NCBI GenBank assembly: GCA_031425015.1
Contig: JANPIM010000013.1
Location: 120,939 to 184,938 of the forward strand
Reading direction: 5' to 3'
Length of the DNA: 64,000 nt
Source: Segetibacter sp.
GTDB lineage: Bacteria; Bacteroidota; Bacteroidia; Chitinophagales; Chitinophagaceae
Shown here: positions 1 to 64,000 of the stretch, in pieces
How positions within the stretch are numbered: the stretch's first letter is position 1
How the letters are laid out: the number at the start of each line of letters is the position of its first letter
Position numbers and translations under genes: made by a program
Notes under the pieces: model-generated
Told to the model about the DNA's origin: nothing
Database searches by the model: none
The model's input: the letters and a program-made list of their open reading frames with translations, nothing else

Positions 1-3000
1 ACAGGGATCACTTATAGTTTAGATGCAAGCAGTATTGCAGCAGGCAATAGCATAAATAGTTCAACCGGCATAGTTACCTACGATGTCAACTGGAACGGTA
101 CCAGTGTGATTACTGCAACGGCTACAGGATGTAATGGACCATCTACTTCAAGCCATACAGTCACGATAAATGGATTGGTGAGTGCACCTGTATTTACACT
201 TGGTGCTACCAGCGTTCGGTGCCAGGGTGCCGGTTCAGCAACCTATACTGCTACCTCGAACAACACCACCGGTATTACCTACAGCTTAAACGCTGCGAGT
301 GTTACGGGTGGTAACAGCATTAATGCTACCACCGGTGTGGTAACATGGGCGACAGGGTGGAGTGGATCCACGATCATTACTGCGAGCGCAGCCGGATGTA
401 GCGGACCACAGACTGCTACGCATACGGTTACCATAACTCCAACTTTAGGGGTTCCTGTTTTTGCTCTGGGCGCTACTTCTACCCGTTGCCAAACTGCGGA
501 AACGATCTCGTACAGTGCCACTGCCACGACCAATACTGGAATTACTTATAGCTTAGATGCTGCAAGCCTTTCAGCTGGAAACAGTATTGATGTAAACACG
601 GGTAGTGTAACATGGGCCAATACGTGGAATGGCACATCTACCATAACAACAAGTGCTACCGGATGTAATGGACCAAGAACCGCTACTCATACCGTAACCA
701 CCACCGGCCTTGTTTCTATACCAGTATTTACCCTCGGAGATAATTCTGCACGTTGCCAGGCAGGTGCTAACATATTTTATACTGCCACTGCTAACAATAC
801 TACCGGGATTACCTATTCACTTGATGCAGCAAGCATCGCGGCTGGCGTTACCATCAATACAGCAAACGGCAGAGTGAGCTACCTGGCAGGTTATGTAGGA
901 ACCGCGTTTATTACCGCAACTGCTACAGGTTGCGACGGTCCGCAAACTGCGACACACACCGCGGTTACAAGTGGCCCGGTTGCAATTCCTGTTTTCACTA
1001 TTGGGGCTACTTCAACCCGTTGCCAGGGAGCCGGTGTTGTTAACTATGCTGCTACTGCCCTATACACAACGGGCATTACATATACGCTTGATTTAACTAG
1101 CCGCAATGCCGGTAATACCATCAATGCTACTACCAGCGATGTTACTTATGTTGCTGGTTGGAGTGGAACTTCTACCATTACTGCAAGTGCTGCAGGATGT
1201 AGCGGTCCCAGGACATCAACGCATACAGTTACCATTACGCCAACAGTGGGTGTACCTGTGTTTTCGCTAGGCGCTACCAGTACGCGTTGCCAGGCTGCAG
1301 GCCTTGTTACGTATACAGCAACCGCTACAAATAACACAGGTATCACTTATAGTTTAGATGCACCAAGTATTGCTGCAGGAAATAGTATTAACACAGCTAC
1401 CGGCGCAGTATCTTATGTTGCAGGTTGGTCTGGTACGTCCATCGTAACTGCGATTGCCGCAGGTTGTAATGGACCTTCTGCTGCCGTTAATCACACCATC
1501 ACAATTACCCCAGTAGTTGGCACTCCTGTGTTTGCAGCTGGTACTACATCTACAAGATGCCAGGGTGCCGGTTCAACAACTTATACGGCGACTGCCATTA
1601 GTACATCAGGTATTACGTACAGTTTAGATGCACCTAGTATAGCGGGTGGAAATACAATAGTGGCTGCGACGGGTGCCGTAACTTTTGCTGCGGCGTGGAG
1701 TGGAACAACAATAATAACCTCCAGCGCTGCAGGATGTAGCGGGCCACAAACAGCTACGCATACTATTACCATTACACCAACAGTGGGTACGCCGGTGTTT
1801 GCATTAGGAGCGTCATCGTCACGTTGCCAGGCTGCAGGTACAGTTAGTTATTCTGCTACTGTCACAAATTCAACGGGCATAAATTTTTCCCTGGATGCTG
1901 CAAGCATTGCCGGAGGTAATACAATCAACCCAGCTACAGGTGACGTAACCTACCAGGCCGGTTGGAGTGGAACAACAGTGATTACAGCCACCGCTACTGG
2001 TTGCAATGGGCCCAGATCTGCTACCCATACCATTACGGTAAATGCGCCGGTTGTTTCACCCGTATTTACATTAGGTACTACTTCTTCAAGATGCCAGGGT
2101 GCAGGTACGATTGGCTATTCAGCAACTGCTGCCAACAGCACTGCTATTAACTATACAATTGATGCTACCAGCGCAGCAGCTGGAAATACAATTGTCTCCA
2201 CTACTGGTGCCGTAACTTATGTAGCAGGTTGGAGTGGAACAACAACTGTAACGGCAAGTGCCGCCGGATGTTATGGTCCCGTAACTACTATTCATACGAT
2301 CACTACTACAGCCACTGTAGGTACCCCGGTATTTACACTGGGAAGTACTACCACAAGATGCCAGGGTTCTGGTACTGTAACCTATACCGCAACTGCATCG
2401 TTCAACTCTGGTATCACGTATAGTTTAGATGGTGCGAGTGTCACTGGCGGTAATACGATCAATTCCTCAACTGGAATGGTTACGTATGTAAATACATGGA
2501 GTGGGACATCTACCATTACCGCATCAGCTGCAGGATGTAACGGACCAAGAACTGCCACACATACCGTTACGATTACGCCAACGGTTGGATTGCCCGTATT
2601 TGCATTGGGTGCTTCATCTACCCGTTGCCAGGGTATTAATTCGGTAACCTACACTGCTACTTCAACCAACAACACAGGCATTACATACAGCCTGGATGCT
2701 GCCAGTATTGCTGCAGGAAATTCTATTAATACGTCGACAGGTGCAGTAACTTTTGTCGGAAGTTGGAGTGGTACTTCAACTGTTACAGCAGACGCCACGG
2801 GTTGTAATGGTCCCAGAACTTCAACCCATACAATTACTACCACAGCGACTGTAGCTACGCCCATCTTTGCTTCGGGTGCTACCTCCGTTAGATGCCAGGG
2901 AGCAGGAAGCATAAACTACAATGCATCCGCATCATTTAGTACCGGCATCTCTTACACGCTTGACGCAGCAAGTGTCATCGCAGGTAATACAATCAACTCA

Positions 3001-4983
3001 TCTTCGGGTGTGGTAACATGGGTAACCACTTGGAGTGGTTCTTCAGTTGTTACAGCAAATGCAACAGGTTGTAATGGACCATCAACCGCCACGCATACAA
3101 TCAGCACTACGCCAACGGTAAGTACTCCTGTGTTTATGTTCGGGGCAACCTCATCTCGGTGCCAGGCAGCAGGAACGATTTCCTATACGGCTACCGCTAC
3201 CAATGCTACAGGTATTACCTACAGTTTAGATGCTGCGAGCATCACTGGGGGCAACAGTATTAATGCAGCAACTGGTGCCGTATCATTTGTTTCATCATGG
3301 AGTGGAACCACAACCATTACTGCATCTGCGGCAGGTTGTAACGGGCCAAGAACTACCACGCATGTTGTAACGATCAGCGCACCTGTAACTACGCCTGTGT
3401 TTTCATCGGGTGCTACCAGTACACGATGCCAGGGAGCAGGTACGATTACTTATACGGCTACGGCATCTAATACTACAGGCATTACTTACACTTTAGATTT
3501 TGGTAGCACCACAGCAGGCAATAGCATTAATAGTACTACTGGTGCCGTTTCCTATGTTGCTACCTGGAGCGGCATCTCCATCATTACTGCCAGTGCAGCG
3601 GGTTGTTACGGACCCATTATAGCGACCCACACAGTTACTACAAGTGCAACTGTGGGTACACCGGTATTTGGCCTCGGAGCAGGTTCAACACGTTGCCAGG
3701 GAGCCGGTACCGTTGCTTATACGGCAACAGCCGCATCGTCAACCGGCATAACGTATAGCTTAGATGCAGCAAGTATCACAGCAGGTAATTCTATTAACTC
3801 TGGTTCTGGCACAGTCACGTATACTGCAGCATGGTCCGGTACATCCATTATTACTGCAAGCGCGTCAGGATGTAATGGCCCGAGAACAGCAACACATACG
3901 GTCACGATTAATATCACAGTAATTACACCGGTATTTACGCTGGGCGCAAACTCGTCGCGTTGCCGTGGCGCAGGAGTAGTTAACTACACTGCGAACTCTG
4001 CAAATGCAAGCGGCATCACTTACTCACTTGACGGGGCCAGTATAGCCGCCGGCAACACAATCAATCCCACTACAGGCGACGTTACCTATGTAGGATCATG
4101 GAGCGGCACTACAACTGTTACGGCAAGCGCCGCGGGTTGTAACGGTCCGAGGACAGCTACACATGTGGTTAGCGTAAATAATTCTGTGGGTGTTCCTTCG
4201 TTTGCGCTAGGAGCATCATCTACCCGCTGCCAGGGAGGGACCACCGTTTCTTACACAGCCACTGCTGCATTTAGTACCTCCATTGTTTACAGTATTGACT
4301 CCATTAGTATCATCGCCGGAAATACTATTGATTCGGTTACAGGTGTTGTAACCTTTATTCCTCAATGGAGTGGTGCTTCTACTGTAACTGCCACTGCGAA
4401 TGGTTGTAATGGTCCCGCAATTTCAACTCATGTAATAAACACTACAGCTTCGGTTGGTTTGGTAACTTTTTCGTTTGGACCTACATCATCAAGATGCCAG
4501 TCGGCCGGCCCGGTATCTTATGCAGCTACCGCCTCCAGTGCTACAGGCTTTACTTACAGCCTCGATGGGTTTAGTATCATGGCTGGTAATACAATTAATT
4601 CTATTACCGGGGTGGTTACCTACACGAGTACATGGATCGGTACATCAATCATTACCGCAACCGCAAGCGGATGTAATGGTCCTTCGGTAGGTACGCATAG
4701 TGCTGTTACCAATGGTGTCATGGGCAGTCTTTCTTTTGCACTTGGAAGTGCTTCTACACGATGTAGAGGTGCAGGCATTGTTACTTACGTAGCTTCAGCA
4801 CCAAATGCTACCGGCATCACATTTACTTTAGATAATGCAAGCCTTGCTGCAGGAAATGTAATCAATCCATCTACGGGTGGAGTTAACTTTGTTTCTACCT
4901 GGAGTGGCACCTCAACCATCACCGCTACTGCAGAAGGTTGTACAGGACCACGAGTTGCCGTTCATACCATAACTACCACGCCA
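1..4983 (+). repeat. Intragenic tandem array of 267-nt (89-aa) repeats, 18 complete plus 1 partial
   Basis: The Arg codon of the RCQ/RCR motif falls at 217, 484, 751, 1018, 1285, 1555, 1822, 2089 ... 4759. The period is 267 nt with a single 270-nt unit. Confidence 0.95.
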
Positions 4984-7900
4984 AATACCTGCGCATTTAC
5001 CATGTTCGATAAAGCCACTATCGAACGAATACCCACGGGCTCTAAGATCATCAACATGGGTATAGTACCTCAAACTATCGGTAATGCATTGAAACCTTAC
5101 GGACTGGTGTACCAACTTCTGGCTAACCAGATACCGGTGCGATGGGTATTCAATCAATCGAAACTGAAGGATGGAGTTGATCTCGTTCACAATGGAATTA
5201 CCTACCGGGGAAGTGCCTTTATTATTACTGCGCCTTTCTTAACACCTGCAATCAATTCGTTGATTTCAACATGGGAGGCAAAGGGGGTGGTAGTAAATAC
5301 CACCTTATTCGCCTTTGATGTGGAAGTAGCGAATACATTAAGGAGTAAACCTTTTTGGGTGATGGATGACCAAAATGGAAACATAGCAGTAGGATTTTTG
5401 CAAAATGCTGAAATACCATCAACAGCGTACATTTTTAAAAGTCCTGCCCAGCTAAATAATTGTGATGATATCTATGTAATGCCACATGCCGATCCAACAT
5501 GGGAAACTCATAAAAATTTATATTACTGGAACCTAAGTAATAAGGGCGGTATTTGGGCAGGTTGTCATGCAGTGAGTGTGTTGGAAAACGTATACGGACC
5601 AGATACTGCAAATGCCGCTGTTACACGCCGAATGAATTTTCTTATGAATGACGGTCCGGGCATAGGCAACTCAGCAGTATTATTTAATGACCATGCGAAT
5701 GCTTCACCACCTAATAACCAGCAATATCCCGGTACTCCCGTTATGCAGTTTATGGGCAAAACTGACCTTGCACATACTGGTGGATCTGAACAGGTTTTTA
5801 TGCCTAACAAGGCAGGAAGCTGGAGAAGTTCTACAATGATTGGGGTATTTGATCCATCGCAGGCTGATGTTCCTGCATTATCAAATGGTCCGGCAGCACA
5901 AATTGCTTTTGGACGTGCATTTGGCGATGATCAGCGGGGCTGGGTTCTATACGAAGGCGGACACAATATCAATGTAAGCAACCCTGATGGAATAGCAGCC
6001 ATGCGGACCTTCCTTAACTTTGGCTTCTTTAGTATCAGGGATAAACAACCTTCTGTGGTTGTAAGTGGAGCACCCAAAATTGCGTACAGCGGTCAATCGT
6101 ATGCGCTTAATGCAGTGGCTTCATCACAGATATCGACCTATGTTACGTTTAGCTACGAATGGACATCAAATTGCGGAGGTGTATTCTCTAATCCTTATGG
6201 GGCTTCTACAACATTTATTGCACCTACCGTTGCTTCTGCAACGCCTTGTGCAATTACTTGTAAAGTGACCGACAACTGTGGAAGACTAGTATTTGAAACG
6301 AAACCGTTGACTGTAACACCGGGTCCTAAAGCGCCATTGTGTGCCAGCGAAACGGTTATATACAATCCTTGTGATGGTAATTACATGACGGTGGATGTAC
6401 TCGCTAATGACTCAGATCCTGACGGTGGTGCATTATCGGTAACACTGCTTACTTCGGGTACCAATGGCACTTTCACGAATAATGGTAACGGTACGATCAC
6501 CTATACTCCGGGGTATGCATTTTCAGGGTCAGACAAAGTAGATTACTCCGTTTGTAATCCGAATGGAATGTGTTGCACTGCTACACTTACCGTAAATGTT
6601 GCGTTGATGGATGCCAACGGGTGTAGTCCTGATGAGTACTACACGATCGTTGGTAATATTACAGCATTGCGTGGCACTAGTGTAGGGGGAACTGCTATTA
6701 CTACCATTGGTGCTTCTACCAGTGACCCTGACGGAATAGTGGGCAACGCGGCCACGTATGCACTATTCTCTAACAAAAATCATATTGTCAATTACGCATT
6801 AAGTGCGCCTATACCAAAGGCAGATACTTTATACTTTTATGTTGATGGATCAGCAAATGCAGCGTATACGGTAAGTCAGAGTTCAGACAGTTTAAGCTGG
6901 ACTAACCCTATTCAATTTACATTAACGGGAACGGAAAACTTCCTGGCCTCAAGGGCAAACGCCTACCCGGTTTCCGCCGGAATAAGGTTTATTAAGGTTA
7001 CTATTCAAACAACTTCTGTGCAAATAGATGCCATGCAATACTTCGTTAGAAGTTGTGTAAGCGCAGCACCCGTTTCAACAAACGATGATGTGCAGACGCT
7101 GGAAGACATGCCAGTGATTATAGAGGTTGACGCAAATGATATTGACCCACGTGGTTTGCCGTTGAGGATTGCCCAGATCGTAGTAAAGCCAAAATATGGT
7201 GCGCTATCCATTAACTTGAATAATACAATTACCTACCTCAATTACAAAGACCAGGTGGGCAATGGCAGAGATACCTTTGTTTATCGTACGTGCAATACCG
7301 CAGAATTGTGTTCATTGGATACGGTCTACATCACAATCATAAAAGATAACTGCGCGCCAGGCAAGTACCGCCCGGGAACCTATAGTGTCTATTCATCTAC
7401 AATAAATCCTACAGCAGATAATTATTTGCGGTTGAATAATAACGGGACCAATTACGGTAACAATAACTCCATTGTTATCAAAGGAAAATCCAATGACTTT
7501 AAAAGAGGCATTTTACAGTTCAATACTTCCTTAATACCAAGTAATGCCATCATTGATGTGGCCACTTTGCGCCTCTACCAAACCAGTGGACCAACTGATG
7601 AAGCTTTAAAGATCCATCGTGTTACAACTCCATGGGCGGAAATGACCAGTACATGGGGCAGAAACAACGCAACAACCTTTTGGACAAACCCCGGTGGTGA
7701 CTTCAGTAATGTAATTGTTGCTGCAGGATTCTTAACTGGCCCGACCAATAGTTATAAGAGTTTCAACATAAGATCGGTTGTACAGGATTGGGTAAGCCAG
7801 ACCTATCCTAATTACGGAGTGGTGGCAACACGCTACCCGGAGAATGCAGGCACCAGCGACATTACCTTCAACTCTGTACAAAATGGATCGAACAGGCCAT

Positions 7901-10900
7901 TGTTATACATATCGTACCGGGTACCACTTGCATGTACCGATATACCGGCCTATGCGCCTTTGGCTATGCCAGATACCGCCACTACCAATTCAGTTCAGCC
8001 GGTAACGTTAACGGTAATGAGTAATGATTTTGATTACAACAATACCGGTTGTTCGATTGCTCTGTTAGGCACTACTACCGCCAAAGGTGGCACTGTAAGC
8101 CTAACTGCGGGCAATAAGATATTGTATACGCCACCTGCAACTCTACCTTCATTCAATGGTGTAGATACTTTTTCTTACCGTATGATAAACGGCACCTTCT
8201 CTGATACGGCTAACTGCTTTGTACTGGTGACCAATGCGCCGCCCAAAGCAAATCCCGACAGCTATATTTTGCAGTCAAATACGGCAACTACGCCCACTTC
8301 ACTTTCAAACGCCAACATCAGGGTAAACGACTCAGATCCAGAAGGTGCGGCGCTCTCCCTTCCAGTGGTCATAAAAGATCCGCGTAATGGCATAGCCACC
8401 ATTAATGGGTCTGGCTTGTTGTCTTATGTACCAAACCTAAACTTTCTTGGAAACGATACACTTGCCTACGAGATAACAGAGATGGCTGGTAACGGTTGTG
8501 TCCGGTTTAGAGATACCAGTACTATTGTGATCACGATTACCAATCGTCCGCCAATATCTGTTAATGACAACTTCACCTCCAATGCCTGTGAGGCAGTGAG
8601 AATTTCGGTGTTGAATAACGATATGGATCCTGAAGCGGGCAACATGACGGTACAGATCGTGACCCAGCCAAGTATTGGTTCCGTTGCTGTTATAAACAAT
8701 AACTCGGAAATTCTCTTTACACCACCAAGCGGCATTAGTAATATCACTACCAGCTTTACTTATAGAGCTTGTGATAATGCTACTCCTTCACTATGCGGCA
8801 ACACGGTTACAGTAAACGTAACCATCAGGCCGCTACCTGCTATAAACACTTCACCAGTAGCCGTTCGCGATACTTTTAGAGTGCCCTTGAACAGTGTGCT
8901 GTACGCAGACGTATTAACCAATGATTACGACCCGGATAAGAATGATTTCAGGTTGCCACTAACCATTGAAACCAATCCAAAAAATGGTTCTGTATTGCCT
9001 CTTCAAAATGGCCTTATCCAGTACATTCCAAATGCTTCTTACTTTGGCCGCGACTCATTCCAATACCGTGTGTATGATACCATCATGTCTATTGGTGGTT
9101 GTCCTGCAGCACCGGCACTTAGTTCTATAACATGGGTGTACATCCTGGTGCAGGATAAACCCATTGCTAATTGGGATTTGGCCGTGACGAGCAAAAACAT
9201 CCCTGTTACCATTAATGTTTTGAATAACGATTTATTTGGTGCATGGGGTCCGGCCAATGGAACAATATCAATCGTAACTGCACCAACAAGAGGTGCTGTA
9301 TCGGTGCTTTCAAACGGGTCGACGGTGCAGGCAAACAATACCCTCTCTTACACGCCAAATACCAATTATTTCGGTAGAGATTCACTGGTATACCGTATCT
9401 GCGATGCGTTTGGTAATTGCGATACGGCAATTGTGTACATCAGAATAGGGAATGATTCTGATGGCGATGGCGTAGCAGACGAGATCGACATTGATGACGA
9501 CAATGATGGTATAACAGACTATATAGAAGCCTGTGGTGCAGGTGCTACATCCTTCTCTTGTACTCCTGCCGGAAGTGACCCTTCAGGTGATGAGGACAAT
9601 GATGGTATTTTAAATTTTAGAGATAGTAAATGGGCACCACTGAATAGCAATGGGTGCTCCATATTCCTGGACACTGATGGAGATGGAGTGCCAGATTACC
9701 TGGATTTAGACAGCGATAACGATGGTATTGCCGATGTGGTGGAAGCACTCGGTGTAGATGCAAATGGTGACGGTATAATTGATAACTACTGCGACACCGA
9801 TGCTGATGGACTATCGCAAAACGTGGATGCAAATAATACAGGAGCAATGGGTAGCGGTTTTGGTTTAGGTGCTCCTGATTTTGATAATGATGGTTTACCG
9901 AACGCAGACGATGTGGATAGCGACAACGACGGCATACCGGACATTGTTGAATCTTATGGACAAGACTTAAACAACGATGGCAGGATAGAAGTGTTCACCG
10001 ATACAGATAACGATGGATGGGCAAATCAATTTGACGGCGACGCAGATGGAAATGGCATCGTAGAGAACGTAGCAAATGTGCTCATTGTTACCGGAAACGA
10101 CCCTGCCTACATTAATTGTGCGAGTCCCGGAACTGGAAGACCAGGTTGCTATCCTTTAAATGGTAATGCAGACAATGTTGGATTTCCAAACTTTATTGAC
10201 CTGGACAGTGATGGCGATGGAGTTACCGATGCAACAGAAAGTGGTTTAGCCATAAGTTATAGCAGGGGAATGGTGTCGGGATGTTCTTTGGTCAATGGAT
10301 GGTGTTCTACCATTCGTTCATTGCCGGCCCTGAACTTACGCAATACAGATGGCCATGGTCGTCCTGATGTCTACGATATTGATAGCGACAACGATGGAAT
10401 TACAGATAATATTGAAGCACAACCAACCCACAGTTATATAATTCCTATTGATCTGGATGGAGATGGTGACGGGTTAATTAATGTGTACGACTTTTTTGGT
10501 GGCGTTGGAGGTAATGGATTAACCCCGTATGATCATGATGCGGACGGAGTGCCAGATTACCGGGATACCGATACCGATAATGATGGAGCGCCCGATAGAA
10601 ATGAAGGTGATTACAGGAACAAAACAATGACCCAGGCTTTGATCAATGGAGACCTTGATAGTGATGGTGATGGCCTGATGGATTGTTTTGACATCAATGA
10701 TATTCGTTCCGAACTGTGCGGTGTTGGTTTCACCAATGTGAGCATGAGCAACATGGGTACCAATGGAAACTTCAACGGCCCTGCTCCAGGCGGATCATCC
10801 GTTCAATTGGTTCGTTCTTCTCCAACAGCTCCGGACCGTGATTGGAGAAACACTACCACGCTTCCCATCAATATTATCAGCTTTACAGGCTCGCTAAATA

Positions 10901-11415
10901 ATAGCATAGCAACCCTGGTTTGGAAAGTGGAGAATGAGCAGGTGGTAGACAAGTATGTAGTGGAAAGAAGTATGGATGGGGTCAACTTTTCAGCGGAGGC
11001 AATCAGGTTGTCGAATAATCTACCAGCCACCAGCTATTCAGTAGCAGATGATCTTACAAACTATATACATCCGATTGTTTACTACAGGGTGCTACAGGTA
11101 AACAAAGACGGACAGCGTTACTATACAAAAACACTTTTATTTAACCTGGGCAAAACCATGGTGCTTACGCCTTCGGCTTACCCGAACCCGGTGATAGATG
11201 TATTGACTGTTGCTGTTCCTTCACTTACTCGTCAACAGGTTACTATAACATTGTCAGACGCTTCTGGTAAGACAGTATTGGTGAAAAAAGTTTACCTGGA
11301 AAAAGGAGACAACAAATTTTTAGTGGAAGGAGTAGAGCGACTTTCTAAAGGCCTCTATATGGTACAAATCAAAACAACGGATGTAACCACAAACATAAAA
11401 GTCGTTAAACAGTAA
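1..11415 (+). CDS. Giant T9SS-secreted adhesin-like protein (5'-truncated, >3800 aa): >=18 x 89-aa Cys-containing PKD/Ig-like repeats, ~350-aa unknown domain, PKD-like, ~7 cadherin-like/Big_9 domains, DNRLRE-type domain, thrombospondin type-3-like DxDxDG Ca-binding region, T9SS type A CTD
   Basis: Frame 1 is open from nt 1 (TGITYSLDASSIAAG...) to TAA at 11413-11415, so the gene starts upstream of the window. Recurrent PxAxxD...V..ND.D...G.....G...YTP...F.G.D.F.Y motifs (6330-9450). ADNYL...NYG...GILQFN..IP....I..ATLRLY (7390-7920). Many DxDxDG repeats (9455-10700). TLPINIISFTG then YPNPV...LSKGLYMVQI...KVVKQ C-terminus. Confidence 0.9.
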   Translation, partial: TGITYSLDASSIAAGNSINSSTGIVTYDVNWNGTSVITATATGCNGPSTSSHTVTINGLVSAPVFTLGATSVRCQGAGSATYTATSNNTTGITYSLNAASVTGGNSINATTGVVTWATGWSGSTIITASAAGCSGPQTATHTVTITPTLGVPVFALGATSTRCQTAETISYSATATTNTGITYSLDAASLSAGNSIDVNTGSVTWANTWNGTSTITTSATGCNGPRTATHTVTTTGLVSIPVFTLGDNSARCQAGANIFYTATANNTTGITYSLDAASIAAGVTINTANGRVSYLAGYVGTAFITATATGCDGPQTATHTAVTSGPVAIPVFTIGATSTRCQGAGVVNYAATALYTTGITYTLDLTSRNAGNTINATTSDVTYVAGWSGTSTITASAAGCSGPRTSTHTVTITPTVGVPVFSLGATSTRCQAAGLVTYTATATNNTGITYSLDAPSIAAGNSINTATGAVSYVAGWSGTSIVTAIAAGCNGPSAAVNHTITITPVVGTPVFAAGTTSTRCQGAGSTTYTATAISTSGITYSLDAPSIAGGNTIVAATGAVTFAAAWSGTTIITSSAAGCSGPQTATHTITITPTVGTPVFALGASSSRCQAAGTVSYSATVTNSTGINFSLDAASIAGGNTINPATGDVTYQAGWSGTTVITATATGCNGPRSATHTITVNAPVVSPVFTLGTTSSRCQGAGTIGYSATAANSTAINYTIDATSAAAGNTIVSTTGAVTYVAGWSGTTTVTASAAGCYGPVTTIHTITTTATVGTPVFTLGSTTTRCQGSGTVTYTATASFNSGITYSLDGASVTGGNTINSSTGMVTYVNTWSGTSTITASAAGCNGPRTATHTVTITPTVGLPVFALGASSTRCQGINSVTYTATSTNNTGITYSLDAASIAAGNSINTSTGAVTFVGSWSGTSTVTADATGCNGPRTSTHTITTTATVATPIFASGATSVRCQGAGSINYNASASFSTGISYTLDAASVIAGNTINSSSGVVTWVTTWSGSSVVTANATGCNGPSTATHTISTTPTVSTPVFMFGATSSRCQAAGTISYTATATNATGITYSLDAASITGGNSINAATGAVSFVSSWSGTTTITASAAGCNGPRTTTHVVTISAPVTTPVFSSGATSTRCQGAGTITYTATASNTTGITYTLDFGSTTAGNSINSTTGAVSYVATWSGISIITASAAGCYGPIIATHTVTTSATVGTPVFGLGAGSTRCQGAGTVAYTATAASSTGITYSLDAASITAGNSINSGSGTVTYTAAWSGTSIITASASGCNGPRTATHTVTINITVITPVFTLGANSSRCRGAGVVNYTANSANASGITYSLDGASIAAGNTINPTTGDVTYVGSWSGTTTVTASAAGCNGPRTATHVVSVNNSVGVPSFALGASSTRCQGGTTVSYTATAAFSTSIVYSIDSISIIAGNTIDSVTGVVTFIPQWSGASTVTATANGCNGPAISTHVINTTASVGLVTFSFGPTSSRCQSAGPVSYAATASSATGFTYSLDGFSIMAGNTINSITGVVTYTSTWIGTSIITATASGCNGPSVGTHSAVTNGVMGSLSFALGSASTRCRGAGIVTYVASAPNATGITFTLDNASLAAGNVINPSTGGVNFVSTWSGTSTITATAEGCTGPRVAVHTITTTPNTCAFTMFDKATIERIPTGSKIINMGIVPQTIGNALKPYGLVYQLLANQIPVRWVFNQSKLKDGVDLVHNGITYRGSAFIITAPFLTPAINSLISTWEAKGVVVNTTLFAFDVEVANTLRSKPFWVMDDQNGNIAVGFLQNAEIPSTAYIFKSPAQLNNCDDIYVMPHADPTWETHKNLYYWNLSNKGGIWAGCHAVSVLENVYGPDTANAAVTRRMNFLMNDGPGIGNSAVLFNDHANASPPNNQQYPGTPVMQFMGKTDLAHTGGSEQVFMPNKAGSWRSSTMIGVFDPSQADVPALSNGPAAQIAFGRAFGDDQRGWVLYEGGHNINVSNPDGIAAMRTFLNFGFFSIRDKQPSVVVSGAPKIAYSGQSYALNAVASSQISTYVTFSYEWTSNCGGVFSNPYGASTTFIAPTVASATPCAITCKVTDNCGRLVFETKPLTVTPGPKAPLCASETVIYNPCDGNYMTVDVLANDSDPDGGALSVTLLTSGTNGTFTNNGNGTITYTPGYAFSGSDKVDYSVCNPNGMCCTATLTVNVALMDANGCSPDEYYTIVGNITALRGTSVGGTAITTIGASTSDPDGIVGNAATYALFSNKNHIVNYALSAPIPKADTLYFYVDGSANAAYTVSQSSDSLSWTNPIQFTLTGTENFLASRANAYPVSAGIRFIKVTIQTTSVQIDAMQYFVRSCVSAAPVSTNDDVQTLEDMPVIIEVDANDIDPRGLPLRIAQIVVKPKYGALSINLNNTITYLNYKDQVGNGRDTFVYRTCNTAELCSLDTVYITIIKDNCAPGKYRPGTYSVYSSTINPTADNYLRLNNNGTNYGNNNSIVIKGKSNDFKRGILQFNTSLIPSNAIIDVATLRLYQTSGPTDEALKIHRVTTPWAEMTSTWGRNNATTFWTNPGGDFSNVIVAAGFLTGPTNSYKSFNIRSVVQDWVSQTYPNYGVVATRYPENAGTSDITFNSVQNGSNRPLLYISYRVPLACTDIPAYAPLAMPDTATTNSVQPVTLTVMSNDFDYNNTGCSIALLGTTTAKGGTVSLTAGNKILYTPPATLPSFNGVDTFSYRMINGTFSDTANCFVLVTNAPPKANPDSYILQSNTATTPTSLSNANIRVNDSDPEGAALSLPVVIKDPRNGIATINGSGLLSYVPNLNFLGNDTLAYEITEMAGNGCVRFRDTSTIVITITNRPPISVNDNFTSNACEAVRISVLNNDMDPEAGNMTVQIVTQPSIGSVAVINNNSEILFTPPSGISNITTSFTYRACDNATPSLCGNTVTVNVTIRPLPAINTSPVAVRDTFRVPLNSVLYADVLTNDYDPDKNDFRLPLTIETNPKNGSVLPLQNGLIQYIPNASYFGRDSFQYRVYDTIMSIGGCPAAPALSSITWVYILVQDKPIANWDLAVTSKNIPVTINVLNNDLFGAWGPANGTISIVTAPTRGAVSVLSNGSTVQANNTLSYTPNTNYFGRDSLVYRICDAFGNCDTAIVYIRIGNDSDGDGVADEIDIDDDNDGITDYIEACGAGATSFSCTPAGSDPSGDEDNDGILNFRDSKWAPLNSNGCSIFLDTDGDGVPDYLDLDSDNDGIADVVEALGVDANGDGIIDNYCDTDADGLSQNVDANNTGAMGSGFGLGAPDFDNDGLPNADDVDSDNDGIPDIVESYGQDLNNDGRIEVFTDTDNDGWANQFDGDADGNGIVENVANVLIVTGNDPAYINCASPGTGRPGCYPLNGNADNVGFPNFIDLDSDGDGVTDATESGLAISYSRGMVSGCSLVNGWCSTIRSLPALNLRNTDGHGRPDVYDIDSDNDGITDNIEAQPTHSYIIPIDLDGDGDGLINVYDFFGGVGGNGLTPYDHDADGVPDYRDTDTDNDGAPDRNEGDYRNKTMTQALINGDLDSDGDGLMDCFDINDIRSELCGVGFTNVSMSNMGTNGNFNGPAPGGSSVQLVRSSPTAPDRDWRNTTTLPINIISFTGSLNNSIATLVWKVENEQVVDKYVVERSMDGVNFSAEAIRLSNNLPATSYSVADDLTNYIHPIVYYRVLQVNKDGQRYYTKTLLFNLGKTMVLTPSAYPNPVIDVLTVAVPSLTRQQVTITLSDASGKTVLVKKVYLEKGDNKFLVEGVERLSKGLYMVQIKTTDVTTNIKVVKQ

Positions 11416-11435
11416 TGCTGCACGGGGCTGTATTG

Positions 11436-11476
11436 GAGAGGGTTAGGGTAAATTCCTTGACCCTCTCTTTTATTTT
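11436..11476 (+). terminator. Intrinsic terminator after giant protein 1
   Basis: GAGAGGGTTAGGG-taaatt-CCTTGACCCTCTC followed by TTTTATTTT. Confidence 0.8.
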
Positions 11477-11520
11477 ACGGCATAGTTTTTTAGTTCACCC
11501 TTATTCAATAAACTGAATTT

Positions 11521-12411
11521 ATGAAGAACATCATTGCTACTTTCATTATCACAACATTTTGTGCAGCGAATATTTCAGCTCAAAATGTACATTCCTCATC
11601 TGTCGCAATGATAGATACTTTGTCGCATCCGCAAATGGCCATGCCGATGCCGCCGCTCACTCCGGGTGTGTCGCCGTATAAAATAAGCTGGAAGGTAGAT
11701 GCCCCCATTATTGCTACCGGCGTTGGTTTAACGGTGTTAGGCGTGAAATTGATTGGTCAAAAAAAGGACCTGACAGTAGCTGAATACGCAACCAAAGTCC
11801 CGGCAAATGTGTGGGGTTTTGATAGGGGTAACGCAGGCGTGTATTCCGAAAGGGCAGATGAAATCAGTTATATCCCTTTTCATGCTTCTTTTGCTATGCC
11901 GGTACTGGTTGGTCTGCTCGATAAAAATCACCGTAAGAACTACGGCCAGGTGATGGTGCTATATATGGAAACCATGGCGATTACCGGTGCAGCCTTTACC
12001 ATGGCAGCAGGTACGGTGCAGCGCTCCCGGCCATTTGTTTATGGAAGAAATAATGGCTTAGACGACGAATACAAAAGAAATGGAAACAATCAACGCTCGT
12101 TTTTTGCAGGTCATACCGCAGCAACAGCCGCAGCCACTTTTTACACTGCTAAAGTATTCAACGATTTTAACCCCGACTCCAAAGCCCGTACCTATGTTTG
12201 GATTGCAGCTGCGGCAGTTCCTGCAGTAGTTGGTTATTATCGGCACAAAGCCGGAATGCACTTTTTAAGTGATAATATTTTGGGATACGCGGTTGGTGCT
12301 GCCACTGGTATTTTGGTGCCTCATTTTCACAGGAAGAAGATCAAAAACCTAAGCGTTGTGCCGGAGATTGGTGGAGGCTACAGAGGACTGGCGGCAACCT
12401 ATAAACTGTGA
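11521..12411 (+). CDS. PAP2-superfamily phosphatase with N-terminal signal peptide
   Basis: C1/C2/C3-like motifs VQRSRP, SFFAGH, RHKAGMHFLSD; hydrophobic helices; signal peptide ending ISA-Q. Confidence 0.85.
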   Translation: MKNIIATFIITTFCAANISAQNVHSSSVAMIDTLSHPQMAMPMPPLTPGVSPYKISWKVDAPIIATGVGLTVLGVKLIGQKKDLTVAEYATKVPANVWGFDRGNAGVYSERADEISYIPFHASFAMPVLVGLLDKNHRKNYGQVMVLYMETMAITGAAFTMAAGTVQRSRPFVYGRNNGLDDEYKRNGNNQRSFFAGHTAATAAATFYTAKVFNDFNPDSKARTYVWIAAAAVPAVVGYYRHKAGMHFLSDNILGYAVGAATGILVPHFHRKKIKNLSVVPEIGGGYRGLAATYKL

Positions 12412-12715
12412 TGACTATTTCAAGTTAATTGATCCCATTTAACGACTTTTTTAATACTGCCCACTTGAAAAATGAGTGGGTGGTTCTGTTTAGGGTGGTC
12501 GTGAAATGATACTGCGAATAAATAAAAACTAAGGGCCGCAGTAGCCTCTAAGTTTCCAACGATAAATACACAATAAAAAAGATGTTGATCCGTTTTAGTA
12601 AAAGGTTTCCAGTAAACCTTGTTTCAATCCAATATTCAGTTAAACCGTTCATTTTCAATCCAGGACGATCTATGAAGAACCGAATTAAATAGAACCTGAT
12701 CGAACATGAATAAAA

Positions 12716-12748
12716 GCAGCCTCCTGGTTTTCCGGGAGGCTTTTTGAT
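12716..12748 (+). terminator. Intrinsic terminator inside the 587-nt intergenic region upstream of giant protein 2
   Basis: AGCCTCCTGG-tttt-CCGGGAGGCT followed by TTTT. Confidence 0.75.
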
Positions 12749-12998
12749 TTCATCTCATGTCGTATTTTATTTATAGCATTTTAGTTTACTGTTTATTTTG
12801 GGAAACTTCCCAAAATTTTAACGAATGCTGCAACCAAATTGACAGCATCCACCTCTTTACATTTTAGTCAACCTTCCCCTTGAAAGTATCCAGGATTCCT
12901 GGGAGCTTATTTTTTAAATCCTTATCTGTTGAGACATCAGCGGATTTATTACCCATCAATAAGAAGATGGTATTGTAAACATTTCTAATTAAGAATCT

Positions 12999-15900
12999 AT
13001 GAGCATTTTTACCCATGGTAGTAAATCCAAAGACAAAACAAATGCATCTTGTTGGTGGCATTCGATAAAAACACTGGCAGGTATATTTTTACCTGTAATT
13101 GCATTTTTATGTATTTGCACCAATGCCTTGTCGCAAGATTTGCCCAATCCGGCACCAAATAATAAAACGCTTGCAACAGGCAGTTTTGTAATTGCCATGG
13201 ATAACAACAACCAGTCAAATGGTGCCAATTATTTTAACCTGAAAGCCTACGGTTTAGTAGTCCATCTTTTAAACAATCAGGTAAAAGTAAAATGGATTAT
13301 TAAGGCTGGTAAAGCAAAGGACGGAATTGATTTTTCTGTAAATGCTTCCCGTATAAAACCTACTACTGCAGCAGGTTTGGTGCTCGATTTTAGAAGCGGG
13401 CCATTTGTGATTCAGAGTGCTGATGTTGCCGGAGTAAGTGCGTTGGTCGATGCTTATAATAATACATTGGCTGTAGCTGATCGTGTAAAAGTTTACCAAA
13501 CCAATGCTGCCGTTTTAGTAGATGAGCGATATGATCTTACCGGGTTTAAACCAAAAGCGGCTTTGCTCAATAATGGTGGAAATTGGGATATACATCGCGA
13601 CTTCTTTTTAGATGCCGGAATTACAGGTGGAATGAATACTGCAAACACTGCAGCAACCAACTGGAGCAAAGCCATGGCAGCTGATTTACTGAGCTCTTGC
13701 TACACATTTGCCTCAGAGGCACATTGGGAGCAATCAAAAGAAGTGGAAGCCAAGGCTGCCACAGATGCTGTAAAAGCTTTTTTAGTTGCAGGCGGTAATG
13801 CCTTGGCAGAATGTGCTGCAGTACGCACTTATGAAAATGCGGGTCGTTTTCATTCTACAGGTGGTATTAATTCAGCTACCGAAAATAAATTTAATGGAGC
13901 ATTATCTACGTTAGTTTATCCGAATGCTGATCTAAGTTATACACAGTTTCAAGGTGCTATTAATATTGATAATGGAGGAAGTTTAAAAAACTGGACTTAT
14001 AGTGGAAGTTTAAAAAACAACCAGCATGACCATGTGAGAGGACCTGTTGCCAATCCTAATATTGGCGCAGCTGTTTCTAAATTATCAACCGCAGGTAAAG
14101 GTGGTTTAATATTTTACCTGGGAAATCACAAATTTGATAATCAAAAAGATATTACCGTCATCAATGGTGAGAGAATGTATTTAAATGCATTTCTAACACC
14201 ATCTAGAAATAATACCTGTACAAGCGGGGGCGGGGGAAGCTTGAAGTTGGGTAACCAGGTATGGAACGACTATGATGGAGATGGTAAAAGAGACTTGAAT
14301 GAACCAGGTATTGCAGGTGCTACTATTACTTTATATACCGATAATGACAATAATAATTTACCGGATGGTGAGGGTATTGCAACAACTACAACCGATCAGT
14401 TTGGAAAATATGCTTTTACCAATCTTGCACAGGGCAGGTATATAGCTTCTATGCCTATTTTACCTGGATATACGCAAACTCCTAATAATACCACCGGAGG
14501 CATAGTAGGTGCACTAAAGCCTGGATGTTGCAGCCTGGATCCCGATGCTAATATTGATAATGATAATAATCTTGTTCGTCTTGTTGGACCAAATGGACCA
14601 GGTGGCGTGGTATATACTAATGGAATTACGCTTTCTGAAGGTGGTGAACCTACCACTGATGGTGACGATGCTAATAGTAACTTAACCTTAGACCTTGCAC
14701 AATGCGGTAATGGAGCCATTGGTGATTTTGTATGGAATGATTTAAATGGCAATGGCATACAAGATGCCGGAGAACCTGGTATTAATGGTGTAGTAGTACG
14801 TATCACCTATAGCGATGGCACCTTTGCAGAAGAAGCAACGCATAGTTATAATGGGCAGGATGGATATTACGATTTTGTAAACCTGGGCCCTGGTACTTAT
14901 GTCATTTCATTTACAAATCCGCCAGGATTTATACCCGGCCTTGCTAACCAGGGATCGAATGATGCCATTGACAGTGACCCAGTAAATGGCAGCGTAACTG
15001 TAACACTAACACACAATCAAAGCGATTTTACCATTGATGCTGCATTTATTCAAAATGGTATCCAGGCTAATTTAACCACAGGTAACCAAGTGTGGAACGA
15101 CTATGATGGCGATGGAAGAAGAGATTTGAATGAGCCTGGAATTCCCGGTGCCACTGTACGGTTGTATAGGGATAATAACAATGATAACTTACCCGATGGT
15201 GCACCAATTGCTACCACTACTACAGATGCTAATGGTAAATATTTATTTACTAACCTAAGCCAGGGAAGGTATATAGCTTCCATGCCAATACTGCAAGGTT
15301 ACCAGCAAAGTCCAAATACTGCTACCGGAGGTGTTATAGGTTCACCACAATCAGGTTGTTGTAGTCTTGATCCGGATCAAAATATTGATGATGACAATAA
15401 CCTTGTAAGATTAGTAGGTCCAAATGGTGTAGGGGGGGAATTGTATACAAATGCTATTATCCTGAATCCAGGCCAGGAGCCAACTAATGATGGCGATGAT
15501 GCAAACGGAAACTTAACACTTGACCTGGCTCAGTGCGGTGTCTTCTTCATCGGCGATTTTGTTTGGAATGATTTAAACGGAAACGGTATCCAGGATGCAG
15601 GTGAAGGTGGATTAAACGGTATTACTGTTCGCATCACTTTTTCAGATGGCACAATAGGCGAAACAACTACAGCCACCTCCAACGGGCAAGATGGATATTA
15701 TAATTTTAGAAATCTTGGTCCAGGTACGTATGTTATCAGTTTTCCTGCTATTCCAGGATTTACGCCTAGTCCTGCAAACCAGGGCAGCGACAGGGAAAAA
15801 GACAGTAATCCTGTGAATGGATCTACTACTGTAGTAATAAGCAATGCAAGCGATTTTTCTGTGGATGCGGGTTATGTGCGAACAGTTAATGCATGTACTT

Positions 15901-18900
15901 TCACCGTAAATTTGGTTTCGCAGGTAATGCCTACTACAACTAACTATGATGGCTCCGTTACAGTAAGCTTTTTAGATATGGTTCCACCATATTCCTACAC
16001 CATTCAAAAGGGCCAGAATTCAGGAGGATATGTGACCATACGTACTGTAACCAATCAAACTGCTAATCCACTTACTATAAGTGGCCTGAACGATGGTTTT
16101 TACTGGGTAAGCTTTATAGATAGCCGGGGATGCACTGGAATGGTAGATCCAGATCTGCAAATACAATGTACGACCATAGGAGGAACCTTAACAGCAGGAA
16201 AAATCAATTGCATAAATGGTCTTACTACCCTTACTGCAAACGTTACTGGCGGAAGCGGTACTTATCAATACAGTTTAGATGATATTACTTTTCAGAATAG
16301 TAGTATTTTCACGGTACCTGCAGGCACCTACTCAGTTTATGTTCGCGATTTTAATAAAGGTTGCATTAAACTTTTGCAGCCAATTACCGTGCTACCGGGA
16401 AATACAAATTGCAACGAAATTTGCTTAGTTAGCCCTACTATTCCCAACATTGTAAATGCGAAACTAAGATGGGTGACCAATGCAGATGGCACCATTACCA
16501 TCCGCAGCACATTTGCCAAAACTTTTGTTGACAATACGTATGGCACCAATGCTATCGGATGGGGTACCAAAGGTCATACATTCAGCAATCTTGTTGGATC
16601 AGACCATGTACAACTTGCCCTGTTTGATAATTCAAATACAAAGAAGCTTGAGTTTAAGCTCGATTATATTACTGCTTCCAATACGGCACCTTCAGGTTAT
16701 AAAACATTAGGCGTATTGGGTGGCGAAGGCCAGATGATTCTAGGTAATGCTTCGGATGTAGTAAGTGTGCGCACATCCATTGACTCAAACCTCAATGGCT
16801 TTGGATATGTGCTAACCACCAACTCCCCGGTTACTGATTTAAATTATACGCCTAATCCATCCTATCCAAATTGGATATTCGAGGTATGGTACGAGGTAAC
16901 TGTAAAAGCCAGTGCATTTGGCACGTCAGGATTTAAAAATCCGATGATAGCTTCAGTACATGCAAGTCCAAGCAAAACGGGCAACAACACAGAAGTAGTA
17001 GTACCGGGCGATTGTCCCACAACGGGTTCAATTGGCGACTTTGTATGGAGCGATCTAAACGGGAATGGCATACAGGATGCCAACGAACCAGGATTAAGTG
17101 GTGTAACGGTAACCTTAACTGCAGCCAATGGAACGATACGCACTACCACTTCAGGTAGCAATGGTCAATATTTATTTTCAAACTTACCAGCCGGCACTTA
17201 TACCGTTACGTTCAGCACCCCTGCGGGCTTTGCTGCTACACTTAGCAACCAGGGGAGTGATGATGCTAAAGACAGTGATCCGATAAATGGATCAGTTACT
17301 GTAACATTGGCTGCCGATCAAAGTAATCTTACAATAGATTTTGGTTTGAAGGTAATTTCAGATTGTCCTCCGGGCCAAATTGGTGGAATTCAGCTTTCTA
17401 ATTTAACTAAACAACTGTTTGTATTTACTGACGGTAGCGTAGACGCCAATTGGCAAAGCGCATCCAAAGGATATGTTGGGGACGTAGCAATTGATGGTTT
17501 AAAAGCTTCTGAGAGAACTTCAGGAACTGTACCTTATTCAGGAACTATCTCTACTAACGACAATACTTTGAGTAGCTGGCAGAAAATTGTAAATGATAAT
17601 CCTGGACAGGCATTTTCTTCTTTAAACCAATCAACTAAAATAAATTCTTTTAGAACTGAACTTGAAAATGCTTTTGCACAAATAAATGCCTTCCCTGCAA
17701 GTGCTGGTTATTCAAGTGTTTCCGCTTCATCATTAAATGGATTAAACACGCAAGATGGGGTAGCACAAACATTTGTAATTAATGTTACCAGCGGGTTTGG
17801 AGTATCTTCTAAAATAAATATTACTGGCGATGCAAATGATATTTTCATTCTACGTTGGGATGAAGATGCGAACTTTAGCAATGGTTACAATGGGCAGGTA
17901 AAGTTTCAGAGTGGCGGTGCTATTGTACCTATGGGTGGATTGAAGGCTTCTAACTTCATTCATGTTGCTGGGGATATTAATAGTAGCGGCGGCGGTTCAA
18001 CACCTAATTCTCCTTACCCACAAGGGCCACGTAAAAACAATGGTACCGGAGATCTTATAAACGGTGGTAGCGACTTTAATGGTGGTGGTTTCTTTACAGG
18101 ATACTGGTTAACTACCGGTGCGCCTACCATTACAGGGTCTGGACAGCCTTATGGAGAAACATCCTCTTTAAGCAACGGAATATTTGTGGGTGGATGGTAT
18201 TCAAAAACTACTAAGTTCAGTATGACTTCTGGCACAAGTGGTGTTTATGTAGCTCCTGCCCCATGTGTCCCAACTTCTAAAGGTAAAATCGGTGATTTCG
18301 TTTTCAACGATGTAAACGGAAACGGCATTCAGGATGCTGGTGAACCAGGTTTACCTAGTGTAACCGTTACTTTGACTTTACCCAACGGATCTACACAAAC
18401 CACTACTTCAGGTAACAATGGACAATATGCATTTTCTAATTTACCTGCAGGTACTTATACAGTATCGTTTAGTACACCTGCGGGTTTTGTTGCCACATTG
18501 GCCAACCAGGGTTTTAATGATGCCATAGACAGCGATCTAAATGCGGATGGAGAAGTAGAGGTAACGCTGGCGCTGCCATCTGCAACTTCGCCAAACACAA
18601 GTAGCCTAAATGTAGATGCTGGTTATTACAACCCGGGTTTACGTCAACAATCTTCACCAGCGTTTACCTTCTGCGATCTTAAAGTTGCACTTGAATTAAC
18701 ACATCCATTGTGTAGTGGTCACGTAACCGGTAAAATAATGTCGAAAGTAACCGGCAATACAAATGCGCTTACGTACAGTTGGAGCAACGGAAGCACAGGT
18801 GCAAACTTGTTAGCAGTTGGAGCGGGAACATACACGCTTACGGTGCAGGAAAATGCTACTGGATGCTCAGTCACCTCTAAACCAGTTGAGTTGAAAAATC

Positions 18901-19916
18901 CCGCAAAGATGTTGGTGACATTGTCAAGTCCTCAGCAACAAGGATACAACGTGACGTGCAAAAACAGCGCGACCGGTAATATAGAATTGAAAGTAAAAGG
19001 TGGAGTGGGTGACTATAGCTATAGCTGGAATACTGGAGCGACCACTGCTTACCTCACCAATGTACCGGCGGGCAAGTACACCGTAGTAGTAAAGGATGAA
19101 GCTCAATGTCCTGTGCAAAAAAGCATCAACTTAACGGAGCCTGCAAACAGTGTTTCAATAGAATCAATTGTACGTTCCATTGATTGCAATAATGCAAACG
19201 GATCGATTGCTGTGAAAGTAACCGGTGGCCTAGCTCCATACCGTTACATGCTTAATGGAGTAGCCGCTACTTTCAACATGCAAAAACTTTCGGCAGGAGT
19301 TTATTCGATAACTGTAATAGATGCTTTGGGTTGTGAAAAAACAAAAACAGTTGAAGTAAAAGATAACCGACTGCAGGTGATGGTGACAGCCGACAGGCAT
19401 ACACTGGTAGCTAGCTCAGGCATTACTTCTACTACTTTGAATGCTGAAGCTATTGGTGGTACGGGCAAGTATACTTACACCTGGAATGCAAACGAAAGTT
19501 TGCAGGCGAACGGAAATGCTAAAGCCACAGTACATCCTGCCACTACTACTGATTATACCGTAACTGTGCAAGATGAAGTCGGTTGCAAAGCAACGGCAAG
19601 CCTGACTGTAAAAGTGATGGCAGAAGTGATAGCGGCTAAGGTGCCTGCTGCTCCTGTGGTGGTGATAGAAAGTATGAAGGTGTCGCCTAACCCTACCAAT
19701 GGTATTTTCAATGTACTGTTGAACGGATTTGCAAATGGTAAAGTAGAAATTCGGGTATTGGATGCCAACGGAAAAGAGGTAGCCACCAAACAACTAAATG
19801 TTGTGGGAGAGATGCAAAGTGTGCCGTTTAACCTGATGAAAATGTCGAGAGGAATGTATTTCATTCACGTGGTAACTGCTACGGGATCGTTCCAGGAGAA
19901 AGTGCTGATAAAATAG
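12999..19916 (+). CDS. Large T9SS-secreted surface protein (2305 aa): signal peptide, unknown ~350-aa domain, 6 SdrD-B-like domains, SprB-like repeats, unknown ~200-aa domain, DUF3494/choice-of-anchor-like beta-solenoid, PKD-like, T9SS CTD
   Basis: Six G(N/D)(Q/F)V(W/F)xDxxG(D/N)G..D..EPG motifs (SdrD_B signature). C-terminal YSWSNG..G..L..V.AG.Y.L.V.D...C repeats (SprB-like). SPNPTNG.F...SRGMYFIHV...EKVLIK CTD. Signal peptide ending ALS-Q. Confidence 0.9.
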   Translation: MSIFTHGSKSKDKTNASCWWHSIKTLAGIFLPVIAFLCICTNALSQDLPNPAPNNKTLATGSFVIAMDNNNQSNGANYFNLKAYGLVVHLLNNQVKVKWIIKAGKAKDGIDFSVNASRIKPTTAAGLVLDFRSGPFVIQSADVAGVSALVDAYNNTLAVADRVKVYQTNAAVLVDERYDLTGFKPKAALLNNGGNWDIHRDFFLDAGITGGMNTANTAATNWSKAMAADLLSSCYTFASEAHWEQSKEVEAKAATDAVKAFLVAGGNALAECAAVRTYENAGRFHSTGGINSATENKFNGALSTLVYPNADLSYTQFQGAINIDNGGSLKNWTYSGSLKNNQHDHVRGPVANPNIGAAVSKLSTAGKGGLIFYLGNHKFDNQKDITVINGERMYLNAFLTPSRNNTCTSGGGGSLKLGNQVWNDYDGDGKRDLNEPGIAGATITLYTDNDNNNLPDGEGIATTTTDQFGKYAFTNLAQGRYIASMPILPGYTQTPNNTTGGIVGALKPGCCSLDPDANIDNDNNLVRLVGPNGPGGVVYTNGITLSEGGEPTTDGDDANSNLTLDLAQCGNGAIGDFVWNDLNGNGIQDAGEPGINGVVVRITYSDGTFAEEATHSYNGQDGYYDFVNLGPGTYVISFTNPPGFIPGLANQGSNDAIDSDPVNGSVTVTLTHNQSDFTIDAAFIQNGIQANLTTGNQVWNDYDGDGRRDLNEPGIPGATVRLYRDNNNDNLPDGAPIATTTTDANGKYLFTNLSQGRYIASMPILQGYQQSPNTATGGVIGSPQSGCCSLDPDQNIDDDNNLVRLVGPNGVGGELYTNAIILNPGQEPTNDGDDANGNLTLDLAQCGVFFIGDFVWNDLNGNGIQDAGEGGLNGITVRITFSDGTIGETTTATSNGQDGYYNFRNLGPGTYVISFPAIPGFTPSPANQGSDREKDSNPVNGSTTVVISNASDFSVDAGYVRTVNACTFTVNLVSQVMPTTTNYDGSVTVSFLDMVPPYSYTIQKGQNSGGYVTIRTVTNQTANPLTISGLNDGFYWVSFIDSRGCTGMVDPDLQIQCTTIGGTLTAGKINCINGLTTLTANVTGGSGTYQYSLDDITFQNSSIFTVPAGTYSVYVRDFNKGCIKLLQPITVLPGNTNCNEICLVSPTIPNIVNAKLRWVTNADGTITIRSTFAKTFVDNTYGTNAIGWGTKGHTFSNLVGSDHVQLALFDNSNTKKLEFKLDYITASNTAPSGYKTLGVLGGEGQMILGNASDVVSVRTSIDSNLNGFGYVLTTNSPVTDLNYTPNPSYPNWIFEVWYEVTVKASAFGTSGFKNPMIASVHASPSKTGNNTEVVVPGDCPTTGSIGDFVWSDLNGNGIQDANEPGLSGVTVTLTAANGTIRTTTSGSNGQYLFSNLPAGTYTVTFSTPAGFAATLSNQGSDDAKDSDPINGSVTVTLAADQSNLTIDFGLKVISDCPPGQIGGIQLSNLTKQLFVFTDGSVDANWQSASKGYVGDVAIDGLKASERTSGTVPYSGTISTNDNTLSSWQKIVNDNPGQAFSSLNQSTKINSFRTELENAFAQINAFPASAGYSSVSASSLNGLNTQDGVAQTFVINVTSGFGVSSKINITGDANDIFILRWDEDANFSNGYNGQVKFQSGGAIVPMGGLKASNFIHVAGDINSSGGGSTPNSPYPQGPRKNNGTGDLINGGSDFNGGGFFTGYWLTTGAPTITGSGQPYGETSSLSNGIFVGGWYSKTTKFSMTSGTSGVYVAPAPCVPTSKGKIGDFVFNDVNGNGIQDAGEPGLPSVTVTLTLPNGSTQTTTSGNNGQYAFSNLPAGTYTVSFSTPAGFVATLANQGFNDAIDSDLNADGEVEVTLALPSATSPNTSSLNVDAGYYNPGLRQQSSPAFTFCDLKVALELTHPLCSGHVTGKIMSKVTGNTNALTYSWSNGSTGANLLAVGAGTYTLTVQENATGCSVTSKPVELKNPAKMLVTLSSPQQQGYNVTCKNSATGNIELKVKGGVGDYSYSWNTGATTAYLTNVPAGKYTVVVKDEAQCPVQKSINLTEPANSVSIESIVRSIDCNNANGSIAVKVTGGLAPYRYMLNGVAATFNMQKLSAGVYSITVIDALGCEKTKTVEVKDNRLQVMVTADRHTLVASSGITSTTLNAEAIGGTGKYTYTWNANESLQANGNAKATVHPATTTDYTVTVQDEVGCKATASLTVKVMAEVIAAKVPAAPVVVIESMKVSPNPTNGIFNVLLNGFANGKVEIRVLDANGKEVATKQLNVVGEMQSVPFNLMKMSRGMYFIHVVTATGSFQEKVLIK

Positions 19917-19935
19917 TTGATGTGTTTTAAATGGT

Positions 19936-19972
19936 AATGGCCTGCGGCGTAATGCTGTGGGCCATTTTATTT
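19936..19972 (+). terminator. Intrinsic terminator after giant protein 2
   Basis: AATGGCCTGCGGC-gtaat-GCTGTGGGCCATT (G-U pairs) then TTATTT. Confidence 0.65.
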
Positions 19973-19993
19973 ATAGTGCTTTTGACAACCGGG

Positions 19994-20650
19994 TTATAGC
20001 AAGTTCATGTGCAACACACTAAAGTTTTGTAACGATGAAATTTTTAAATCTGCCAGGCTCCAGCGTTCGTCTTTAGCCTGTGCAGGCACCGGAACAACTA
20101 CACATTTCATGCGGGCTGCTTTGGCTGCAATCATGCCGTTAACGGAATCTTCAAAGCAAATACATTGCAAGGGTGAAGAACCTAAGGCGGCTGCGCAGTC
20201 GAGGTATACTTGCGGGTGGGGCTTGCCAAAATCCATGTTTTCTGCTGAAGTGGTGGCGAGCAAATAGGGTTTTATCTGTAGCATGTCCACCACCGTTTCA
20301 ACCAGCGATAAAGGTGAAGAGGTAGCTAACCCAATTTTAAATCCGCGTTGGTGAAAGAAGTCGAAAATGTAGCGCGTGCCAGGTAAGGCCTGCCCATTGC
20401 GTTGTATTTTTCTAATCACCAGTTCAATGATGTTGTCGGCTGCACGCTTCAATTCAGCATCGTCAAAGTTATAGTCGCGGAGCCACCAGCTTACAAACTC
20501 GCTGGTGCGTAAACCGGTTGTTTGTTCGTACTCTCCTTTACTTAGTTTTTTGCCGTAGTAAGCAAATACTTCTTCTGCTGCTTCCTTCCACAGAGGTTCG
20601 CTGTCAATCAGCAAGCCGTCCATATCAAATATTACCGTATTCAGCTCCAT
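19994..20650 (-). CDS. hxpB: HAD-family hexitol/2-deoxyglucose-6-phosphate phosphatase (HxpB/YniC-like)
   Basis: VIFDMDGLLIDSEPLW, LATSS, GKPHPQVYL, FEDSVNGMIAAKAARM. Confidence 0.85.
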   Translation of the reverse strand: MELNTVIFDMDGLLIDSEPLWKEAAEEVFAYYGKKLSKGEYEQTTGLRTSEFVSWWLRDYNFDDAELKRAADNIIELVIRKIQRNGQALPGTRYIFDFFHQRGFKIGLATSSPLSLVETVVDMLQIKPYLLATTSAENMDFGKPHPQVYLDCAAALGSSPLQCICFEDSVNGMIAAKAARMKCVVVPVPAQAKDERWSLADLKISSLQNFSVLHMNLL

Positions 20651-20668
20651 GCTCTTTTTTTAAGAGCG

Positions 20669-20676
20669 CAAAGATA
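20669..20676 (-). promoter_or_regulatory. Bacteroidota sigma-A -7 element for hxpB
   Basis: TATCTTTG on the minus strand (consensus TAnnTTTG), ending 18 nt upstream of the ATG. Confidence 0.6.
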
Positions 20677-20742
20677 GGTGGACACATGGCTTAGCTCTTG
20701 AAGGATCTATTGAGATGAAATGAGGTAAAAAGGCTGGGCAAT

Positions 20743-20778
20743 AAAAAAGGACGGCAGTTTTTAAACTGCTATCCTTTT
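20743..20778 (-). terminator. Terminator after SIMPL gene
   Basis: Minus strand AAAAGGATAGCAGTTT-aa-AAACTGCCGTCCTTTTTT. Confidence 0.6.
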
Positions 20779-20847
20779 ATGTCTTACTTCTTAGTTAGTA
20801 TTGAAGCGGGTGAGTTTATGACCCGATGAAGACGGAAAAAATAGTTG

Positions 20848-20868
20848 AAGTGTGCGACGCAACGATGC
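20848..20868 (+). repeat. REP-like dispersed element copy
   Basis: AAGTGTGCGACGCAACGATGC, continuing ...CAAATGTTGGCTACC, which resembles the 29016 copy. Confidence 0.75.
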
Positions 20869-20900
20869 ATCATTCATGTTCAAATGTTGGCTACCAAAAA

Positions 20901-21617
20901 CTACTTCAAAGCAAAGATGACATTGACATCAAACTGTAACTTTATTTTCTTGAAACCGATCTCTGGCGTTGCGGCACCATCATCCGCCATTTCCTGTTTC
21001 ATCATTTGGTTGGCCATCATGGGCTGTGGATAGAAGCGCACTTCATTTGGATCGTTGATGGTGAGGGCTTCACCAACCTTTTCGCCTATTGCTTCTGATA
21101 AATACGTAGCCTTTTCTTTTGCTGCTTTAACCGCCTGGATCTTCAACTGCTTTTTAAACTCCTGCAACTTGCTGTGTGACACGCGTGCAATAAAAAAGTT
21201 TTGTGTGGCCTCATCATCCAGTTTCTCTACCAGTTCATCCATCTTTTTGGTTGAGGATAACTTTACCTGGTAAGTGATGCTGGCCTTCAGGTCGGGGTTC
21301 TTCTTCTTGTTTTTACGATACAACCAATAGTTGCCGTCCCAGCCCTGGTAGCTTTGAACTGATAAGTCCGTCTCCGCAATGCCGATGGACATTGCCGCCT
21401 TAATGAAGTCGCTCTTTATCTTTTCAATTTCAACTTTGCTGCCGCCTTTTCGGTCGTATTCGCGCAGTTCAACCTGCACATAAATTTCATCGGGCACTAC
21501 TTCCATTTCGGCAGAGCCATTTACATTAATTGTTTTTTGTTTGATTACTTCCTGGCTGAATGCTTGCGCAGTAAGCATTGTGGAGGCGATGAGTAGTGTA
21601 GTAAGGATGCGTTTCAT
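20901..21617 (-). CDS. SIMPL (DUF541) domain periplasmic protein
   Basis: Signal peptide MKRILTTLL...AFS-Q (likely start ATG 21617); INVNGSAEMEVVPD, AVKAAKEKA..L....G..VG...I. Confidence 0.85.
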   Translation of the reverse strand: MKRILTTLLIASTMLTAQAFSQEVIKQKTINVNGSAEMEVVPDEIYVQVELREYDRKGGSKVEIEKIKSDFIKAAMSIGIAETDLSVQSYQGWDGNYWLYRKNKKKNPDLKASITYQVKLSSTKKMDELVEKLDDEATQNFFIARVSHSKLQEFKKQLKIQAVKAAKEKATYLSEAIGEKVGEALTINDPNEVRFYPQPMMANQMMKQEMADDGAATPEIGFKKIKLQFDVNVIFALK

Positions 21618-21751
21618 GATCTTTATTTTAGTTACCAGATGTTGAGCATTGAGCAATTACATACAAAGAAAATAAACAAATCAACTCTTAACATTGTGTT
21701 TACATTCCTTATTTTGCAGCCCGCTTTATTGATTGTAATAAATACCCATAG

Positions 21752-22522
21752 ATGAGTTCGTTTGCCGATAAACTAAAACATGTAAGGATCGTTCGTAAGA
21801 TAGTGTATGCGATGGTTGGCGTGATAACATATCCTGGGTTGGCTATTATAAACACGATCAAAATAGAGGGTACCGAACATCTTGAAAAATTGCCGAAGCA
21901 AAATGTATTGTTTGTCAGCAATCACCAGACTTACTTTGCGGATGTTATTACGTTCCTCCACATTTTTTGTGCAGTGAAGTGGGGCAAACGTAACAAGCTT
22001 GGAATACCCTATTACCTGCTAAATCCATTCACTAATTTATACTATGTAGCTGCTGAAGAAACAATGAATGGGAGCTTTATCAGCCGCCTTTTTAAACTGG
22101 CCGGTGCACTCACGGTTAAACGTACCTGGCGTTCAGAAGGAAAGGAAGTAAGGCGCGGCCTTGACCCATCAGATACCAGAAAAATTACGCAAGCATTAAG
22201 CAACAGCTGGATCATTACATTTCCGCAGGGTACTACCAAGCCATTTGCGCCGGGAAGAAAAGGCACATCGTTTATTATTCAGAAAAATCGACCCATTGTA
22301 GTGCCGATTGTGATCAATGGTTTTTGGCGTGCCTTCAATAAAAAAGGATTGGTATTTAAAAAGAAAGGTTCTATACTTTCTGTAAAGTTTAAGGAGCCAT
22401 TGTCTATTGATTATGATGCGCCTTCCGAAGAAATTCTGGAGCAGGTAATGGATGCCATTGAGCAAAGCAAAAGGTTCATGATGAAAGGCAAGCATCATAA
22501 GATTACGGCGACGGATAAGTGA
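21752..22522 (+). CDS. Lysophospholipid (1-acyl-sn-glycerol-3-phosphate) acyltransferase
   Basis: SNHQTYFAD (HX4D), TFPQGT, PIVVPIVI. Confidence 0.85.
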   Translation: MSSFADKLKHVRIVRKIVYAMVGVITYPGLAIINTIKIEGTEHLEKLPKQNVLFVSNHQTYFADVITFLHIFCAVKWGKRNKLGIPYYLLNPFTNLYYVAAEETMNGSFISRLFKLAGALTVKRTWRSEGKEVRRGLDPSDTRKITQALSNSWIITFPQGTTKPFAPGRKGTSFIIQKNRPIVVPIVINGFWRAFNKKGLVFKKKGSILSVKFKEPLSIDYDAPSEEILEQVMDAIEQSKRFMMKGKHHKITATDK

Positions 22523-22621
22523 GCGGAGATCAGTGACTGGTGACCAGGAAGCTTTGCAAGTTCAGTTTTCTACCAATCACTAATCACTGATTACAAGTCA
22601 CTCACCACCAACCACCGACTC
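22518..22621. repeat. Degenerate 7-mer arrays (AGTGAnn / TCACTnn types) between convergent genes
   Basis: gatcagtgactggtgaccagg ... accaatcactaatcactgattacaagtcactcaccaccaaccacc. Confidence 0.6.
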
Positions 22622-23134
22622 CTATTTCACAAACAACGCCTTCAGCTCACTCGCATCATCGGGTTTCATTTTTCCGGCGAGTATAAGTCTCAATTGCCTT
22701 CTTCTTAATGCGCCTTCATAAATCTTCTTCTCGTGTTCTGTTTCGGGTATAAGCTGTGGTACCGGCCTTGGCTTATTGTAAGGGTCCAGGGCTACAAAGG
22801 TGAAGTAGGCTTCATTGCTCTCATACCTGTATTGATGCAATAAATCTTCACCCCAAACTTGTATATGTATTTCCATTGAAGTAGTAAATGCCCTCGAAAC
22901 CTTTGCCTCTATATGCACTACGTTGCCAAGCTTTATGGGGTTCTTAAAACTAAGATTATCCACGCTAGCCGTCATGCTGGGAAAGTTGCAATGTTTGCCT
23001 GCTGCAATGCCAGCTGCAATATCCATCCAGTACATTAGGCGACCACCCATAAGGTTTCCAAAAGTATTGGTATCGTTAGGCAAAACAATTTCATTCATGA
23101 TCGTAAAACTCTCACTCGCTTTCTTCTCGGGCAT
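22622..23134 (-). CDS. Acyl-CoA thioesterase (HotDog, YciA family)
   Basis: VLPNDTNTFGNLMGGRLMYWMDIAA, TASVDNLSFKNPI, AYFTFVALD. Confidence 0.9.
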   Translation of the reverse strand: MPEKKASESFTIMNEIVLPNDTNTFGNLMGGRLMYWMDIAAGIAAGKHCNFPSMTASVDNLSFKNPIKLGNVVHIEAKVSRAFTTSMEIHIQVWGEDLLHQYRYESNEAYFTFVALDPYNKPRPVPQLIPETEHEKKIYEGALRRRQLRLILAGKMKPDDASELKALFVK

Positions 23135-23149
23135 GCGCTAAATTTTGCG

Positions 23150-23157
23150 CAAAGGTA
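23150..23157 (-). promoter_or_regulatory. -7 promoter element for the thioesterase gene
   Basis: TACCTTTG on the minus strand, ending 15 nt upstream of the ATG. Confidence 0.6.
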
Positions 23158-23415
23158 TCGGATTGTGTTTGTTGCTACTGCCGCCATCAAAGCTTAACGG
23201 ATTATTGGTGGTTGCGCAAAGTAGCATGCACGGGTTCAATTGTCTGCTCAAATGCATATATCACCTTGCTGGTCAACTTAAACCGTTTGGCTCTTTGTTG
23301 ATTGATGTGTCATTTGCTTTGTGTAGCAACCTTCGTGCGCCTTCTCCCATCAATTGTTTTTTGGATTTTTTAGTTAAACCCGCCTAACCGATATTCGCAC
23401 CGAATTAGTCTTGCT

Positions 23416-24603
23416 ATGAACATTGCTTTCGAAAACACTGAGAATGCCTTCGCTTATAAATCTACTAAAGAATTAAAGCAGGCCAAATGGCTCTTTAAGA
23501 CCATGGATATGCCGTGGCTTGTAGCCGTTGGTACGCGCCTTACTCCCCTGGCCATCAAATTAGGATTACCTGTAAATAGTTTGATTCGCAAAACCATTTT
23601 CAGCCAGTTTGTAGGTGGAGAAACAATGGAAGAAACCATTCAAGTGACCAATGTTCTGGACAAGTATAGTGTGGAAGTGATTCTTGATTATGGCGTAGAA
23701 GGAGAAGAAGGTGAAGCAAATTTTGATCACGCAACCGACGAGTTTATAAAAGTGATAGAATACGCTGCTACCCAGCCGCATATCCCTTTTATCAGTATAA
23801 AAGTTACGGGTTTATCGCGTCATGGGCTGTTGCAAACTTTGCATGAAGCACCGCGCCTTCGCTCAGGCATTCATGATGATGAAGTAGAGCGTGAAGAATG
23901 GGAGCGGGTACGTAGTCGCATGCTTCGCATATGCCAGGTGGCTTCCGATAAAAAAGTAGGTGTATTGATAGATGCAGAAGAAAGTTGGATACAGGATCCA
24001 GTGGACAGGCTCACTATGGAAATGATGGAAGCTTTTAATAAAGATTATGCAATTGTATACAACACTATTCAGTTGTATCGCCACGACCGTTTGCATTTTC
24101 TGGATCTATCTTATCGTATTGCAAAGCAGAAAAATTTTGTGTTAGGTATAAAACTCGTACGCGGTGCCTACATGGAAAAAGAGCGTGCAAGAGCTGCAGA
24201 AAACGGGTACAAGTCACCCATTCAACCTGATAAGGAAAGCACTGACCGCGACTACGATGCGGCAGTAAAATACTGCATTGATCGGATTGAAGATATTGCC
24301 TGTATTGTTGCCAGTCATAATGAAGATAGCAACCTGGAAGCCGTTCGACTTATGGAAGAAAAACAACTTCCGCTCAATCATGAGCATCTGCATTTTTCGC
24401 AGTTGTTGGGCATGAGCGATCACATCACTTTTAATTTGGCAAAAGCCGGATGCTCTGTCAGCAAGTACGTTCCTTTCGGGCCAATTAAAGAAGTAATTCC
24501 TTACCTGATGCGGCGTGCACAAGAGAACACCAGCGTATCCGGCCAAACCGGAAGGGAACTGATGCTGATTGAAAAAGAATTAGAGCGGAGAAAAGGAAAG
24601 TAG
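23416..24603 (+). CDS. Monofunctional proline dehydrogenase
   Basis: QFVGGE, LIDAEESWIQD, KLVRGAYMEKER, ASHN, FSQLLGMSD, KYVPFGP..EVIPYLMRRAQEN. Confidence 0.92.
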   Translation: MNIAFENTENAFAYKSTKELKQAKWLFKTMDMPWLVAVGTRLTPLAIKLGLPVNSLIRKTIFSQFVGGETMEETIQVTNVLDKYSVEVILDYGVEGEEGEANFDHATDEFIKVIEYAATQPHIPFISIKVTGLSRHGLLQTLHEAPRLRSGIHDDEVEREEWERVRSRMLRICQVASDKKVGVLIDAEESWIQDPVDRLTMEMMEAFNKDYAIVYNTIQLYRHDRLHFLDLSYRIAKQKNFVLGIKLVRGAYMEKERARAAENGYKSPIQPDKESTDRDYDAAVKYCIDRIEDIACIVASHNEDSNLEAVRLMEEKQLPLNHEHLHFSQLLGMSDHITFNLAKAGCSVSKYVPFGPIKEVIPYLMRRAQENTSVSGQTGRELMLIEKELERRKGK

Positions 24604-24634
24604 TTTTGGGAGCGAGCTTTGGAGATCGTCTCAA

Positions 24635-24658
24635 CATCGTTGTGTCACTCACTTGTAC
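24635..24658 (-). repeat. REP-like dispersed element copy
   Basis: Reverse complement GTACAAGTGAGTGACACAACGATG is identical to the cores at 28860 and 29016. Confidence 0.85.
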
Positions 24659-24702
24659 GATATATCATTGTCTCGCGAGCACGTAAGCATCAATGCTCAC
24701 CC

Positions 24703-24742
24703 ACTCAACTTTTCAACCTATCAACTCATCAACTAATCCACC
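24703..24742 (+). repeat. Degenerate 8-mer array (TCAACnnn) upstream of thyA
   Basis: tcaacttt tcaaccta tcaactca tcaactaa. Confidence 0.7.
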
Positions 24743-24761
24743 ATAAAGCTACCTTGCATCC

Positions 24762-25556
24762 ATGCAGCAATACCTCGATTTACTTCAGCATATCTTAACG
24801 AATGGCACTGCCAAAACCGACCGCACCGGCACGGGAACCAAGAGTGTTTTTGGTTACCAGATGCGTTTCAATCTTGCTGAAGGTTTTCCGCTGGTGACTA
24901 CCAAACGGCTACACCTGAAAAGCATAATTTACGAGTTGCTGTGGTTCTTAAATGGCGATACCAATATCAAATATCTCAATGATCATGGGGTAAGCATTTG
25001 GAATGAATGGGCAAATGATCAGGGCGAACTTGGTCCCGTATATGGCAAGCAATGGCGCAGTTGGGAAGGTGCAGATGGAAAAGTGATCGATCAAATTACA
25101 TATGTAGTAAACCAGATTAAAACCAACCCCGACAGCAGGCGCATGATTGTAAGTGCTTGGAATGTGGGTGAGCTTTCGCAAATGGCTTTGATGCCGTGCC
25201 ATTCCTTATTCCAGTTTTACGTGGCTGATGGAAAATTGAGTTGCCAGTTGTACCAACGCAGTGCCGATGTTTTTTTAGGGGTTCCTTTCAACATTGCTTC
25301 TTACGCTTTGCTTACATTAATGATGGCGCAAGTTTGCAACCTGCAACCTGGCGATTTCGTGCACACTTTTGGCGACGTGCACTTGTACAATAATCATTTT
25401 GAGCAAGCGGATCTGCAACTCTCACGTACACCATTTCCATTGCCGCAGGTAAAGCTTAACCCATCGGTTAAGGATATTTTCAGCTTCCAGTTTGAAGATT
25501 TCACTATTGAAAATTATCAATACCATCCTGCTATTAAAGCACCGGTAGCCGTGTAG
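24762..25556 (+). CDS. thyA: Thymidylate synthase
   Basis: [47 protein letters not shown]. Confidence 0.98.
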
Positions 25557-25629
25557 CCACTGGCTCACTATTTTCAACTACCTGATCATAATATAACCGG
25601 GTATTTCACTCTTTATAAAGGCCTGGTTA

Positions 25630-25687
25630 GAGTGGCTCACTCTGCATCATTGCGCATTATAGGATCGTAAAATAGAGTGAACCACTC
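25630..25687. repeat. 14-bp inverted repeat with 30-nt spacer between thyA and folA
   Basis: GAGTGGCTCACTCT (25630-25643) vs AGAGTGAACCACTC (25674-25687), 1 mismatch; partial copy TGGCTCACT at about 25560. Confidence 0.65.
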
Positions 25688-25763
25688 AATGCATGCTGTA
25701 AATCTTTTTTTGTATAGACCCATCAATCCGCGTACTTCGTACTTCAAACTTTGCACTTACTAA

Positions 25764-26258
25764 ATGACTATTTCACTCATCGTTGCGGCATCGGCTAATA
25801 ATGCTATTGGAATCAATAATCAACTTCCGTGGCACCTACCAACCGACATGAAATTTTTCAAAAACACTACTTGGGGTATGCCGGTTATCATGGGTAGAAA
25901 AACATTCGAATCCATGGGCAACAAGCCACTTCCCGGCAGAGTTAATATTGTAATAACCAGGCAAGATGATTGGAAGGCTGAAGGCGTAATCAGCACATCA
26001 TCTTTGGCCGAAGCAAAAGAGGCCGCAATTGAAACCGATTGTAAGGAAGCATTTGTAATTGGTGGAGGAGAAATATTTTCGATGGCCATGAATGATGCCT
26101 CAAAAATTTATATGACCCGCGTGCACACAAACATTGAGGGCGATATTTTCTTCCCTGAAATCAATCCATCAGTTTGGAGCATGACTACGGCACGCGAGTG
26201 CTTTAAAGATGAGAAGCATCTGTTTGATTTTACATTTGAAACCTGGGAGCGCAAGTAA
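25764..26258 (+). CDS. folA: Dihydrofolate reductase
   Basis: IVAASANNAIG.NNQLPWHLPTDMKFFK, IMGRKTFES, PLPGR.NIVIT, IGGGEI. Confidence 0.97.
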   Translation: MTISLIVAASANNAIGINNQLPWHLPTDMKFFKNTTWGMPVIMGRKTFESMGNKPLPGRVNIVITRQDDWKAEGVISTSSLAEAKEAAIETDCKEAFVIGGGEIFSMAMNDASKIYMTRVHTNIEGDIFFPEINPSVWSMTTARECFKDEKHLFDFTFETWERK

Positions 26259-26303
26259 TCGGTATAATTTTTTAGTCATCTGTTAAACGAACAAGCCGCT
26301 TAC

Positions 26304-27101
26304 ATGTATTCAGCTTTTACTCTTGCCAGAAAATACCTGGAATACTATACAAAAGCTTCTAATAGTAAAGGTCACGGAGTCCATTCTCCATTCGTTTTCC
26401 AGTTTATTTCCAAGGTACTCAACGACACAAGAAAGCCTGCCATTTTTAGGCGCATTGAGCAACAGCGGCGCGCTATAAAAAGGAATACCGATTACCTGAC
26501 TATCGAGGATTTTGGTGCTGGATCTTCTATTGCAAAAACGAATACCCGCCGGGTTAGAACCATTGCAAGAACATCGCTAAAGCCAGCCAAGTACGCGCAG
26601 CTAATGCATCGGATGATTAACTATTACCTGGCAACAGGCATAGTGGAGTTAGGCACCTCCTTGGGTATTACCACGGCTTACCTGGGCGCATCTAATCCGC
26701 TTACAAAAGTTACCACCTTCGAAGGCTCTAATGAAGTGGCAGATATCGCTGAGAGCAACTTCATATCGCTGGGCCTGCTTAACATTAAGTTGATCCGCGG
26801 CAACTTTGATGCAACACTGCAGCCTTACCTGGACAACACATCTCATATTGATTTTGCATTCATTGATGGCAATCACCGTAAGGAACCAACACTCCGCTAT
26901 TTTGATAGGTTGCTTACCAAATCAAATGAGCAATCGGTGTTTGTATTTGATGATATACACTGGAGCGCAGAGATGGAGGAGGCCTGGGCTGCCATTCAGC
27001 AACATCCTTCTGTTACCCTTACCATCGATTTATTTTATATTGGCATCGTGTTCTTTCGTAAAGAACAAAAAGTGAAGCAACACTTTTCTATTCGTTTTTA
27101 G
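26304..27101 (+). CDS. Class I SAM-dependent methyltransferase (Methyltransf_24-like)
   Basis: HGVHSPFVF, VELGTSLG, FIDGNH, FVFDDIHWS. Confidence 0.8.
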   Translation: MYSAFTLARKYLEYYTKASNSKGHGVHSPFVFQFISKVLNDTRKPAIFRRIEQQRRAIKRNTDYLTIEDFGAGSSIAKTNTRRVRTIARTSLKPAKYAQLMHRMINYYLATGIVELGTSLGITTAYLGASNPLTKVTTFEGSNEVADIAESNFISLGLLNIKLIRGNFDATLQPYLDNTSHIDFAFIDGNHRKEPTLRYFDRLLTKSNEQSVFVFDDIHWSAEMEEAWAAIQQHPSVTLTIDLFYIGIVFFRKEQKVKQHFSIRF

Positions 27102-27333
27102 CGTTCTTTAGTTGAACAAAGTTTTTGGTACTGACGTGGCTCATACATCCCAACCTAGCCATGTTTTATTTTTGAAAATTGAACGGGAAGGAGACTTCGC
27201 TGTTATTAGTGTCGTAAGAAGTAATGACAATTTTTTGAATTTTGACTTTTGAATTTAGTTGTCCCTACATCTTATTGCATTTTGCAATGTCTTTAAAACC
27301 CGATAATTTCATGCGCATCAACTCTAGTAAAAC

Positions 27334-28458
27334 ATGACGATAGGAATTTTAAAAGAACCAACGGAAGAATCTAGAATATCGTTATTGCCTGAACAAGTAC
27401 AAGCTTTGGTGAAGAAGAATGTAGCATTATTGGTAGAAACAAATGCCGGTAATACTGCATTTGCAGACGACGCCTCCTACACTACGGCGGGTGCTACCAT
27501 CGCCAACCGCCAGCAGGTATTGCAACAAAGTGATGTGGTCCTTTCTATACAAATGCTTTCCACCGATGATGTGGCACAGTTGCAAGCGGGCAAAGTTGTC
27601 TTGGGTATTTATCAACCACTGTACAATGCAGCGGTCATCCAGCAATGGGCGGCTAAGGGAATCACCACTTTTAGCATGGATATGATCCCCCGCACTACAC
27701 GTGCCCAGAGTATGGACGTGCTGAGTAGCCAGGCCAATATCGCTGGTTACCGGGCGGTGTTGTTGGCAGCAAATACCTTCCCTAAATATTTTCCCATGTT
27801 TATGACTGCAGCGGGTACCATTCCCCCTGCCAAGGTGCTGATATTAGGTGCCGGTGTCGCTGGTTTGCAAGCCATTGCCACGGCCAGGAGGTTGGGAGCA
27901 GTAGTAGAAGTATTTGATACGCGTCCGGCTGTAAAAGAAGAGGTGATGAGCCTGGGTGCAAAGTTTGTGGAAGTGGAAGGAGCGGCCGATGCATCTACTG
28001 CAGGTGGGTATGCAGTGGAACAAACAGAAGAATACAAACTAAAACAGCAGCAGAGAATTGCGGACGCCATCGCGAAAGCAGATGTAGTAATTACGACAGC
28101 ACAAATTCCGGGCACGAAGGCGCCCATCTTAATTACCGAACCGATGCTGGCGAGTATGAAAGCAGGCTCCGTAATTATTGATATTGCTGCAGCTACCGGG
28201 GGCAATACACCGTTCACCAAAAACAATGAAACCGTGGTTTATAAAGGCGCCACCATCATTGGCAACAGTAACCTGCCTGCAGGCATGCCTTCAGACGCCA
28301 GTAAATTGTATGGAAAGAATATCCTGAATTTCCTTAACCTGATGATTGATAAGGAAGGTAAATGGAACCTGAATTGGGAGGATGATTTGGTGAAAGGGAC
28401 TTGCATCACCTTCGATGGCAATGTGGTGAATGACCGGGTGAGCGGATTGGTGGGTTGA
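27334..28458 (+). CDS. pntAA: NAD(P) transhydrogenase subunit alpha, part 1 (domain I)
   Basis: RAQSMDVLSSQANIAGY, GAGVAGLQAIATARRLGA, DVVITTAQIPG, DIAAATGGN. Confidence 0.95.
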   Translation: MTIGILKEPTEESRISLLPEQVQALVKKNVALLVETNAGNTAFADDASYTTAGATIANRQQVLQQSDVVLSIQMLSTDDVAQLQAGKVVLGIYQPLYNAAVIQQWAAKGITTFSMDMIPRTTRAQSMDVLSSQANIAGYRAVLLAANTFPKYFPMFMTAAGTIPPAKVLILGAGVAGLQAIATARRLGAVVEVFDTRPAVKEEVMSLGAKFVEVEGAADASTAGGYAVEQTEEYKLKQQQRIADAIAKADVVITTAQIPGTKAPILITEPMLASMKAGSVIIDIAAATGGNTPFTKNNETVVYKGATIIGNSNLPAGMPSDASKLYGKNILNFLNLMIDKEGKWNLNWEDDLVKGTCITFDGNVVNDRVSGLVG

Positions 28459-28569
28459 TCAGTGATTGGTGATCGGTTGAGTGGGTGATGGGTTGATGAG
28501 TTGATTGGTTGATTGGTTGATTGGTTGTAGGGTTAAGGTTGAAGAGTTGAGTGGTTGAAAAGTTGATTG
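28454..28569 (+). repeat. Degenerate 8-mer array (GTTGAnnn / TTGATTGG) directly after the pntAA stop
   Basis: gggttgatgagttgattggttgattggttgattggttgtagggttaaggttgaagagttgagtggttgaaaagttgattg. Confidence 0.8.
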
Positions 28570-28582
28570 TATGAATTGCATC

Positions 28583-29066
28583 CTGCAGTTGATGACGCTA
28601 TAGAAAACATGTGCTGATGCCGAAGTTGGCGTCCGCGCCAACTGCTATAGTTAACGACGGTAAATAAGTCAACATCACTCTTAGATCAAGAAGCAAAACT
28701 TAATAGAAGTTGAATAGTAGTGTTCGGTAAAAGTGAGTGACACAACGATGCTGAGGCCGCAGTTGGCGTCCGCGCCAACTGCTAGGCAAAGGTTATTAGG
28801 TGTAAAAGAAATTGCTTTCAAAGAAGCAAAATTTGGTAAAAAATGAAAAGTGAATTGCGGTACAAGTGAGTGACACAACGATGCCGCCATGAAAAGCAAA
28901 TGCTGATGGGCTGCAGTTGGCGTCCGCGCCAACTGCTATAGACAAAGGTTATTAGGTAAAAAGGGAATCGATTTCTAAGTAGCAAAAATTGGCAAAAGAT
29001 GAACTGTGGGTTGCTGTACAAGTGAGTGACACAACGATGCAGCCATGAAAAGCAAATGCCAGCTAC
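28583..29066 (+). repeat. BIME-like tandem triplication (~135-155-nt units): perfect hairpin + diverged linker + REP-like core
   Basis: Hairpin (GC)AGTTGGCG-TCCG-CGCCAACT(GC) at 28624, 28759, 28913; core AAGTGAGTGACACAACGATGC at 28731, 28864, 29020; linkers of units 2 and 3 are visibly homologous. Confidence 0.9.
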
Positions 29067-29093
29067 CTTAAAAAATTAAAAATAATTGACGTT

Positions 29094-29429
29094 ATGGTTT
29101 CAACAACACTGCACGAAATATTCAATTGGTTTAGCCTGAACATGGGCATGATGTACATCGTTATCCTGTCCATTTTTTTAGGAATAGAGGTGATAGGGCG
29201 TGTGCCAAGTGTGTTGCATACCCCGCTTATGAGTGGGGCAAATGCGATCCACGGCGTTGTGATCATTGGCGCCATCATCGTGATGGGTAGGGTAGAAGCG
29301 GACAACTACCTGGCACTTATTATTGGGTTTTTAGCGGTGGTGTTAGGCACGCTTAACGTGGTGGGCGGTTTCGTGGTGACCGACAGAATGCTGAGCATGT
29401 TCAATAAAAAGAAAGGAAAAAATAATTAA
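29094..29429 (+). CDS. pntAB: NAD(P) transhydrogenase subunit alpha, part 2 (membrane)
   Basis: VPSVLHTPLMSGANAIHG, NVVGGFVVTDRML.MF. Confidence 0.95.
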   Translation: MVSTTLHEIFNWFSLNMGMMYIVILSIFLGIEVIGRVPSVLHTPLMSGANAIHGVVIIGAIIVMGRVEADNYLALIIGFLAVVLGTLNVVGGFVVTDRMLSMFNKKKGKNN

Positions 29430-29447
29430 GCAAAAACAAGGCTGTTC

Positions 29448-30917
29448 ATGATTCTATTATCAATTATATATCTCATTGGGTCGGTTACTTTTATTTTGGG
29501 GCTAAAGATGCTGTCGCATCCTGAATCTGCAAAGCGCGGCAACCTGATTGCTGCTGCCGGCATGACCCTCGCCATTTTCGGAACCATCTTTCTGTACGAA
29601 GAAGCAGGCCAGAAGCTCGGTAATTTGACCTGGATATTTGGAGCACTTTTTATTGGAACCGTAATTGGTACAGTGGCTGCTCGCCGGGTAAAAATGACGG
29701 CAATGCCGGAGATGGTTAGTCTTTTTAATGGTATGGGTGGCGCCTGTGCAATGCTTATTTCTGTTCTTGAATTTAAGCATCTTATAGACCATGCCCCGGA
29801 AACATCTACCGGCTTTTTTCAGATTACTGCCAACATTGGTCACATGCATATGTTGATCGTAATTGCAGGTCTCGTTATTGGAAGTGTATCCTTCGCAGGC
29901 AGTATGATTGCATGGGGTAAACTAAACGGCAGCGTAAAAGATTTTACCTACAAAGGGCAGCAGTATGTCAACCTTTTTTTGCTGGCATTGCTCGTGCTTG
30001 GCTCTGCTTATTTTATTTACATCACACCGGCTACGGCACCAGGAAATGAAGCGGTGTTAGGCATTACCTCAATGCAGATTTATTTCTTCTACGGCATTGC
30101 CATTCTTTCTTTATTGTATGGGGTGATGTTTGTGTTTCCCATTGGCGGAGCTGACATGCCGGTTGTCATTTCACTGCTGAATTCCTTTACAGGTGTAGCT
30201 GCTGCATGTGGTGGATTTTTATACAACAACCAGGTGATGCTTACCGGTGGAATACTCGTAGGTGCTGCCGGTACTTTGCTCACCATCATGATGTGCAAAG
30301 CAATGAACCGAAGCCTGATGAATGTATTGCTAGGTGCCTTTGGTGGCAATGCAGCTACTTCGGGTGGTAACACAGATTCCGGTGGAACGTACAAAGAGAT
30401 TACGCTAACGGATAGTGCGGTTTTAATGAGCTATGCTAACAAGGTGATGATCGTACCGGGTTATGGTTTGGCGGTTGCACAGGCACAACACGTTTGTCAC
30501 GAGCTTGAGAAGTTGCTGGAAGAAAAAGGGGTTGAGGTGCAATATGCAATACATCCCGTAGCCGGACGGATGCCTGGGCATATGAACGTATTGCTTGCTG
30601 AAGCCGATGTGAGTTATGAAAAGTTGATGGAGATGGAACAAGCAAATGAAGTGTTTAATTCGTGCGATGTAGTATTGATACTCGGTGCCAATGATGTGGT
30701 AAATCCTGCTGCCAAAACAGATACGGCATCGCCCATTTATGGTATGCCCATTTTAGAAGTTGAGCAGGCCAAGCACGTGATTGTAAACAAACGAAGCATG
30801 AAACCGGGGTATGCCGGAATCGAGAATATGTTGTTTTTTCAACCGAAAACGTCAATGTTATTTGGTGATGCAAAGGGCGTATTGCAGAAGCTGGTAACGG
30901 AAATTAAAGCTTTATAG
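29448..30917 (+). CDS. pntB: NAD(P) transhydrogenase subunit beta
   Basis: MTAMPEMVSLFNGMGG, IGGADMPVVISLLNS, VPGYGLAVAQAQH, HPVAGRMPGHMNVLLAEA, GANDVVNPAA. Confidence 0.97.
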   Translation: MILLSIIYLIGSVTFILGLKMLSHPESAKRGNLIAAAGMTLAIFGTIFLYEEAGQKLGNLTWIFGALFIGTVIGTVAARRVKMTAMPEMVSLFNGMGGACAMLISVLEFKHLIDHAPETSTGFFQITANIGHMHMLIVIAGLVIGSVSFAGSMIAWGKLNGSVKDFTYKGQQYVNLFLLALLVLGSAYFIYITPATAPGNEAVLGITSMQIYFFYGIAILSLLYGVMFVFPIGGADMPVVISLLNSFTGVAAACGGFLYNNQVMLTGGILVGAAGTLLTIMMCKAMNRSLMNVLLGAFGGNAATSGGNTDSGGTYKEITLTDSAVLMSYANKVMIVPGYGLAVAQAQHVCHELEKLLEEKGVEVQYAIHPVAGRMPGHMNVLLAEADVSYEKLMEMEQANEVFNSCDVVLILGANDVVNPAAKTDTASPIYGMPILEVEQAKHVIVNKRSMKPGYAGIENMLFFQPKTSMLFGDAKGVLQKLVTEIKAL

Positions 30918-30997
30918 ATTTCCAGTAAAGCTTCAATGATCAACTTTATAATTCGATTTTATTGTGGGCCAGCAAAGGAACATGGATGGAGCTTTTC

Positions 30998-31016
30998 TTG
31001 CGTCGCACTCTTGTAC
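30998..31016 (-). repeat. REP-like dispersed element copy
   Basis: Reverse complement GTACAAGAGTGCGACGCAA. Confidence 0.75.
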
Positions 31017-31064
31017 GGATAATCTCTATTCAACTTTTTCTATGCTTTGTTTTTGGTAAGAATT

Positions 31065-31290
31065 AACGCAAAGGCGCAAAGGAATTCCACCCAAAGGAGC
31101 AGAGGAAAGCCTCTTTATATTGTTCTTTGCGTCTTTGCTCCTTTTGATTTCTTTGCGTGAAATTGTACCTGTCGCAATGGGGCGAAAATGATTTCACGCA
31201 AAGGCGCAAAGTGAAGCACGCAAAGGCGCAAAGAAAAACCTCTAGATATGGTTCTTTGCATCTTTGCTCCTTTGCGTCTTTGCGTGAAAT
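31065..31290. repeat. Two tandem ~100-nt inverted-repeat (hairpin) elements built from CGCAAAGG/CTTTGCGT octamers
   Basis: Element 2: ATTTCACGCAAAGGCGCAAAG (31191) ... CTTTGCGTCTTTGCGTGAAAT (31290), 20/21 complementary. Element 1 (31065-31163) is a diverged duplicate. Confidence 0.85.
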
Positions 31291-31349
31291 TTTAATGAAC
31301 CTAGAGCAAATTGTTTCGTACGTCACCTTTGGGAATTATTCTTCGCAAC

Positions 31350-31390
31350 TAAACTTCAAACCCTAAACCCTAAACCCCAACCCCAAACTC
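31350..31390 (-). repeat. Degenerate heptamer array after the ALDH stop
   Basis: aaactt caaaccc taaaccc taaaccc caacccc aaactc. Confidence 0.7.
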
Positions 31391-32849
31391 ACAACTCCAC
31401 ACACACATTCTTTGCTTCCGTAAAAAACCGCAGCGCTTCCCAACCGCCTTCACGGCCAACGCCGCTGTTTTTTGTGCCGCCAAAAGGTGTACGCAAATCC
31501 CGAACAAGCCAACAGTTCACCCAGATGATTCCTGCTTCCACTTTCGCTGCTACACGGTTGGCCCTGCCAATGTCTTGCGACCAAATCGTAGCCGCTAATC
31601 CGTAATGGCAGGCATTGGCTAATTGCAATGCTTCCGCTTCAGTTGTAAATGATTGTAGCGTAACAACCGGTCCAAATATTTCATCCATGTTGGTGCTGCA
31701 GTCAGGCCCCAATCCTTCTATAATCGTTGGCTTAATAAACAATCCGTTAGCACAACGACCTTCTAATTTTACTGCTTTTCCACCAGTCAATATTGTTCCG
31801 CCTTCCTGCTTTGCCACTTCTATGCAGTTTATTACTTTATCGAAATGCAGCTTACTCACAACTGCTCCTTGTTTTGAAGTTTCATCCATTGGATCACCGA
31901 CCGTAAGCTCCCTTGTTCGTGCTACAAACTCAGCTTTAAATTTTTCGTAAATACTTTCTTCCACCAGTATTCTACTACCGCATAAACAGATTTGTCCCTG
32001 GTTGCTAAAAGATGATCGCAAGGTTGCTTCCATCATTTTGTTCCAATCGCAATCAGCAAAAATGATGTTGGGATTTTTTCCACCCAACTCCAATGATAAC
32101 TTCTTAAACTTTGGTGCAGCAATGGACGCAATGCGCTCACCTGCACGTGTACTTCCCGTAAAAGAAATGGCTTTTATTGCCGGATGCGAAACAATTACTT
32201 CGCCCACGCCTGGCCCGGTTCCATGAACGATGTTCAATACGCCATCCGGCAAGCCTGCTTCTTTGCAAATCTTTGCGAGTAGATAAGCCGTGACCGGCGT
32301 TACTTCCGAAGGTTTTGCAACCACGCAATTACCGGCTGCCAAAGCCGGCGCTATCTTCCATGTAAAAAGGTATAAGGGTAAATTCCACGGCGAGATACAT
32401 CCAACAATACCAATCGGCTGGCGTAACGTATAGTTGATCGCCTTGTCTTCCATGTGGTGACTCTCTGTACTAAAGTGCATAATACCCGTTGCAAAAAACC
32501 GGAAGTTGGCAGATGCTCTTGGTATGTCAACACGTTTACTCAGCCATAGTGGTTTGCCATTGTCAGTTGTTTCGGCTATCGCTAACGCATCTAAGTTTTC
32601 ATCGATCAGTTCTGCAATCTTATTCAAAATCTTAAACCGCTCTTCAGCCGCCATCACTGACCAAACAGGGAAAGCTTGCTTAGCTGCGTTCACGGCCAGC
32701 TCTACATCTTTCTCATTGCTGTCAGGTGTATTAGAAAAAACTTCACCCGTCGCTGGATTAATGTTCTCCAAATACTTTCCACTCAGCGGCCCAATTAAAT
32801 TGCCACCTATGTAGTTCTCGAGGTAGAATGGAATAGAGAGGGATGGCAT
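31389..32849 (-). CDS. Aldehyde dehydrogenase, likely 2-aminomuconate-6-semialdehyde dehydrogenase (NbaE/AmnC/ALDH8A1-like)
   Basis: SPWNLPLYLFTWKIAPALAAGN, FTGST..G, LELGGKNP, FSNQGQICLCGSRI, DEIFGPV; adjacent to nbaC/nbaD. Confidence 0.88.
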   Translation of the reverse strand: MPSLSIPFYLENYIGGNLIGPLSGKYLENINPATGEVFSNTPDSNEKDVELAVNAAKQAFPVWSVMAAEERFKILNKIAELIDENLDALAIAETTDNGKPLWLSKRVDIPRASANFRFFATGIMHFSTESHHMEDKAINYTLRQPIGIVGCISPWNLPLYLFTWKIAPALAAGNCVVAKPSEVTPVTAYLLAKICKEAGLPDGVLNIVHGTGPGVGEVIVSHPAIKAISFTGSTRAGERIASIAAPKFKKLSLELGGKNPNIIFADCDWNKMMEATLRSSFSNQGQICLCGSRILVEESIYEKFKAEFVARTRELTVGDPMDETSKQGAVVSKLHFDKVINCIEVAKQEGGTILTGGKAVKLEGRCANGLFIKPTIIEGLGPDCSTNMDEIFGPVVTLQSFTTEAEALQLANACHYGLAATIWSQDIGRANRVAAKVEAGIIWVNCWLVRDLRTPFGGTKNSGVGREGGWEALRFFTEAKNVCVEL

Positions 32850-33000
32850 GTTTGAAGTTTGAAGTTTGAGGTTTGAAGAAAGATGTTTCTAGTATCTAGT
32901 TTAAGGTTCGAGGTTATTTCTGTAGAAAGCGACAGCAGGTAAATATTTAAATCAATGTTTGTGCTTGTCAACTTCAAACTTTAAACATCAAACTTCAAAC
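32850..33000. repeat. Inverted heptamer arrays (GTTTGAA vs TTCAAAC) bracketing about 90 nt between SDR and ALDH
   Basis: tttgaagtttgaagtttgaggtttgaag (32851-32878) ... cttcaaactttaaacatcaaacttcaaac (32972-33000). Confidence 0.8.
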
Positions 33001-33004
33001 GGCG

Positions 33005-33790
33005 TTAAATGCTTCCTGTCCTCCCACCATCCACCGCTATACTTACGCCATTAACATAAGCCGCTGCCGGCGATGCTAGGAATGCGGCAACGGTAGCAAT
33101 TTCTTCCGCTTCAGCAAAGCGTTTTGCTGGTATCTCATGCATCATTTCTTCTTCAACCTTATCTATCGTTTGCTGCTTCTTATTTGCGTTGTTCGATATA
33201 ATGGTTTCTAATCTTTTTGTCTTGGTAGCGCCCGGTAACACATTGTTGACCGTTATGCCAAACTGTGCCAATTCATTACTCATAGTTTTAGCCCATGAAG
33301 CCACCGCTCCACGAATGGTGTTGGATACGCCCAGGTTTTTCAAGGGTATCTTTACTGAAGTAGATACAACGTTAATGATCCTTCCAAAACCAGCTTCTTT
33401 CATGAACGGGATAACTGCCTTTGCAAGGATATGATTGCAAATAAGATGTTGATTGAAGGCAGCAATAAAGTCTTCCTCTTTTGCTTCCACAATCGGTCCC
33501 GCAGCAGGGCCACCTGTATTATTCACCAGTATATGCACTGCATGGTTTTCTGCATGCGCTTCAATGGCTGCTTTCACTTCATCGGGCTTAGAAAAATCGG
33601 CTACCAGCATCTGGTGGTTTTGCATTAGAGAGGTGTCTAGATGAAGCAATGCTTCTTCCAGCGATTGTTGATTGCGCGCCATTAAGGTGCAACTGGCACC
33701 CATTAATGCAAGCTCTTGTGCAATGGCTAATCCGATACCTTGTGTACTGCCACAAACAACTGCATTTCTGCCTTCAAGTGATAAGTTCAT
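33005..33790 (-). CDS. Short-chain dehydrogenase/reductase (SDR) of unknown substrate, cotranscribed with ALDH
   Basis: CGSTQGIG (TGxxxGxG-like), NNTGGP, atypical active-site segment SNTIRGAV in place of YxxxK, NNVLPG.T.T.R. Confidence 0.85.
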   Translation of the reverse strand: MNLSLEGRNAVVCGSTQGIGLAIAQELALMGASCTLMARNQQSLEEALLHLDTSLMQNHQMLVADFSKPDEVKAAIEAHAENHAVHILVNNTGGPAAGPIVEAKEEDFIAAFNQHLICNHILAKAVIPFMKEAGFGRIINVVSTSVKIPLKNLGVSNTIRGAVASWAKTMSNELAQFGITVNNVLPGATKTKRLETIISNNANKKQQTIDKVEEEMMHEIPAKRFAEAEEIATVAAFLASPAAAYVNGVSIAVDGGRTGSI

Positions 33791-33797
33791 ATACCCT

Positions 33798-33805
33798 CAA
33801 ACTTA
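33798..33805 (-). promoter_or_regulatory. -7 promoter element immediately upstream of the SDR ATG (possibly leaderless mRNA)
   Basis: TAAGTTTG on the minus strand, 7 nt before the ATG at 33790. Confidence 0.55.
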
Positions 33806-33869
33806 GTCAGATTTGCTGTAATTTGGCCAGGTTTCCATGTCATAACATCTTCACCTAAAACATTTGCAC

Positions 33870-34403
33870 ATGCCAGTAGCTTCCCCATTTAACCTAAAGG
33901 GTTGGATAAATGAACATCGTAATCTTTTAAAACCACCGGTTGGTAATCAATGCGTTTATAAGGATGCAGAAAATTTTATAGTGATGGTTGTGGGCGGCCC
34001 GAATGCACGCAAAGATTATCACTACAATGAAAGTGAAGAATTGTACTACCAGGTAGAGGGAAATATTGTGTTGAAGATTATTGATGAGGGTACGCCACGT
34101 GATATTCCCATCAACGAAGGCGACATGTTTTTACTTCCGCCACAAACGCCACACTCACCCCAGCGCCCAGCAAATACCGTTGGCTTAGTCATAGAAAAAA
34201 AACGTGAAGACGAGGAAAATGAGAAAGATGCATTCATGTGGTTCTGCGAAAATTGCGGCAATAAGTTGTACGAAGAATTTGCTTTCGTCAGCGATATTGT
34301 ACAACAGCTTCCGCCTATAATGGAGAAGTTTTATTCGAATGAATCATTGCGGACTTGTGATAAGTGCGGGGTGGTGATGGAGCCTCCAATTAAAAAAGAT
34401 TAG
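33870..34403 (+). CDS. nbaC: 3-hydroxyanthranilate 3,4-dioxygenase
   Basis: LLKPPVGN, VVGGPNARKDYH.NE.EE, PHSPQR, WFCENC...CDKCG (rubredoxin-like site). Confidence 0.96.
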   Translation: MPVASPFNLKGWINEHRNLLKPPVGNQCVYKDAENFIVMVVGGPNARKDYHYNESEELYYQVEGNIVLKIIDEGTPRDIPINEGDMFLLPPQTPHSPQRPANTVGLVIEKKREDEENEKDAFMWFCENCGNKLYEEFAFVSDIVQQLPPIMEKFYSNESLRTCDKCGVVMEPPIKKD

Positions 34404-34862
34404 AACGCAGATTTTTATGATTGTGATGATTAAAATGATTTTATGGACACTTATTTACACTCTGATATCACATCGTTAATAATAAAAGGGTTCTATACAG
34501 TTTATAATAGACTTGGTTATGGTTTTCTTGAAAAGGTTTATGAAAATGCGCTGCTATTTGAACTTAGAAAACAGGGATTAGTTTGTCAACCACAGCTGCA
34601 GGTCAAAGTTTTTTATGATGAGGTTCAAGTTGGTTATTACGTAGCTGATATGATAGTTAATGACAAAGTTATTGTAGAAATTAAAGCCGCTGAAGCTTTA
34701 TGTGAAGAACATGAAGCACAGCTTGTGAATTATTTGAGAGCAACAAATATAGACGTAGGAATACTTTTGAATTTCGGTAAGAAAGCAGAGCTGAAAAGAA
34801 AGGTGTTCTCATCTTAATTCAAAAATCATAACGCATCATCAGAATCATAAAAATCTGCGTTC
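34403..34862. mobile_element. Putative inverted-repeat-bounded GxxExxY cassette inserted between nbaC and nbaD
   Basis: GAACGCAGATTTTTATGATTGTGATGAT (34403-34430) vs ATCATCAGAATCATAAAAATCTGCGTTC (34835-34862), 27/28 complementary. Mobility is inferred, not shown. Confidence 0.55.
34443..34817 (+). CDS. GxxExxY protein (PD-(D/E)XK-like)
   Basis: LGYGFLEKVYENAL (GxxExxY), ADMIVNDKVIVEIKA, QLVNYL, GILLNFG. Confidence 0.92.
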   Translation: MDTYLHSDITSLIIKGFYTVYNRLGYGFLEKVYENALLFELRKQGLVCQPQLQVKVFYDEVQVGYYVADMIVNDKVIVEIKAAEALCEEHEAQLVNYLRATNIDVGILLNFGKKAELKRKVFSS

Positions 34863-34872
34863 CAATACAATA

Positions 34873-35859
34873 ATGAAAATCGACATCCACACCCACATCA
34901 TGCCGGAGCATATGCCTAACTGGACAAGAAAGTTTGGCTACGGCGAGTTTATTCATTTGGAGCATCGCAACTGCGAGGCTTGCATGATGAAAGGTGATAA
35001 GCTATTTCGGGTAGTGGAACCGAATTGTTTTAAAGCTGAGGTGCGGATAAAAGACATGGACGAAACAGAGGTATCCATGCAGGTGCTTTCAACTATCCCG
35101 GTGCTTTTTAATTATTGGGCGAATGCAAATGATGGACATGAAACGGCGCGTTTTTTAAATGATCACCTTGCTGAAGAAGTTTATAAGGCACCCGATCGCT
35201 TCATAGGTATTGGCACAGTTCCGTTACAGGATATTGATTTGTCGATAAAAGAAATGGAGCGGTGTATGCACGAATTGAAAATGCCTGGTCTGGAAATTGG
35301 CTCCAACATCAACGGCAAAAATCTAAGCGATCCATCTTTCTTTCCTTTTTATGAAGCTGCAGAAAAAATGGGATGCGCCTTATTTGTTCATCCGTGGGAA
35401 ATGATGGGAGAGGACCAGATGCAAAAATACTGGCTGCCCTGGTTGGTAGGAATGCCTGCTGAAACTACACGTGCCATCTGCTCAATGATTTTTGGTGGCG
35501 TGTTTGAAAAGTTTTCAAAGTTGCGCGTAGCCTTTGCACACGGTGGCGGATCATTTCCGTATACCCTGGGCCGAATAGAACATGGCTTTGATGTTCGACC
35601 TGATTTGGTAGCCGTTGATAATTCAAACTCGCCGCGCAGTTATCTTGGCAAGTTTTGGGTGGATAGCCTTGTTCACGACCCTAAAACTCTTCATTATTTA
35701 TTGGATGTAATGGGTGATGATAAAGTTTGTCTCGGTAGCGATTACCCTTTTCCTCTGGGGGAGCACCGTCCCGGCAAATTGATCCAGGAAATGAACATCG
35801 GGCAACAGGTGAAAGAAAAATTATGGTATCAAAATGCGAAGAATTGGCTGGGCTTATAA
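34873..35859 (+). CDS. nbaD: 2-amino-3-carboxymuconate-6-semialdehyde decarboxylase (ACMSD, amidohydrolase 2 family)
   Basis: IDIHTH, FVHPW.MMG, WLPWLVGMPAET, AHGGGSFP..LGR..HG, LGSDYPFPLGE. Confidence 0.93.
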   Translation: MKIDIHTHIMPEHMPNWTRKFGYGEFIHLEHRNCEACMMKGDKLFRVVEPNCFKAEVRIKDMDETEVSMQVLSTIPVLFNYWANANDGHETARFLNDHLAEEVYKAPDRFIGIGTVPLQDIDLSIKEMERCMHELKMPGLEIGSNINGKNLSDPSFFPFYEAAEKMGCALFVHPWEMMGEDQMQKYWLPWLVGMPAETTRAICSMIFGGVFEKFSKLRVAFAHGGGSFPYTLGRIEHGFDVRPDLVAVDNSNSPRSYLGKFWVDSLVHDPKTLHYLLDVMGDDKVCLGSDYPFPLGEHRPGKLIQEMNIGQQVKEKLWYQNAKNWLGL

Positions 35860-35866
35860 ACATTTC

Positions 35867-36748
35867 TTACCTCTGAATTAAATTTGGATAATCCGTAATT
35901 ATTCCGTCCACCCCCATACGAATGAGCGCTTTTATTTTCTTCTTTTCGTTTACAGTCCAGGGGATGATTTTGATATTATATAAATGGCATTGCTCAACCA
36001 CTTGCCTGTTAACAAGTGAATAATGAGGGCTAACCGTAGTGGGTATAAATCGTAATTCTTTTATGATGTCTTTAATCGGTTTGATCGTCTCGCCCTCTAT
36101 TAAAAAGGCCAATGCAATTGCGGGAAACTTTTTGTTCAGATACTGTAGTGGTCTCTTGTCAAACGACTGAAGCGTTGTTCTTCGTTCCACTTTTTCGTCT
36201 TTAATTACCTTCATCAATAGGTCAACAAATTCGCCTGGTTTCGGGTGAAAAAGATCATCTGTAGCGGGGTTGGTTTTAATTTCAATATTGTACTGAAGGG
36301 TCTTGTTGTGTTTGGTTGCCCTAAAAACATCGATCAGTGTTGGTTTGCTTGCGGGTACTTTTTTCTGCTCAGGAAAACGTGGATGTGATTTTTGCCCTAC
36401 ATCAAATATGCTAACCTCACTGTAGTTCATTCGGTAAATATTAAACTTCAACTCGTTTTCCTTCGACACAAATTCACCCGATTGCAAGGTTGTTATTTCG
36501 TGGCTAAAATAAGGTTCATGACTCACCAGCACTTGCTGATCAGCGGTTATCACTACATCCATCTCCAAGGTATTTACGCCTAGATCAATAGCCTTCAACA
36601 TGGCAGGTATCGTATTCTCCGGAAGTAAGCCACGGCAGCCGCGGTGGCCTTGCCAATCAATTTTTTTTGTTTTGCCGAAGGTTGTTTTCAATGCTTTACA
36701 GGATAACAATGGAAGTGTAACTACAGAAAGCAGCAGGAGTGTTTTCAT
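35867..36748 (-). CDS. Glycerophosphodiester phosphodiesterase, lipoprotein
   Basis: Lipobox LLS-C; QGHRGCRGLLPENT, LEMDV, NIEIK, LQSFD, WTVN, DGIITDYP. Confidence 0.9.
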   Translation of the reverse strand: MKTLLLLSVVTLPLLSCKALKTTFGKTKKIDWQGHRGCRGLLPENTIPAMLKAIDLGVNTLEMDVVITADQQVLVSHEPYFSHEITTLQSGEFVSKENELKFNIYRMNYSEVSIFDVGQKSHPRFPEQKKVPASKPTLIDVFRATKHNKTLQYNIEIKTNPATDDLFHPKPGEFVDLLMKVIKDEKVERRTTLQSFDKRPLQYLNKKFPAIALAFLIEGETIKPIKDIIKELRFIPTTVSPHYSLVNRQVVEQCHLYNIKIIPWTVNEKKKIKALIRMGVDGIITDYPNLIQR

Positions 36749-36752
36749 GTGG

Positions 36753-38000
36753 TTATGTTTTTTCCTCCCACACCTGCACCAAATTCACCATTACTTCTAC
36801 TGCTTTTTCCATGTCTTTTACACCGATCCATTCTTTCTTACTATGGATGCCTTGCATGCCGGTAAAAAGGTTGGGGCAAGGCAGGCCCATAAAGCTTAGC
36901 CGGCTGCCATCTGTACCACCGCGGATGCTTTGTTTGCGCACCGTTACACCGCTTCTTCGGTAAGCTTCTTCAGCATGTGAAACAACCTGCGGATGTTGGT
37001 CCAGCATCTCTTTCATGTTTCTATATTGCTCAGTTACTTTAAACTCCATCCGCGCCTTGTTATGTTGTTGCAATATTTTCTCTGCTATATTTTGCAAGCG
37101 TTCTGCGTTTGCTTTCAACCCTTCTCTTGAAAAATCTCTTACGATGAATTCAATGGTTGCTTTTTCCGCATTGCCTTCTATGCGTAGTGGGTGAACAAAG
37201 CCGTCACGGTTTTCTGTTGTTTCCGGACTGAATTCTTTGGTGGGTAATGCAGTCAGTATCTCACCTGCAATTTTTAAGGCATTTACCAGGTGGCCTTTGG
37301 CATAGCCGGGATGTGCACTCACACCATGTACAGTGATCGTAGCGCCATCAGCACTAAAGGTTTCATCTTCGAGGGTGCCTTGTTCGCCACCATCCAAGGT
37401 ATAGCCAAAATCGGCACCGAGCTTTTGCATATCCAGCTTTGCCACGCCACGTCCTACTTCTTCATCGGGGGTGAAAAGGATTTTGATGGTACCGTGTTTT
37501 ACCTCTGGATGTGACATGATGTAATTCGCCATATCCATTATTTCGGCTACGCCTGCTTTATCATCCGAGCCCAATAAAGTATTGCCACTTGCCGTGATGA
37601 TGGTATTTCCAATGTGTTCGTTCAAGTAAGCAAAATCTTTTGATGAAAGCACCTGGGTTGTATCGTCAGGCAGCACAATGTCTTCGCCCGTATAATTTTT
37701 GTGAATGATGGGTTGAACGTTGGTGCCGCTGCAATCGGGTGCGGTATCCACATGGCTGCAAAAACAAATCACCGGTACTTTCTTTTCGCTGTTGGAAGGT
37801 ATGGATGCATAAACATAGCCATACGCGTCCGTATGCGCATCGGCTATACCCATTGCCAGTAATTCTTCTGCTAAAATTTTACTTAGATCTTTTTGTTTTT
37901 CGGTAGAAGGAGTGGCCGGATTTTGGGGATTGCTTTGCGTGTCTACCTGCACGTAACGCACAAATCTTTCTGCACAGGTAAAATTGTATGGCTGTAACAT
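36753..38000 (-). CDS. pepT: Peptidase T (M20B tripeptide aminopeptidase)
   Basis: SHVDTAPD, LLGSDDKAG, FTPDEEVGRG, TLDGG, ETFSAD, IRGGTDGSRLSFMGLPCPNLFTG. Confidence 0.96.
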   Translation of the reverse strand: MLQPYNFTCAERFVRYVQVDTQSNPQNPATPSTEKQKDLSKILAEELLAMGIADAHTDAYGYVYASIPSNSEKKVPVICFCSHVDTAPDCSGTNVQPIIHKNYTGEDIVLPDDTTQVLSSKDFAYLNEHIGNTIITASGNTLLGSDDKAGVAEIMDMANYIMSHPEVKHGTIKILFTPDEEVGRGVAKLDMQKLGADFGYTLDGGEQGTLEDETFSADGATITVHGVSAHPGYAKGHLVNALKIAGEILTALPTKEFSPETTENRDGFVHPLRIEGNAEKATIEFIVRDFSREGLKANAERLQNIAEKILQQHNKARMEFKVTEQYRNMKEMLDQHPQVVSHAEEAYRRSGVTVRKQSIRGGTDGSRLSFMGLPCPNLFTGMQGIHSKKEWIGVKDMEKAVEVMVNLVQVWEEKT

Positions 38001-38060
38001 ATCGTTTAATTTGTCGGCAAATTAGTCATTAGCCTTACACTGAGCAAAACCCATCAAACC

Positions 38061-38903
38061 ATGAAATCGGCAGCAATCAAACAAGGGTGGCTTCGAGCCC
38101 TCATCTATTTTCTTTTATTTATTGCCCTTGCCCTCACCTTACAACAGCCTGTTACCAATGCCGCATCCATGATCACCAAAGACCCTCAGCAGCACTTTAT
38201 GGTTTCATACAGTTTAATGGCGACAGTGTTTATTTTATTTACCTGGTTAAGTAAGCTGTTTTTGGATCGTGAATCGTTTATGGAATTGGGGTTTAGGTGG
38301 AACGGATACCAGGCAGATGCAGGCCTTGGTTTTTTTACTGCTGTTTCACTGATGGGAATGGGAACACTGATTCTATTGACCACAAAAAAGATTACGATCA
38401 CAGGCACTGCCTTCGATCCGGCTGCACTCAGTTTGCAATTATTGCTGATGGTTGTAGTTGCCCTTAGCGAGGAAATTGTTTTTCGCGGGTATCTATTATA
38501 CAACCTGATGGCCAGTTTAAATAAATGGGTTGCCTTGTCGATTTCTGCTATTTTATTTGCACTGGTTCACGGAGCTAACCCAGGCATCTCTGCAGTTCCA
38601 TTGGCCAACATTGTACTTGCAGGATTTTTGTTGGGCATCAACTTTATGTATACACGCAATATTTGGTTTGGCGTAATGCTTCACCTTGCCTGGAACTATT
38701 TGCAAGGCCCTGTTCTGGGCTACCAGGTTAGCGGTATAGAAACGCAAAGTGTGCTCACGCAATATGTAACCGGTAGCGACTTGTGGACCGGTGGAAAATT
38801 TGGTTTTGAAGGATCGTTGATCTGCACCATTTTGTTAGCCGCTGCAATATTGATTTGGACATATCTTTTTGCACAAAAATATCCGACGGCAACGACTATT
38901 TAA
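38061..38903 (+). CDS. CPBP-family intramembrane glutamic endopeptidase
   Basis: SEEIVFRGY, LFALVH, LHLAWN motifs; multiple TM helices. Confidence 0.88.
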   Translation: MKSAAIKQGWLRALIYFLLFIALALTLQQPVTNAASMITKDPQQHFMVSYSLMATVFILFTWLSKLFLDRESFMELGFRWNGYQADAGLGFFTAVSLMGMGTLILLTTKKITITGTAFDPAALSLQLLLMVVVALSEEIVFRGYLLYNLMASLNKWVALSISAILFALVHGANPGISAVPLANIVLAGFLLGINFMYTRNIWFGVMLHLAWNYLQGPVLGYQVSGIETQSVLTQYVTGSDLWTGGKFGFEGSLICTILLAAAILIWTYLFAQKYPTATTI

Positions 38904-38971
38904 GTGTTTGTACACAAGGATTGTTTAAGTACACACTTCTACATATATTTCATCAACCAAAAACCCTAACG

Positions 38972-39529
38972 ATGAAAAGAATACTTGTCGGCGCCCTTGT
39001 TGGTGCTATTTTAATGTTTGCGTGGCAGGCTGTTGCGCACATGTTTTTTGTATACCACCACGTGAATGTTCAGCAGGCTCCAAACAGCTCGGCCATTTTA
39101 GCATTACTGTCTTCGAGCATAAAAGAAGATGGACAATATTTTTTACCTGACATGAATGTGAATGCTACCGCAGCGGAGCAAGAAGAAATAGGAAAAAACA
39201 TGGAAGGTAAGCCATGGGCATTTGTCACTTATCATACTGCATGGAAATCGGACATGGCCATGCCTATGATCCGGCAAGTTGCAACCATGTTTTTAGTATT
39301 GGCATTTTTCATTTGGGTGCTGGGTAAATCGCCGGGTAGTTATGGTACAGTACTGGCAAAATCATTGGTTACCGGCTTCATTATTTTTTTGGCAGCGTGG
39401 TATCCGCAAAATATTTGGTGGCATATGCCATGGCCTGTACTTCAAGCCGAGTTATACGATTTAATTGCCGGTTGGGGCTTGGTGGGTCTTTGGTTGGGAT
39501 GGTGGCTGAATAGGAGGAGCGTGAAGTAG
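38972..39529 (+). CDS. Hypothetical membrane protein
   Basis: Likely start MKRILVGAL at 38972; about 4 hydrophobic segments; no family recognised. Confidence 0.7.
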   Translation: MKRILVGALVGAILMFAWQAVAHMFFVYHHVNVQQAPNSSAILALLSSSIKEDGQYFLPDMNVNATAAEQEEIGKNMEGKPWAFVTYHTAWKSDMAMPMIRQVATMFLVLAFFIWVLGKSPGSYGTVLAKSLVTGFIIFLAAWYPQNIWWHMPWPVLQAELYDLIAGWGLVGLWLGWWLNRRSVK

Positions 39530-39540
39530 GTTTGATGTTG

Positions 39541-39812
39541 AAGTCAAAAGTCAAAAAGCAAAAAGCAAAAAGCAAAAATAAAATCAGAATAGAGAAAGTA
39601 ATGTTGCTTTTTCGCTTTGAAAGAAGCTACATAGTAGCACAACTGCTGAACGGAATGCGACGCAAGGATGCTTAACCTGGGCACTAAAGTTTGTACCAAA
39701 ATTTTAGCATAGATCAGGATAATAAAAAAAGTCAAAAGTCAAATTAGAGGCTGACCTCTTTTTTGACTTTTGACTTTTGACTTTTGATTTTTGCTTTTTG
39801 CTTTTTTACTTG
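39541..39812. repeat. Heptamer arrays (AAGTCAA/AAGCAAA and complements) plus one REP-like copy between convergent genes
   Basis: aagtcaaaagtcaaaaagcaaaaagcaaaa (39541-); aaagtcaaaagtcaaa-ttagaggctgacctc-ttttttgacttttgacttttgac (39725-39782); REP core GAATGCGACGCAAGGATGC at 39653-39671. Confidence 0.8.
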
Positions 39813-39814
39813 AT

Positions 39815-40270
39815 TTAAGGCATGATGATCAGCGACTTGCTGCCAACTATTTCAACTAGCTCCAGGTCGAAAACGAGGTCTTCGCCGGCAAGTGGATGGT
39901 TGGCATCCAGCATCACAGTAGTTTCCTGCACCTCGCTAATTACTACCGGAAAGTTTTGACCGGCACCATTACTCATATTCAATTGCATGCCTATTTCGGG
40001 CACCATGTCTTCAGGAAAACGATCACGCGGAAATTCCATAATCATATCGTCCTGCTTAGGACCATAAGCCTCATCTACCGGTATTGTTACAGTCTTTTTC
40101 TGACCCACTTCCATCCCAGTTACACCCGCATCAAAGCCAGGGATCACAGCGCCGCTGCCTACTTCAAATTCCAAAGGCTCTCTTCCTTCGCTGCTGTCAA
40201 ATGTAGATCCGTCAGTGAGCTTACCATGATAATGTACTTTCACCTTATCACCGTTTTTTACTTGTTGCAT
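39815..40270 (-). CDS. FKBP-type peptidyl-prolyl isomerase (SlyD/SlpA-like)
   Basis: VKVHYHGKL.DG..FDSS, PLEF..G.G.VIPGF, EAYG, DANHPLAGEDL.FDLELV. Confidence 0.93.
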   Translation of the reverse strand: MQQVKNGDKVKVHYHGKLTDGSTFDSSEGREPLEFEVGSGAVIPGFDAGVTGMEVGQKKTVTIPVDEAYGPKQDDMIMEFPRDRFPEDMVPEIGMQLNMSNGAGQNFPVVISEVQETTVMLDANHPLAGEDLVFDLELVEIVGSKSLIIMP

Positions 40271-40502
40271 GTTTACTTGTTTATTCGTTTATAAAAGCAT
40301 TCTGCTTACATCGCATGGGCAGAATACCAACATTCCATTGGTTGAAAGTCGCACAACAATCTTGCCATCGGCAGGTAGTTTCCAGGTACGATACAGTTTG
40401 GGGATGAAGCAGTACGACTTATTTAAAGGAGGTCAAAATAAAGCCTTTCTCTAACACGAACAGCATATTTTTTGGGTACTTTCATCGCTTTAATACAAAC
40501 AC

Positions 40503-41801
40503 ATGAAGCACATTTTATACATTCTGATAGCTGTAATACTTGCAGCGCCAGCGTTTGCTCAACCTCGCCAGCTGAAAGGGAAACCTGTAAAAAAAGGTGT
40601 TGGAGCTATCACATCCACCACTGTCGTTTTACCGGGGGCACATCAAACGGCTGAGTTTTTGCCTTTGCTAAAAGGAAAGCGCGTAGGCGTTTTTGCCAAT
40701 CATACTTCTACCATAGGTAAGGTTCACCTGGTAGATAGTTTGCAAAAGCTCGGCATAACCATCGCTAAAATTTTTGGTCCAGAGCACGGCTTTAGAGGAA
40801 CCGCAGACGCCGGTGAAAAGGTGGGCAATTATACGGATGAGCAAACCGGCATACAAGTAATATCGCTTTACGGAAAAAAGCGAAGACCGTCCCAGGAAGA
40901 CCTCGCTGATGTGGATGTTTTGTTGTTTGACATACAAGATGTAGGCGTTCGTTTTTACACCTACATTTCCTCGTTGCAGGATTTTATGGAGTCTGCTATC
41001 GAACATAAAAAGCCACTGGTTATTTTAGATCGGCCAAATCCAAATGGATTTTATGTGGACGGCCCGGTGCTCGATACTGCCTTTAAAAGTTATATAGGAA
41101 TGCAGGCTGTGCCCGTGGTGTATGGATTGACCATAGGCGAATATGCAAAGTACCTGTTGGGTGAGCGTTTGGTGGGTAAAAGTGTAAAGGGTAACGCAGG
41201 TGCGAACGGCAAAAATTCAAAGGATGCATCAGCAAAAATCACAGTTATCAGGAATAAAAATTACACGCACAAAAGCAAGTATGTATTACCCGTAAAACCA
41301 TCTCCTAATTTGCCCGATGAAGGCACTGTATATTGGTATCCTTCTACTTGTTTTTTTGAGGGAACTGTTTTGAGTGAAGGTCGCGGTACCGATCATCCTT
41401 TCCAAATATTCGGGCATCCATCTTTGCCAAATACACTGTATGCTTTTACACCTACCAGCAGGGATGGCGCTAAGTCGCCAAAGCTGCAGGATAAACTTTG
41501 CTACGGATGGACGCTAGTGAACGAACCCATCAATCATTCACCATCCAACAAACTTGAGTTGAAATATCTAATGGACGCATACCGCTTATTTCCTGATAAA
41601 GAGAACTTCTTTATTAAGCCGAAAAAAGAAAACCTGCGCGCCACTGATTATTTCTTCAATAAGCTGGCGGGCAATGCAGCGTTAATGCAGCAGATAAAAG
41701 ATGGTAAGTCGGAAGCAGCAATACGTGCCAGCTGGCAACCCAAGCTCGATGCCTTTAAAAAAATACGCAAGAAGTATTTACTGTACCCTGACTTTGAATA
41801 A
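40503..41801 (+). CDS. namZ: Exo-beta-N-acetylmuramidase NamZ family (DUF1343)
   Basis: FGPEHGFRG, FDIQDVGVRFYTYIS, LDRPNP, PSPNLP, FEGT.LSEGRGT..PF. Confidence 0.88.
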   Translation: MKHILYILIAVILAAPAFAQPRQLKGKPVKKGVGAITSTTVVLPGAHQTAEFLPLLKGKRVGVFANHTSTIGKVHLVDSLQKLGITIAKIFGPEHGFRGTADAGEKVGNYTDEQTGIQVISLYGKKRRPSQEDLADVDVLLFDIQDVGVRFYTYISSLQDFMESAIEHKKPLVILDRPNPNGFYVDGPVLDTAFKSYIGMQAVPVVYGLTIGEYAKYLLGERLVGKSVKGNAGANGKNSKDASAKITVIRNKNYTHKSKYVLPVKPSPNLPDEGTVYWYPSTCFFEGTVLSEGRGTDHPFQIFGHPSLPNTLYAFTPTSRDGAKSPKLQDKLCYGWTLVNEPINHSPSNKLELKYLMDAYRLFPDKENFFIKPKKENLRATDYFFNKLAGNAALMQQIKDGKSEAAIRASWQPKLDAFKKIRKKYLLYPDFE

Positions 41802-41872
41802 TTGTATTCCAAACATCTTAAGCGGTCCGCTGTAACTTATATGCTTGTTCAATATTGTTTCTTTTTTTCTTT

Positions 41873-41920
41873 GCAGGCATTTGTCTTTTATAGCGGCACC
41901 GTTGAGTCACTCACTTGTAC
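41873..41920 (-). repeat. Extended REP-like element copy (48 nt)
   Basis: Reverse complement is 40/48 identical, ungapped, to 29016-29063. Confidence 0.85.
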
Positions 41921-42039
41921 TGTAAACCTTCAGGCAACAAAAACGAAGAATAAGCTGTTATTAGAGCTCTAATCTATAAAGCCCCTACTTCCGTAATCAA
42001 TCACTATTCAATAGTTCACAACGTCAAACGCGGCAGCAA

Positions 42040-42070
42040 CTTCAAACCTCAAACCTCAAACTCGAAACTA
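42040..42070 (+). repeat. Heptamer array (CAAACCT) before fmt
   Basis: cttcaaacctcaaacctcaaactcgaaac. Confidence 0.7.
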
Positions 42071-42081
42071 TAAAACACCCC

Positions 42082-43011
42082 ATGCACCACCTCCGTATCG
42101 TCTTCATGGGCACGCCCGAGTTTGCAGTAGCATCGTTGGATGCATTGGTGCAAGCAGGCTGCAACATTGTTGGGGTGATAACAGCACCCGACAAACCTGC
42201 CGGCCGCGGAATGAAGTTAACGGAGAGTGCAGTAAAGAAATATGCAGTGGAAAATGGATTGCATGTGCTGCAACCAGAGAAGCTGAAAAATGCTGTCTTT
42301 CTGGAAGACCTAAAAGCGCTGAATGCCGACTTGCAGGTAGTGGTTGCCTTCCGCATGTTGCCCGAACTGGTTTGGAATATGCCGCCACTCGGTACTATTA
42401 ATGTGCATGGATCATTACTGCCTCAATACCGTGGTGCGGCTCCTATTAACTGGGCTGTAATGAATGGTGAAACGCAAACCGGTTTGACTACTTTTAAACT
42501 CCAGCATGCCATTGATACCGGTGACATTTTACTGCAGGACACCATAGCAATAGGAGCGGATGAAACCGCCGGCGAACTGCACGATAGAATGAAAGAAACG
42601 GGTGCTAATTTGTTGGTAAAAACCATTAAAGGTTTGGCAGATGGTTCACTAAAAGAAACACCGCAGGCAACTGCCATCATGAATGCGCTGAAGCATGCGC
42701 CGAAGATTTTTACCGACACCTGCAAGATCGATTGGAATACTACAACTGATCATATTCACAACCACATCCGTGGACTATCTCCTTTTCCCGGTGCGCTTAC
42801 GACACTGCAGGATAAAGTGCTGAAAATTTATAAAAGCAGTAAGGAAAAAGGAACGCCAACAAACCCACCCGGTACGTGGACGACCGACCATAAAACCTTT
42901 CTAAAGTTAGCCTGCACAGATGGCTATATACACCTGCTTGAACTGCAACTCGAAGGAAAGAAGCGTATGCTGATTTCGGATTTTTTGCGTGGCTTTAGGG
43001 GTGGGGTATAA
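42082..43011 (+). CDS. fmt: Methionyl-tRNA formyltransferase
   Basis: IVFMGTPEFA, TAPDKPAGRG, INVHGSLLP.YRGAAPI, DTGDIL, HAPKI. Confidence 0.97.
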   Translation: MHHLRIVFMGTPEFAVASLDALVQAGCNIVGVITAPDKPAGRGMKLTESAVKKYAVENGLHVLQPEKLKNAVFLEDLKALNADLQVVVAFRMLPELVWNMPPLGTINVHGSLLPQYRGAAPINWAVMNGETQTGLTTFKLQHAIDTGDILLQDTIAIGADETAGELHDRMKETGANLLVKTIKGLADGSLKETPQATAIMNALKHAPKIFTDTCKIDWNTTTDHIHNHIRGLSPFPGALTTLQDKVLKIYKSSKEKGTPTNPPGTWTTDHKTFLKLACTDGYIHLLELQLEGKKRMLISDFLRGFRGGV

Positions 43012-43068
43012 AGCAATTCAATGCACTTCATTTCATCTGTTTTGCCTTAGCCCGATAACGAGGTTGCA

Positions 43069-44238
43069 TTACTGGTAAAAGGTAACCTGCACCGGGAAAC
43101 GTGGATCAATTATTCCGAGGTTAGACGCTGCGGCGTTGCTCATCCGCAACAGGAGCGACCCAGAGTCTTTTGTATCGGGCATTGCACCCAGTACTTTAGC
43201 ATAAACAACCTTGTTGGTAGAGGCACTCAGCTTTACTATCGTTCCGGGTGTTACCTCATTCATCAGCACGTAATATTTTTTGTCCTGCCAGCCACTGGTA
43301 GATTTAAATGTGCCTGCTTCTCCTGCTTTATTTACCAAAGATTTTTCGGCAACATCTGTCGAGTATAAACTTCCAAACGCACCTTCTTCAGCAGATACTA
43401 TGGAAGGAACACTGGCCTCCGTCGTTATTTTTTCAGTAACAGGTTTCGCCACAGACACAGCTTCGTCTTTTTGGCTAACGACCTCTTTTTTGTTTTCTTC
43501 AGCAACCGGCGGGAGTGTTTTATTTGGAGCTACCTCTTTACTAGCGACACCCTGCGGTGTTATCTCAACAGGCTTCTCTTTTGCAGGCGTAACGTTTTCT
43601 TTTGACACTTCAGGTGCCGGTATTTTTACCTCTGTAGAACTGCTGCTTTCCGGAACAAACACTTTAGTAGTAGCTGATGATTTTTCTGCTGAATCAACTG
43701 TTTTGTCAAGCTGCTGCGTTTCTGCTTTTGTGCTTGTTGGGGCAGTAGCCTTCTGGCGTTCTACCGCTGATTTAAACGCGGCTGCTTGCTCTTTCTTTGC
43801 ACGCAGATGTCCAACCATTAATGTATTGCCTACTTCAATTTTATCTGCAGTTAGCTTATTCCATTGCCTGATGCTTTCTAACGGAGTTGAATGATTGTTG
43901 CCAATGCGAAACAGCGTCTCGTTTTTTGATACGACGTGGTAAACAGGTATCAGCACTTCGTCATTTGCAGCGGAGCCACTCACATCATAGTTCAATGTGT
44001 TTAAAGGAATCTTCAACGTTTGCCCAACGGCAAGACCCTTTTCTAGTTTTGTTTGGTTGAAGGTTGCAATCGAATTCGGTGCCTGGTTGTATAGTCTTCC
44101 AATACTAAAGAAATTTTCTTTTGCTGCTACAATATGTGTAAGGTAGAGATTAGGAGTAATGCCTTCTACCACCAGGTTTTGCTGTGCAAAAAGGGTAGTT
44201 GTATAAAAAAATACAATGGCCAGGAACAACTTTTTCAT
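43069..44238 (-). CDS. LysM domain protein (2 LysM, low-complexity linker, C-terminal DPBB/RlpA-like domain)
   Basis: HIVAAKENFFSIGRLYN and HVVSKNETLFRIG LysM motifs; signal peptide LFA-Q; C-terminal GTIVKL...KVVYAKVLG...LRMSNAAA..LG. Confidence 0.8.
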   Translation of the reverse strand: MKKLFLAIVFFYTTTLFAQQNLVVEGITPNLYLTHIVAAKENFFSIGRLYNQAPNSIATFNQTKLEKGLAVGQTLKIPLNTLNYDVSGSAANDEVLIPVYHVVSKNETLFRIGNNHSTPLESIRQWNKLTADKIEVGNTLMVGHLRAKKEQAAAFKSAVERQKATAPTSTKAETQQLDKTVDSAEKSSATTKVFVPESSSSTEVKIPAPEVSKENVTPAKEKPVEITPQGVASKEVAPNKTLPPVAEENKKEVVSQKDEAVSVAKPVTEKITTEASVPSIVSAEEGAFGSLYSTDVAEKSLVNKAGEAGTFKSTSGWQDKKYYVLMNEVTPGTIVKLSASTNKVVYAKVLGAMPDTKDSGSLLLRMSNAAASNLGIIDPRFPVQVTFYQ

Positions 44239-44278
44239 AGTTGTGTTTGGGTTTTCAGGTGATTAAAACGGGGCGAAG

Positions 44279-45640
44279 TTAAGGTATTAAAATCCTCCAG
44301 TTGGTAGGGTAATAATTGTTCACCCGTGTGGGTAAAACTTTGGCCCAGCCTAAGTTTAGCCCTTCATGCTGCATGAGCATCCAGCCTTTTTTTTCAGATG
44401 ATGCGGTGAGGTCCTGGCGCTTCAAGTACTTCAACGCATCTTCTTTGTTTAATTCAAGATATGGGACATTTTTATTCAACAAACGGGACAAAGCAAACTC
44501 ATGGTGTGGAATCAAATCGTTGCCTTTAAACATGCCGATAGCCACACCTGATTTTCTAACCCCTAAATGCTTTTGAATAATCGAGAATGTTTCAGACCAA
44601 CGATGGGGGATAGCAACGATGTTATCCTTTTGTTGAAAAAGAAAATACTCGTCCGGATTGCTCAGCCATGCATTTAAAATTTCCTGCTCCTTCTTGGTGA
44701 TGGCTTGCAATTTTGTTCCGGGGGCATAATATTCTTCCACCAGGTTTTCTTGTTTGAAACAGGCGATAAAAAAGCCTTCACCATGTACTTTATCCGGATA
44801 AAACCGATAGCCGAAGGCACCATTTCTTTCAGAAATAGTTTCGGTAATACCCCACGGCTCCTCCACTTCAATTTTTACCGACGTGAGATCAAAAGTGTCC
44901 ACGATCCAATCACAGATGTCTTCGTTTTCTTGTCGGCTATAGCTGCAGGTGCTGTAAACAAGGTGCCCATTTTGTCGCAAAGATGGAATGGCATCCGTTA
45001 GAATTCGTTGCTGCCGCATACTACACAGTTGCACATTATTTTCGCTCCATTCTTCTATTGCATTTGGATCTTTTCTAAACAATCCACTACCACTGCATGG
45101 TGCATCTACCACCAATAAATCAAAGAAAGCGGGAAGACGTGCAAAGTCTTTAGGATCGTTGTTGGTAACTATAACATGTTCGCTGCCCCATTTGCTAATG
45201 TTTTCTGCCAGCACACTTACGCGGGTTTTTATTACTTCGTTAGAAACAATAAAGCTATTGGGTAAGGCTGCCGCTAACAGTGTGCTTTTGCCACCCGGTG
45301 CGCCGCACAGGTCAAGCACATGTTTGGGCACGTCCTGCGCACACAACTGATGCACTACATGGTGCAGGAACATGCTGCTTGCCTCCTGCACGTAGTATGC
45401 CCCACCATGAAAAACCGGATCGAGGGTAAACGAAGGACGCGCCTGCAAATACCTTCCATCAGCACACCAGGGAACTGCTGTTGTATCGGGAAAATGGTTA
45501 TCTACCAAAGGCTTTTTTGGGTTTAACCGAATAGAAATAACCTGCTTATTTACTTCGTGTGCCTGCAAAAAGGCTGGTTCATCAAAGCCCGGCAGTCCTT
45601 GTAAATCGTGGAGTAATTGAGGTGGTATTTGGGTCAGCAA
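44279..45640 (-). CDS. RsmB/RsmF (NOL1/NOP2/Sun) RNA m5C methyltransferase, RsmF-like
   Basis: YYVQEASSM, VLDLCGAPGGKST, VDAPCSGSG, YSTCS, RFYP..GEGFF. Confidence 0.9.
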   Translation of the reverse strand: MLTQIPPQLLHDLQGLPGFDEPAFLQAHEVNKQVISIRLNPKKPLVDNHFPDTTAVPWCADGRYLQARPSFTLDPVFHGGAYYVQEASSMFLHHVVHQLCAQDVPKHVLDLCGAPGGKSTLLAAALPNSFIVSNEVIKTRVSVLAENISKWGSEHVIVTNNDPKDFARLPAFFDLLVVDAPCSGSGLFRKDPNAIEEWSENNVQLCSMRQQRILTDAIPSLRQNGHLVYSTCSYSRQENEDICDWIVDTFDLTSVKIEVEEPWGITETISERNGAFGYRFYPDKVHGEGFFIACFKQENLVEEYYAPGTKLQAITKKEQEILNAWLSNPDEYFLFQQKDNIVAIPHRWSETFSIIQKHLGVRKSGVAIGMFKGNDLIPHHEFALSRLLNKNVPYLELNKEDALKYLKRQDLTASSEKKGWMLMQHEGLNLGWAKVLPTRVNNYYPTNWRILIP

Positions 45641-45759
45641 AAAAGATAAATTAATGTTTCAAAAATATTCATCTTTACTAACAACAGTTGCAATCGTTTC
45701 AGCAGTCTGCTTTTGATCAAGCCGCCGCTAATGGTTCAATGTTGAAAATCAGTTTGCCC

Positions 45760-46176
45760 ATGAGTAATATTATTAAAACCGACGCCGCTGCCAAGCCGCT
45801 TGGCGCTTATCCGCATGCAAGGAAAGTGGGCAATCTTTTATTCTTGTCCGGCATTGGTTCGCGCAGCGCTAGCGATAATACCATCCCGGGCTTACAACAA
45901 GATGCAGATGGGACTATCACGGCTTACGATATAGAAGCTGAATGTCATTCAGTATTTGCCAACGTAAAAGCCGTGCTGGAAGCAAGTGGCAGCAGTTGGG
46001 AAAATATGGTTGATGTAACGGTGTTCCTTACCAACATGAAAAAAGATTTTCCTATTTACAACAGGGTGTATGGCGAGTACTTTAAACACGTAGAAGCCTG
46101 CCGTACAACCGTAGAAGTAAAAAGCCTGCCTACACCCATTGCCATCGAACTAAAAGTGATTGCAACGCTTAATTAA
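45760..46176 (+). CDS. RidA/YjgF family protein, likely 2-aminomuconate deaminase
   Basis: PLGAYPHA.KVG..LFLSG, VDVTVFL..M..DF, RTTVEV..LP.PIAIELK; first gene before kynU-kmo; likely start ATG 45760. Confidence 0.82.
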   Translation: MSNIIKTDAAAKPLGAYPHARKVGNLLFLSGIGSRSASDNTIPGLQQDADGTITAYDIEAECHSVFANVKAVLEASGSSWENMVDVTVFLTNMKKDFPIYNRVYGEYFKHVEACRTTVEVKSLPTPIAIELKVIATLN

Positions 46177-46214
46177 TTTTCTGTTTCCCAAGGGCGAAAG
46201 CCAAACAATCTTCC

Positions 46215-47483
46215 ATGCAAAACACATTAAAATACGCCCAACAACAAGACCAGAACGATAGATTGAAAGAGTTTAGAAGTAAGTTTTTCATTCCGCAGGT
46301 AAATGGTAAAGAGGCAGTTTACTTTACCGGAAACTCTTTAGGACTTCAACCTAAAACAACGAAATCATACATTAACCAGGAGCTGGATGATTGGGCAAGC
46401 CTGGGGGTAGAAGGACATGTGCATGCGCAAAATCCATGGGTCAGTTACCATGAAGCATTTCCTGCTATCTTGTCCAAAATTGTTGGGTGCCTACCAGGGG
46501 AAGTAGTAGCTATGAATCAATTAACCGTGAACCTTCACCTGTTAATGGTCTCATTTTACCGACCTACCAAAGAACGATACAAAATCATTTGCGAGGCAAA
46601 GGCATTTCCTTCTGATCAGTATGCTTTTCAATCCCAGGCTACTTTTCATGGGTTCGATTTCAATGATGCAATTGTTGAAGTGTTCCCCCGCGATGGAGAA
46701 CATTCCATTCGCCACGAAGATATTCTTGCCACCATAGAAACGCACAAAGATCAACTTGCGCTCGTACTTTTTGGCGGCGTCAATTATTACACGGGCCAGG
46801 TATTCAACATGCAATCCATCACAAAAGCTGCGCACGATGCTGGCGCTATCGCGGGGTTCGATCTTGCCCATGCCGCGGGAAATATTCCGATGCAATTGCA
46901 CGATTGGGATGTTGATTTTGCCTGCTGGTGTTCGTATAAATATTTAAATAGTGGACCCGGTGGAGTTGCTGGAATTTTCATTCATCAAAAGCATACAAGC
47001 AATACCTCGTTGCCGCGCTTTGCCGGCTGGTGGGGACATGATAAAGCGAACCGGTTTAAAATGGGGCAGGACTTTAACCCGATACCAACTGCTGAAGGCT
47101 GGCAACTTAGCAATGCGCCCATCTTGCTGATGGCTGTACACAAAGCATCGCTCGATATTTTTGAAGAAGCAGGCTTTGCAAATCTTGTTGCTAAAAGCAA
47201 ACAATTGACGGGTTATTTGTTGTTTGTATTGGATGAAATAAATAAGTTGATGAATCAACCCATCATTGAAGTAATCACACCAAAAAATGAAGACGAAAGA
47301 GGTTGCCAGGTAAGTATGCTTATGTTGGAACATGGCCGCGAATTTTTTGATGAATTGATACAGCATGGTATAATTGCCGACTGGCGCGAACCTAATGTTA
47401 TCCGTGTAGCGCCGGCACCTTTGTACAACTCGTTTGAGGACGTGTGGCGCTTTGGAGAAGTGGTCAGGACTATTTTGAAATGA
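46215..47483 (+). CDS. kynU: Kynureninase
   Basis: YFTGNSLGLQP, MNQLTVNLH, AFPSDQY, DLAHAAGN, WCSYKYLNSGPG, GWWGH, DWREPNVIR. Confidence 0.97.
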   Translation: MQNTLKYAQQQDQNDRLKEFRSKFFIPQVNGKEAVYFTGNSLGLQPKTTKSYINQELDDWASLGVEGHVHAQNPWVSYHEAFPAILSKIVGCLPGEVVAMNQLTVNLHLLMVSFYRPTKERYKIICEAKAFPSDQYAFQSQATFHGFDFNDAIVEVFPRDGEHSIRHEDILATIETHKDQLALVLFGGVNYYTGQVFNMQSITKAAHDAGAIAGFDLAHAAGNIPMQLHDWDVDFACWCSYKYLNSGPGGVAGIFIHQKHTSNTSLPRFAGWWGHDKANRFKMGQDFNPIPTAEGWQLSNAPILLMAVHKASLDIFEEAGFANLVAKSKQLTGYLLFVLDEINKLMNQPIIEVITPKNEDERGCQVSMLMLEHGREFFDELIQHGIIADWREPNVIRVAPAPLYNSFEDVWRFGEVVRTILK

Positions 47484-47501
47484 AACGGAACGTAAAATGG
47501 T

Positions 47502-47597
47502 ACGCAAATTTTTATGGTTGTTATGATTTGTTATGGATTATGTGGAATTCGTAAAAAAGATCAGTATTCATCCTTTCAGTCATAAAAATCTGCGTTC
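47502..47597. repeat. Gene-less copy of the GxxExxY inverted-repeat bracket between kynU and kmo
   Basis: Left ACGCAAATTTTTATGGTT (47502-47519) pairs with right AGTCATAAAAATCTGCGT (47578-47595). TCATAAAAATCTGCGTTC (47580-47597) is identical to 34845-34862. Confidence 0.8.
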
Positions 47598-47610
47598 AAA
47601 AATTTAGAAC

Positions 47611-48954
47611 ATGACGGAAAAGAGAATTGTAATAATCGGCGCCGGACTTGTTGGTTCGTTGCTCGGAATTTATCTTTCTAAGCGCGGACACCAGGTAAAA
47701 ATATTTGAGCGCCGTGCCGATATGCGTCAAGAAATAGTGAAGGCAGGCAGGTCTATCAACCTCGCATTAAGTGATCGCGGTCTGAAGGCATTGCGAGAAG
47801 TTGGAATAGCCGACGACTTAATGGAGATTGCTATTCCCATGCCCGGCAGAATGATTCATAACCTGAATGGCGCTAGTGTGTTTCAGGCATATGGTAAAGA
47901 AGGGCAGGCCATCAATTCTGTTTCGCGTGGTGAGTTGAATAAGAAACTAATGGACCTGGCAGAAGCCAATAATGTAGAAATCATTTTCAATAAAAAATGT
48001 GCTTCCATCAATTGGGATAAACGCGAAATTGCTTTTGACGACACCACTACGCTCAACCAGGAGTTTGAATACCCTGATGTGATATTTGCAGCTGATGGAG
48101 CATATTCAGCGGGACGATTGCAGCACATGACCACGCATCCAATGTTTGACTACCAACAGTTTTACATTGATTGCGGCTACAAAGAATTATCGATTCCCGC
48201 AGGGGAAGGCGGAAGTTTTCTGTTGGACAAAAACGCTTTGCATATCTGGCCGCGTAAAGATTATATGCTAATCGCGTTGCCTAATACTGATGGAAGTTTT
48301 ACAGGCACTTTATTCTTTCCGTATCACGGCGAAACGTCATTTGAAAAACTGGATACACCACAAAAAGTACACACATTTTTCTCTTCAGATTTTCCTGATA
48401 TCATGCAACTCATTCCAAACGTGACGGAACAGTTTTTTGAGAACCCCACATCGCCATTGGTGACGGTGAAATGTTTTCCCTGGGTACGTGATGATCGATT
48501 CGCTTTAATCGGTGACGCGGCTCATGCCATTGTTCCTTTTTTCGGACAAGGCATGAATGCCGGTTTTGAAGATTGTTCTGTGTTGAATGAATTGATGGAT
48601 AAACATGGGGATGATTGGGCTGCATTGTTACAAGATTTTCAAACCATGAGAAAACCGGATGCAGATGCCATTGCAGACCTGGCAGTAAACAACTTTATCG
48701 AAATGCGCGAAAAGACAGCGGATCCAATTTTCCTGCTTCAAAAAAAGATAGAAGCACGCCTGCATGAACGCCATCCGAATAAATGGATACCAGCTTATTC
48801 GCAGGTAACGTTCTCGCCACACATCCGTTATTCTGAAGCATTATTGAGAGGACAACGTCAGGAAGCAATTATGCAAACAGTGATGAGCATAGACGGCATT
48901 GCAGAAAAGTGGGACAGTGAGGAAATTGAGAATCGTATTCTTGAGCAGCTCTAA
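47611..48954 (+). CDS. kmo: Kynurenine 3-monooxygenase
   Basis: GAGLVG, GRSINLALSDRG, GYKEL.IP, ALHIWPR, IALPN.DGSFT, GDAAHAIVPFFGQGMNAGFED. Confidence 0.95.
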   Translation: MTEKRIVIIGAGLVGSLLGIYLSKRGHQVKIFERRADMRQEIVKAGRSINLALSDRGLKALREVGIADDLMEIAIPMPGRMIHNLNGASVFQAYGKEGQAINSVSRGELNKKLMDLAEANNVEIIFNKKCASINWDKREIAFDDTTTLNQEFEYPDVIFAADGAYSAGRLQHMTTHPMFDYQQFYIDCGYKELSIPAGEGGSFLLDKNALHIWPRKDYMLIALPNTDGSFTGTLFFPYHGETSFEKLDTPQKVHTFFSSDFPDIMQLIPNVTEQFFENPTSPLVTVKCFPWVRDDRFALIGDAAHAIVPFFGQGMNAGFEDCSVLNELMDKHGDDWAALLQDFQTMRKPDADAIADLAVNNFIEMREKTADPIFLLQKKIEARLHERHPNKWIPAYSQVTFSPHIRYSEALLRGQRQEAIMQTVMSIDGIAEKWDSEEIENRILEQL

Positions 48955-49188
48955 AAGAGAAAATGGAGGCTTATAAGTGCGGTTTCAATAACTAATTTTA
49001 TAGTTTTCGCTAAAATAATCAGGTCATTTTGTTTTGCTTTATAAGTCTTTGAAATAGAGTGCTGGCGGGCTTTTTTCGCTGAGGCACCCCGGTATTCAAT
49101 CGATTTTGTTTTGGCCCGGCTACAGGTTTTTGATATAAGATGCATCAGAAGGCATCATACCTAAGATAAATTCCCGAAATTTGCTTTT

Positions 49189-49473
49189 ATGGAAAAGTTT
49201 CAAATGTTTGAAGAATGGTTGAAGGCAAAGCATCAACTTAACTGGCGTGAAAATATCATTCACATCACCGCCATTGATAAAGTGCTAATGGTGCCCAACT
49301 TTGAAAAGATTGCTTCGGCATCTATTCTCAATCAAATGATGAGTGCATTAAAGAAAAATGTTTCTTTCGCCTCTAAACCTAAAACAGAACGTGACAAAGA
49401 ACTAAAGTCTTTAAAACTGTACATTCAGTTTATCGAGGAAGAAAAAGTGCTAAAGAACTCTTCTGCTTCGTAA
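49189..49473 (+). CDS. Small hypothetical protein (94 aa)
   Basis: AT-rich ORF between kmo and pyrF; all-helical appearance; no family confidently recognised. Confidence 0.55.
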   Translation: MEKFQMFEEWLKAKHQLNWRENIIHITAIDKVLMVPNFEKIASASILNQMMSALKKNVSFASKPKTERDKELKSLKLYIQFIEEEKVLKNSSAS

Positions 49474-49591
49474 ATATTCCCGTCATGTGATTTTCTTTCT
49501 CCCCAATTTCCTACAACAACAGACAACGATTTTCCTGCATTTCCCAATGTAGGGCCATGCATAATCCGTTTGCAAAAACTATTCTGTATCT

Positions 49592-50434
49592 ATGAATCGT
49601 GTGCAGCTCATTCAGCAAATATTTGACAAGAAAAGCTATCTATGTGTTGGCTTGGATACCGATCCGCAGAAACTTCCATTTCACTTACAGGGAAGAGAGG
49701 ATGGTGTGCTGGCGTTCAATAAACGGATGATTGATGCAACTAAGGACTACTGTGTTAGCTATAAACTGAACACAGCATTCTATGAGGCAATGGGCATACA
49801 AGGATGGGAGATACTACAAGAAACGGTTGACTATATTCCTTCTACACACCTTACCATAGCTGATGCTAAGCGCGGCGATATTGGTAATACATCGGCTCAA
49901 TACGCAAAAACCTTTTTCGAGGTATATGGATTTGATGCTGTAACGGTAGCGCCCTACATGGGTGAGGACAGCATTCGTCCGTTCCTGGATTATGCAGATA
50001 AGTCCACTATTGTGTTGGGGCTTACCTCCAACAAAGGCAGCGAAGATTTTGAACAACTGAAAGTTTCAAGCGATCCATCCAGCGGACAAAATGCTTTGCA
50101 TCAACAGCCTTTTCTATACGAAAAAGTGATGGAAAAAGTTGCTGGTTGGGGAACGCCCAATAACCTGATGTTTGTAGTTGGAGCAACTAAAACAGAACAA
50201 CTTGAGCAACTACGTAAATCATTTCCCGAACACTTTTTCTTAGTGCCTGGCGTAGGGGCGCAGGGCGGAAGTTTGGAAGAAGTTTCTCGTGCGGCAATGA
50301 ACCACGAAGCAGGTTTGTTGGTAAATGCAAGTAGGGCGATCATTTATGCATCAACAGGGGAAGATTTTGCAGAAGCCGCTGCCACAGTAGCCAGCGAATA
50401 CGCTAAAGAGATGAGTAAATATTTTTTGAAGTGA
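49592..50434 (+). CDS. pyrF: Orotidine-5'-phosphate decarboxylase
   Basis: LCVGLD, YKLNTAFYE, IADAKRGDIGNT, LTSN.GS.DF, VVGAT, LVPGVGAQGG, VNASRAII. Confidence 0.97.
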   Translation: MNRVQLIQQIFDKKSYLCVGLDTDPQKLPFHLQGREDGVLAFNKRMIDATKDYCVSYKLNTAFYEAMGIQGWEILQETVDYIPSTHLTIADAKRGDIGNTSAQYAKTFFEVYGFDAVTVAPYMGEDSIRPFLDYADKSTIVLGLTSNKGSEDFEQLKVSSDPSSGQNALHQQPFLYEKVMEKVAGWGTPNNLMFVVGATKTEQLEQLRKSFPEHFFLVPGVGAQGGSLEEVSRAAMNHEAGLLVNASRAIIYASTGEDFAEAAATVASEYAKEMSKYFLK

Positions 50435-50441
50435 GGAAACT

Positions 50442-51050
50442 CTACATACCTGTGCTAAAAACTTGAACCAGGCGATCTGCCCATCTTTCATATTCTTTCG
50501 CAGACGGATGAAGTTTGTCTGCAGCCAGTAAACTGGCATCATTTGCAACTTCGCGGGTTCCGGGTGTAATGTCAATGTAGGGGCACCTGTACTTTTCAGC
50601 AATCCGTTTATTAATTGCGTTGAAGGCATCAATCTCCTTCGTAATCTCCTTTTTATTTTTCCCTGCGGCAAACGGTGTACAACCCCAATCAGGAATGGAC
50701 AGTACAGCAACGTTTGATGGTTTTTCAGCGGCGAAGTGGATGGCTTTTTTCAGCAAGAACCCAAAATCATTTTCGTAATCTGCAGCGGCCAAACCGCGGT
50801 ATTGATTGTTTACACCAATCAACAGCGACACAAAATCGTAGTGCTGATTCAATACATTGTGAATGAGGTGTTCAGCAAGTTCAGTGGTGGTCCAACCTGT
50901 TTTTGCCACAATTTCTGGCGCATGAATAGTATGTCCTGTTTGTCTCAGGTTTTGCACTGCCTGGTAGGGGAAGCTTTCATAAATTGGAAGACTTTCGCCA
51001 ATAGTATAGGAGTCGCCAAGCGCAAGGTAAGAGTAGAGATGCTTTGACAT
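50442..51050 (-). CDS. SGNH/GDSL hydrolase
   Basis: ALGDSYT, GWTT, LIGVNN, DKLHPS. Confidence 0.9.
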   Translation of the reverse strand: MSKHLYSYLALGDSYTIGESLPIYESFPYQAVQNLRQTGHTIHAPEIVAKTGWTTTELAEHLIHNVLNQHYDFVSLLIGVNNQYRGLAAADYENDFGFLLKKAIHFAAEKPSNVAVLSIPDWGCTPFAAGKNKKEITKEIDAFNAINKRIAEKYRCPYIDITPGTREVANDASLLAADKLHPSAKEYERWADRLVQVFSTGM

Positions 51051-51060
51051 GGAGTTCAGC

Positions 51061-51112
51061 GTGTTGAATAGTTGATTTGTTCAATGGTTGAAAGGTTGAA
51101 AAGTTGATTGGC
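51061..51112 (-). repeat. Degenerate 8-mer array before the SGNH start
   Basis: + strand gttgaatagttgatttgttcaatggttgaaaggttgaaaagttgattgg, i.e. TCAACnnn on the sense strand. Confidence 0.7.
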
Positions 51113-51151
51113 AGATCCGAGGCGAGCCAGGGTATCATTCATCACAAGCCA

Positions 51152-51580
51152 TTATTTAAAAACAGCATTCTTCGCTGTCCACCACGGATGAATTTCGTAT
51201 CCTAAACGACCGGCAACAATGGCCGGGTCTGTTTTCAATAGCTCTACTACTTCTTCTTTTGTTTCCGCATCGAATATAAAAACGCCGCGCCAATTACCAT
51301 CGTCACCAAAAGGTCCTGCTACCACAATTTTACCTTCTTTAGCAAGGCGGTTCAGGTTATCCATATGCCCTTGCTGAATTTTATTGATAATAGCAGTGTC
51401 GGTAATTTCACCACGCCTGTTTCCTTTGGTAAGCATTACAAAGAAGTATTGCTTCATGGTGTACTCGCCTGCCTTAAATTCTTTCACCGGTTTTTTGACC
51501 ATGGCGTCTTTGGTGGCAGGTGTTTGGGCAGAGGAAATAGCTGTTACAAACAGTACAAGAAGGAATGTTATTGTTTTCAT
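51152..51580 (-). CDS. YciI-family protein with signal peptide
   Basis: Likely start MKTITFLL (51580); HMDNL..L..EGK...AGPF, G.FIF, DPAI..G. Confidence 0.8.
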   Translation of the reverse strand: MKTITFLLVLFVTAISSAQTPATKDAMVKKPVKEFKAGEYTMKQYFFVMLTKGNRRGEITDTAIINKIQQGHMDNLNRLAKEGKIVVAGPFGDDGNWRGVFIFDAETKEEVVELLKTDPAIVAGRLGYEIHPWWTAKNAVFK

Positions 51581-51690
51581 GTTGAATTGTATTTGCATAA
51601 GAAAAATACAACAATTCGTTGGTGTGACGAGGCGGCGGGTTATTTTTACCGCCATATTAAAAAGACTAAATCTTTATAAAACAAAACGAG

Positions 51691-52875
51691 ATGGCTGCCA
51701 GAACTGATTTATTTCAATCCCCCGATTACTACCTGCTTGACGAATTGCTTACAGAAGAACAACGCATGGTGCGTGATACCGTACGCAATTATGTAAAAAA
51801 GGAAATCTCTCCGATTATTGAAGATTATGCACAGCGGGCTGAGTTTCCTCAGCAGATTGTTAAGCAGATGGGTGACATTGGTGTGTTTGGACCTACAGTG
51901 CCGGTAGCGTATGGCGGTGGCGGCATGGATTACATTAGTTATGGATTGATGATGCAAGAGTTAGAACGTGGCGATAGTGGAGTACGTAGTACAGCTTCGG
52001 TACAAGGTTCATTGGTGATGTACCCAATTTTTGCTTATGGTAGCGAAGAACAAAAAATGAAGTATTTGCCAAAACTGGGTAGTGGCGAATGGCTGGGTTG
52101 TTTTGGATTGACCGAGCCCGATCATGGAAGCAATCCTTCAGGAATGCTGAGCAACATTAAAGATGCAGGCGATCATTATATTTTAAACGGCGCAAAAATG
52201 TGGATCAGCAATGCACCTTATGCGCAGGTAGCGGTTGTATGGGCGAAAGATGAAGCAGGAGATATACGCGGAATGGTGGTTGAACGAGGGTGGGAAGGTT
52301 TTAGTACACCCACAACCCACGGCAAATGGAGTCTTCGAGCTAGTGCTACCGGAGAGCTTGTATTTGATAATGTGAAAGTGCCAAAGGAGAATGTTTTTCC
52401 AAATGTAAAAGGTTTGAAAGGGCCATTGGGATGTTTGAGTAAGGCACGCTATGGAATTTCCTGGGGAGCACTCGGTGCGGCAATGGACTGCTACGATACT
52501 GCTTTACGTTATAGCAAAGAGCGCATTCAGTTCGATCGGCCAATCGGGGGGTTTCAACTGCAACAGAAAAAATTGGCAGAGATGATTACAGAAATCACCA
52601 AGGCACAACTGATGGTTTGGCGCTTAGGCGTTTTGATGAATGAAGGAAGGGCAACACCCGCGCAAATCTCAATGGCAAAAAGAAATAGTTGTGAGATAGC
52701 CGCCAATATTGCCCGCGATGCCAGGCAGATGTTGGGCGGCATGGGCATAACAGGGGAGTACAGTATTATGCGCCACATGATGAATTTGGAAAGTGTAATT
52801 ACTTATGAGGGAACGCATGATGTTCACCTGCTGATCACAGGTATGGATGTAACCGGATTGAATGCTTTTAAATAG
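51691..52875 (+). CDS. gcdH: Glutaryl-CoA dehydrogenase (acyl-CoA dehydrogenase family)
   Basis: ELERGDSGVRSTASVQGSLVMYPI, CFGLTEPDHGSNP, GKWSLRASATG, ARYGISWG, ESVITYEGTHDVH. Confidence 0.88.
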   Translation: MAARTDLFQSPDYYLLDELLTEEQRMVRDTVRNYVKKEISPIIEDYAQRAEFPQQIVKQMGDIGVFGPTVPVAYGGGGMDYISYGLMMQELERGDSGVRSTASVQGSLVMYPIFAYGSEEQKMKYLPKLGSGEWLGCFGLTEPDHGSNPSGMLSNIKDAGDHYILNGAKMWISNAPYAQVAVVWAKDEAGDIRGMVVERGWEGFSTPTTHGKWSLRASATGELVFDNVKVPKENVFPNVKGLKGPLGCLSKARYGISWGALGAAMDCYDTALRYSKERIQFDRPIGGFQLQQKKLAEMITEITKAQLMVWRLGVLMNEGRATPAQISMAKRNSCEIAANIARDARQMLGGMGITGEYSIMRHMMNLESVITYEGTHDVHLLITGMDVTGLNAFK

Positions 52876-53069
52876 GTTTTGAGACCTGACAATATTTGTG
52901 GGTTAAACTCGTCTTTAGTGGACGGGGAGTATTTCTTAGATCGTGTGAAAGGTTTGACTGTAGCGTTTCTCAGTGATTTTTATGCATATGTGCCTTAGGA
53001 ATATTTCTCTATGTTTTCTATGGAAATTCTAGTGTAACTATGTGTTTTTAACCCAACCAAACCTTTAAC

Positions 53070-53576
53070 ATGAAGCTCTTTTTAATCGGCATGCCCGGTG
53101 CCGGCAAAACCCACGCAGCAGAATTTTTAAAAAAGAAACTCAAAATTCCTGCCTACGACCTGGATGCACTTGTAGAGATGATGGAAGAAAAAACCATCAC
53201 CGAAATTTTTGAAGAAGGTGGGGAAGAAACCTTCAGAAAATTAGAGGCGAAAATGCTGCGTTTATTTAAAGAGAAGAAGAAATTTATACTCAGTACCGGT
53301 GGAGGTACACCCTGTTTTCACGATAACATAGATTGGATGAATAAAAACGGTCAAACGGTTTTTATTGATGAACCAGTTGAAGTACTCGTTGAACGTTTGG
53401 TGAACGAGCAAGAGAAACGTCCGTTATTGAAAGATAAATCAGCTTCTGAACTAGAGGCCTACCTACAGGAAACGCTGGCACAAAGAAGATCATTTTACGA
53501 AAAGGCCAGTTGCCAGTTTACATCAAAAGAGTTGGAGGCAGGTGGTTATAAGAAATTAGAAGTAGAATATGCATAA
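53070..53576 (+). CDS. aroK: Shikimate kinase
   Basis: LIGMPGAGKT, DLD, GEETFRKLE, STGGGTPC, KRPLL. Confidence 0.93.
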   Translation: MKLFLIGMPGAGKTHAAEFLKKKLKIPAYDLDALVEMMEEKTITEIFEEGGEETFRKLEAKMLRLFKEKKKFILSTGGGTPCFHDNIDWMNKNGQTVFIDEPVEVLVERLVNEQEKRPLLKDKSASELEAYLQETLAQRRSFYEKASCQFTSKELEAGGYKKLEVEYA

Positions 53577-53955
53577 TACATTTATAAAACTGGCGGCGAT
53601 TATCGGAGCTCTTTCTGTTGCTCTAGGTGCCTTTGGCGCACACGCACTTAAGCAACGAGCCTCAGAGTATGCGGTGGGTATTTTTGAAACCGCTGTACGT
53701 TACCAGTTTTATCATGTAATTGCTTTATTGGCTGTAGGTATATTATTTAAAGATTTTGGAAATAGGTGGATGACGTATGCCGGTTGGTCATTCATACTTG
53801 GTATTATACTTTTCAGCGGCAGCTTATACCTTCTTACTTACATCAAGATGATTGACAAGCCTTCGCTTAACTGGATTGGCGCTATTACCCCGCTGGGTGG
53901 AGTAGCGTTAATTGCGGGTTGGGTTTGTATGTTTATGGCATTGTTGAAACAATAA
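53569..53955 (+). CDS. DUF423 (YgdD/TMEM256-like) membrane protein
   Basis: GAFGAHAL, FETAVRYQFYH, LFSGSLY, GAITPLGG. Confidence 0.92.
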   Translation: MHNTFIKLAAIIGALSVALGAFGAHALKQRASEYAVGIFETAVRYQFYHVIALLAVGILFKDFGNRWMTYAGWSFILGIILFSGSLYLLTYIKMIDKPSLNWIGAITPLGGVALIAGWVCMFMALLKQ

Positions 53956-54021
53956 TTTCATCTGCGTTGGACTTATTTTTCACCACCCGAAAGCAGGGCA
54001 GCCATTAATGCCGAAATGTAA

Positions 54022-54046
54022 AAGACCGGCGCTAGATGCCGGTCTT
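54022..54046 (-). terminator. Hairpin terminator between convergent DUF423 and ssb
   Basis: AAGACCGGC-gctagat-GCCGGTCTT, with a T-run following on the minus strand. Confidence 0.65.
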
Positions 54047-54119
54047 GGACGATAAAGAATTACACTTTGAAATTGTTGGTTGTAATAAATGTCACCAACT
54101 GCTAAATTCAACATTCAAC

Positions 54120-54461
54120 TTAAGCAGTCTTTTTTCCAAATACCAACAATTCATTAGCCTGCACTTCTGTTACATACTTTTTAGTTCCTTCTTTATCTGT
54201 ATAGTTCCGGTTCACCAATTTACCCTGTACCAAAACCTCCATTCCTTTGGTGAATAGCTTTTCTGCAATCTCGGCTGTTTTACCCCAGGCAATGATATTG
54301 TGCCATTGCGTTTCGGTTATTTTCTCACCCTTCGCATTTGTATACACTTCATTTGTTGCGAGATTGATCCTTGCCATTTTTTTGCCGTCGTCTAATGTTT
54401 TTACTTCAGGATTAGCTCCAAGGTGTCCAATCAGTTGTACTTTGTTCTTCATGCTGTTCAT
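54120..54461 (-). CDS. ssb: Single-stranded DNA-binding protein, short paralog lacking the acidic C-terminal tail
   Basis: NKVQLIGHLGANPE, LATNE, TQWHNI.AWGK.AE, KG..V.V.GKL..R.Y; ends ...LLVFGKKTA. Confidence 0.92.
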   Translation of the reverse strand: MNSMKNKVQLIGHLGANPEVKTLDDGKKMARINLATNEVYTNAKGEKITETQWHNIIAWGKTAEIAEKLFTKGMEVLVQGKLVNRNYTDKEGTKKYVTEVQANELLVFGKKTA

Positions 54462-54637
54462 AACTAAGATTTTATTCGTTTAAAATGGTGGCAGGTTTGC
54501 TGCCGTTACTCAAACAAAGGTGGGGTTGAGGAAAAGCCCGAATCGGTATTTAGTCGCTTACTACCAGATATAGTCATTTGTAAGCGTTTGCAAACGGATA
54601 AGTTTTATACTATGTTAGTATTTCTAAAGCTTATTGT

Positions 54638-55015
54638 ATGTCTTCCGAAAATCACAACTGCATCGAATGTAACCGTCCAATCAAAGGAAGGGTTGATAAA
54701 AAATTTTGCGACGATGGTTGTCGGAATACCTATAACAACAAACTGAACAGTACCACCAGCAACCATGTTCGAAACATCAATAACACGCTGAAACGTAACC
54801 GTCGTATTCTTGAGGAAGCGTTGCACCAATATGAAGAGATGAGTAAAACAACCCGACAAAAAATGTTGCTGAAGGGCTTTTCATTTACTTACCATACGCA
54901 TACTTACACCAATAAAAAGGGCAATGTTTATTTTTTCTGTTACGAGTATGGCTATCTACTGCTCGAAGCTGACTGGGTGCTGGTGGTAAAACGAAAAGAA
55001 ACATCTTCCACTTGA
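54638..55015 (+). CDS. Zn-ribbon-containing hypothetical protein (Bacteroidota-type)
   Basis: CIECNRPIKGRVDKKFCDDGCRNTYNN; NNTLKRNRRIL; YFFCYEYGYL. Confidence 0.8.
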   Translation: MSSENHNCIECNRPIKGRVDKKFCDDGCRNTYNNKLNSTTSNHVRNINNTLKRNRRILEEALHQYEEMSKTTRQKMLLKGFSFTYHTHTYTNKKGNVYFFCYEYGYLLLEADWVLVVKRKETSST

Positions 55016-55107
55016 CGGAGTGTTCCGCCAGGCAATCAATTAAGTTGTAAAACGCAACGAAGTATCCTTCATCAACTTACTTTTACTGCTTATCACCTGT
55101 AAACAAC

Positions 55108-55539
55108 ATGCAAAATAAGAACGCCGCTTTCGATGTAGTAAACGAAGTATTGGAAGCTTGTATTCTTGCCTACCCTGTGTCTTCGTTTGTCATTAGCCTG
55201 TACAAGCAATACCAGATTAGGGGCAGTCTTAGCAAAAAACAGTTGGAGGGCTTGTATGGTAAGGCTTCAAAAATTGAAGACTTATCGCCGGGCAAACTGG
55301 CAACATTAGAGGCACTCATCAAAAAAATGCCAAACCGGTTTAAGTCTGATAAGCCTGAGCCAAAAGAGGAAGTACAAAAAGATGAGCGGATGGGAAAGCT
55401 AATGGATGATATTTTACTTAAATATCCGCAGCACAAGCGTGTTATATTTCTTAAAGCTAAGTATACCAACAACGAGCTTTTAACGGCAGCAGACCTGGCG
55501 GATTTGAAACGGTTTGAACAGGTAATGACAAAGAAGTAA
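55108..55539 (+). CDS. Hypothetical protein with an internal two-fold repeat
   Basis: 143-aa ORF; two ~31-aa segments align without gaps (see findings). Confidence 0.75.
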   Translation: MQNKNAAFDVVNEVLEACILAYPVSSFVISLYKQYQIRGSLSKKQLEGLYGKASKIEDLSPGKLATLEALIKKMPNRFKSDKPEPKEEVQKDERMGKLMDDILLKYPQHKRVIFLKAKYTNNELLTAADLADLKRFEQVMTKK

Positions 55540-55640
55540 GTGGCATTTCAGGTTTGGAGATTTTTCAAGCACTTCAATTTTACCGGGATCTGCATCGCAA
55601 AAGAAAGCGATAAGCCGGATTGCTTCCATAACACCTTTCT

Positions 55641-56324
55641 CTAAACAACAACCTCTGTATTACTCACTTCATTTTCTATTATTCTGCCGTCCTTCATATG
55701 AATAACGCGATCACTTAATAAAGCCAGTTCTTCATTATGTGTAACAATTAAAAACGTCTGGTTGAATTCATTCCTCAGGTGAATAAATAATTCATGCAGT
55801 TCCTTAGCATTCTTGCTATCCAAATTGCCTGTTGGCTCATCTGCAAAAACAATTTCCGGGCTATTGATCAATGCTCTCGCCACCGCTACACGTTGCTGCT
55901 CACCACCGCTAAGTTGGTTGGGTTTGTTATCCAGCCGATGCCCAAGGTTTAGGGTGGCCAGTAATTGCTTCGCTCGTTCCTCCACATCCTTTTTGCGCGT
56001 ACCGGCAATCCACCCCGGAATGCAAACGTTTTCCAACGCATTGAATTCAGGTAGTAAATGATGAAACTGGAAAACAAAACCAATGTGCTTATTTCGAAAT
56101 TTAGCCAGTTGCTTTCCGCCTAACTTATCAACGCGATTATTGTTTAAATAAATCTCGCCTTTGTCTGCATTGTCAAGCGTACCCAAAATATGCAACAGCG
56201 TGCTTTTACCTGCTCCAGACGACCCGGCAATGCTTACAATTTCGCCCTTGTTTACTGTAAGGTCTACACCCTTAAGTACCTCAAGCGAATCATATTTTTT
56301 ATGGATATTCTTACACGTAAGCAT
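55641..56324 (-). CDS. lolD: ABC transporter ATP-binding protein, LolD-like
   Basis: [58 protein letters not shown]; 227 aa. Confidence 0.8.
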
Positions 56325-56358
56325 TCGGTGTGTTTAGTGATAATTTGGTAATGAGTTG

Positions 56359-56366
56359 CAAACCTA
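56359..56366 (-). promoter_or_regulatory. -7 promoter element for the lolD-like gene
   Basis: TAGGTTTG on the minus strand. Confidence 0.55.
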
Positions 56367-56430
56367 CATCAGCACGGGGTAAGGCCGATAATTTTAGGGA
56401 AATATATAACCTGGTGTTCTAAAAGGTTCA

Positions 56431-56461
56431 TTTGGTTATTTCGTTTATACACCTACATTTG
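56431..56461 (+). promoter_or_regulatory. Canonical Bacteroidota housekeeping promoter for the DUF2795 gene
   Basis: TTTG (56431-56434) - 19 nt - TACATTTG (56454-56461). Confidence 0.8.
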
Positions 56462-56484
56462 CAAAAATTATAAATCGATCGCCG

Positions 56485-56706
56485 ATGTTTTGGACACTTG
56501 AATTAGCCAGTTATTTAGAAGAAGCACCTTGGCCGGCAACCAAAGACGAGTTGATTGATTACTCTATTCGTTCTGGTGCGCCCATCGAAGTTGTTGAGAA
56601 CCTCCAGGAGTTGGAAGACGAAGGAGAGGTGTACGAAAGTATTGAAGACATTTGGCCTGATTACCCTAGCCAGGATGACTTCATGTTTAATGAAGACGAG
56701 TACTAA
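56485..56706 (+). CDS. DUF2795 domain protein
   Basis: MFWTLELASYLEEAPWPATKDELIDYSIRSGAP.EVVENL. Confidence 0.9.
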   Translation: MFWTLELASYLEEAPWPATKDELIDYSIRSGAPIEVVENLQELEDEGEVYESIEDIWPDYPSQDDFMFNEDEY

Positions 56707-56721
56707 AAAACAGTTCAGCAT

Positions 56722-56757
56722 AAAAAAAACCATCCTAGTTTACAGGATGGTTTTTTT
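56722..56757. terminator. Bidirectional intrinsic terminator
   Basis: AAAAAAACCATCCT-agtttac-AGGATGGTTTTTTT. Confidence 0.85.
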
Positions 56758-56787
56758 GTGCCCGGCATCAAAACAATTTTCACCGTC

Positions 56788-56808
56788 CGTTGCGTCGCAC
56801 TCTTATAC
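56788..56808 (-). repeat. REP-like dispersed element copy
   Basis: Reverse complement GTATAAGAGTGCGACGCAACG. Confidence 0.75.
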
Positions 56809-56868
56809 AGTATCTCTTTAATTTTCTTTTATTATGTTTTGTAGTGCACCTGCATTACCCATTTCCAA

Positions 56869-57138
56869 CTATACTTTACTTCCTTTTTTAAAGGCATATT
56901 TAAAGTATAGCAGCACCAACGATAGCACCAGTATTACCGAATTAGCAATGATGACGGGAAGTAAATTCAAGTAAAATCCATACACCAACCACACAATTAC
57001 ACTGGTAAACACAATCAACAACATTCCTAGTGAGAGGTCGCCCACACTTCTGCTTTTGTAGGCTAGTACCACTTGAGGAATAAAAGTGATAGCAGAAAGG
57101 AAAGCGCCAAATAATCCTACGTATTCTATCCAGGGCAT
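56869..57138 (-). CDS. SemiSWEET (PQ-loop) transporter
   Basis: 89 aa, 3 TM helices, TFIPQV, DLS, WLVYG, PVIIAN. Confidence 0.9.
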   Translation of the reverse strand: MPWIEYVGLFGAFLSAITFIPQVVLAYKSRSVGDLSLGMLLIVFTSVIVWLVYGFYLNLLPVIIANSVILVLSLVLLYFKYAFKKGSKV

Positions 57139-57253
57139 TGGTTTGGTTGATTAGTTGAGTTGTGATTGGTTGATTGGTTAATAAGTTGAATGGCTGAAAG
57201 GTCAAAAGCTGAAACACGATCAAACCTCAATTTTTGACTTTTGACTTTGAAAA
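57139..57253 (-). repeat. Mixed 7/8-mer arrays between fabI and SemiSWEET
   Basis: Sense strand: aaagtcaaaagtcaaaa after the fabI stop; tcaacc/tcaact arrays before the SemiSWEET ATG. Confidence 0.7.
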
Positions 57254-58069
57254 TCATTTCTCCATTTGCTCAATCACCTCTGCCGTCACGCCGGTAAAGC
57301 TGAACCCGCCATCGTGAAACAGATTTTGCATGGTAACATACTTTGTGAGATCGCTAAATAGGGCTACGCAATAGTTGGCACAATCAACGGCTTCGGCATT
57401 TCCCAGTGGGCTCATTTTTTCTGCAAAAGAAATAAAGCCATCAAATCCTTTTACGCCACTACCTGCAGTGGTACGTGTGGGTGATTGGCTTACAGTATTT
57501 ACCCGTACTTTATTTTTTACACCATAATGATAACCGAAGCTGCGCGTAATACTCTCCAGCAAAGCTTTTGCATCTGCCATTTCGTTGTAATCAGGAAACA
57601 CCCGCTGTGCTGCTATATAAGTTAAGGCTACTACACTTCCCCACTCGCTAATCGCATCCAGCTCATAAGCAGTTTGCAATACACGGTGAAGGCTCATTGC
57701 CGAGATGTCCAAGGTCTTGTGTTCAAAATCGTGGTTCAACTTAGTGTAGTGGAAACCTTTGCGAATATTCAAACTCATACCAACACTGTGCAAAACAAAA
57801 TCAACCTTGCCACCAAAGTGTTCCATCGACTGTTCAAACAACTTCTTCAGGTCATCCATGTTGGTTACATCGGCACCAATTACGGGTGCGTTGCCACACG
57901 CCTCTGCCAGTTTATTAATCTCACCCATCCGCAATGCAATGGGCGCATTGGTCAGCACTATTTGCGCGCCTTCAGCATAGCATTGTTGCGCTGTTTTCCA
58001 TGCAATCGACTGATCATTTAACGCGCCAAAGATGATCCCTTTCTTTCCCTTCAATAAGTTGTAAGCCAT
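57254..58069 (-). CDS. fabI: Enoyl-ACP reductase
   Basis: GIIFGALN..SIAW, LHSVGMS, LTYIAAQR.FP.YN.M..AKALLES, VNTVSQSP..TTAGSG. Confidence 0.93.
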   Translation of the reverse strand: MAYNLLKGKKGIIFGALNDQSIAWKTAQQCYAEGAQIVLTNAPIALRMGEINKLAEACGNAPVIGADVTNMDDLKKLFEQSMEHFGGKVDFVLHSVGMSLNIRKGFHYTKLNHDFEHKTLDISAMSLHRVLQTAYELDAISEWGSVVALTYIAAQRVFPDYNEMADAKALLESITRSFGYHYGVKNKVRVNTVSQSPTRTTAGSGVKGFDGFISFAEKMSPLGNAEAVDCANYCVALFSDLTKYVTMQNLFHDGGFSFTGVTAEVIEQMEK

Positions 58070-58117
58070 TGTGAATTCGTTTTGTTATTTGGTAAGAATT
58101 GCGGTAAAAATAGAAAT

Positions 58118-58339
58118 TCAATTTCTAACCCCGAAAAAGAATGTAAAGTAAAGCCACATGCTAAAAGAATGCATCAGGTAAGCAGCACCAATAACTCCCA
58201 CGAAGTAAAATAGCAAGTTGATAAACGTGCGGTGGGCATAAGCACGGCCCCTTAATTTCAGATGAATATAATATACCGGCACTGCCACCAGTATGAAATA
58301 GAGCACTACAAGCCAATGCCAGTGGGGTACATTCTTCAT
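58118..58339 (-). CDS. Small hypothetical membrane protein
   Basis: 73 aa, two hydrophobic helices, tightly packed in a minus-strand run. Confidence 0.55.
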   Translation of the reverse strand: MKNVPHWHWLVVLYFILVAVPVYYIHLKLRGRAYAHRTFINLLFYFVGVIGAAYLMHSFSMWLYFTFFFGVRN

Positions 58340-58342
58340 AAA

Positions 58343-58834
58343 TCAACAACCTGTTTCGCCAAAAATAGTCACCGCTTTTTTTTCGTTGCCACTCCTTATT
58401 TCAAGCGTGCCTTCATTGCTGTTTAATTCATCGCCTGTTAGCCCAACTTTAGTAATCTTAATTTTTAAAGTGAACCCTTCGCCTGCATACTCATCCGTGT
58501 AGGTGCCTTCGGTTCCTTCCGTTCTTTTTGACAAGTGGAGGTAAACAATTTTACCATCTACCTGCAGCATTCCCAGCCCTTCAAGATTGCTGATGAAGAT
58601 GAACTGTTGCGCTTTAAAAGCTTTTTCGCTCAGTGCAAATACGCCACTGCAACCATCAATCGTATCCGGAAAGTTTTTGAATATTTCGTAACCAGGCAAA
58701 CTTGTAGGGCGTGTTGTAGTATCAGATGGTTCAACGGCTTTCGTAGTTTCAGGAATGGCCTTTCCTGCTGTTGGTTGATTGTTGCACGAAGCAGCAAAGA
58801 TGCACGCCAGCAGTAGTATGAAGAGTTGTTTCAT
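58343..58834 (-). CDS. Hypothetical lipoprotein
   Basis: Lipobox FAAS-C; abuts recN. Confidence 0.75.
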   Translation of the reverse strand: MKQLFILLLACIFAASCNNQPTAGKAIPETTKAVEPSDTTTRPTSLPGYEIFKNFPDTIDGCSGVFALSEKAFKAQQFIFISNLEGLGMLQVDGKIVYLHLSKRTEGTEGTYTDEYAGEGFTLKIKITKVGLTGDELNSNEGTLEIRSGNEKKAVTIFGETGC

Positions 58835-58835
58835 G

Positions 58836-60491
58836 TTAGTTCATGACCATCTCACGTGCATTTTCTAAGGCAGCAGCAGTTGGCTTCTCCCCACTCAGCA
58901 TTTGTGCGATAGCTAGTATTCTTTCATCTTGCGATAGCAGTCGAATGTTAGTGGTAATGGCGTCGCCTTTAATTTCTTTGTACACAAAAAAGTGTGCAGT
59001 TGCCTTGCCTGCAATTTGTGGTTGATGGGTAATGCAAATGACCTGGCGACTGGTAGAAAGATTCTTCATGATGGCACCAACCTGCTTTGCGGCTTCGCCG
59101 GAAATGCCGGTGTCAATTTCATCAAATATCAGCGTTGGCAAATCGATTGATTCAGCAACCAGTGACTTGATGCATAACATCAATCGGCTCAGTTCTCCAC
59201 CACTCGCCACCTTTCGGATGGGTTCAAAACGATTACTCTTATTGGCGTCGAACAAAAATTCTATTTCATCAGTGCCAAACATATTTAGTTCAGCAGGTTC
59301 AATTTGCACCAGCAGTTTAGCATTGGGCATACCCACTTGTTGCAGCAAACGGTTTACATTCTTTTCAAGCGAAGCAGTCTGTGCTTTTCTTCTTTTAGAT
59401 ATTTCGTCAGATGTTTTGACGCATGCGTTGTAAGAATCTTCCACTTCCTTCTGCTTTTGCAAAATGGTGTCATCAATATTTAAAACCGCTTCCAGTTTGC
59501 TGCTGATTTCATTTCGGATGTCGATGAGTTGATTGGTCGTTTGCACACCATGCTTCTTCAGCAACTTATAGCCTAACGATAATCGTTCATTGATTTGCTC
59601 GATGCGCTGCTCGTCAAATTGTACTTGCTCATTGATGCTGTCCACCTCTTCGGCAATATCCTGCAGCTCCAATTGCGCACTGTACATTCTTTCTACAATA
59701 GCAGGCAGTTCAGGATGAAAGTCAGCAAAAGGAACCATTTGATTGGCGAGTATTTTCAGGTGTTGAACAAGTGGCTGTTCTCCTTCCTTTAATTCGGCAA
59801 ATACTTTGGTCAGGGTGGTTTTAATTCCTTCAGCGTTTGATAGCAACTTTAGTTCAGTCTCCAGTTGCTCCAGTTCATTTTCAACTAGCTGTAATTGGTC
59901 TAATTCGTTGAAGATAAATTGATGATAATCCAATTCTTTTTTAAAGCTTTCCTTTTGATCGAGCAACTTTTTTAACTGTGCTTTATGCTGTTGCCAAAGT
60001 TTGTAATGTCCTACAAATTTCAATAGCAGTTCCTGGTTATTTGCCAGTGCATCCAACACCTCCCGTTGAAAATCACTATCGCCCAATTCAAGTGTATCGA
60101 ACTGCTGATGAAGATCAACCAACAAGGAAGAAAGTTCCTTCAGTTGCTGTAGTGTTGCAGGAGTATCGTTGATGAATGCACGTGATTTACCATTGGCGGC
60201 TATCTCTCTTCTTACTACCAATTCAGTTTCGTTATCCAATTCATGGGCTGCTATAAACTGCTTCACCGCTGCCTTGTCATCCACTTTAAAAAACCCTTCT
60301 ACCACACATTTCTTCTCGCGTTTTTGCAGTACCGAAGTATCTGCTCGTTCTCCTAAAATAAGGCTGAGGGCACCCATCAAAATACTTTTACCTGCACCAG
60401 TCTCTCCCGTAATTACACTAAGGTTATCCGAAAAGGAAATTTCAAGTGCATCAATAATGGCGTAGTTCTGAATGTGCAGCTTTTGTAGCAT
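58836..60491 (-). CDS. recN: DNA repair protein RecN
   Basis: I.NYAII..L, ITGETGAGKSI, SRAFIN, ASGGELSRLML, IFDEIDTGISG, ITHQPQIA. Confidence 0.97.
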   Translation of the reverse strand: MLQKLHIQNYAIIDALEISFSDNLSVITGETGAGKSILMGALSLILGERADTSVLQKREKKCVVEGFFKVDDKAAVKQFIAAHELDNETELVVRREIAANGKSRAFINDTPATLQQLKELSSLLVDLHQQFDTLELGDSDFQREVLDALANNQELLLKFVGHYKLWQQHKAQLKKLLDQKESFKKELDYHQFIFNELDQLQLVENELEQLETELKLLSNAEGIKTTLTKVFAELKEGEQPLVQHLKILANQMVPFADFHPELPAIVERMYSAQLELQDIAEEVDSINEQVQFDEQRIEQINERLSLGYKLLKKHGVQTTNQLIDIRNEISSKLEAVLNIDDTILQKQKEVEDSYNACVKTSDEISKRRKAQTASLEKNVNRLLQQVGMPNAKLLVQIEPAELNMFGTDEIEFLFDANKSNRFEPIRKVASGGELSRLMLCIKSLVAESIDLPTLIFDEIDTGISGEAAKQVGAIMKNLSTSRQVICITHQPQIAGKATAHFFVYKEIKGDAITTNIRLLSQDERILAIAQMLSGEKPTAAALENAREMVMN

Positions 60492-60681
60492 GCGGTAAAG
60501 ATAGTTTGCGAATAGAACTTCACTTTAGAAGTGTATAAAAAAATGCAGCGCAGCGAGGTCAAGGTCGCATTAATAATGCCGCATAAGCAGCCGATGGCTG
60601 CAGTTGAAGTAAATGAATCCGTGCAGCATCCAAGAAAAAAAATTACCTCAGTTGATCTAACCTGCAGATTTCAGCTACAGA

Positions 60682-62169
60682 CTATTCACCCTTACACCTG
60701 GCTATTCCAGATTTAGCCCGCTGGTCCAGCGAGTCTTTGTAGTCATGATCTTCCATGTCAATGCAACTCTGAAATGCTTTTATGGCCAATGCTTTTTGTC
60801 CGCGCTTTTCATAGATGTATCCCATCTGCAGCGCAGCCCTTGCAGCATAATACTCGGTACGTGACCTCCCTAAATTAATGGCACGTTGATAGTATTGAAG
60901 AGCCTCATCGTCCCGTTGCAGGTCATCGTATATGCGCGCCAACCGGTAACTAAATTCAAGCAGTTCGGCTGGATTGTTGGTAACGGTAGCTTCTTTGCCC
61001 GCTAATAGGGCCAGGGCCTGCTTATGGTATCCGCCGTCATTTAAAATTCGTGCTTTTAGTAAAAGTGGATTTGGCCAAACGGCACTCTTCGCGTCTTTGT
61101 AGGCCTTCTTGTCAGCGTCGGAATCTACGTTCCCTTTCCTGATCGCTAGCTGCCGGTACTTTTCGGCCTCCGCCATGTTTTCTTTTAAATAATATGCCCA
61201 GCCAATTTTCTGCAGAGCATCTTTTACATAAAAGTTTCCTTTAAAATTGGCAGTGAACTTTTGCAAGTTTGCGATGGCAGCATCCAATTGTAATTGATGG
61301 AGTTTAATATATCCCATCTCCAAATCCCAGACAGGTGTTTGCATATAACCGGGAGCCAGGTTTCTTTTGTTGATGATTGCTTCAGCGTAGTCGGTTTGCT
61401 TGTCGTTAATCGCCAGGTTAGAAGCCATATAAGTAAACAAATGATTGTTGACTACATCCAATTTTTTTGCCTGCATGTATTTAAATACTTCTTCGGGCTT
61501 ATTCTCGATGTAGTACATCAGGTAGCAATAATAAAATGTGGCTTCGTTGGCAAACAGTTTTGCATATGGGTCATTGCTGTTCAAAAAATTGCGCATCATC
61601 TGCATGCCACTTGCCACCGATCCGCGCATACCAAACAAACTCGTGATCCACTTATAACCTTTGGGCACCGTACCCACAATTACATTCAGTGGTCCGTACA
61701 CCATGTTGTTTGGCTGAAAGGAAGGAAACTTACCGCGATTGTCTTTTATAAATGAGTTGGCTTTTTTAAAGTCCCAGCCGGCGGAATATCGCTCACCAAA
61801 TTTTATCCGCACGGCAGCACGTTGCATGTAAGTTAGCCCAAGGCAATAATTATAAAACGGACTGCTCTGTGGTCCTTCCTCTAATACATCTATCCGATCG
61901 GAAAATGCCTCTTTCTTGGTAGCATACATCGTTGGATCTTCATTAAAGAACAATTCAAAAAAATCTGCGTAACCCTCCAGTAATTCAGGAATGAGATTGT
62001 TTGGATTTTGCTTGCGAGCTTGTTGAATCAACGCTTTTCCCGGCTCAAGCCTCAGCTTCATTATTTCCGCATAGGCTTGCTGGCAAACAGGGGAGAAGTC
62101 GTACACTTTCTGGCCAAAACTATTTGCAAAAAAGATCAGGGCGATCAACGTAACTACACACTTCTTCAT
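60682..62169 (-). CDS. Secreted tetratricopeptide-repeat protein
   Basis: Signal peptide SFG-Q; C-terminal TPR-like YRLARIY...EALQYYQRAI and ALQMGYIYE...AIKAFQSCI. Confidence 0.8.
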   Translation of the reverse strand: MKKCVVTLIALIFFANSFGQKVYDFSPVCQQAYAEIMKLRLEPGKALIQQARKQNPNNLIPELLEGYADFFELFFNEDPTMYATKKEAFSDRIDVLEEGPQSSPFYNYCLGLTYMQRAAVRIKFGERYSAGWDFKKANSFIKDNRGKFPSFQPNNMVYGPLNVIVGTVPKGYKWITSLFGMRGSVASGMQMMRNFLNSNDPYAKLFANEATFYYCYLMYYIENKPEEVFKYMQAKKLDVVNNHLFTYMASNLAINDKQTDYAEAIINKRNLAPGYMQTPVWDLEMGYIKLHQLQLDAAIANLQKFTANFKGNFYVKDALQKIGWAYYLKENMAEAEKYRQLAIRKGNVDSDADKKAYKDAKSAVWPNPLLLKARILNDGGYHKQALALLAGKEATVTNNPAELLEFSYRLARIYDDLQRDDEALQYYQRAINLGRSRTEYYAARAALQMGYIYEKRGQKALAIKAFQSCIDMEDHDYKDSLDQRAKSGIARCKGE

Positions 62170-62202
62170 CGGGCTAAAGGTAATGTTTTATGGCAGTGCA
62201 TT

Positions 62203-62233
62203 AAAAAAGGGCGCTCTTGTGAAGCACCCTTTT
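62203..62233 (-). terminator. Terminator after the zinc-ribbon gene
   Basis: AAAAGGGCGCT-cttgtga-AGCACCCTTTT. Confidence 0.6.
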
Positions 62234-62255
62234 AGTCTTTATTTATCGCTTGCGA

Positions 62256-63011
62256 TTACTTAGTCTCAACGTTCTCATGCAGTTCCTGGTCAACCAAGAT
62301 TCTGCCACAGTTCTCACACACAAGTATTTTCTTGTGTTGTTTTATTTCACTCTGCTTTTGCGGTGGTATTGCATTGAAGCATCCACCACAACTATCTCTT
62401 ACTACCGGTACTACGCTCAAACCATTGCGGTAGTTGTTGCGAATACGATCGTAGGAAAACAGCAAACGCTCATCTAAAGAAACACGGGCTTCATCGCTCA
62501 CTTTTCTAAACTGCGTTTCTTCCTTCTCCGTGTCAGCAATAATTTTTTCGAGTTCGCTTTTCTTATTGTTTAGCACACCCTCTTTTGAAGCAATCTGCTT
62601 TTTTGCAGCATCCAGCAATTTTATCTTTTCTGCAATCTCTTCGTTTGCATCCTTTATATGCTTCTCAGCAAGCTTCACTTCCAGCTGCTGCATTTCCATT
62701 TCTTTGTTAATGGCTTCAAACTCGCGATTGTTCTTTACGTTCTCGCTTTGTTTTTCATATTTCGCAATCAACGCTTCACTCTCCTTTATCACTTCTTTCT
62801 TCTTGTCAATGAATTCAGAAATGCCGTTGATCTCTTCTTCTACACGTGTTTGGCGTGCATGCAAACCCTGTATTTCATCTTCCAGGTCGCTCACTTCCAT
62901 GGGCAGTTCCCCCTTCAGAATACTGATTTCATCCAGTTTAGAATCAATCTTTTGCAGCCTTACCAGGTTGGTTAATTTTTCCTGTACAGAAAATTCTTTA
63001 ACGCTTGCCAT
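62256..63011 (-). CDS. C4-type zinc-ribbon coiled-coil protein (DUF164/CT398 family)
   Basis: Likely start MASVKEFSV (63011); long coiled coil; CGGCF..IPPQ...CENCGRIL. Confidence 0.9.
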   Translation of the reverse strand: MASVKEFSVQEKLTNLVRLQKIDSKLDEISILKGELPMEVSDLEDEIQGLHARQTRVEEEINGISEFIDKKKEVIKESEALIAKYEKQSENVKNNREFEAINKEMEMQQLEVKLAEKHIKDANEEIAEKIKLLDAAKKQIASKEGVLNNKKSELEKIIADTEKEETQFRKVSDEARVSLDERLLFSYDRIRNNYRNGLSVVPVVRDSCGGCFNAIPPQKQSEIKQHKKILVCENCGRILVDQELHENVETK

Positions 63012-63084
63012 ATCTAGTTTTAAAGTTTGAAAGTTTGATATTGAGTAGAAGAACTTGGGAACCGGCATCGTAACTCCGATGTTT

Positions 63085-63101
63085 CATTGTTGCGTCGCAT
63101 T
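63085..63101 (-). repeat. REP-like dispersed element copy
   Basis: Reverse complement AATGCGACGCAACAATG ... GATGCCGG. Confidence 0.65.
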
Positions 63102-63161
63102 ACGTTCATCTGTTGTGCGCCCCTCAACTTTTTTACCTGTTCTATTCCTCCGCTCTTTCCC

Positions 63162-64000
63162 TTAACCCATGAAATAATGAACCGGGTTGGTTCTTACCCC
63201 ACTTTTAAGGACGGCGAAGGTAGGAAAATTTGTATGCAAAACATCATGTAAAAGGTCTATCGTAAACTGCTCACTTTCATAATGGCCAATATCGGCAATT
63301 ACAATCTTGTCTTCAGCATCAAAAAAATCGTGGTATTTAAAATCGCTGCTAACGTACATGTCGGCCTTTACGTTTATTGCATTTTTCAACAGGAAGCTCC
63401 CCGCGCCTCCGCAAAGCGCTACCGTTTTCACCGGTCTACCGGGCAAAGGCGTGTGTTTTATTGCTTCTAATTTGAACTGTTCTTTTACCAGTTGAAGAAA
63501 ATCCCGCTCGGCCATTGCTTCTGGAAGTTCGCCGTACAATCCGCCGCCTACTTCTTGAAAATAGTTTGTCAGCGCAACCACATCATAGGCTACCTCTTCG
63601 TAAGGATGCGCCTCCAACATAGCTTCAATCACCCGATCTTTTAGGTAGACGGGCATAATCACTTCAATCTTTTCTTCATTAGCTTCTTCTCTTTTGCCAA
63701 TTTCCCCAATGTGTGGGTTGGTGCCTTCTTCAGGCTTAAAGGTGCCGGTACCTTTTATGTTGAAGCTGCATTCACTGTACTTGCCAATTTTGCCGCCACC
63801 TGCTTTGAATATGACATCTCTAATAGCGTTAGCGTCTTTATCAGGGGCAAATACAGCAAGTTTAATCAGGTTATTTTGGCGGTGCAATAAAACCTTTCGG
63901 TTTTGGAGTTGTAGCTTATCCGCCATTTTTCCATTTACGCCAGTTAGCAGATTGTCCAGGTTGGTATGGATGGCATAAATGGCTATATCGTTTTTGATGG
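63162..64000 (-). CDS. NIF3/YqfO-like dinuclear metal-centre hexameric protein (5'-truncated)
   Basis: The frame extends to the window edge (IKNDIAIYAIHTNLDN); PII-like insert AHPYEEVAYD; VALCGGAG, SDFKYH, DIGHYESEQ. Confidence 0.95.
   Translation of the reverse strand, partial: IKNDIAIYAIHTNLDNLLTGVNGKMADKLQLQNRKVLLHRQNNLIKLAVFAPDKDANAIRDVIFKAGGGKIGKYSECSFNIKGTGTFKPEEGTNPHIGEIGKREEANEEKIEVIMPVYLKDRVIEAMLEAHPYEEVAYDVVALTNYFQEVGGGLYGELPEAMAERDFLQLVKEQFKLEAIKHTPLPGRPVKTVALCGGAGSFLLKNAINVKADMYVSSDFKYHDFFDAEDKIVIADIGHYESEQFTIDLLHDVLHTNFPTFAVLKSGVRTNPVHYFMG

Follow-up and report, generated by a model that had tools for sequence, protein, structure and literature searches.

Bacteroidota genomes hold a recurrent family of palindrome-bounded cassettes of about 0.46-0.63 kb, and positions 34401-34864 of the window (the whole 64,000-nucleotide stretch of Segetibacter sp. 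DNA analysed here) are one copy of it. The sole open reading frame of this cassette encodes a 124-aa PDDEXK_3 protein of the GxxExxY family, and the whole lies between two genes of a tryptophan-breakdown operon. No earlier description of this cassette family was found, and a search of the literature on GxxExxY, PDDEXK_3, TIGR04256, and TIGR02436 likewise returned no description of such brackets. An original prediction, made from the sequence of the window, had proposed an inverted-repeat-bounded intervening cassette at this site, and the element indeed proves to be discrete, patchy, AT-rich, and seated within the operon without separating the genes that flank it. The reading favored here, at somewhat better than even confidence, is that of a selfish, operon-riding palindromic cassette whose arms would pair in the messenger RNA and whose nuclease may read its own arms.

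The cassette at the nbaC-nbaD junction

All features of the locus lie on the forward strand. The upstream operon gene, nbaC (33864-34403), encodes 3-hydroxyanthranilate 3,4-dioxygenase and matches the equivalog models NF009763 and TIGR03037, both above cut-off. The downstream gene (34873-35859) is an ACMSD-type member of Amidohydro_2 (PF04909, E = 6.8e-44) that matches no equivalog model, so of the two names originally given to the flanking genes, nbaC is secure and 'nbaD' is likely but unproven.

Delimited by a pattern search for its boxes, the cassette is 464 bp long and runs from the T of a left terminal box (TAGAACGCAGAT, 34401-34412) to the A of a right terminal box (ATCTGCGTTCCA, 34853-34864), the latter being the left box inverted, with an A.C mismatch at the R position. 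The TAG at 34401-34403 with which the left box begins is also the stop codon of nbaC, as it is in the loci of two relatives, L166 and L169, and 8 nt separate the end of the right box from the nbaD ATG. Reading the sequence inward from the left box, three tandem 9-nt units ending in GAT (TTTTATGAT, TGTGATGAT, and TAAAATGAT; 34413-34439) come first, followed by the GxxExxY/PDDEXK_3 gene (34443-34817), placed by HMM matches, and then by right-arm units that begin with ATC (ATCATAACGC, ATCATCAGA, and ATCATAAAA; 34825-34852). Units 1 and 2 of the left series form part of the paired left arm.

The inverted arms of the original prediction, 34403-34430 (GAACGCAGATTTTTATGATTGTGATGAT) and 34835-34862 (ATCATCAGAATCATAAAAATCTGCGTTC), were recomputed with identical coordinates and pair at 27 of 28 positions, without a mismatch in the outer 20 bp; a repeat finder extends them to 34399-34430 and 34835-34866, 32 nt each and 30/32 (94%) complementary. 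The left arm begins at the last base of the nbaC stop codon (34403, the G of TAG, in the ORF 33864-34403) and the right arm ends at 34862, 10 nt before the nbaD ATG at 34873, just as had been described. Recounting the samples of base composition also returned the same values, with 18 G or C per 60 nt at 34501 compared with 30 at 34141 and 31 at 35401; over whole genes, the cassette ORF has 33.3% GC (GC3 25.6%), compared with 42-46% in the neighboring genes. An Rfam scan of 30.5-48.5 kb at a permissive threshold gave sub-threshold chance matches only, none of them on the element, and found no ribozyme, intron, or known RNA motif in that interval. With neither a ribozyme nor splice-type boundaries, a reading as a group I or group II intron or as an IStron is rejected.

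The encoded protein

The 124-aa protein matches TIGR04256 (GxxExxY) with 131.6 bits against a cut-off of 35, over residues 9-120, and PF13366 (PDDEXK_3) with 139.2 bits against a cut-off of 22. Its motif, G27-F-L-E30-K-V-Y33, and the catalytic-type residues D69 and E79-I-K81 do not vary among 41 aligned sequences. The AlphaFold2 model of the protein (pLDDT 90.9) has the secondary-structure order H-H-E-E-E-H-E-E, and Foldseek matched it best to Cas4 SSO0001, lambda-type exonucleases, and Hjc, at probabilities of 0.99-1.0 and TM-scores of 0.45-0.6. HMM matches, invariant residues, and the modeled structure thus agree with the original assignment of GxxExxY proteins to the PD-(D/E)XK type, with a predicted restriction-endonuclease-like alpha/beta fold. 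Two-domain fused versions of GxxExxY exist, which suggests a dimer, and the encoded nuclease probably acts as one.

The family is large, with 14,563 cluster representatives at 50% identity, and its function is given as 'Unknown' (PMC3424549). Sequence searches with the protein found no match in PDB at E ≤ 1 and none in PHROGs, and viral contigs held one single relative, which argues that this is not a phage gene family. PADLOC returned weak matches only, to the Cas4 nuclease core (E about 1e-3), so no assignment to a defence system is made. Between the window and L166, dN/dS of the gene is 0.088/1.07, or about 0.08. Internal stops were seen in seven GxxExxY copies.

Recurrence of the brackets and the terminal box

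The sample comprised about 90 homologous genes from other genomes and metagenomes; named isolates among the fetched loci include Flavisolibacter ginsengisoli DSM 18119, Terrimonas ferruginea DSM 30193, and Pseudoflavitalea sp. G-6-1-2. Logan contigs with the sequence of the window itself derive from SRR20217183, and a relative is present in SRR20217217. Since RNAduplex on 200-nt flanks was too permissive, it was replaced by ungapped arm scoring with displaced controls, and when the flanks of the other GxxExxY copies were compared in this way, brackets (score ≥ 14) were present in 45 of the 80 testable copies and in none of 183 displaced controls from the same loci. Each arm starts with a conserved box, T-R-G-A-A-C-R-C-N-G-A-T, preceded by A and followed by two to five tandem 9-nt units ending in GAT; the tandem structure recurs in homologues, for example as GACGCGGAT repeats. 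Seven positions of the terminal box are invariant across 36 elements. The box stands on both sides of 41 of 86 cassettes and on at least one side of 69, and the pattern T-R-G-N-A-C-R-C-N-G-A(T) has 240 matches in 939 kb of loci, compared with 26 in shuffles. The commonest architecture is box-gene-box (35 loci), and elements in homologues measure 455-714 bp, mostly less than 630 bp.

These counts bear directly on one alternative, namely that an ordinary resident gene happens to lie within an inverted repeat that arose by chance. AT-rich sequence does give short repeats, and nothing further speaks for this explanation, which is refuted by the control counts, by five window matches to the 19-nt arm core at ≤3 mismatches where 0.03 are expected, and by conservation of the box across metagenomes; its probability is next to nil.

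Other arrangements occur as well. In about 8-10 loci the gene lies between two complete hairpins and not within one, and intact genes accompany degenerate or absent arms at L030, L069, and L056, so the gene does not strictly require its bracket. Distant GxxExxY paralogues carry other unit families, with CTTCGTGC units at L005 and CAGGATT units at L148. The original prediction had noted neither a transposase nor a target-site duplication, and both absences held on wider search: the boundaries of 42 elements showed direct repeats at no more than chance level with every offset and length tried, and Pfam searches of the genes beside the cassettes in four fetched loci, and of four scanned window neighbors, gave metabolic domains only and no transposase. 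A PD-(D/E)XK protein of 124 aa is not among the known transposases.

Gene-less hairpins

A gene-less hairpin of the same element family lies at 47498-47600 on the forward strand of the window, between the kynureninase stop (47483) and the FAD monooxygenase ATG (47611). Both ends of the cassette (26/31 and 31/41) and the region of its start codon, TTATGGA (8/9), align with it, at an alignment score of 80.8 compared with 34.2 +/- 5.4 in shuffles; it also has arm-motif matches, and its predicted fold is a hairpin (z = -2.7). Hairpin-only elements with cassette ends number 33 in the sampled loci, compared with 37 gene-bearing elements. They span 50-240 nt, are intergenic in 21 of the 22 cases checked, and form tandem arrays in L140, L120, and L138. 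By these marks, the gene-less hairpins are internally deleted, non-autonomous derivatives of the cassette.

The near-equal frequency of gene-less and gene-bearing elements, the tandem arrays, the several genes found between two complete hairpins, and the distant paralogues with their own unit families (L005 and L148) would also be expected of a system like REPINs and RAYTs, in which hairpin repeats replicate and GxxExxY is a mostly vertical, trans-acting nuclease flanked by its cognate repeats, with the operon site and the RNA stem as side effects. Purifying selection on arms and protein and a cassette orthologous at one junction in the window, L166, and L169 fit this reading too, and it has a precedent in REP/REPIN-RAYT systems (PMC3116915, PMC3337134), which share with the cassette short intergenic palindromes, a small nuclease-type gene flanked by repeats in inverted orientation, the lack of target-site duplication, and a repeat family that goes together with a protein clade. 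However, the cassette has no HUH/Y1 transposase, its PD-(D/E)XK protein differs in fold, and its arms are built of 9-nt units. GxxExxY is also multi-copy (L167 and L104), whereas RAYTs are typically single-copy (PMC5581495), and the strong co-orientation with operon neighbors described below is not predicted by such a system. On this evidence, the REPIN/RAYT-like explanation is considered rather unlikely.

Turnover at the junction

The 'nbaD' gene adjoins nbaC in about 60 relatives, and comparison of the junction among them, which the original prediction had called for, showed that it is not stably occupied. With the brackets seen around other GxxExxY copies, both observations that could have refuted the original prediction, by its own account, turned out in its favor. 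The gap between the two genes ranges from 3 to 757 nt in 60-odd relatives and measures 3-55 nt in about 25 of the 66 junctions measured. Junctions are empty, hold a hairpin only, or contain a GxxExxY cassette or a TIGR02436 cassette. Those occupied by GxxExxY fall in at least seven separate places on the nbaC + nbaD tree, next to empty sisters, and the GxxExxY copies at the junction are not mutual nearest relatives. In other Chitinophagaceae, genes for TIGR02436 four-helix-bundle proteins occupy the same junction within analogous brackets. A given junction gains and loses cassettes, and TIGR02436 cassettes replace them there; no pair of empty and filled sites at near-identical sequence was found, and no element was seen in movement. 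As a separate observation, at least six unrelated hairpin unit families occupy the nbaC-nbaD gap across species, and several other gaps in the window are likewise filled.

The cassette is orthologous at this junction in the window, L166, and L169. Elsewhere, GxxExxY copies within one contig are 84-99% identical; L167 has two GxxExxY genes in one operon, and L104 has tandem copies that are 99% identical. Between the window and L166, 25 of 38 4-fold sites are identical in the cassette, compared with 16 of 48 in nbaC (p = 0.004).

The lower synonymous divergence of the cassette than of the flanking gene in this comparison would suit a free-standing homing endonuclease that cleaves cassette-free alleles close to the junction, where repair then copies its gene in, the inverted repeat being incidental or a relic of the landing site. 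A small nuclease gene that stands between conserved genes and is patchy, AT-rich, and without target-site duplication fits as well, and the cassette resembles in this respect the intergenic seg and mob homing genes of T4-type phages, small nuclease genes that are patchy and compositionally distinct amid conserved genes. Those genes, unlike the cassette, are site-specific and have neither flanking inverted repeats nor gene-less derivatives. The same box and arms recur at many unrelated sites, which would be needless for a site-specific enzyme, the arms are under selection, and gene-less derivatives spread or persist, all of which makes homing very improbable as the explanation.

Pairing and conservation of the arms

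The outer stem is present in both the minimum-free-energy and the centroid RNA folds predicted for the cassette (z = -5.4). Among 36 elements, 86.3% of cells are paired, compared with 71.4% in shuffles, 19 of 26 arm pairs have changed in both arms, and covariation scores 0.407, compared with 0.148 in shuffles, none of 500 of which reaches 0.407. The arms of orthologues are identical at 25-27 of 30 positions (83-90%), compared with 33-40% at the 4-fold sites of the flanking genes (p = 9e-12), and synonymous sites are saturated between the same orthologues. Parallel changes in both arms distinguish the window from L169. Purifying selection thus acts on the arms as it does on the protein. Mismatches in the arms, read on the sense strand, comprise 40 G.U, 29 A.C, and 69 others; there is no G.U excess, so selection for pairing at the level of RNA over that of DNA is unsupported, and copying of one arm from the other could also maintain the pairing.

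Position in operons

In 55 cases whose neighbors are co-directional, the cassette gene is co-oriented with both neighbors in 52 and opposed in 3 (p = 1.5e-12). In most cases 0-17 nt separate the upstream stop from the left box, whose TAG itself serves as that stop codon in seven cases, and the right box usually ends 0-27 nt before the downstream ATG. Close GxxExxY homologues reside in other operons, among them those for pyrimidine degradation and agmatinase. No rRNA motifs were found near the sampled cassettes, in what was a weak test. Sigma-70-type promoters and intrinsic terminators were at or below shuffle level, in a scan that does not cover Bacteroidota promoters. With no room for a transcription unit of its own and no promoter or terminator seen, the cassette is probably transcribed within the host operon, and the 52:3 co-orientation is consistent with a co-transcribed element.

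Co-orientation, tight packing against stop and start codons, and arm conservation far above neutral expectation would also fit an intercistronic RNA element that serves the host in mRNA processing, stability, or translational coupling, with the genes in its loop as passengers of unrelated function, for example in defence or repair. The occupation of the same gap and of other window gaps by at least six unrelated unit families, and the weakness of the PADLOC matches, all to the Cas4 nuclease core, also count toward this explanation. It is opposed by the relatives that lack any element at the junction (about 25 of 66, gaps 3-55 nt), which indicate that the operon does not need one, and by the invariant box sequence, which a mere stem does not require. 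AT-richness, pseudogenised copies, and patchiness, moreover, are marks of a selfish element. A host-serving role is accordingly held to be quite unlikely.

Comparison with known elements

The likeness drawn in the original prediction was to rRNA intervening sequences, and the TIGR02436 genes found at the same junction within analogous brackets strengthen that analogy. Known from Coxiella, Leptospira, and Salmonella, these are inserts of about 0.1-0.45 kb in 23S or 16S rRNA genes whose complementary borders form a long stem, which occur sporadically among relatives, and which optionally carry a small ORF whose function is unknown (PMC4990558). Their ORF family, S23p or four-helix bundle (TIGR02436), is the one also found between nbaC and nbaD in other Chitinophagaceae. 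Intervening sequences are transcribed within the host transcript, as the cassette probably is, and are excised by RNase III without religation, which for the cassette is suggested by stem length. The cassette differs in its host, a protein-coding operon and not an rRNA helix, in its ORF of PD-(D/E)XK nuclease type, and in arms with an invariant terminal box and 9-nt units.

Correia elements (CREE), ERIC, and other MITEs (PMC2649163, PMC3184786, PMC2229807) share with the cassette terminal inverted repeats, an intergenic location, and common gene-less copies. Their co-transcription with neighboring genes is comparable, and RNase III cleavage has been shown for Correia RNA hairpins; however, a MITE is normally flanked by target-site duplications and relies on the transposase of an IS, whereas the cassette has no duplication and only a minimal nuclease gene. 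Integron cassettes with attC sites are likewise promoter-less, small, co-oriented, and packed ORFs with imperfect palindromes and ends AAC ... GTT. They differ in that no integrase and no arrays are present here, and the palindrome halves bracket the ORF and do not lie 3′ of it. The integron/attC reading was rejected, as the ends are ATRGAAC / GTTCYAT and not RYYYAAC / GTTRRRY, and the cassettes stand singly in conserved operons.

A proposed mode of life

In the selfish, operon-riding reading preferred here, the arms would pair in the operon transcript to form a stem of about 28-32 bp, with the roughly 400-nt gene looped out, and the stop of the upstream gene and the start of the downstream one would each come to lie a few nucleotides from the base of this stem. 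RNAs can be stabilised by paired termini (PMC1635301), and a stem of this length would be a generic substrate for RNase III, as in rRNA intervening sequences, whose complementary borders are cut by that enzyme (PMC4990558), and in Correia elements, which are its substrates inside mRNAs (PMC2649163). Either the cassette would be released as an RNA whose ends are paired, or translation of the host genes would remain coupled across the stem; both outcomes would make the insertion tolerable.

In DNA, the invariant box and its repeats are most likely recognition sites of the encoded nuclease. Through the action of the nuclease the element would be copied or replaced, for example by break-induced recombination between elements, and no target-site duplication would result; internal deletion would leave MITE-like hairpins. 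The existence of gene-less derivatives and the invariance of the terminal box point to a reader that is sequence-specific, which we infer to be this protein; the four-helix-bundle cassettes, which share the same lifestyle without a nuclease, weaken the case for the cargo protein as the mover.

A broader and more doubtful proposal is that GxxExxY and TIGR02436 cassettes together form a new mobile class, 'messenger-RNA intervening sequences'. A minimal dimeric nuclease would read the tandem 9-nt boxes of the arms and cause the element to be moved or replaced with no target-site duplication, for instance through cleavage of hairpins or cruciforms that provokes recombinational copying. At the RNA level, the arm stem would loop out or excise the element and leave the host operon functional, and the classical rRNA intervening sequences would be the special case that landed in rRNA genes. 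Overall, the interpretation offered by the original prediction is partly supported.

Significance

No function has been assigned since the 1990s to the 'S23p' four-helix-bundle proteins encoded in rRNA intervening sequences (PMC4990558). The finding that GxxExxY and S23p-type families share one type of palindrome-bounded cassette, and the operon junctions in which it sits, offers a concrete candidate substrate for both proteins, namely the arms of their own cassettes, in DNA or RNA form. A further implication is a possible route by which a selfish insert could settle between translationally linked genes without breaking the operon, and for annotation the finding accounts for many puzzling 'hypothetical ORFs' and simple-repeat hairpins between the genes of Bacteroidota.

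Palindrome-bounded cassette between nbaC and nbaD

The GxxExxY gene belongs to a family of palindrome-bounded cassettes that is conserved and under selection, has gene-less derivatives, and is subject to turnover at the junction it occupies. Its upstream neighbor encodes 3-hydroxyanthranilate 3,4-dioxygenase (nbaC, 33864-34403; two NCBIfam equivalog models above cut-off) and its downstream neighbor an Amidohydro_2 (ACMSD-type) protein (nbaD, 34873-35859; Pfam match), while the cassette ORF itself (34443-34817) encodes 124 amino acids matching TIGR04256 and PF13366 (PDDEXK_3), both far above cut-offs. The inverted arms (34403-34430 and 34835-34862) are complementary at 27 of 28 positions and perfectly so over the outer 20 bp, as originally predicted, and a repeat finder lengthened them to 32 nt at 94% complementarity. 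The left arm opens with the terminal box TAGAACGCAGAT (34401-34412), and the TAG in this box serves as the nbaC stop. Inward of the box follow tandem 9-nt units that each end in GAT (TTTTATGAT, TGTGATGAT, and TAAAATGAT), the last of them 3 nt before the cassette ATG. The right arm is the mirror of the left, with units starting in ATC and then the box ATCTGCGTTCCA, whose last base, 34864, leaves 8 nt to the nbaD ATG; measured from box to box (34401/34864), the element is therefore 464 bp.

A 19-nt arm core has five matches in the window at up to three mismatches, compared with 0.03 expected, and the arm repeat is not due to chance. The ORF has 33% GC and 26% GC3, compared with 42-46% and 39-46% in its neighbors over whole genes, bearing out an AT-richness first read from 60-nt samples, whose GC counts of 18, 30, and 31 were exact on recount. 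The predicted RNA folding energy of the cassette is -123.6 kcal/mol versus -95.5 ± 5.2 for shuffles (z = -5.4), with the outer stem closed in both the minimum-free-energy and centroid structures. No Rfam family was found on the cassette, nor any promoter excess or intrinsic terminator in a scan for sigma-70-type signals, which does not model Bacteroidota promoters.

Distribution and architecture of the cassette family

The source organism is a member of the Chitinophagaceae, with best nbaC identities of 88-89% among species representatives. Comparison loci comprised 80 around nbaC from genomes, 80 around GxxExxY homologues from metagenomes, and several contigs with the closest proteins, a sampling partly biased to relatives of the window's GxxExxY protein. 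Other copies of the gene are bracketed as well: at a cut-off of 14 for the ungapped bracket score, 45 of the 80 GxxExxY genes with enough flank pass, whereas shuffled right flanks reached 9-14 and segments of equal size taken 1.3 or 2.2 kb away within these loci scored 13 at most (0/183 passing). The terminal box, T-R-G-N-A-C-R-C-N-G-A(T), matches 240 times across the 939 kb of loci, versus 26 in shuffled sequence; of 86 cassettes, 41 have it at both ends and 69 at one end or more. An anchored 36-element alignment shows seven invariant box positions per arm, and inward of the box lie two to five tandem 9-nt units such as GACGCGGAT, GACACAGAT, and TTTTATGAT.

The commonest architecture is box-gene-inverted box (35 loci), along with variants carrying extra arms, and in some 8-10 loci the gene sits between two complete hairpins, one on each side. 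The brackets of two distant GxxExxY paralogues (37-39% identity) consist of different units, CTTCGTGC and CAGGATT. Bracketing extends across the family as a rule, one that we could not find described in the literature, although curated family descriptions may mention it. Copies on the same contig are 84% (locus L167), 90% (L117), or, in tandem, 99% (L104) identical; the L167 cassettes (6137-6695 and 7575-8110; 84% amino acid identity) share one pyrimidine-degradation operon. Internal stops occur in 7 of about 93 sampled cassette ORFs (L097, L099, L121, L144, L146, L151, and L064), which are decaying copies with arms often still recognizable.

The cassettes follow a strict orientation rule and are tightly packed. 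Where both neighbors were called, the cassette gene shares their direction in 52 loci and opposes both in 3 (binomial p = 1.5e-12); in ten further loci the neighbors themselves are not co-directional. The upstream stop is usually 0-17 nt from the left box, whose TAG is that stop in seven cases, and the right box is usually 0-27 nt from the downstream ATG. The contexts are metabolic operons, including those for the kynurenine pathway (the window and L169), pyrimidine degradation (a pair of cassettes in consecutive gaps in L167, one in L162), and arginine decarboxylase/agmatinase (L164).

Constraint on the arms and the protein

Cassettes occupy the same nbaC-nbaD junction in L166 (nbaC 95.7% amino acid identity) and L169 (89.8%), and in all three loci, the window included, the nbaC stop is the box TAG. 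Among these orthologues the arms are 22-27/30 identical, while four-fold degenerate sites of nbaC and nbaD, at 33-40% identity, are saturated (arms versus four-fold sites, window and L169: Fisher p = 9e-12). The window and L169 also differ by parallel change at two unit positions in both arms, with one G.G mismatch kept in both. For the protein, dN is 0.088 and dS 1.07 between the window and L166, and E30, D69, E79, and K81 are invariant in the alignment. Given the arm conservation, the low dN relative to dS, and the invariant residues, arms and protein are both functional rather than decaying relics, despite the ORFs with internal stops.

Across the aligned 36 elements, the paired fraction of cells is 86.3%, versus 71.4% with partners shuffled among elements, and both sides vary in 19 of the 26 pairs. 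The covariation score of 0.407, versus 0.148, was reached by 0 of 500 shuffles, with slid registers at 0.08-0.13, although related rows may exceed shuffles even without selected structure. Arms within one element therefore match beyond the shared consensus. Pairing often fails at three stem positions, namely the R in TRG and the N in each CNGAT unit (columns 3, 10, and 19). The CNGAT N (columns 10/49 and 19/40) is unpaired in 36-44% of elements beside pairs that are 95-100% paired, and its 9-nt spacing gives the stem a periodic weak point. Because the box sequence is invariant to a greater degree than a plain stem would require, we infer that it has a sequence-specific reader. Mismatches in gene-bearing elements (40 G.U, 29 A.C, and 69 other) carry no strand signal, and whether pairing acts at the RNA or DNA level cannot be told from sequence.

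Clustering at 50% identity leaves 14,563 representatives of the GxxExxY family. The original prediction called these proteins PD-(D/E)XK-like with no known function, in agreement with a 2012 superfamily survey that lists the function as 'Unknown' (PMC3424549). A confident AlphaFold2 model (pLDDT 90.9) has Foldseek matches only to general PD-(D/E)XK relatives, namely Cas4 SSO0001, lambda-type exonucleases, and Hjc resolvases (TM-score 0.45-0.6), with tRNA-splicing endonucleases lower in the list, and no solved structure was detectable by protein sequence. Fusions of 250-270 amino acids with tandem domains (P0121-P0125, P0130, P0138, and others) suggest a dimer as the working form of the single-domain protein.

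Turnover at the junction

The nbaC-nbaD junction is not stably occupied in relatives: the gap ranges from 3 to 757 nt in about 66 of them, most commonly as a short gap of 3-55 nt. Other occupants include GxxExxY cassettes (in opposite orientation in L069) and hairpin-only elements with CNGAT-type units (L025, L009, and L023), ACGCAAAG units (L007, L057, L060, and L080), or the unit types GTCGGAT/GTCTGAT, GTTTAGG, GTTTCTCGTT, and TCAAAAT. A further occupant is an ORF of 160-164 amino acids with a signal-peptide-like N-terminus (L046, 4520-5063; L074, 4531-5062), which matches no NCBIfam model and lacks a convincing inverted repeat.

In a neighbor-joining tree of nbaC and nbaD, junctions that hold a GxxExxY cassette are scattered over at least seven separate positions beside unoccupied sisters. 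The junction copies are not mutual nearest relatives: for the window protein, the best of the other junction copies from the genome loci ranks 93rd. At four-fold sites the window and L166 are identical at 25/38 in the cassette versus 16/48 in adjacent nbaC (p = 0.004), which hints at a more recent common ancestor for the cassette than for its flanks, with composition or constraint as alternative causes. Together, the gap range, scattered placement, non-nearest copies, and identities indicate repeated gain, loss, and replacement of elements. No such event was caught at nucleotide resolution among the relatives compared, and the boundary test found no target-site duplication, in line with the first reading.

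Gene-less relatives and TIGR02436 cassettes

Sampled loci contain 33 gene-less hairpins with cassette-type ends (49-238 nt, some in tandem arrays), intergenic in 21 of 22 checked. Within the window, further matches to the arm core at 47501-47519 (+) and 47578-47596 (-) belong to a 103-nt gene-less hairpin between the kynureninase stop (47483; TIGR01814) and the ATG of a FAD monooxygenase (47611). Both of its ends align with the cassette (26/31 and 31/41), as does the start-codon region TTATGGA (8/9), scoring 80.8 versus 34.2 ± 5.4 for shuffles. The hairpin resembles a cassette with its interior deleted, the relation that a MITE has to its parent element.

Other gene-less hairpins in the window are of unit families like those bracketing TIGR02436 genes. 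Two adjacent ones with tandem ACGCAAAGGCGCAAAG-type units (31057-31294) yield spurious ORFs, e.g. 31063-31326 (-) and 31157-31366 (+), and their unit family occupies the nbaC-nbaD gap in L007, L057, L060, and L080. An inverted repeat of GTTTGAAG units (32848-33000; 29 nt, 90%, 93-nt spacer) takes nearly the entire gap from an aldehyde dehydrogenase start (32849, - strand) to an SDR stop (33005), and this unit type also brackets a TIGR02436 gene in L045. A third, of AAGTCAAAAG / AAAAAGC units (39541-39811; 43 nt, 81%, 185-nt spacer), lies between two convergent genes and has no credible internal ORF. A CCCTAAA-like heptamer run (aaaccctaaaccctaaaccccaaccccaaa, 31345-31390) directly adjoins the stop of the aldehyde dehydrogenase gene and may represent one half of a further hairpin of the unit type. 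The palindrome GCAGTTGGCGTCCGCGCCAACTGC (22-24 nt; three copies at 28624-28936, spaced 135-154 nt) is a separate, GC-rich repeat family.

Intervening sequences of 23S rRNA encode proteins of the TIGR02436/PF05635 family, itself related to Avd (PMC4990558, PMC10053308). Twelve TIGR02436 genes in the fetched loci have sufficient flanking sequence, and 7 of them lie within brackets that score 14 or more, with arms of tandem units (GTTTGAGG, GTTGGAGG, and ATTAGCGA, for example) abutting the ORF. Bracketed four-helix-bundle genes of this family occupy the nbaC-nbaD gap in L028, L045, L077, and L079. The original prediction, a gene looped out like an rRNA intervening sequence, was correct in what it observed and is supported in part in what it proposed: the likeness is strengthened to more than an analogy of shape, but full membership in rRNA intervening sequences, as in REPIN/RAYT or MITE, fails on at least one defining feature of each.

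Proposed mechanism

The cassette would be transcribed together with its host operon, and its arms would pair into a stem of about 30 bp in the operon RNA. Stems of this length are expected to be bound or cut by RNase III, and this one should be such a target. RNase III action has precedents in the intervening sequences of rRNA (PMC4990558) and in mRNA-borne Correia elements (PMC2649163). Once excised or looped, the cassette RNA would carry paired termini, which stabilize RNAs in E. coli (PMC1635301). The nbaC stop lies within the first base pairs of the predicted stem, and we speculate that a ribosome there opens the outer stem and frees the stretch immediately preceding the nbaD start, which would restore translational coupling across 470 nt. 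On DNA, the invariant box and repeats are likely binding sites of the nuclease, and break-induced copying between elements would explain the absent target-site duplication, the cassette-by-cassette replacement, and the internal deletions.

Follow-up and report, generated by a model that had tools for sequence, protein, structure and literature searches.

REP/REPIN (BIME) repeats and RAYT proteins (TnpA-REP, of the HUH Y1 type) combine palindromes dispersed at gene ends with a single-copy gene that is itself flanked by the repeat (PMC6006769, PMC3733652); a REP palindrome carries a defining GTAG or CGTC tag at one end (PMC3733652). Ssn nucleases (GIY-YIG) cut single-stranded DNA at SRM/NTS hairpin repeats and modulate natural transformation (Chenal et al. 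2025, PMC11893778). The hairpin analysed here, which lies between kynU and kmo in a Segetibacter genome, is placed by sequence comparison in a dispersed GAACGCAGAT-type family, a minority of whose copies hold at their centre an ORF for a GxxExxY nuclease of the PD-(D/E)XK type (PF13366). A literature search found no paper on this repeat, and the copy between kynU and kmo is, in our judgement, probably a decaying, non-autonomous, gene-less member of an apparently undescribed nuclease-linked palindromic repeat family.

With REP/RAYT the family shares short extragenic palindromes at gene ends, sometimes in tandem, a repeat-flanked gene and the co-variation of repeat and gene variants. It differs in having a PD-(D/E)XK rather than an HUH Y1 enzyme, ends that read GAACGC rather than GTAG or CGTC, arms built of phased 9-10-nt units and a low copy number. 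The likeness to Ssn/SRM lies in a small nuclease gene between dispersed hairpin repeats and in repeat variants that track nuclease variants across phyla, but GxxExxY (PF13366/TIGR04256, PD-(D/E)XK) is unrelated to the GIY-YIG fold and NTS repeats number hundreds per genome; moreover, the gene here occupies the centre of one repeat unit, the repeats sit in operon junctions and GxxExxY is known from sequence and predicted fold. Like MITEs, the elements are small, end in terminal inverted repeats, do not code for protein, occur several times per genome and have a less common, longer form that bears a gene; unlike MITEs, the family has no target-site duplication beyond a possible AT, carries a cargo that is not a known transposase and has interiors that are not near-identical within a genome.

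Free-standing homing endonuclease genes include PD-(D/E)XK types such as I-Ssp6803I, and the loaded form of the element (not the kynU-kmo copy) resembles them as a sporadic nuclease ORF at one conserved junction for which decayed and empty states exist. To our knowledge, homing genes are not enclosed in an independent palindrome of which many copies occur without the gene. The intervening sequences (IVS) of 23S rRNA likewise enclose a small ORF within a long stem in a transcribed unit, and an ORF family of the IVS four-helix-bundle type occupies the same kynurenine junctions in two contigs (L144 and L207); the present element differs in lying in mRNA operons, not rRNA, and in a stem without covariation.

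A first-pass annotation had likened the hairpin to a MITE or a REPIN. Neither label suits it: there is no target-site duplication and no transposase family was matched, no GAACGCAGAT-flanked RAYT gene (PF01797) was found, and the ends read ATR-GAACGC without a GTAG or CGTC tag. RAYT was also rejected as the partner enzyme, all six Y1_Tnp genes of the genome being flanked by other REPs and none by GAACGCAGAT ends. These Y1_Tnp genes (RAYT/IS200-like) lie at C41:16041-24128, C35:102102-102446, C13:55291-55635 and C41:183432-183776, three paralogues falling within one 8-kb stretch, and their flanking REP-like hairpins include GGTGCAGCGCACC and GGGTTGTTCAAGGTG...CACCTTGAAC.

The window, by which we mean the whole stretch of 64,000 nt analysed (C13:120939-184938), comes from a 4.9-Mb genome of 42% G+C (G000). 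Within it, kynU (ORF 46215-47483; TIGR01814 kynureninase, 466 bits) and the gene for 3-hydroxyanthranilate dioxygenase (HAAO; ORF 33864-34403) score above the curated NCBIfam cut-offs. The ORF at 47611-48954 matches FAD monooxygenases below the NCBIfam cut-offs and takes the name kmo from orthology and context; a 162-residue ORF (45688-46176) is RidA-like, also below cut-off, and the 328-residue ORF at 34873-35859, which has no NCBIfam hit, is named ACMSD-like (amidohydrolase) from its conserved position beside HAAO. The kynU-kmo junction is made up as follows.

47481..47483, + strand: kynU stop codon TGA, 16 nt upstream of the element
47487..47498, + strand: GGAACGTAAAAT, a degenerate extra element end in direct repeat with the left arm (sequence reading)
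47500..47527, + strand: left arm GTACGCAAAT-TTTTATGGT-TGTTATGAT, degenerate, with 3 mismatches to the family 18-mer (nhmmer E 0.083; covariance model)
47528..47569, + strand: interior, without an ORF, a GxxExxY relic or the central ACGCAGAT motif of standard copies
47570..47597, + strand: right arm, terminating in the exact family end TCATAAAAATCTGCGTTC (nhmmer E 4e-5; covariance model)
47500..47597, no strand: whole element as bounded by covariance model R1 (43.7 bits)
47598..47613, + strand: linker AAAAATTTAGAAC, then the kmo start codon (ATG at 47611)

The second copy in the window that bears on this one is loaded and occupies the HAAO-ACMSD junction.

34401..34433, + strand: left arm of the loaded cassette, its TAG being the HAAO stop codon
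34443..34817, + strand: cargo, a GxxExxY/PDDEXK_3 nuclease ORF of 124 residues (TIGR04256, 131.6 bits; PF13366, 139 bits)
34833..34866, + strand: right arm of this cassette, 8 nt ahead of the ACMSD-like start codon

The arms of the loaded cassette are 32 nt long and 94% complementary. Eighteen nucleotides of the hairpin had been reported as identical to the right end of this cassette; the match is exact and extends to both of its ends, the family 18-mer TCATAAAAATCTGCGTTC occurring at 47580-47597 (+), 34845-34862 (+) and 34403-34420 (-). A 3-mismatch version lies at 47500-47517 (-), and at up to three mismatches the window holds five matches as against 0.07 expected from shuffles; a repeat search of the window recovered the same arm pairs, both direct and inverted. 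On the + strand 16 of the 18 positions pair between the two 18-mers of the kynU-kmo copy (Watson-Crick at 15 and G-U at one, with a U-U and an A-C unpaired), one fewer than the 17 first counted, and the RNA fold leaves two positions of this stem open. The 18-mers are separated by 62 nt rather than 58; as had been stated, this interval contains no ORF (none of 40 residues or more on the + strand). By inverted-repeat search the arms are 26 nt long (47502-47527 and 47570-47595), 77% complementary and 42 nt apart. The described placement, directly after a stop codon and before an ATG within one pathway, is borne out by the kynU stop at 47481-47483 and the kmo ATG at 47611.

The family is considerably larger than these two copies. 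In G000, TCATAAAAATCTGCGTTC occurs exactly seven times and nhmmer finds about 20 arms at about 12 loci, mostly as inverted pairs enclosing 46-250 nt. The covariance model R1 rests on 30 elements, all from genomes other than G000; its best match in the window is 47500-47597 (E 2e-6, or 1.7e-4 genome-wide), and in the whole genome it finds seven gene-less copies, which stand beside the one loaded cassette. An exact 18-mer scan, with one genome per species, gave at least 120 loci elsewhere, in the Chitinophagaceae (Ferruginibacter, Chitinophaga, Segetibacter, Sediminibacterium, Flavisolibacter) as well as in Spirosoma, Sphingobacterium, Saprospiraceae, Ignavibacteria/Melioribacteraceae (Ignavibacteriota) and Chlorobiota; a handful of short contigs placed in other phyla may reflect binning errors. 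The concern that only these two copies might exist is thereby removed. Elements occur in 17 of 151 genera of Chitinophagaceae, at one to about 30 copies per genome; the copies inside one genome have their ends in common but not their interiors, and those of G000 outside the kynurenine genes adjoin unrelated genes.

At least 82 inverted arm pairs were found in other genomes, most of them gene-less, with a modal inner distance of 42-43 nt that corresponds to a 78-nt unit. This standard form is a palindrome of phased 9-10-nt (A/T)ATGAT units with the consensus GAACGCAGAT-TTTTATGAT-TnTnATGAT-TnACGCAGAT ... ATCATAAAA-ATCTGCGTTC (about 78 nt), or, when the copies are aligned in one orientation, GAACGCAGAT TTTTATGAT TnTnATGAT TnACGCAGAT aAAATCATAA nnATCTTAA nnATCATAAAA ATCTGCGTTC; the palindrome reaches three bases further out, as ATR/YAT. 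The same alignment reveals that in the third arm unit ATGAT stands opposite ATCTTAA, or AAGAT opposite ATCATAA, and thus a T-T or A-A mismatch is kept in most copies, and that the centre is inverted relative to the arms (flip-flop) in about one-fifth of them. Whole elements form tandem arrays at L035:6689-7766 (period 111), G051:C21:27317-27815 (140) and G155:C4:16342-16591 (about 87 nt), with near-identical spacers; the arrays resemble BIME-like clusters. In one frame, TTTTATGAT-GTTTATGAT-AAATTAGG, as at L039:3532-3639 and in the arms generally, encodes FYDVYDKLG, similar to the FYNVYNKLG that is conserved at the N-terminus of GxxExxY (tblastn E 0.1); this may be chance in AT-rich DNA.

Against this standard the kynU-kmo copy has the 19-bp terminal inverted repeats GAACGCAGATTTTTATGAT/ATCATAAAAATCTGCGTTC, the right one exact and the left mismatched at 3 of 18 positions, and it lacks the standard length and central unit. 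At 98 nt rather than 78, with no central ACGCAGAT unit and with a doubled left end (47487-47509), it is therefore an irregular, degenerate member; doubled ends are also seen in C44 and L111. It is the most diverged of the kynurenine-cluster copies, with 58-68% identity to the others. Its description as a non-autonomous derivative was right in kind, but it does not form a private pair with the cassette at 34.4 kb, its arms being no closer to those of the cassette than to those of the other copies in the genome.

The connection between repeat and nuclease goes beyond the window. When ORFs beginning just within one arm and bounded by a second are compared, GxxExxY is the sole recurring cargo; bracketed copies, with identities to the window protein where scored, are found in five further genomes or contigs.

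L081: bracketed GxxExxY, 71% identity
L109: bracketed GxxExxY, 66% identity
G169: bracketed GxxExxY, 73% identity
G141: bracketed GxxExxY, 70% identity
L036: bracketed GxxExxY

In another contig, L092, the GxxExxY ORF continues past the contig end. The arm type tracks the protein, GAACGCAGAT arms accompanying proteins of 68-73% identity and GAACACAGATG or ACACGGAT arms those of 55-61%, a pattern from which we conclude that ORF and arm sequence diverge together. Across the 151 genera, elements occur with a protein of at least 52% identity in seven, elements only in ten and the protein only in seven (odds ratio 12.7, p 1.4e-4). Four further GxxExxY paralogues of G000 are each flanked by different repeats. 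The view that the bracket is a unit in its own right, existing loaded and empty, is thus upheld by the arm pairs elsewhere, by the single recurring cargo and by an R1 match obtained without the element's own genome.

The GxxExxY protein of the window conserves D69, (E/D)79 and K81, the predicted catalytic D...(E/D)xK residues, and its AF2 model (pLDDT 90) has Cas4 SSO0001, the Hjc junction resolvase and lambda exonuclease as its nearest solved folds; a comparison with PDB sequences gave no match. The searchable literature yielded no paper on GxxExxY biology and no biochemical evidence for any GxxExxY protein. By analogy with REP/RAYT and SRM/Ssn, the GxxExxY nuclease probably recognises the arms; that it also moves the element we think rather unlikely. 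The many-copy genomes G051, G155 and G085, which have no cognate GxxExxY gene, count against the explanation that we favour.

Loaded copies recur at particular junctions: HAAO-ACMSD is loaded with GxxExxY in three genomes (G000, G141, L036) and the junction of allantoicase with OHCU decarboxylase in two (G169, L081). At the latter junction L100 has a 196-nt element with a 31-codon GxxExxY relic containing an internal stop (E 3e-5), and this is a true scar of cargo decay. An exact-protein look-up found one 945-nt contig that shares the HAAO-GxxExxY arrangement and no other contig with the kynU or kmo protein of the window; in a metagenome scan for closer relatives, kynU identity peaked at 72%.

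In the nearest genomes, whose kynU is 71-77% identical, the kynU-kmo spacers are 57-230 nt long and the element is absent. G014, G013, G011 and G010 have no element at this junction, and in G002 pyrF, not kmo, follows kynU; the only match between the copy and relatives' spacers is a short TTCATyCTTTCA shared with G014. Among 87 kynU loci the family is present between kynU and kmo in G000, L193, L111, L136, L169/L170 (left arm only), L213 and L231, those of L111, L136 and L193 being standard 78-nt gene-less copies. On a quick IQ-TREE tree of kynU with 85 taxa, the element occurs in seven taxa and needs six changes, of which at least five are forced by well-supported branches. In L087, L243 and L232, the sisters of L231, stop and start codons overlap as ATGA at this junction, and the difference therefore reflects independent insertions or seamless excision.

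The element ends contribute to the flanking genes. GAA-CGC-TGA (Glu-Arg-stop) from an element end terminates kynU in L136 and L213, and an element end gives kynU its TAG stop in L231 and HAAO its TAG stop in the window cassette (TAG followed by AACGC). Because the ends contain stop codons, a copy within an operon can directly abut the gene upstream of it. Target-site duplications of more than 2 bp were not found; direct repeats of 3-5 nt at offsets 0-4 are not in excess, only AT being possible, and longer flank repeats show a weak excess. No insertion/deletion polymorphism of the GAACGCAGAT family was seen between near-identical genomes, L207 and L134 sharing their copy. Both results, and the differing interiors of copies within one genome, which set them apart from recently transposed MITEs, weigh against the explanation favoured here.

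Imperfect direct repeats 9-16 nt outside the arms were noted at the kynU-kmo copy: ATGACGGAA at the kmo start (window 47611-47619) imperfectly repeats ATGAAACGGAA at the kynU stop (47480-47490), the exact part being a weak 6 nt only. From its sequence, this repeat may have arisen by duplication of an ATGA junction at which the ancestral genes overlapped. At L149:4003-4097 the flanks carry a 12-nt exact direct repeat, AGTTTACTGTAA; both cases may be landing-site duplications, such repeats being seen at two of 74 elements.

The distribution of copies was unexpected. Kynurenine genes are carried by 11 of the at least 120 loci listed from the 18-mer alone, as against about 0.85 expected (Poisson 2e-9), and the commonest flanking families among the listed loci are aldehyde dehydrogenase, kmo, ACMSD-like, RidA, kynU and pyrF. 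In an independent sample of 14 element-bearing genomes (13 searched plus G000), a copy lies within about 5 kb of kynU or an ACMSD-like gene in six (G000, G054, G076, G141, G155, G183; Poisson 1.4e-5), and in G183 it is the only copy in the genome. In both samples about 10% of copies fall inside kynurenine gene clusters; about 90% of copies lie beside unrelated genes. Cluster copies are 81-92% identical across junctions and genera, whereas the adjacent kynU genes are 72-78% identical at the DNA level, which suggests selection or homogenisation rather than a neutral passenger. We count the tenfold-plus enrichment in one pathway against our preferred explanation.

These observations are also the strength of the best-surviving alternative, which we nevertheless think rather unlikely: that the hairpin acts in cis on the kynurenine operon, whether as an intercistronic RNA structure (for processing, stability or the uncoupling of kmo and kynU translation) or as a protein-binding DNA site, possibly a domesticated repeat. 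Besides the enrichment and conservation, it would account for the common orientation of all seven copies in ALDH-RidA-kynU-kmo-pyrF operons and for the + strand RNA fold of the kynU-kmo hairpin (-25.3 kcal/mol, z -2.1; DNA fold z -1.6). Pairing, however, is not what is conserved. RNAalifold retained only the 16 outer pairs, with compensatory change in none, and the covariation analysis that had been proposed for the stem thus spoke against it; arm position 7 (A/T) varies independently between the two arms, and inner-arm complementarity within elements is not above the between-element level, in a test confounded by element orientation. There is no bias in sense versus antisense fold energy (21 versus 26), and the direction in which the asymmetric centre faces with respect to transcription is only weakly biased (16 versus 7, p 0.09), the excess being due to kynurenine-operon copies.

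Searches for recognizable signals gave the same picture. Compared with Rfam at E up to 10, the stretch 34.3-48 kb yielded nothing relevant; window positions 47300-47800 contain no terminator-like U-tract site (the element stem is 31% G+C), and the element contains no sigma-70-like promoter under a scan model not made for Bacteroidota promoters. Further against a cis element, copies form tandem arrays in L035, G051 and G155, occur in Ignavibacteriota that have no kynurenine genes, and are for the most part beside unrelated genes, while kynU and kmo overlap or are very closely spaced in many relatives and the copy in G000 is the most degenerate. The link to the pathway raised at the outset as an alternative is therefore real as a strong enrichment but not as an exclusive one. 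A pathway-specific operator, with sites confined to one regulon, was rejected because about 90% of copies flank unrelated genes.

Less probable still, in our estimation, is that the repeats are not themselves mobile and are the genomic recognition sites of a site-specific GxxExxY nuclease with a cellular role, as the SRM/NTS repeats are for Ssn. This analogy would draw on an architecture shared with the published one (PMC11893778), a small nuclease gene between two copies of its own dispersed hairpin repeat and repeat variants that follow the nuclease variants, on the conserved D...(E/D)xK residues and the Cas4- and Hjc-like fold, and on conservation that lies in primary sequence and not in pairing. 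It fits poorly with one to about 30 copies per genome where NTS number hundreds, with ten repeat-bearing genomes that lack a cognate gene and with a GxxExxY biochemistry found neither in the searchable literature nor through a match in PDB sequences, and it leaves the clustering of copies in one operon unexplained.

That the kynU-kmo copy is the scar of a GxxExxY gene deleted at this junction, as had first been suggested, is very improbable: L100 decayed at a junction loaded in G169 and L081, and the 98-nt copy is longer and less regular than 78-nt copies, but tblastn finds no ORF relic in it, none of 87 taxa has a loaded copy between kynU and kmo, standard gene-less copies stand there in L111, L136 and L193, and a fixed gene-less architecture is not expected from random deletions.

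We thus return to a decaying, gene-less member of a nuclease-linked family as the reading that best accommodates the data. In this lineage the copy would have arrived, or been seeded anew, between kynU and kmo, perhaps from a copy already resident among the neighbouring genes, the cassette at HAAO-ACMSD being loaded in three genomes; it would be co-transcribed as a passenger and now be decaying. The kynurenine enrichment itself could stem from local seeding by a long-resident loaded copy at HAAO-ACMSD, because that junction is loaded in three genomes and because two kynurenine sub-clusters lie a few kilobases apart in several genomes.

A broader proposal, which we offer as speculation with the balance against it, is that a minimal PD-(D/E)XK (Cas4/Hjc-like) enzyme, GxxExxY, is partnered with the phased-GAT palindromes as a third independent repeat-nuclease invention beside REP/RAYT and SRM/Ssn. 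One sub-family would have a heritable home in kynurenine operons and seed gene-less copies into neighbouring junctions, and the ends would supply stop and start codons so that the gain, loss or exchange of cassettes at operon junctions left the flanking genes intact; for such behaviour the swap between L134 and L207 (98.6% identical), described below, provides a demonstration in sister repeat families.

Taken alone, the kynU-kmo copy is an ordinary decaying copy. The interest lies in GxxExxY (TIGR04256/PF13366), a large protein family without a known function: if the nuclease reads the arms, the family would acquire one and might represent a new sequence- or structure-specific nuclease. To the existing picture of repeats and nucleases the present family adds a gene-less form that is a defined 78-nt unit, modelled and countable, stop codons in the repeat ends that explain flush seating inside operons, a sub-family strongly associated, in different genera, with a single catabolic gene cluster, where it is more conserved than the adjoining coding DNA, and true decay intermediates.

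The same operons harbour other hairpins. L207:467-974 and L134:4103-4209 (reverse strand) belong to contigs that are 98.1-98.6% identical over ALDH-RidA-kynU-kmo and differ at the ALDH-RidA junction, where one contig has a gene-less hairpin of about 85 nt and the other a cassette of about 500 nt encoding a four-helix bundle (23S IVS protein family) between GTTTGGAG/CCAAACTC arms. One breakpoint coincides with the ALDH stop codon and the other lies within the first 12 or so RidA codons, the cassette arm then supplying the RidA start. This swap concerns sister repeat families and not the GAACGCAGAT family.

At HAAO-ACMSD, L144 (5205-5627) has an apparently frameshifted four-helix-bundle ORF between CGTTTATCG-type arms and L148 a gene-less GGTTTAGAA-type hairpin. 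G000 encodes a 130-residue four-helix-bundle (IVS-protein-like) ORF at C25:225078-225470, 2 kb from two GAACGCAGAT elements (C25:221360-221648 and C25:222880-223010). The kynU-kmo spacers of L185, L180, L234, L228, L198, L244, L190, L221, L171 and L182 hold at least five other short-word hairpin families, their words including CGTTTCTCG, TTTGGTG, AAAGTCAAAAG, CACAAAG and long perfect palindromes, while 13 of 62 spacers scored at this junction have zero length, with abutting or overlapping genes. Inverted arrays of AAAGTCAAAAG/AAAAGCAAAAAG words, of the type seen in the L190 and L244 spacers, also occur in the window itself at 39541-39811, with 43-nt arms that are 81-89% complementary.
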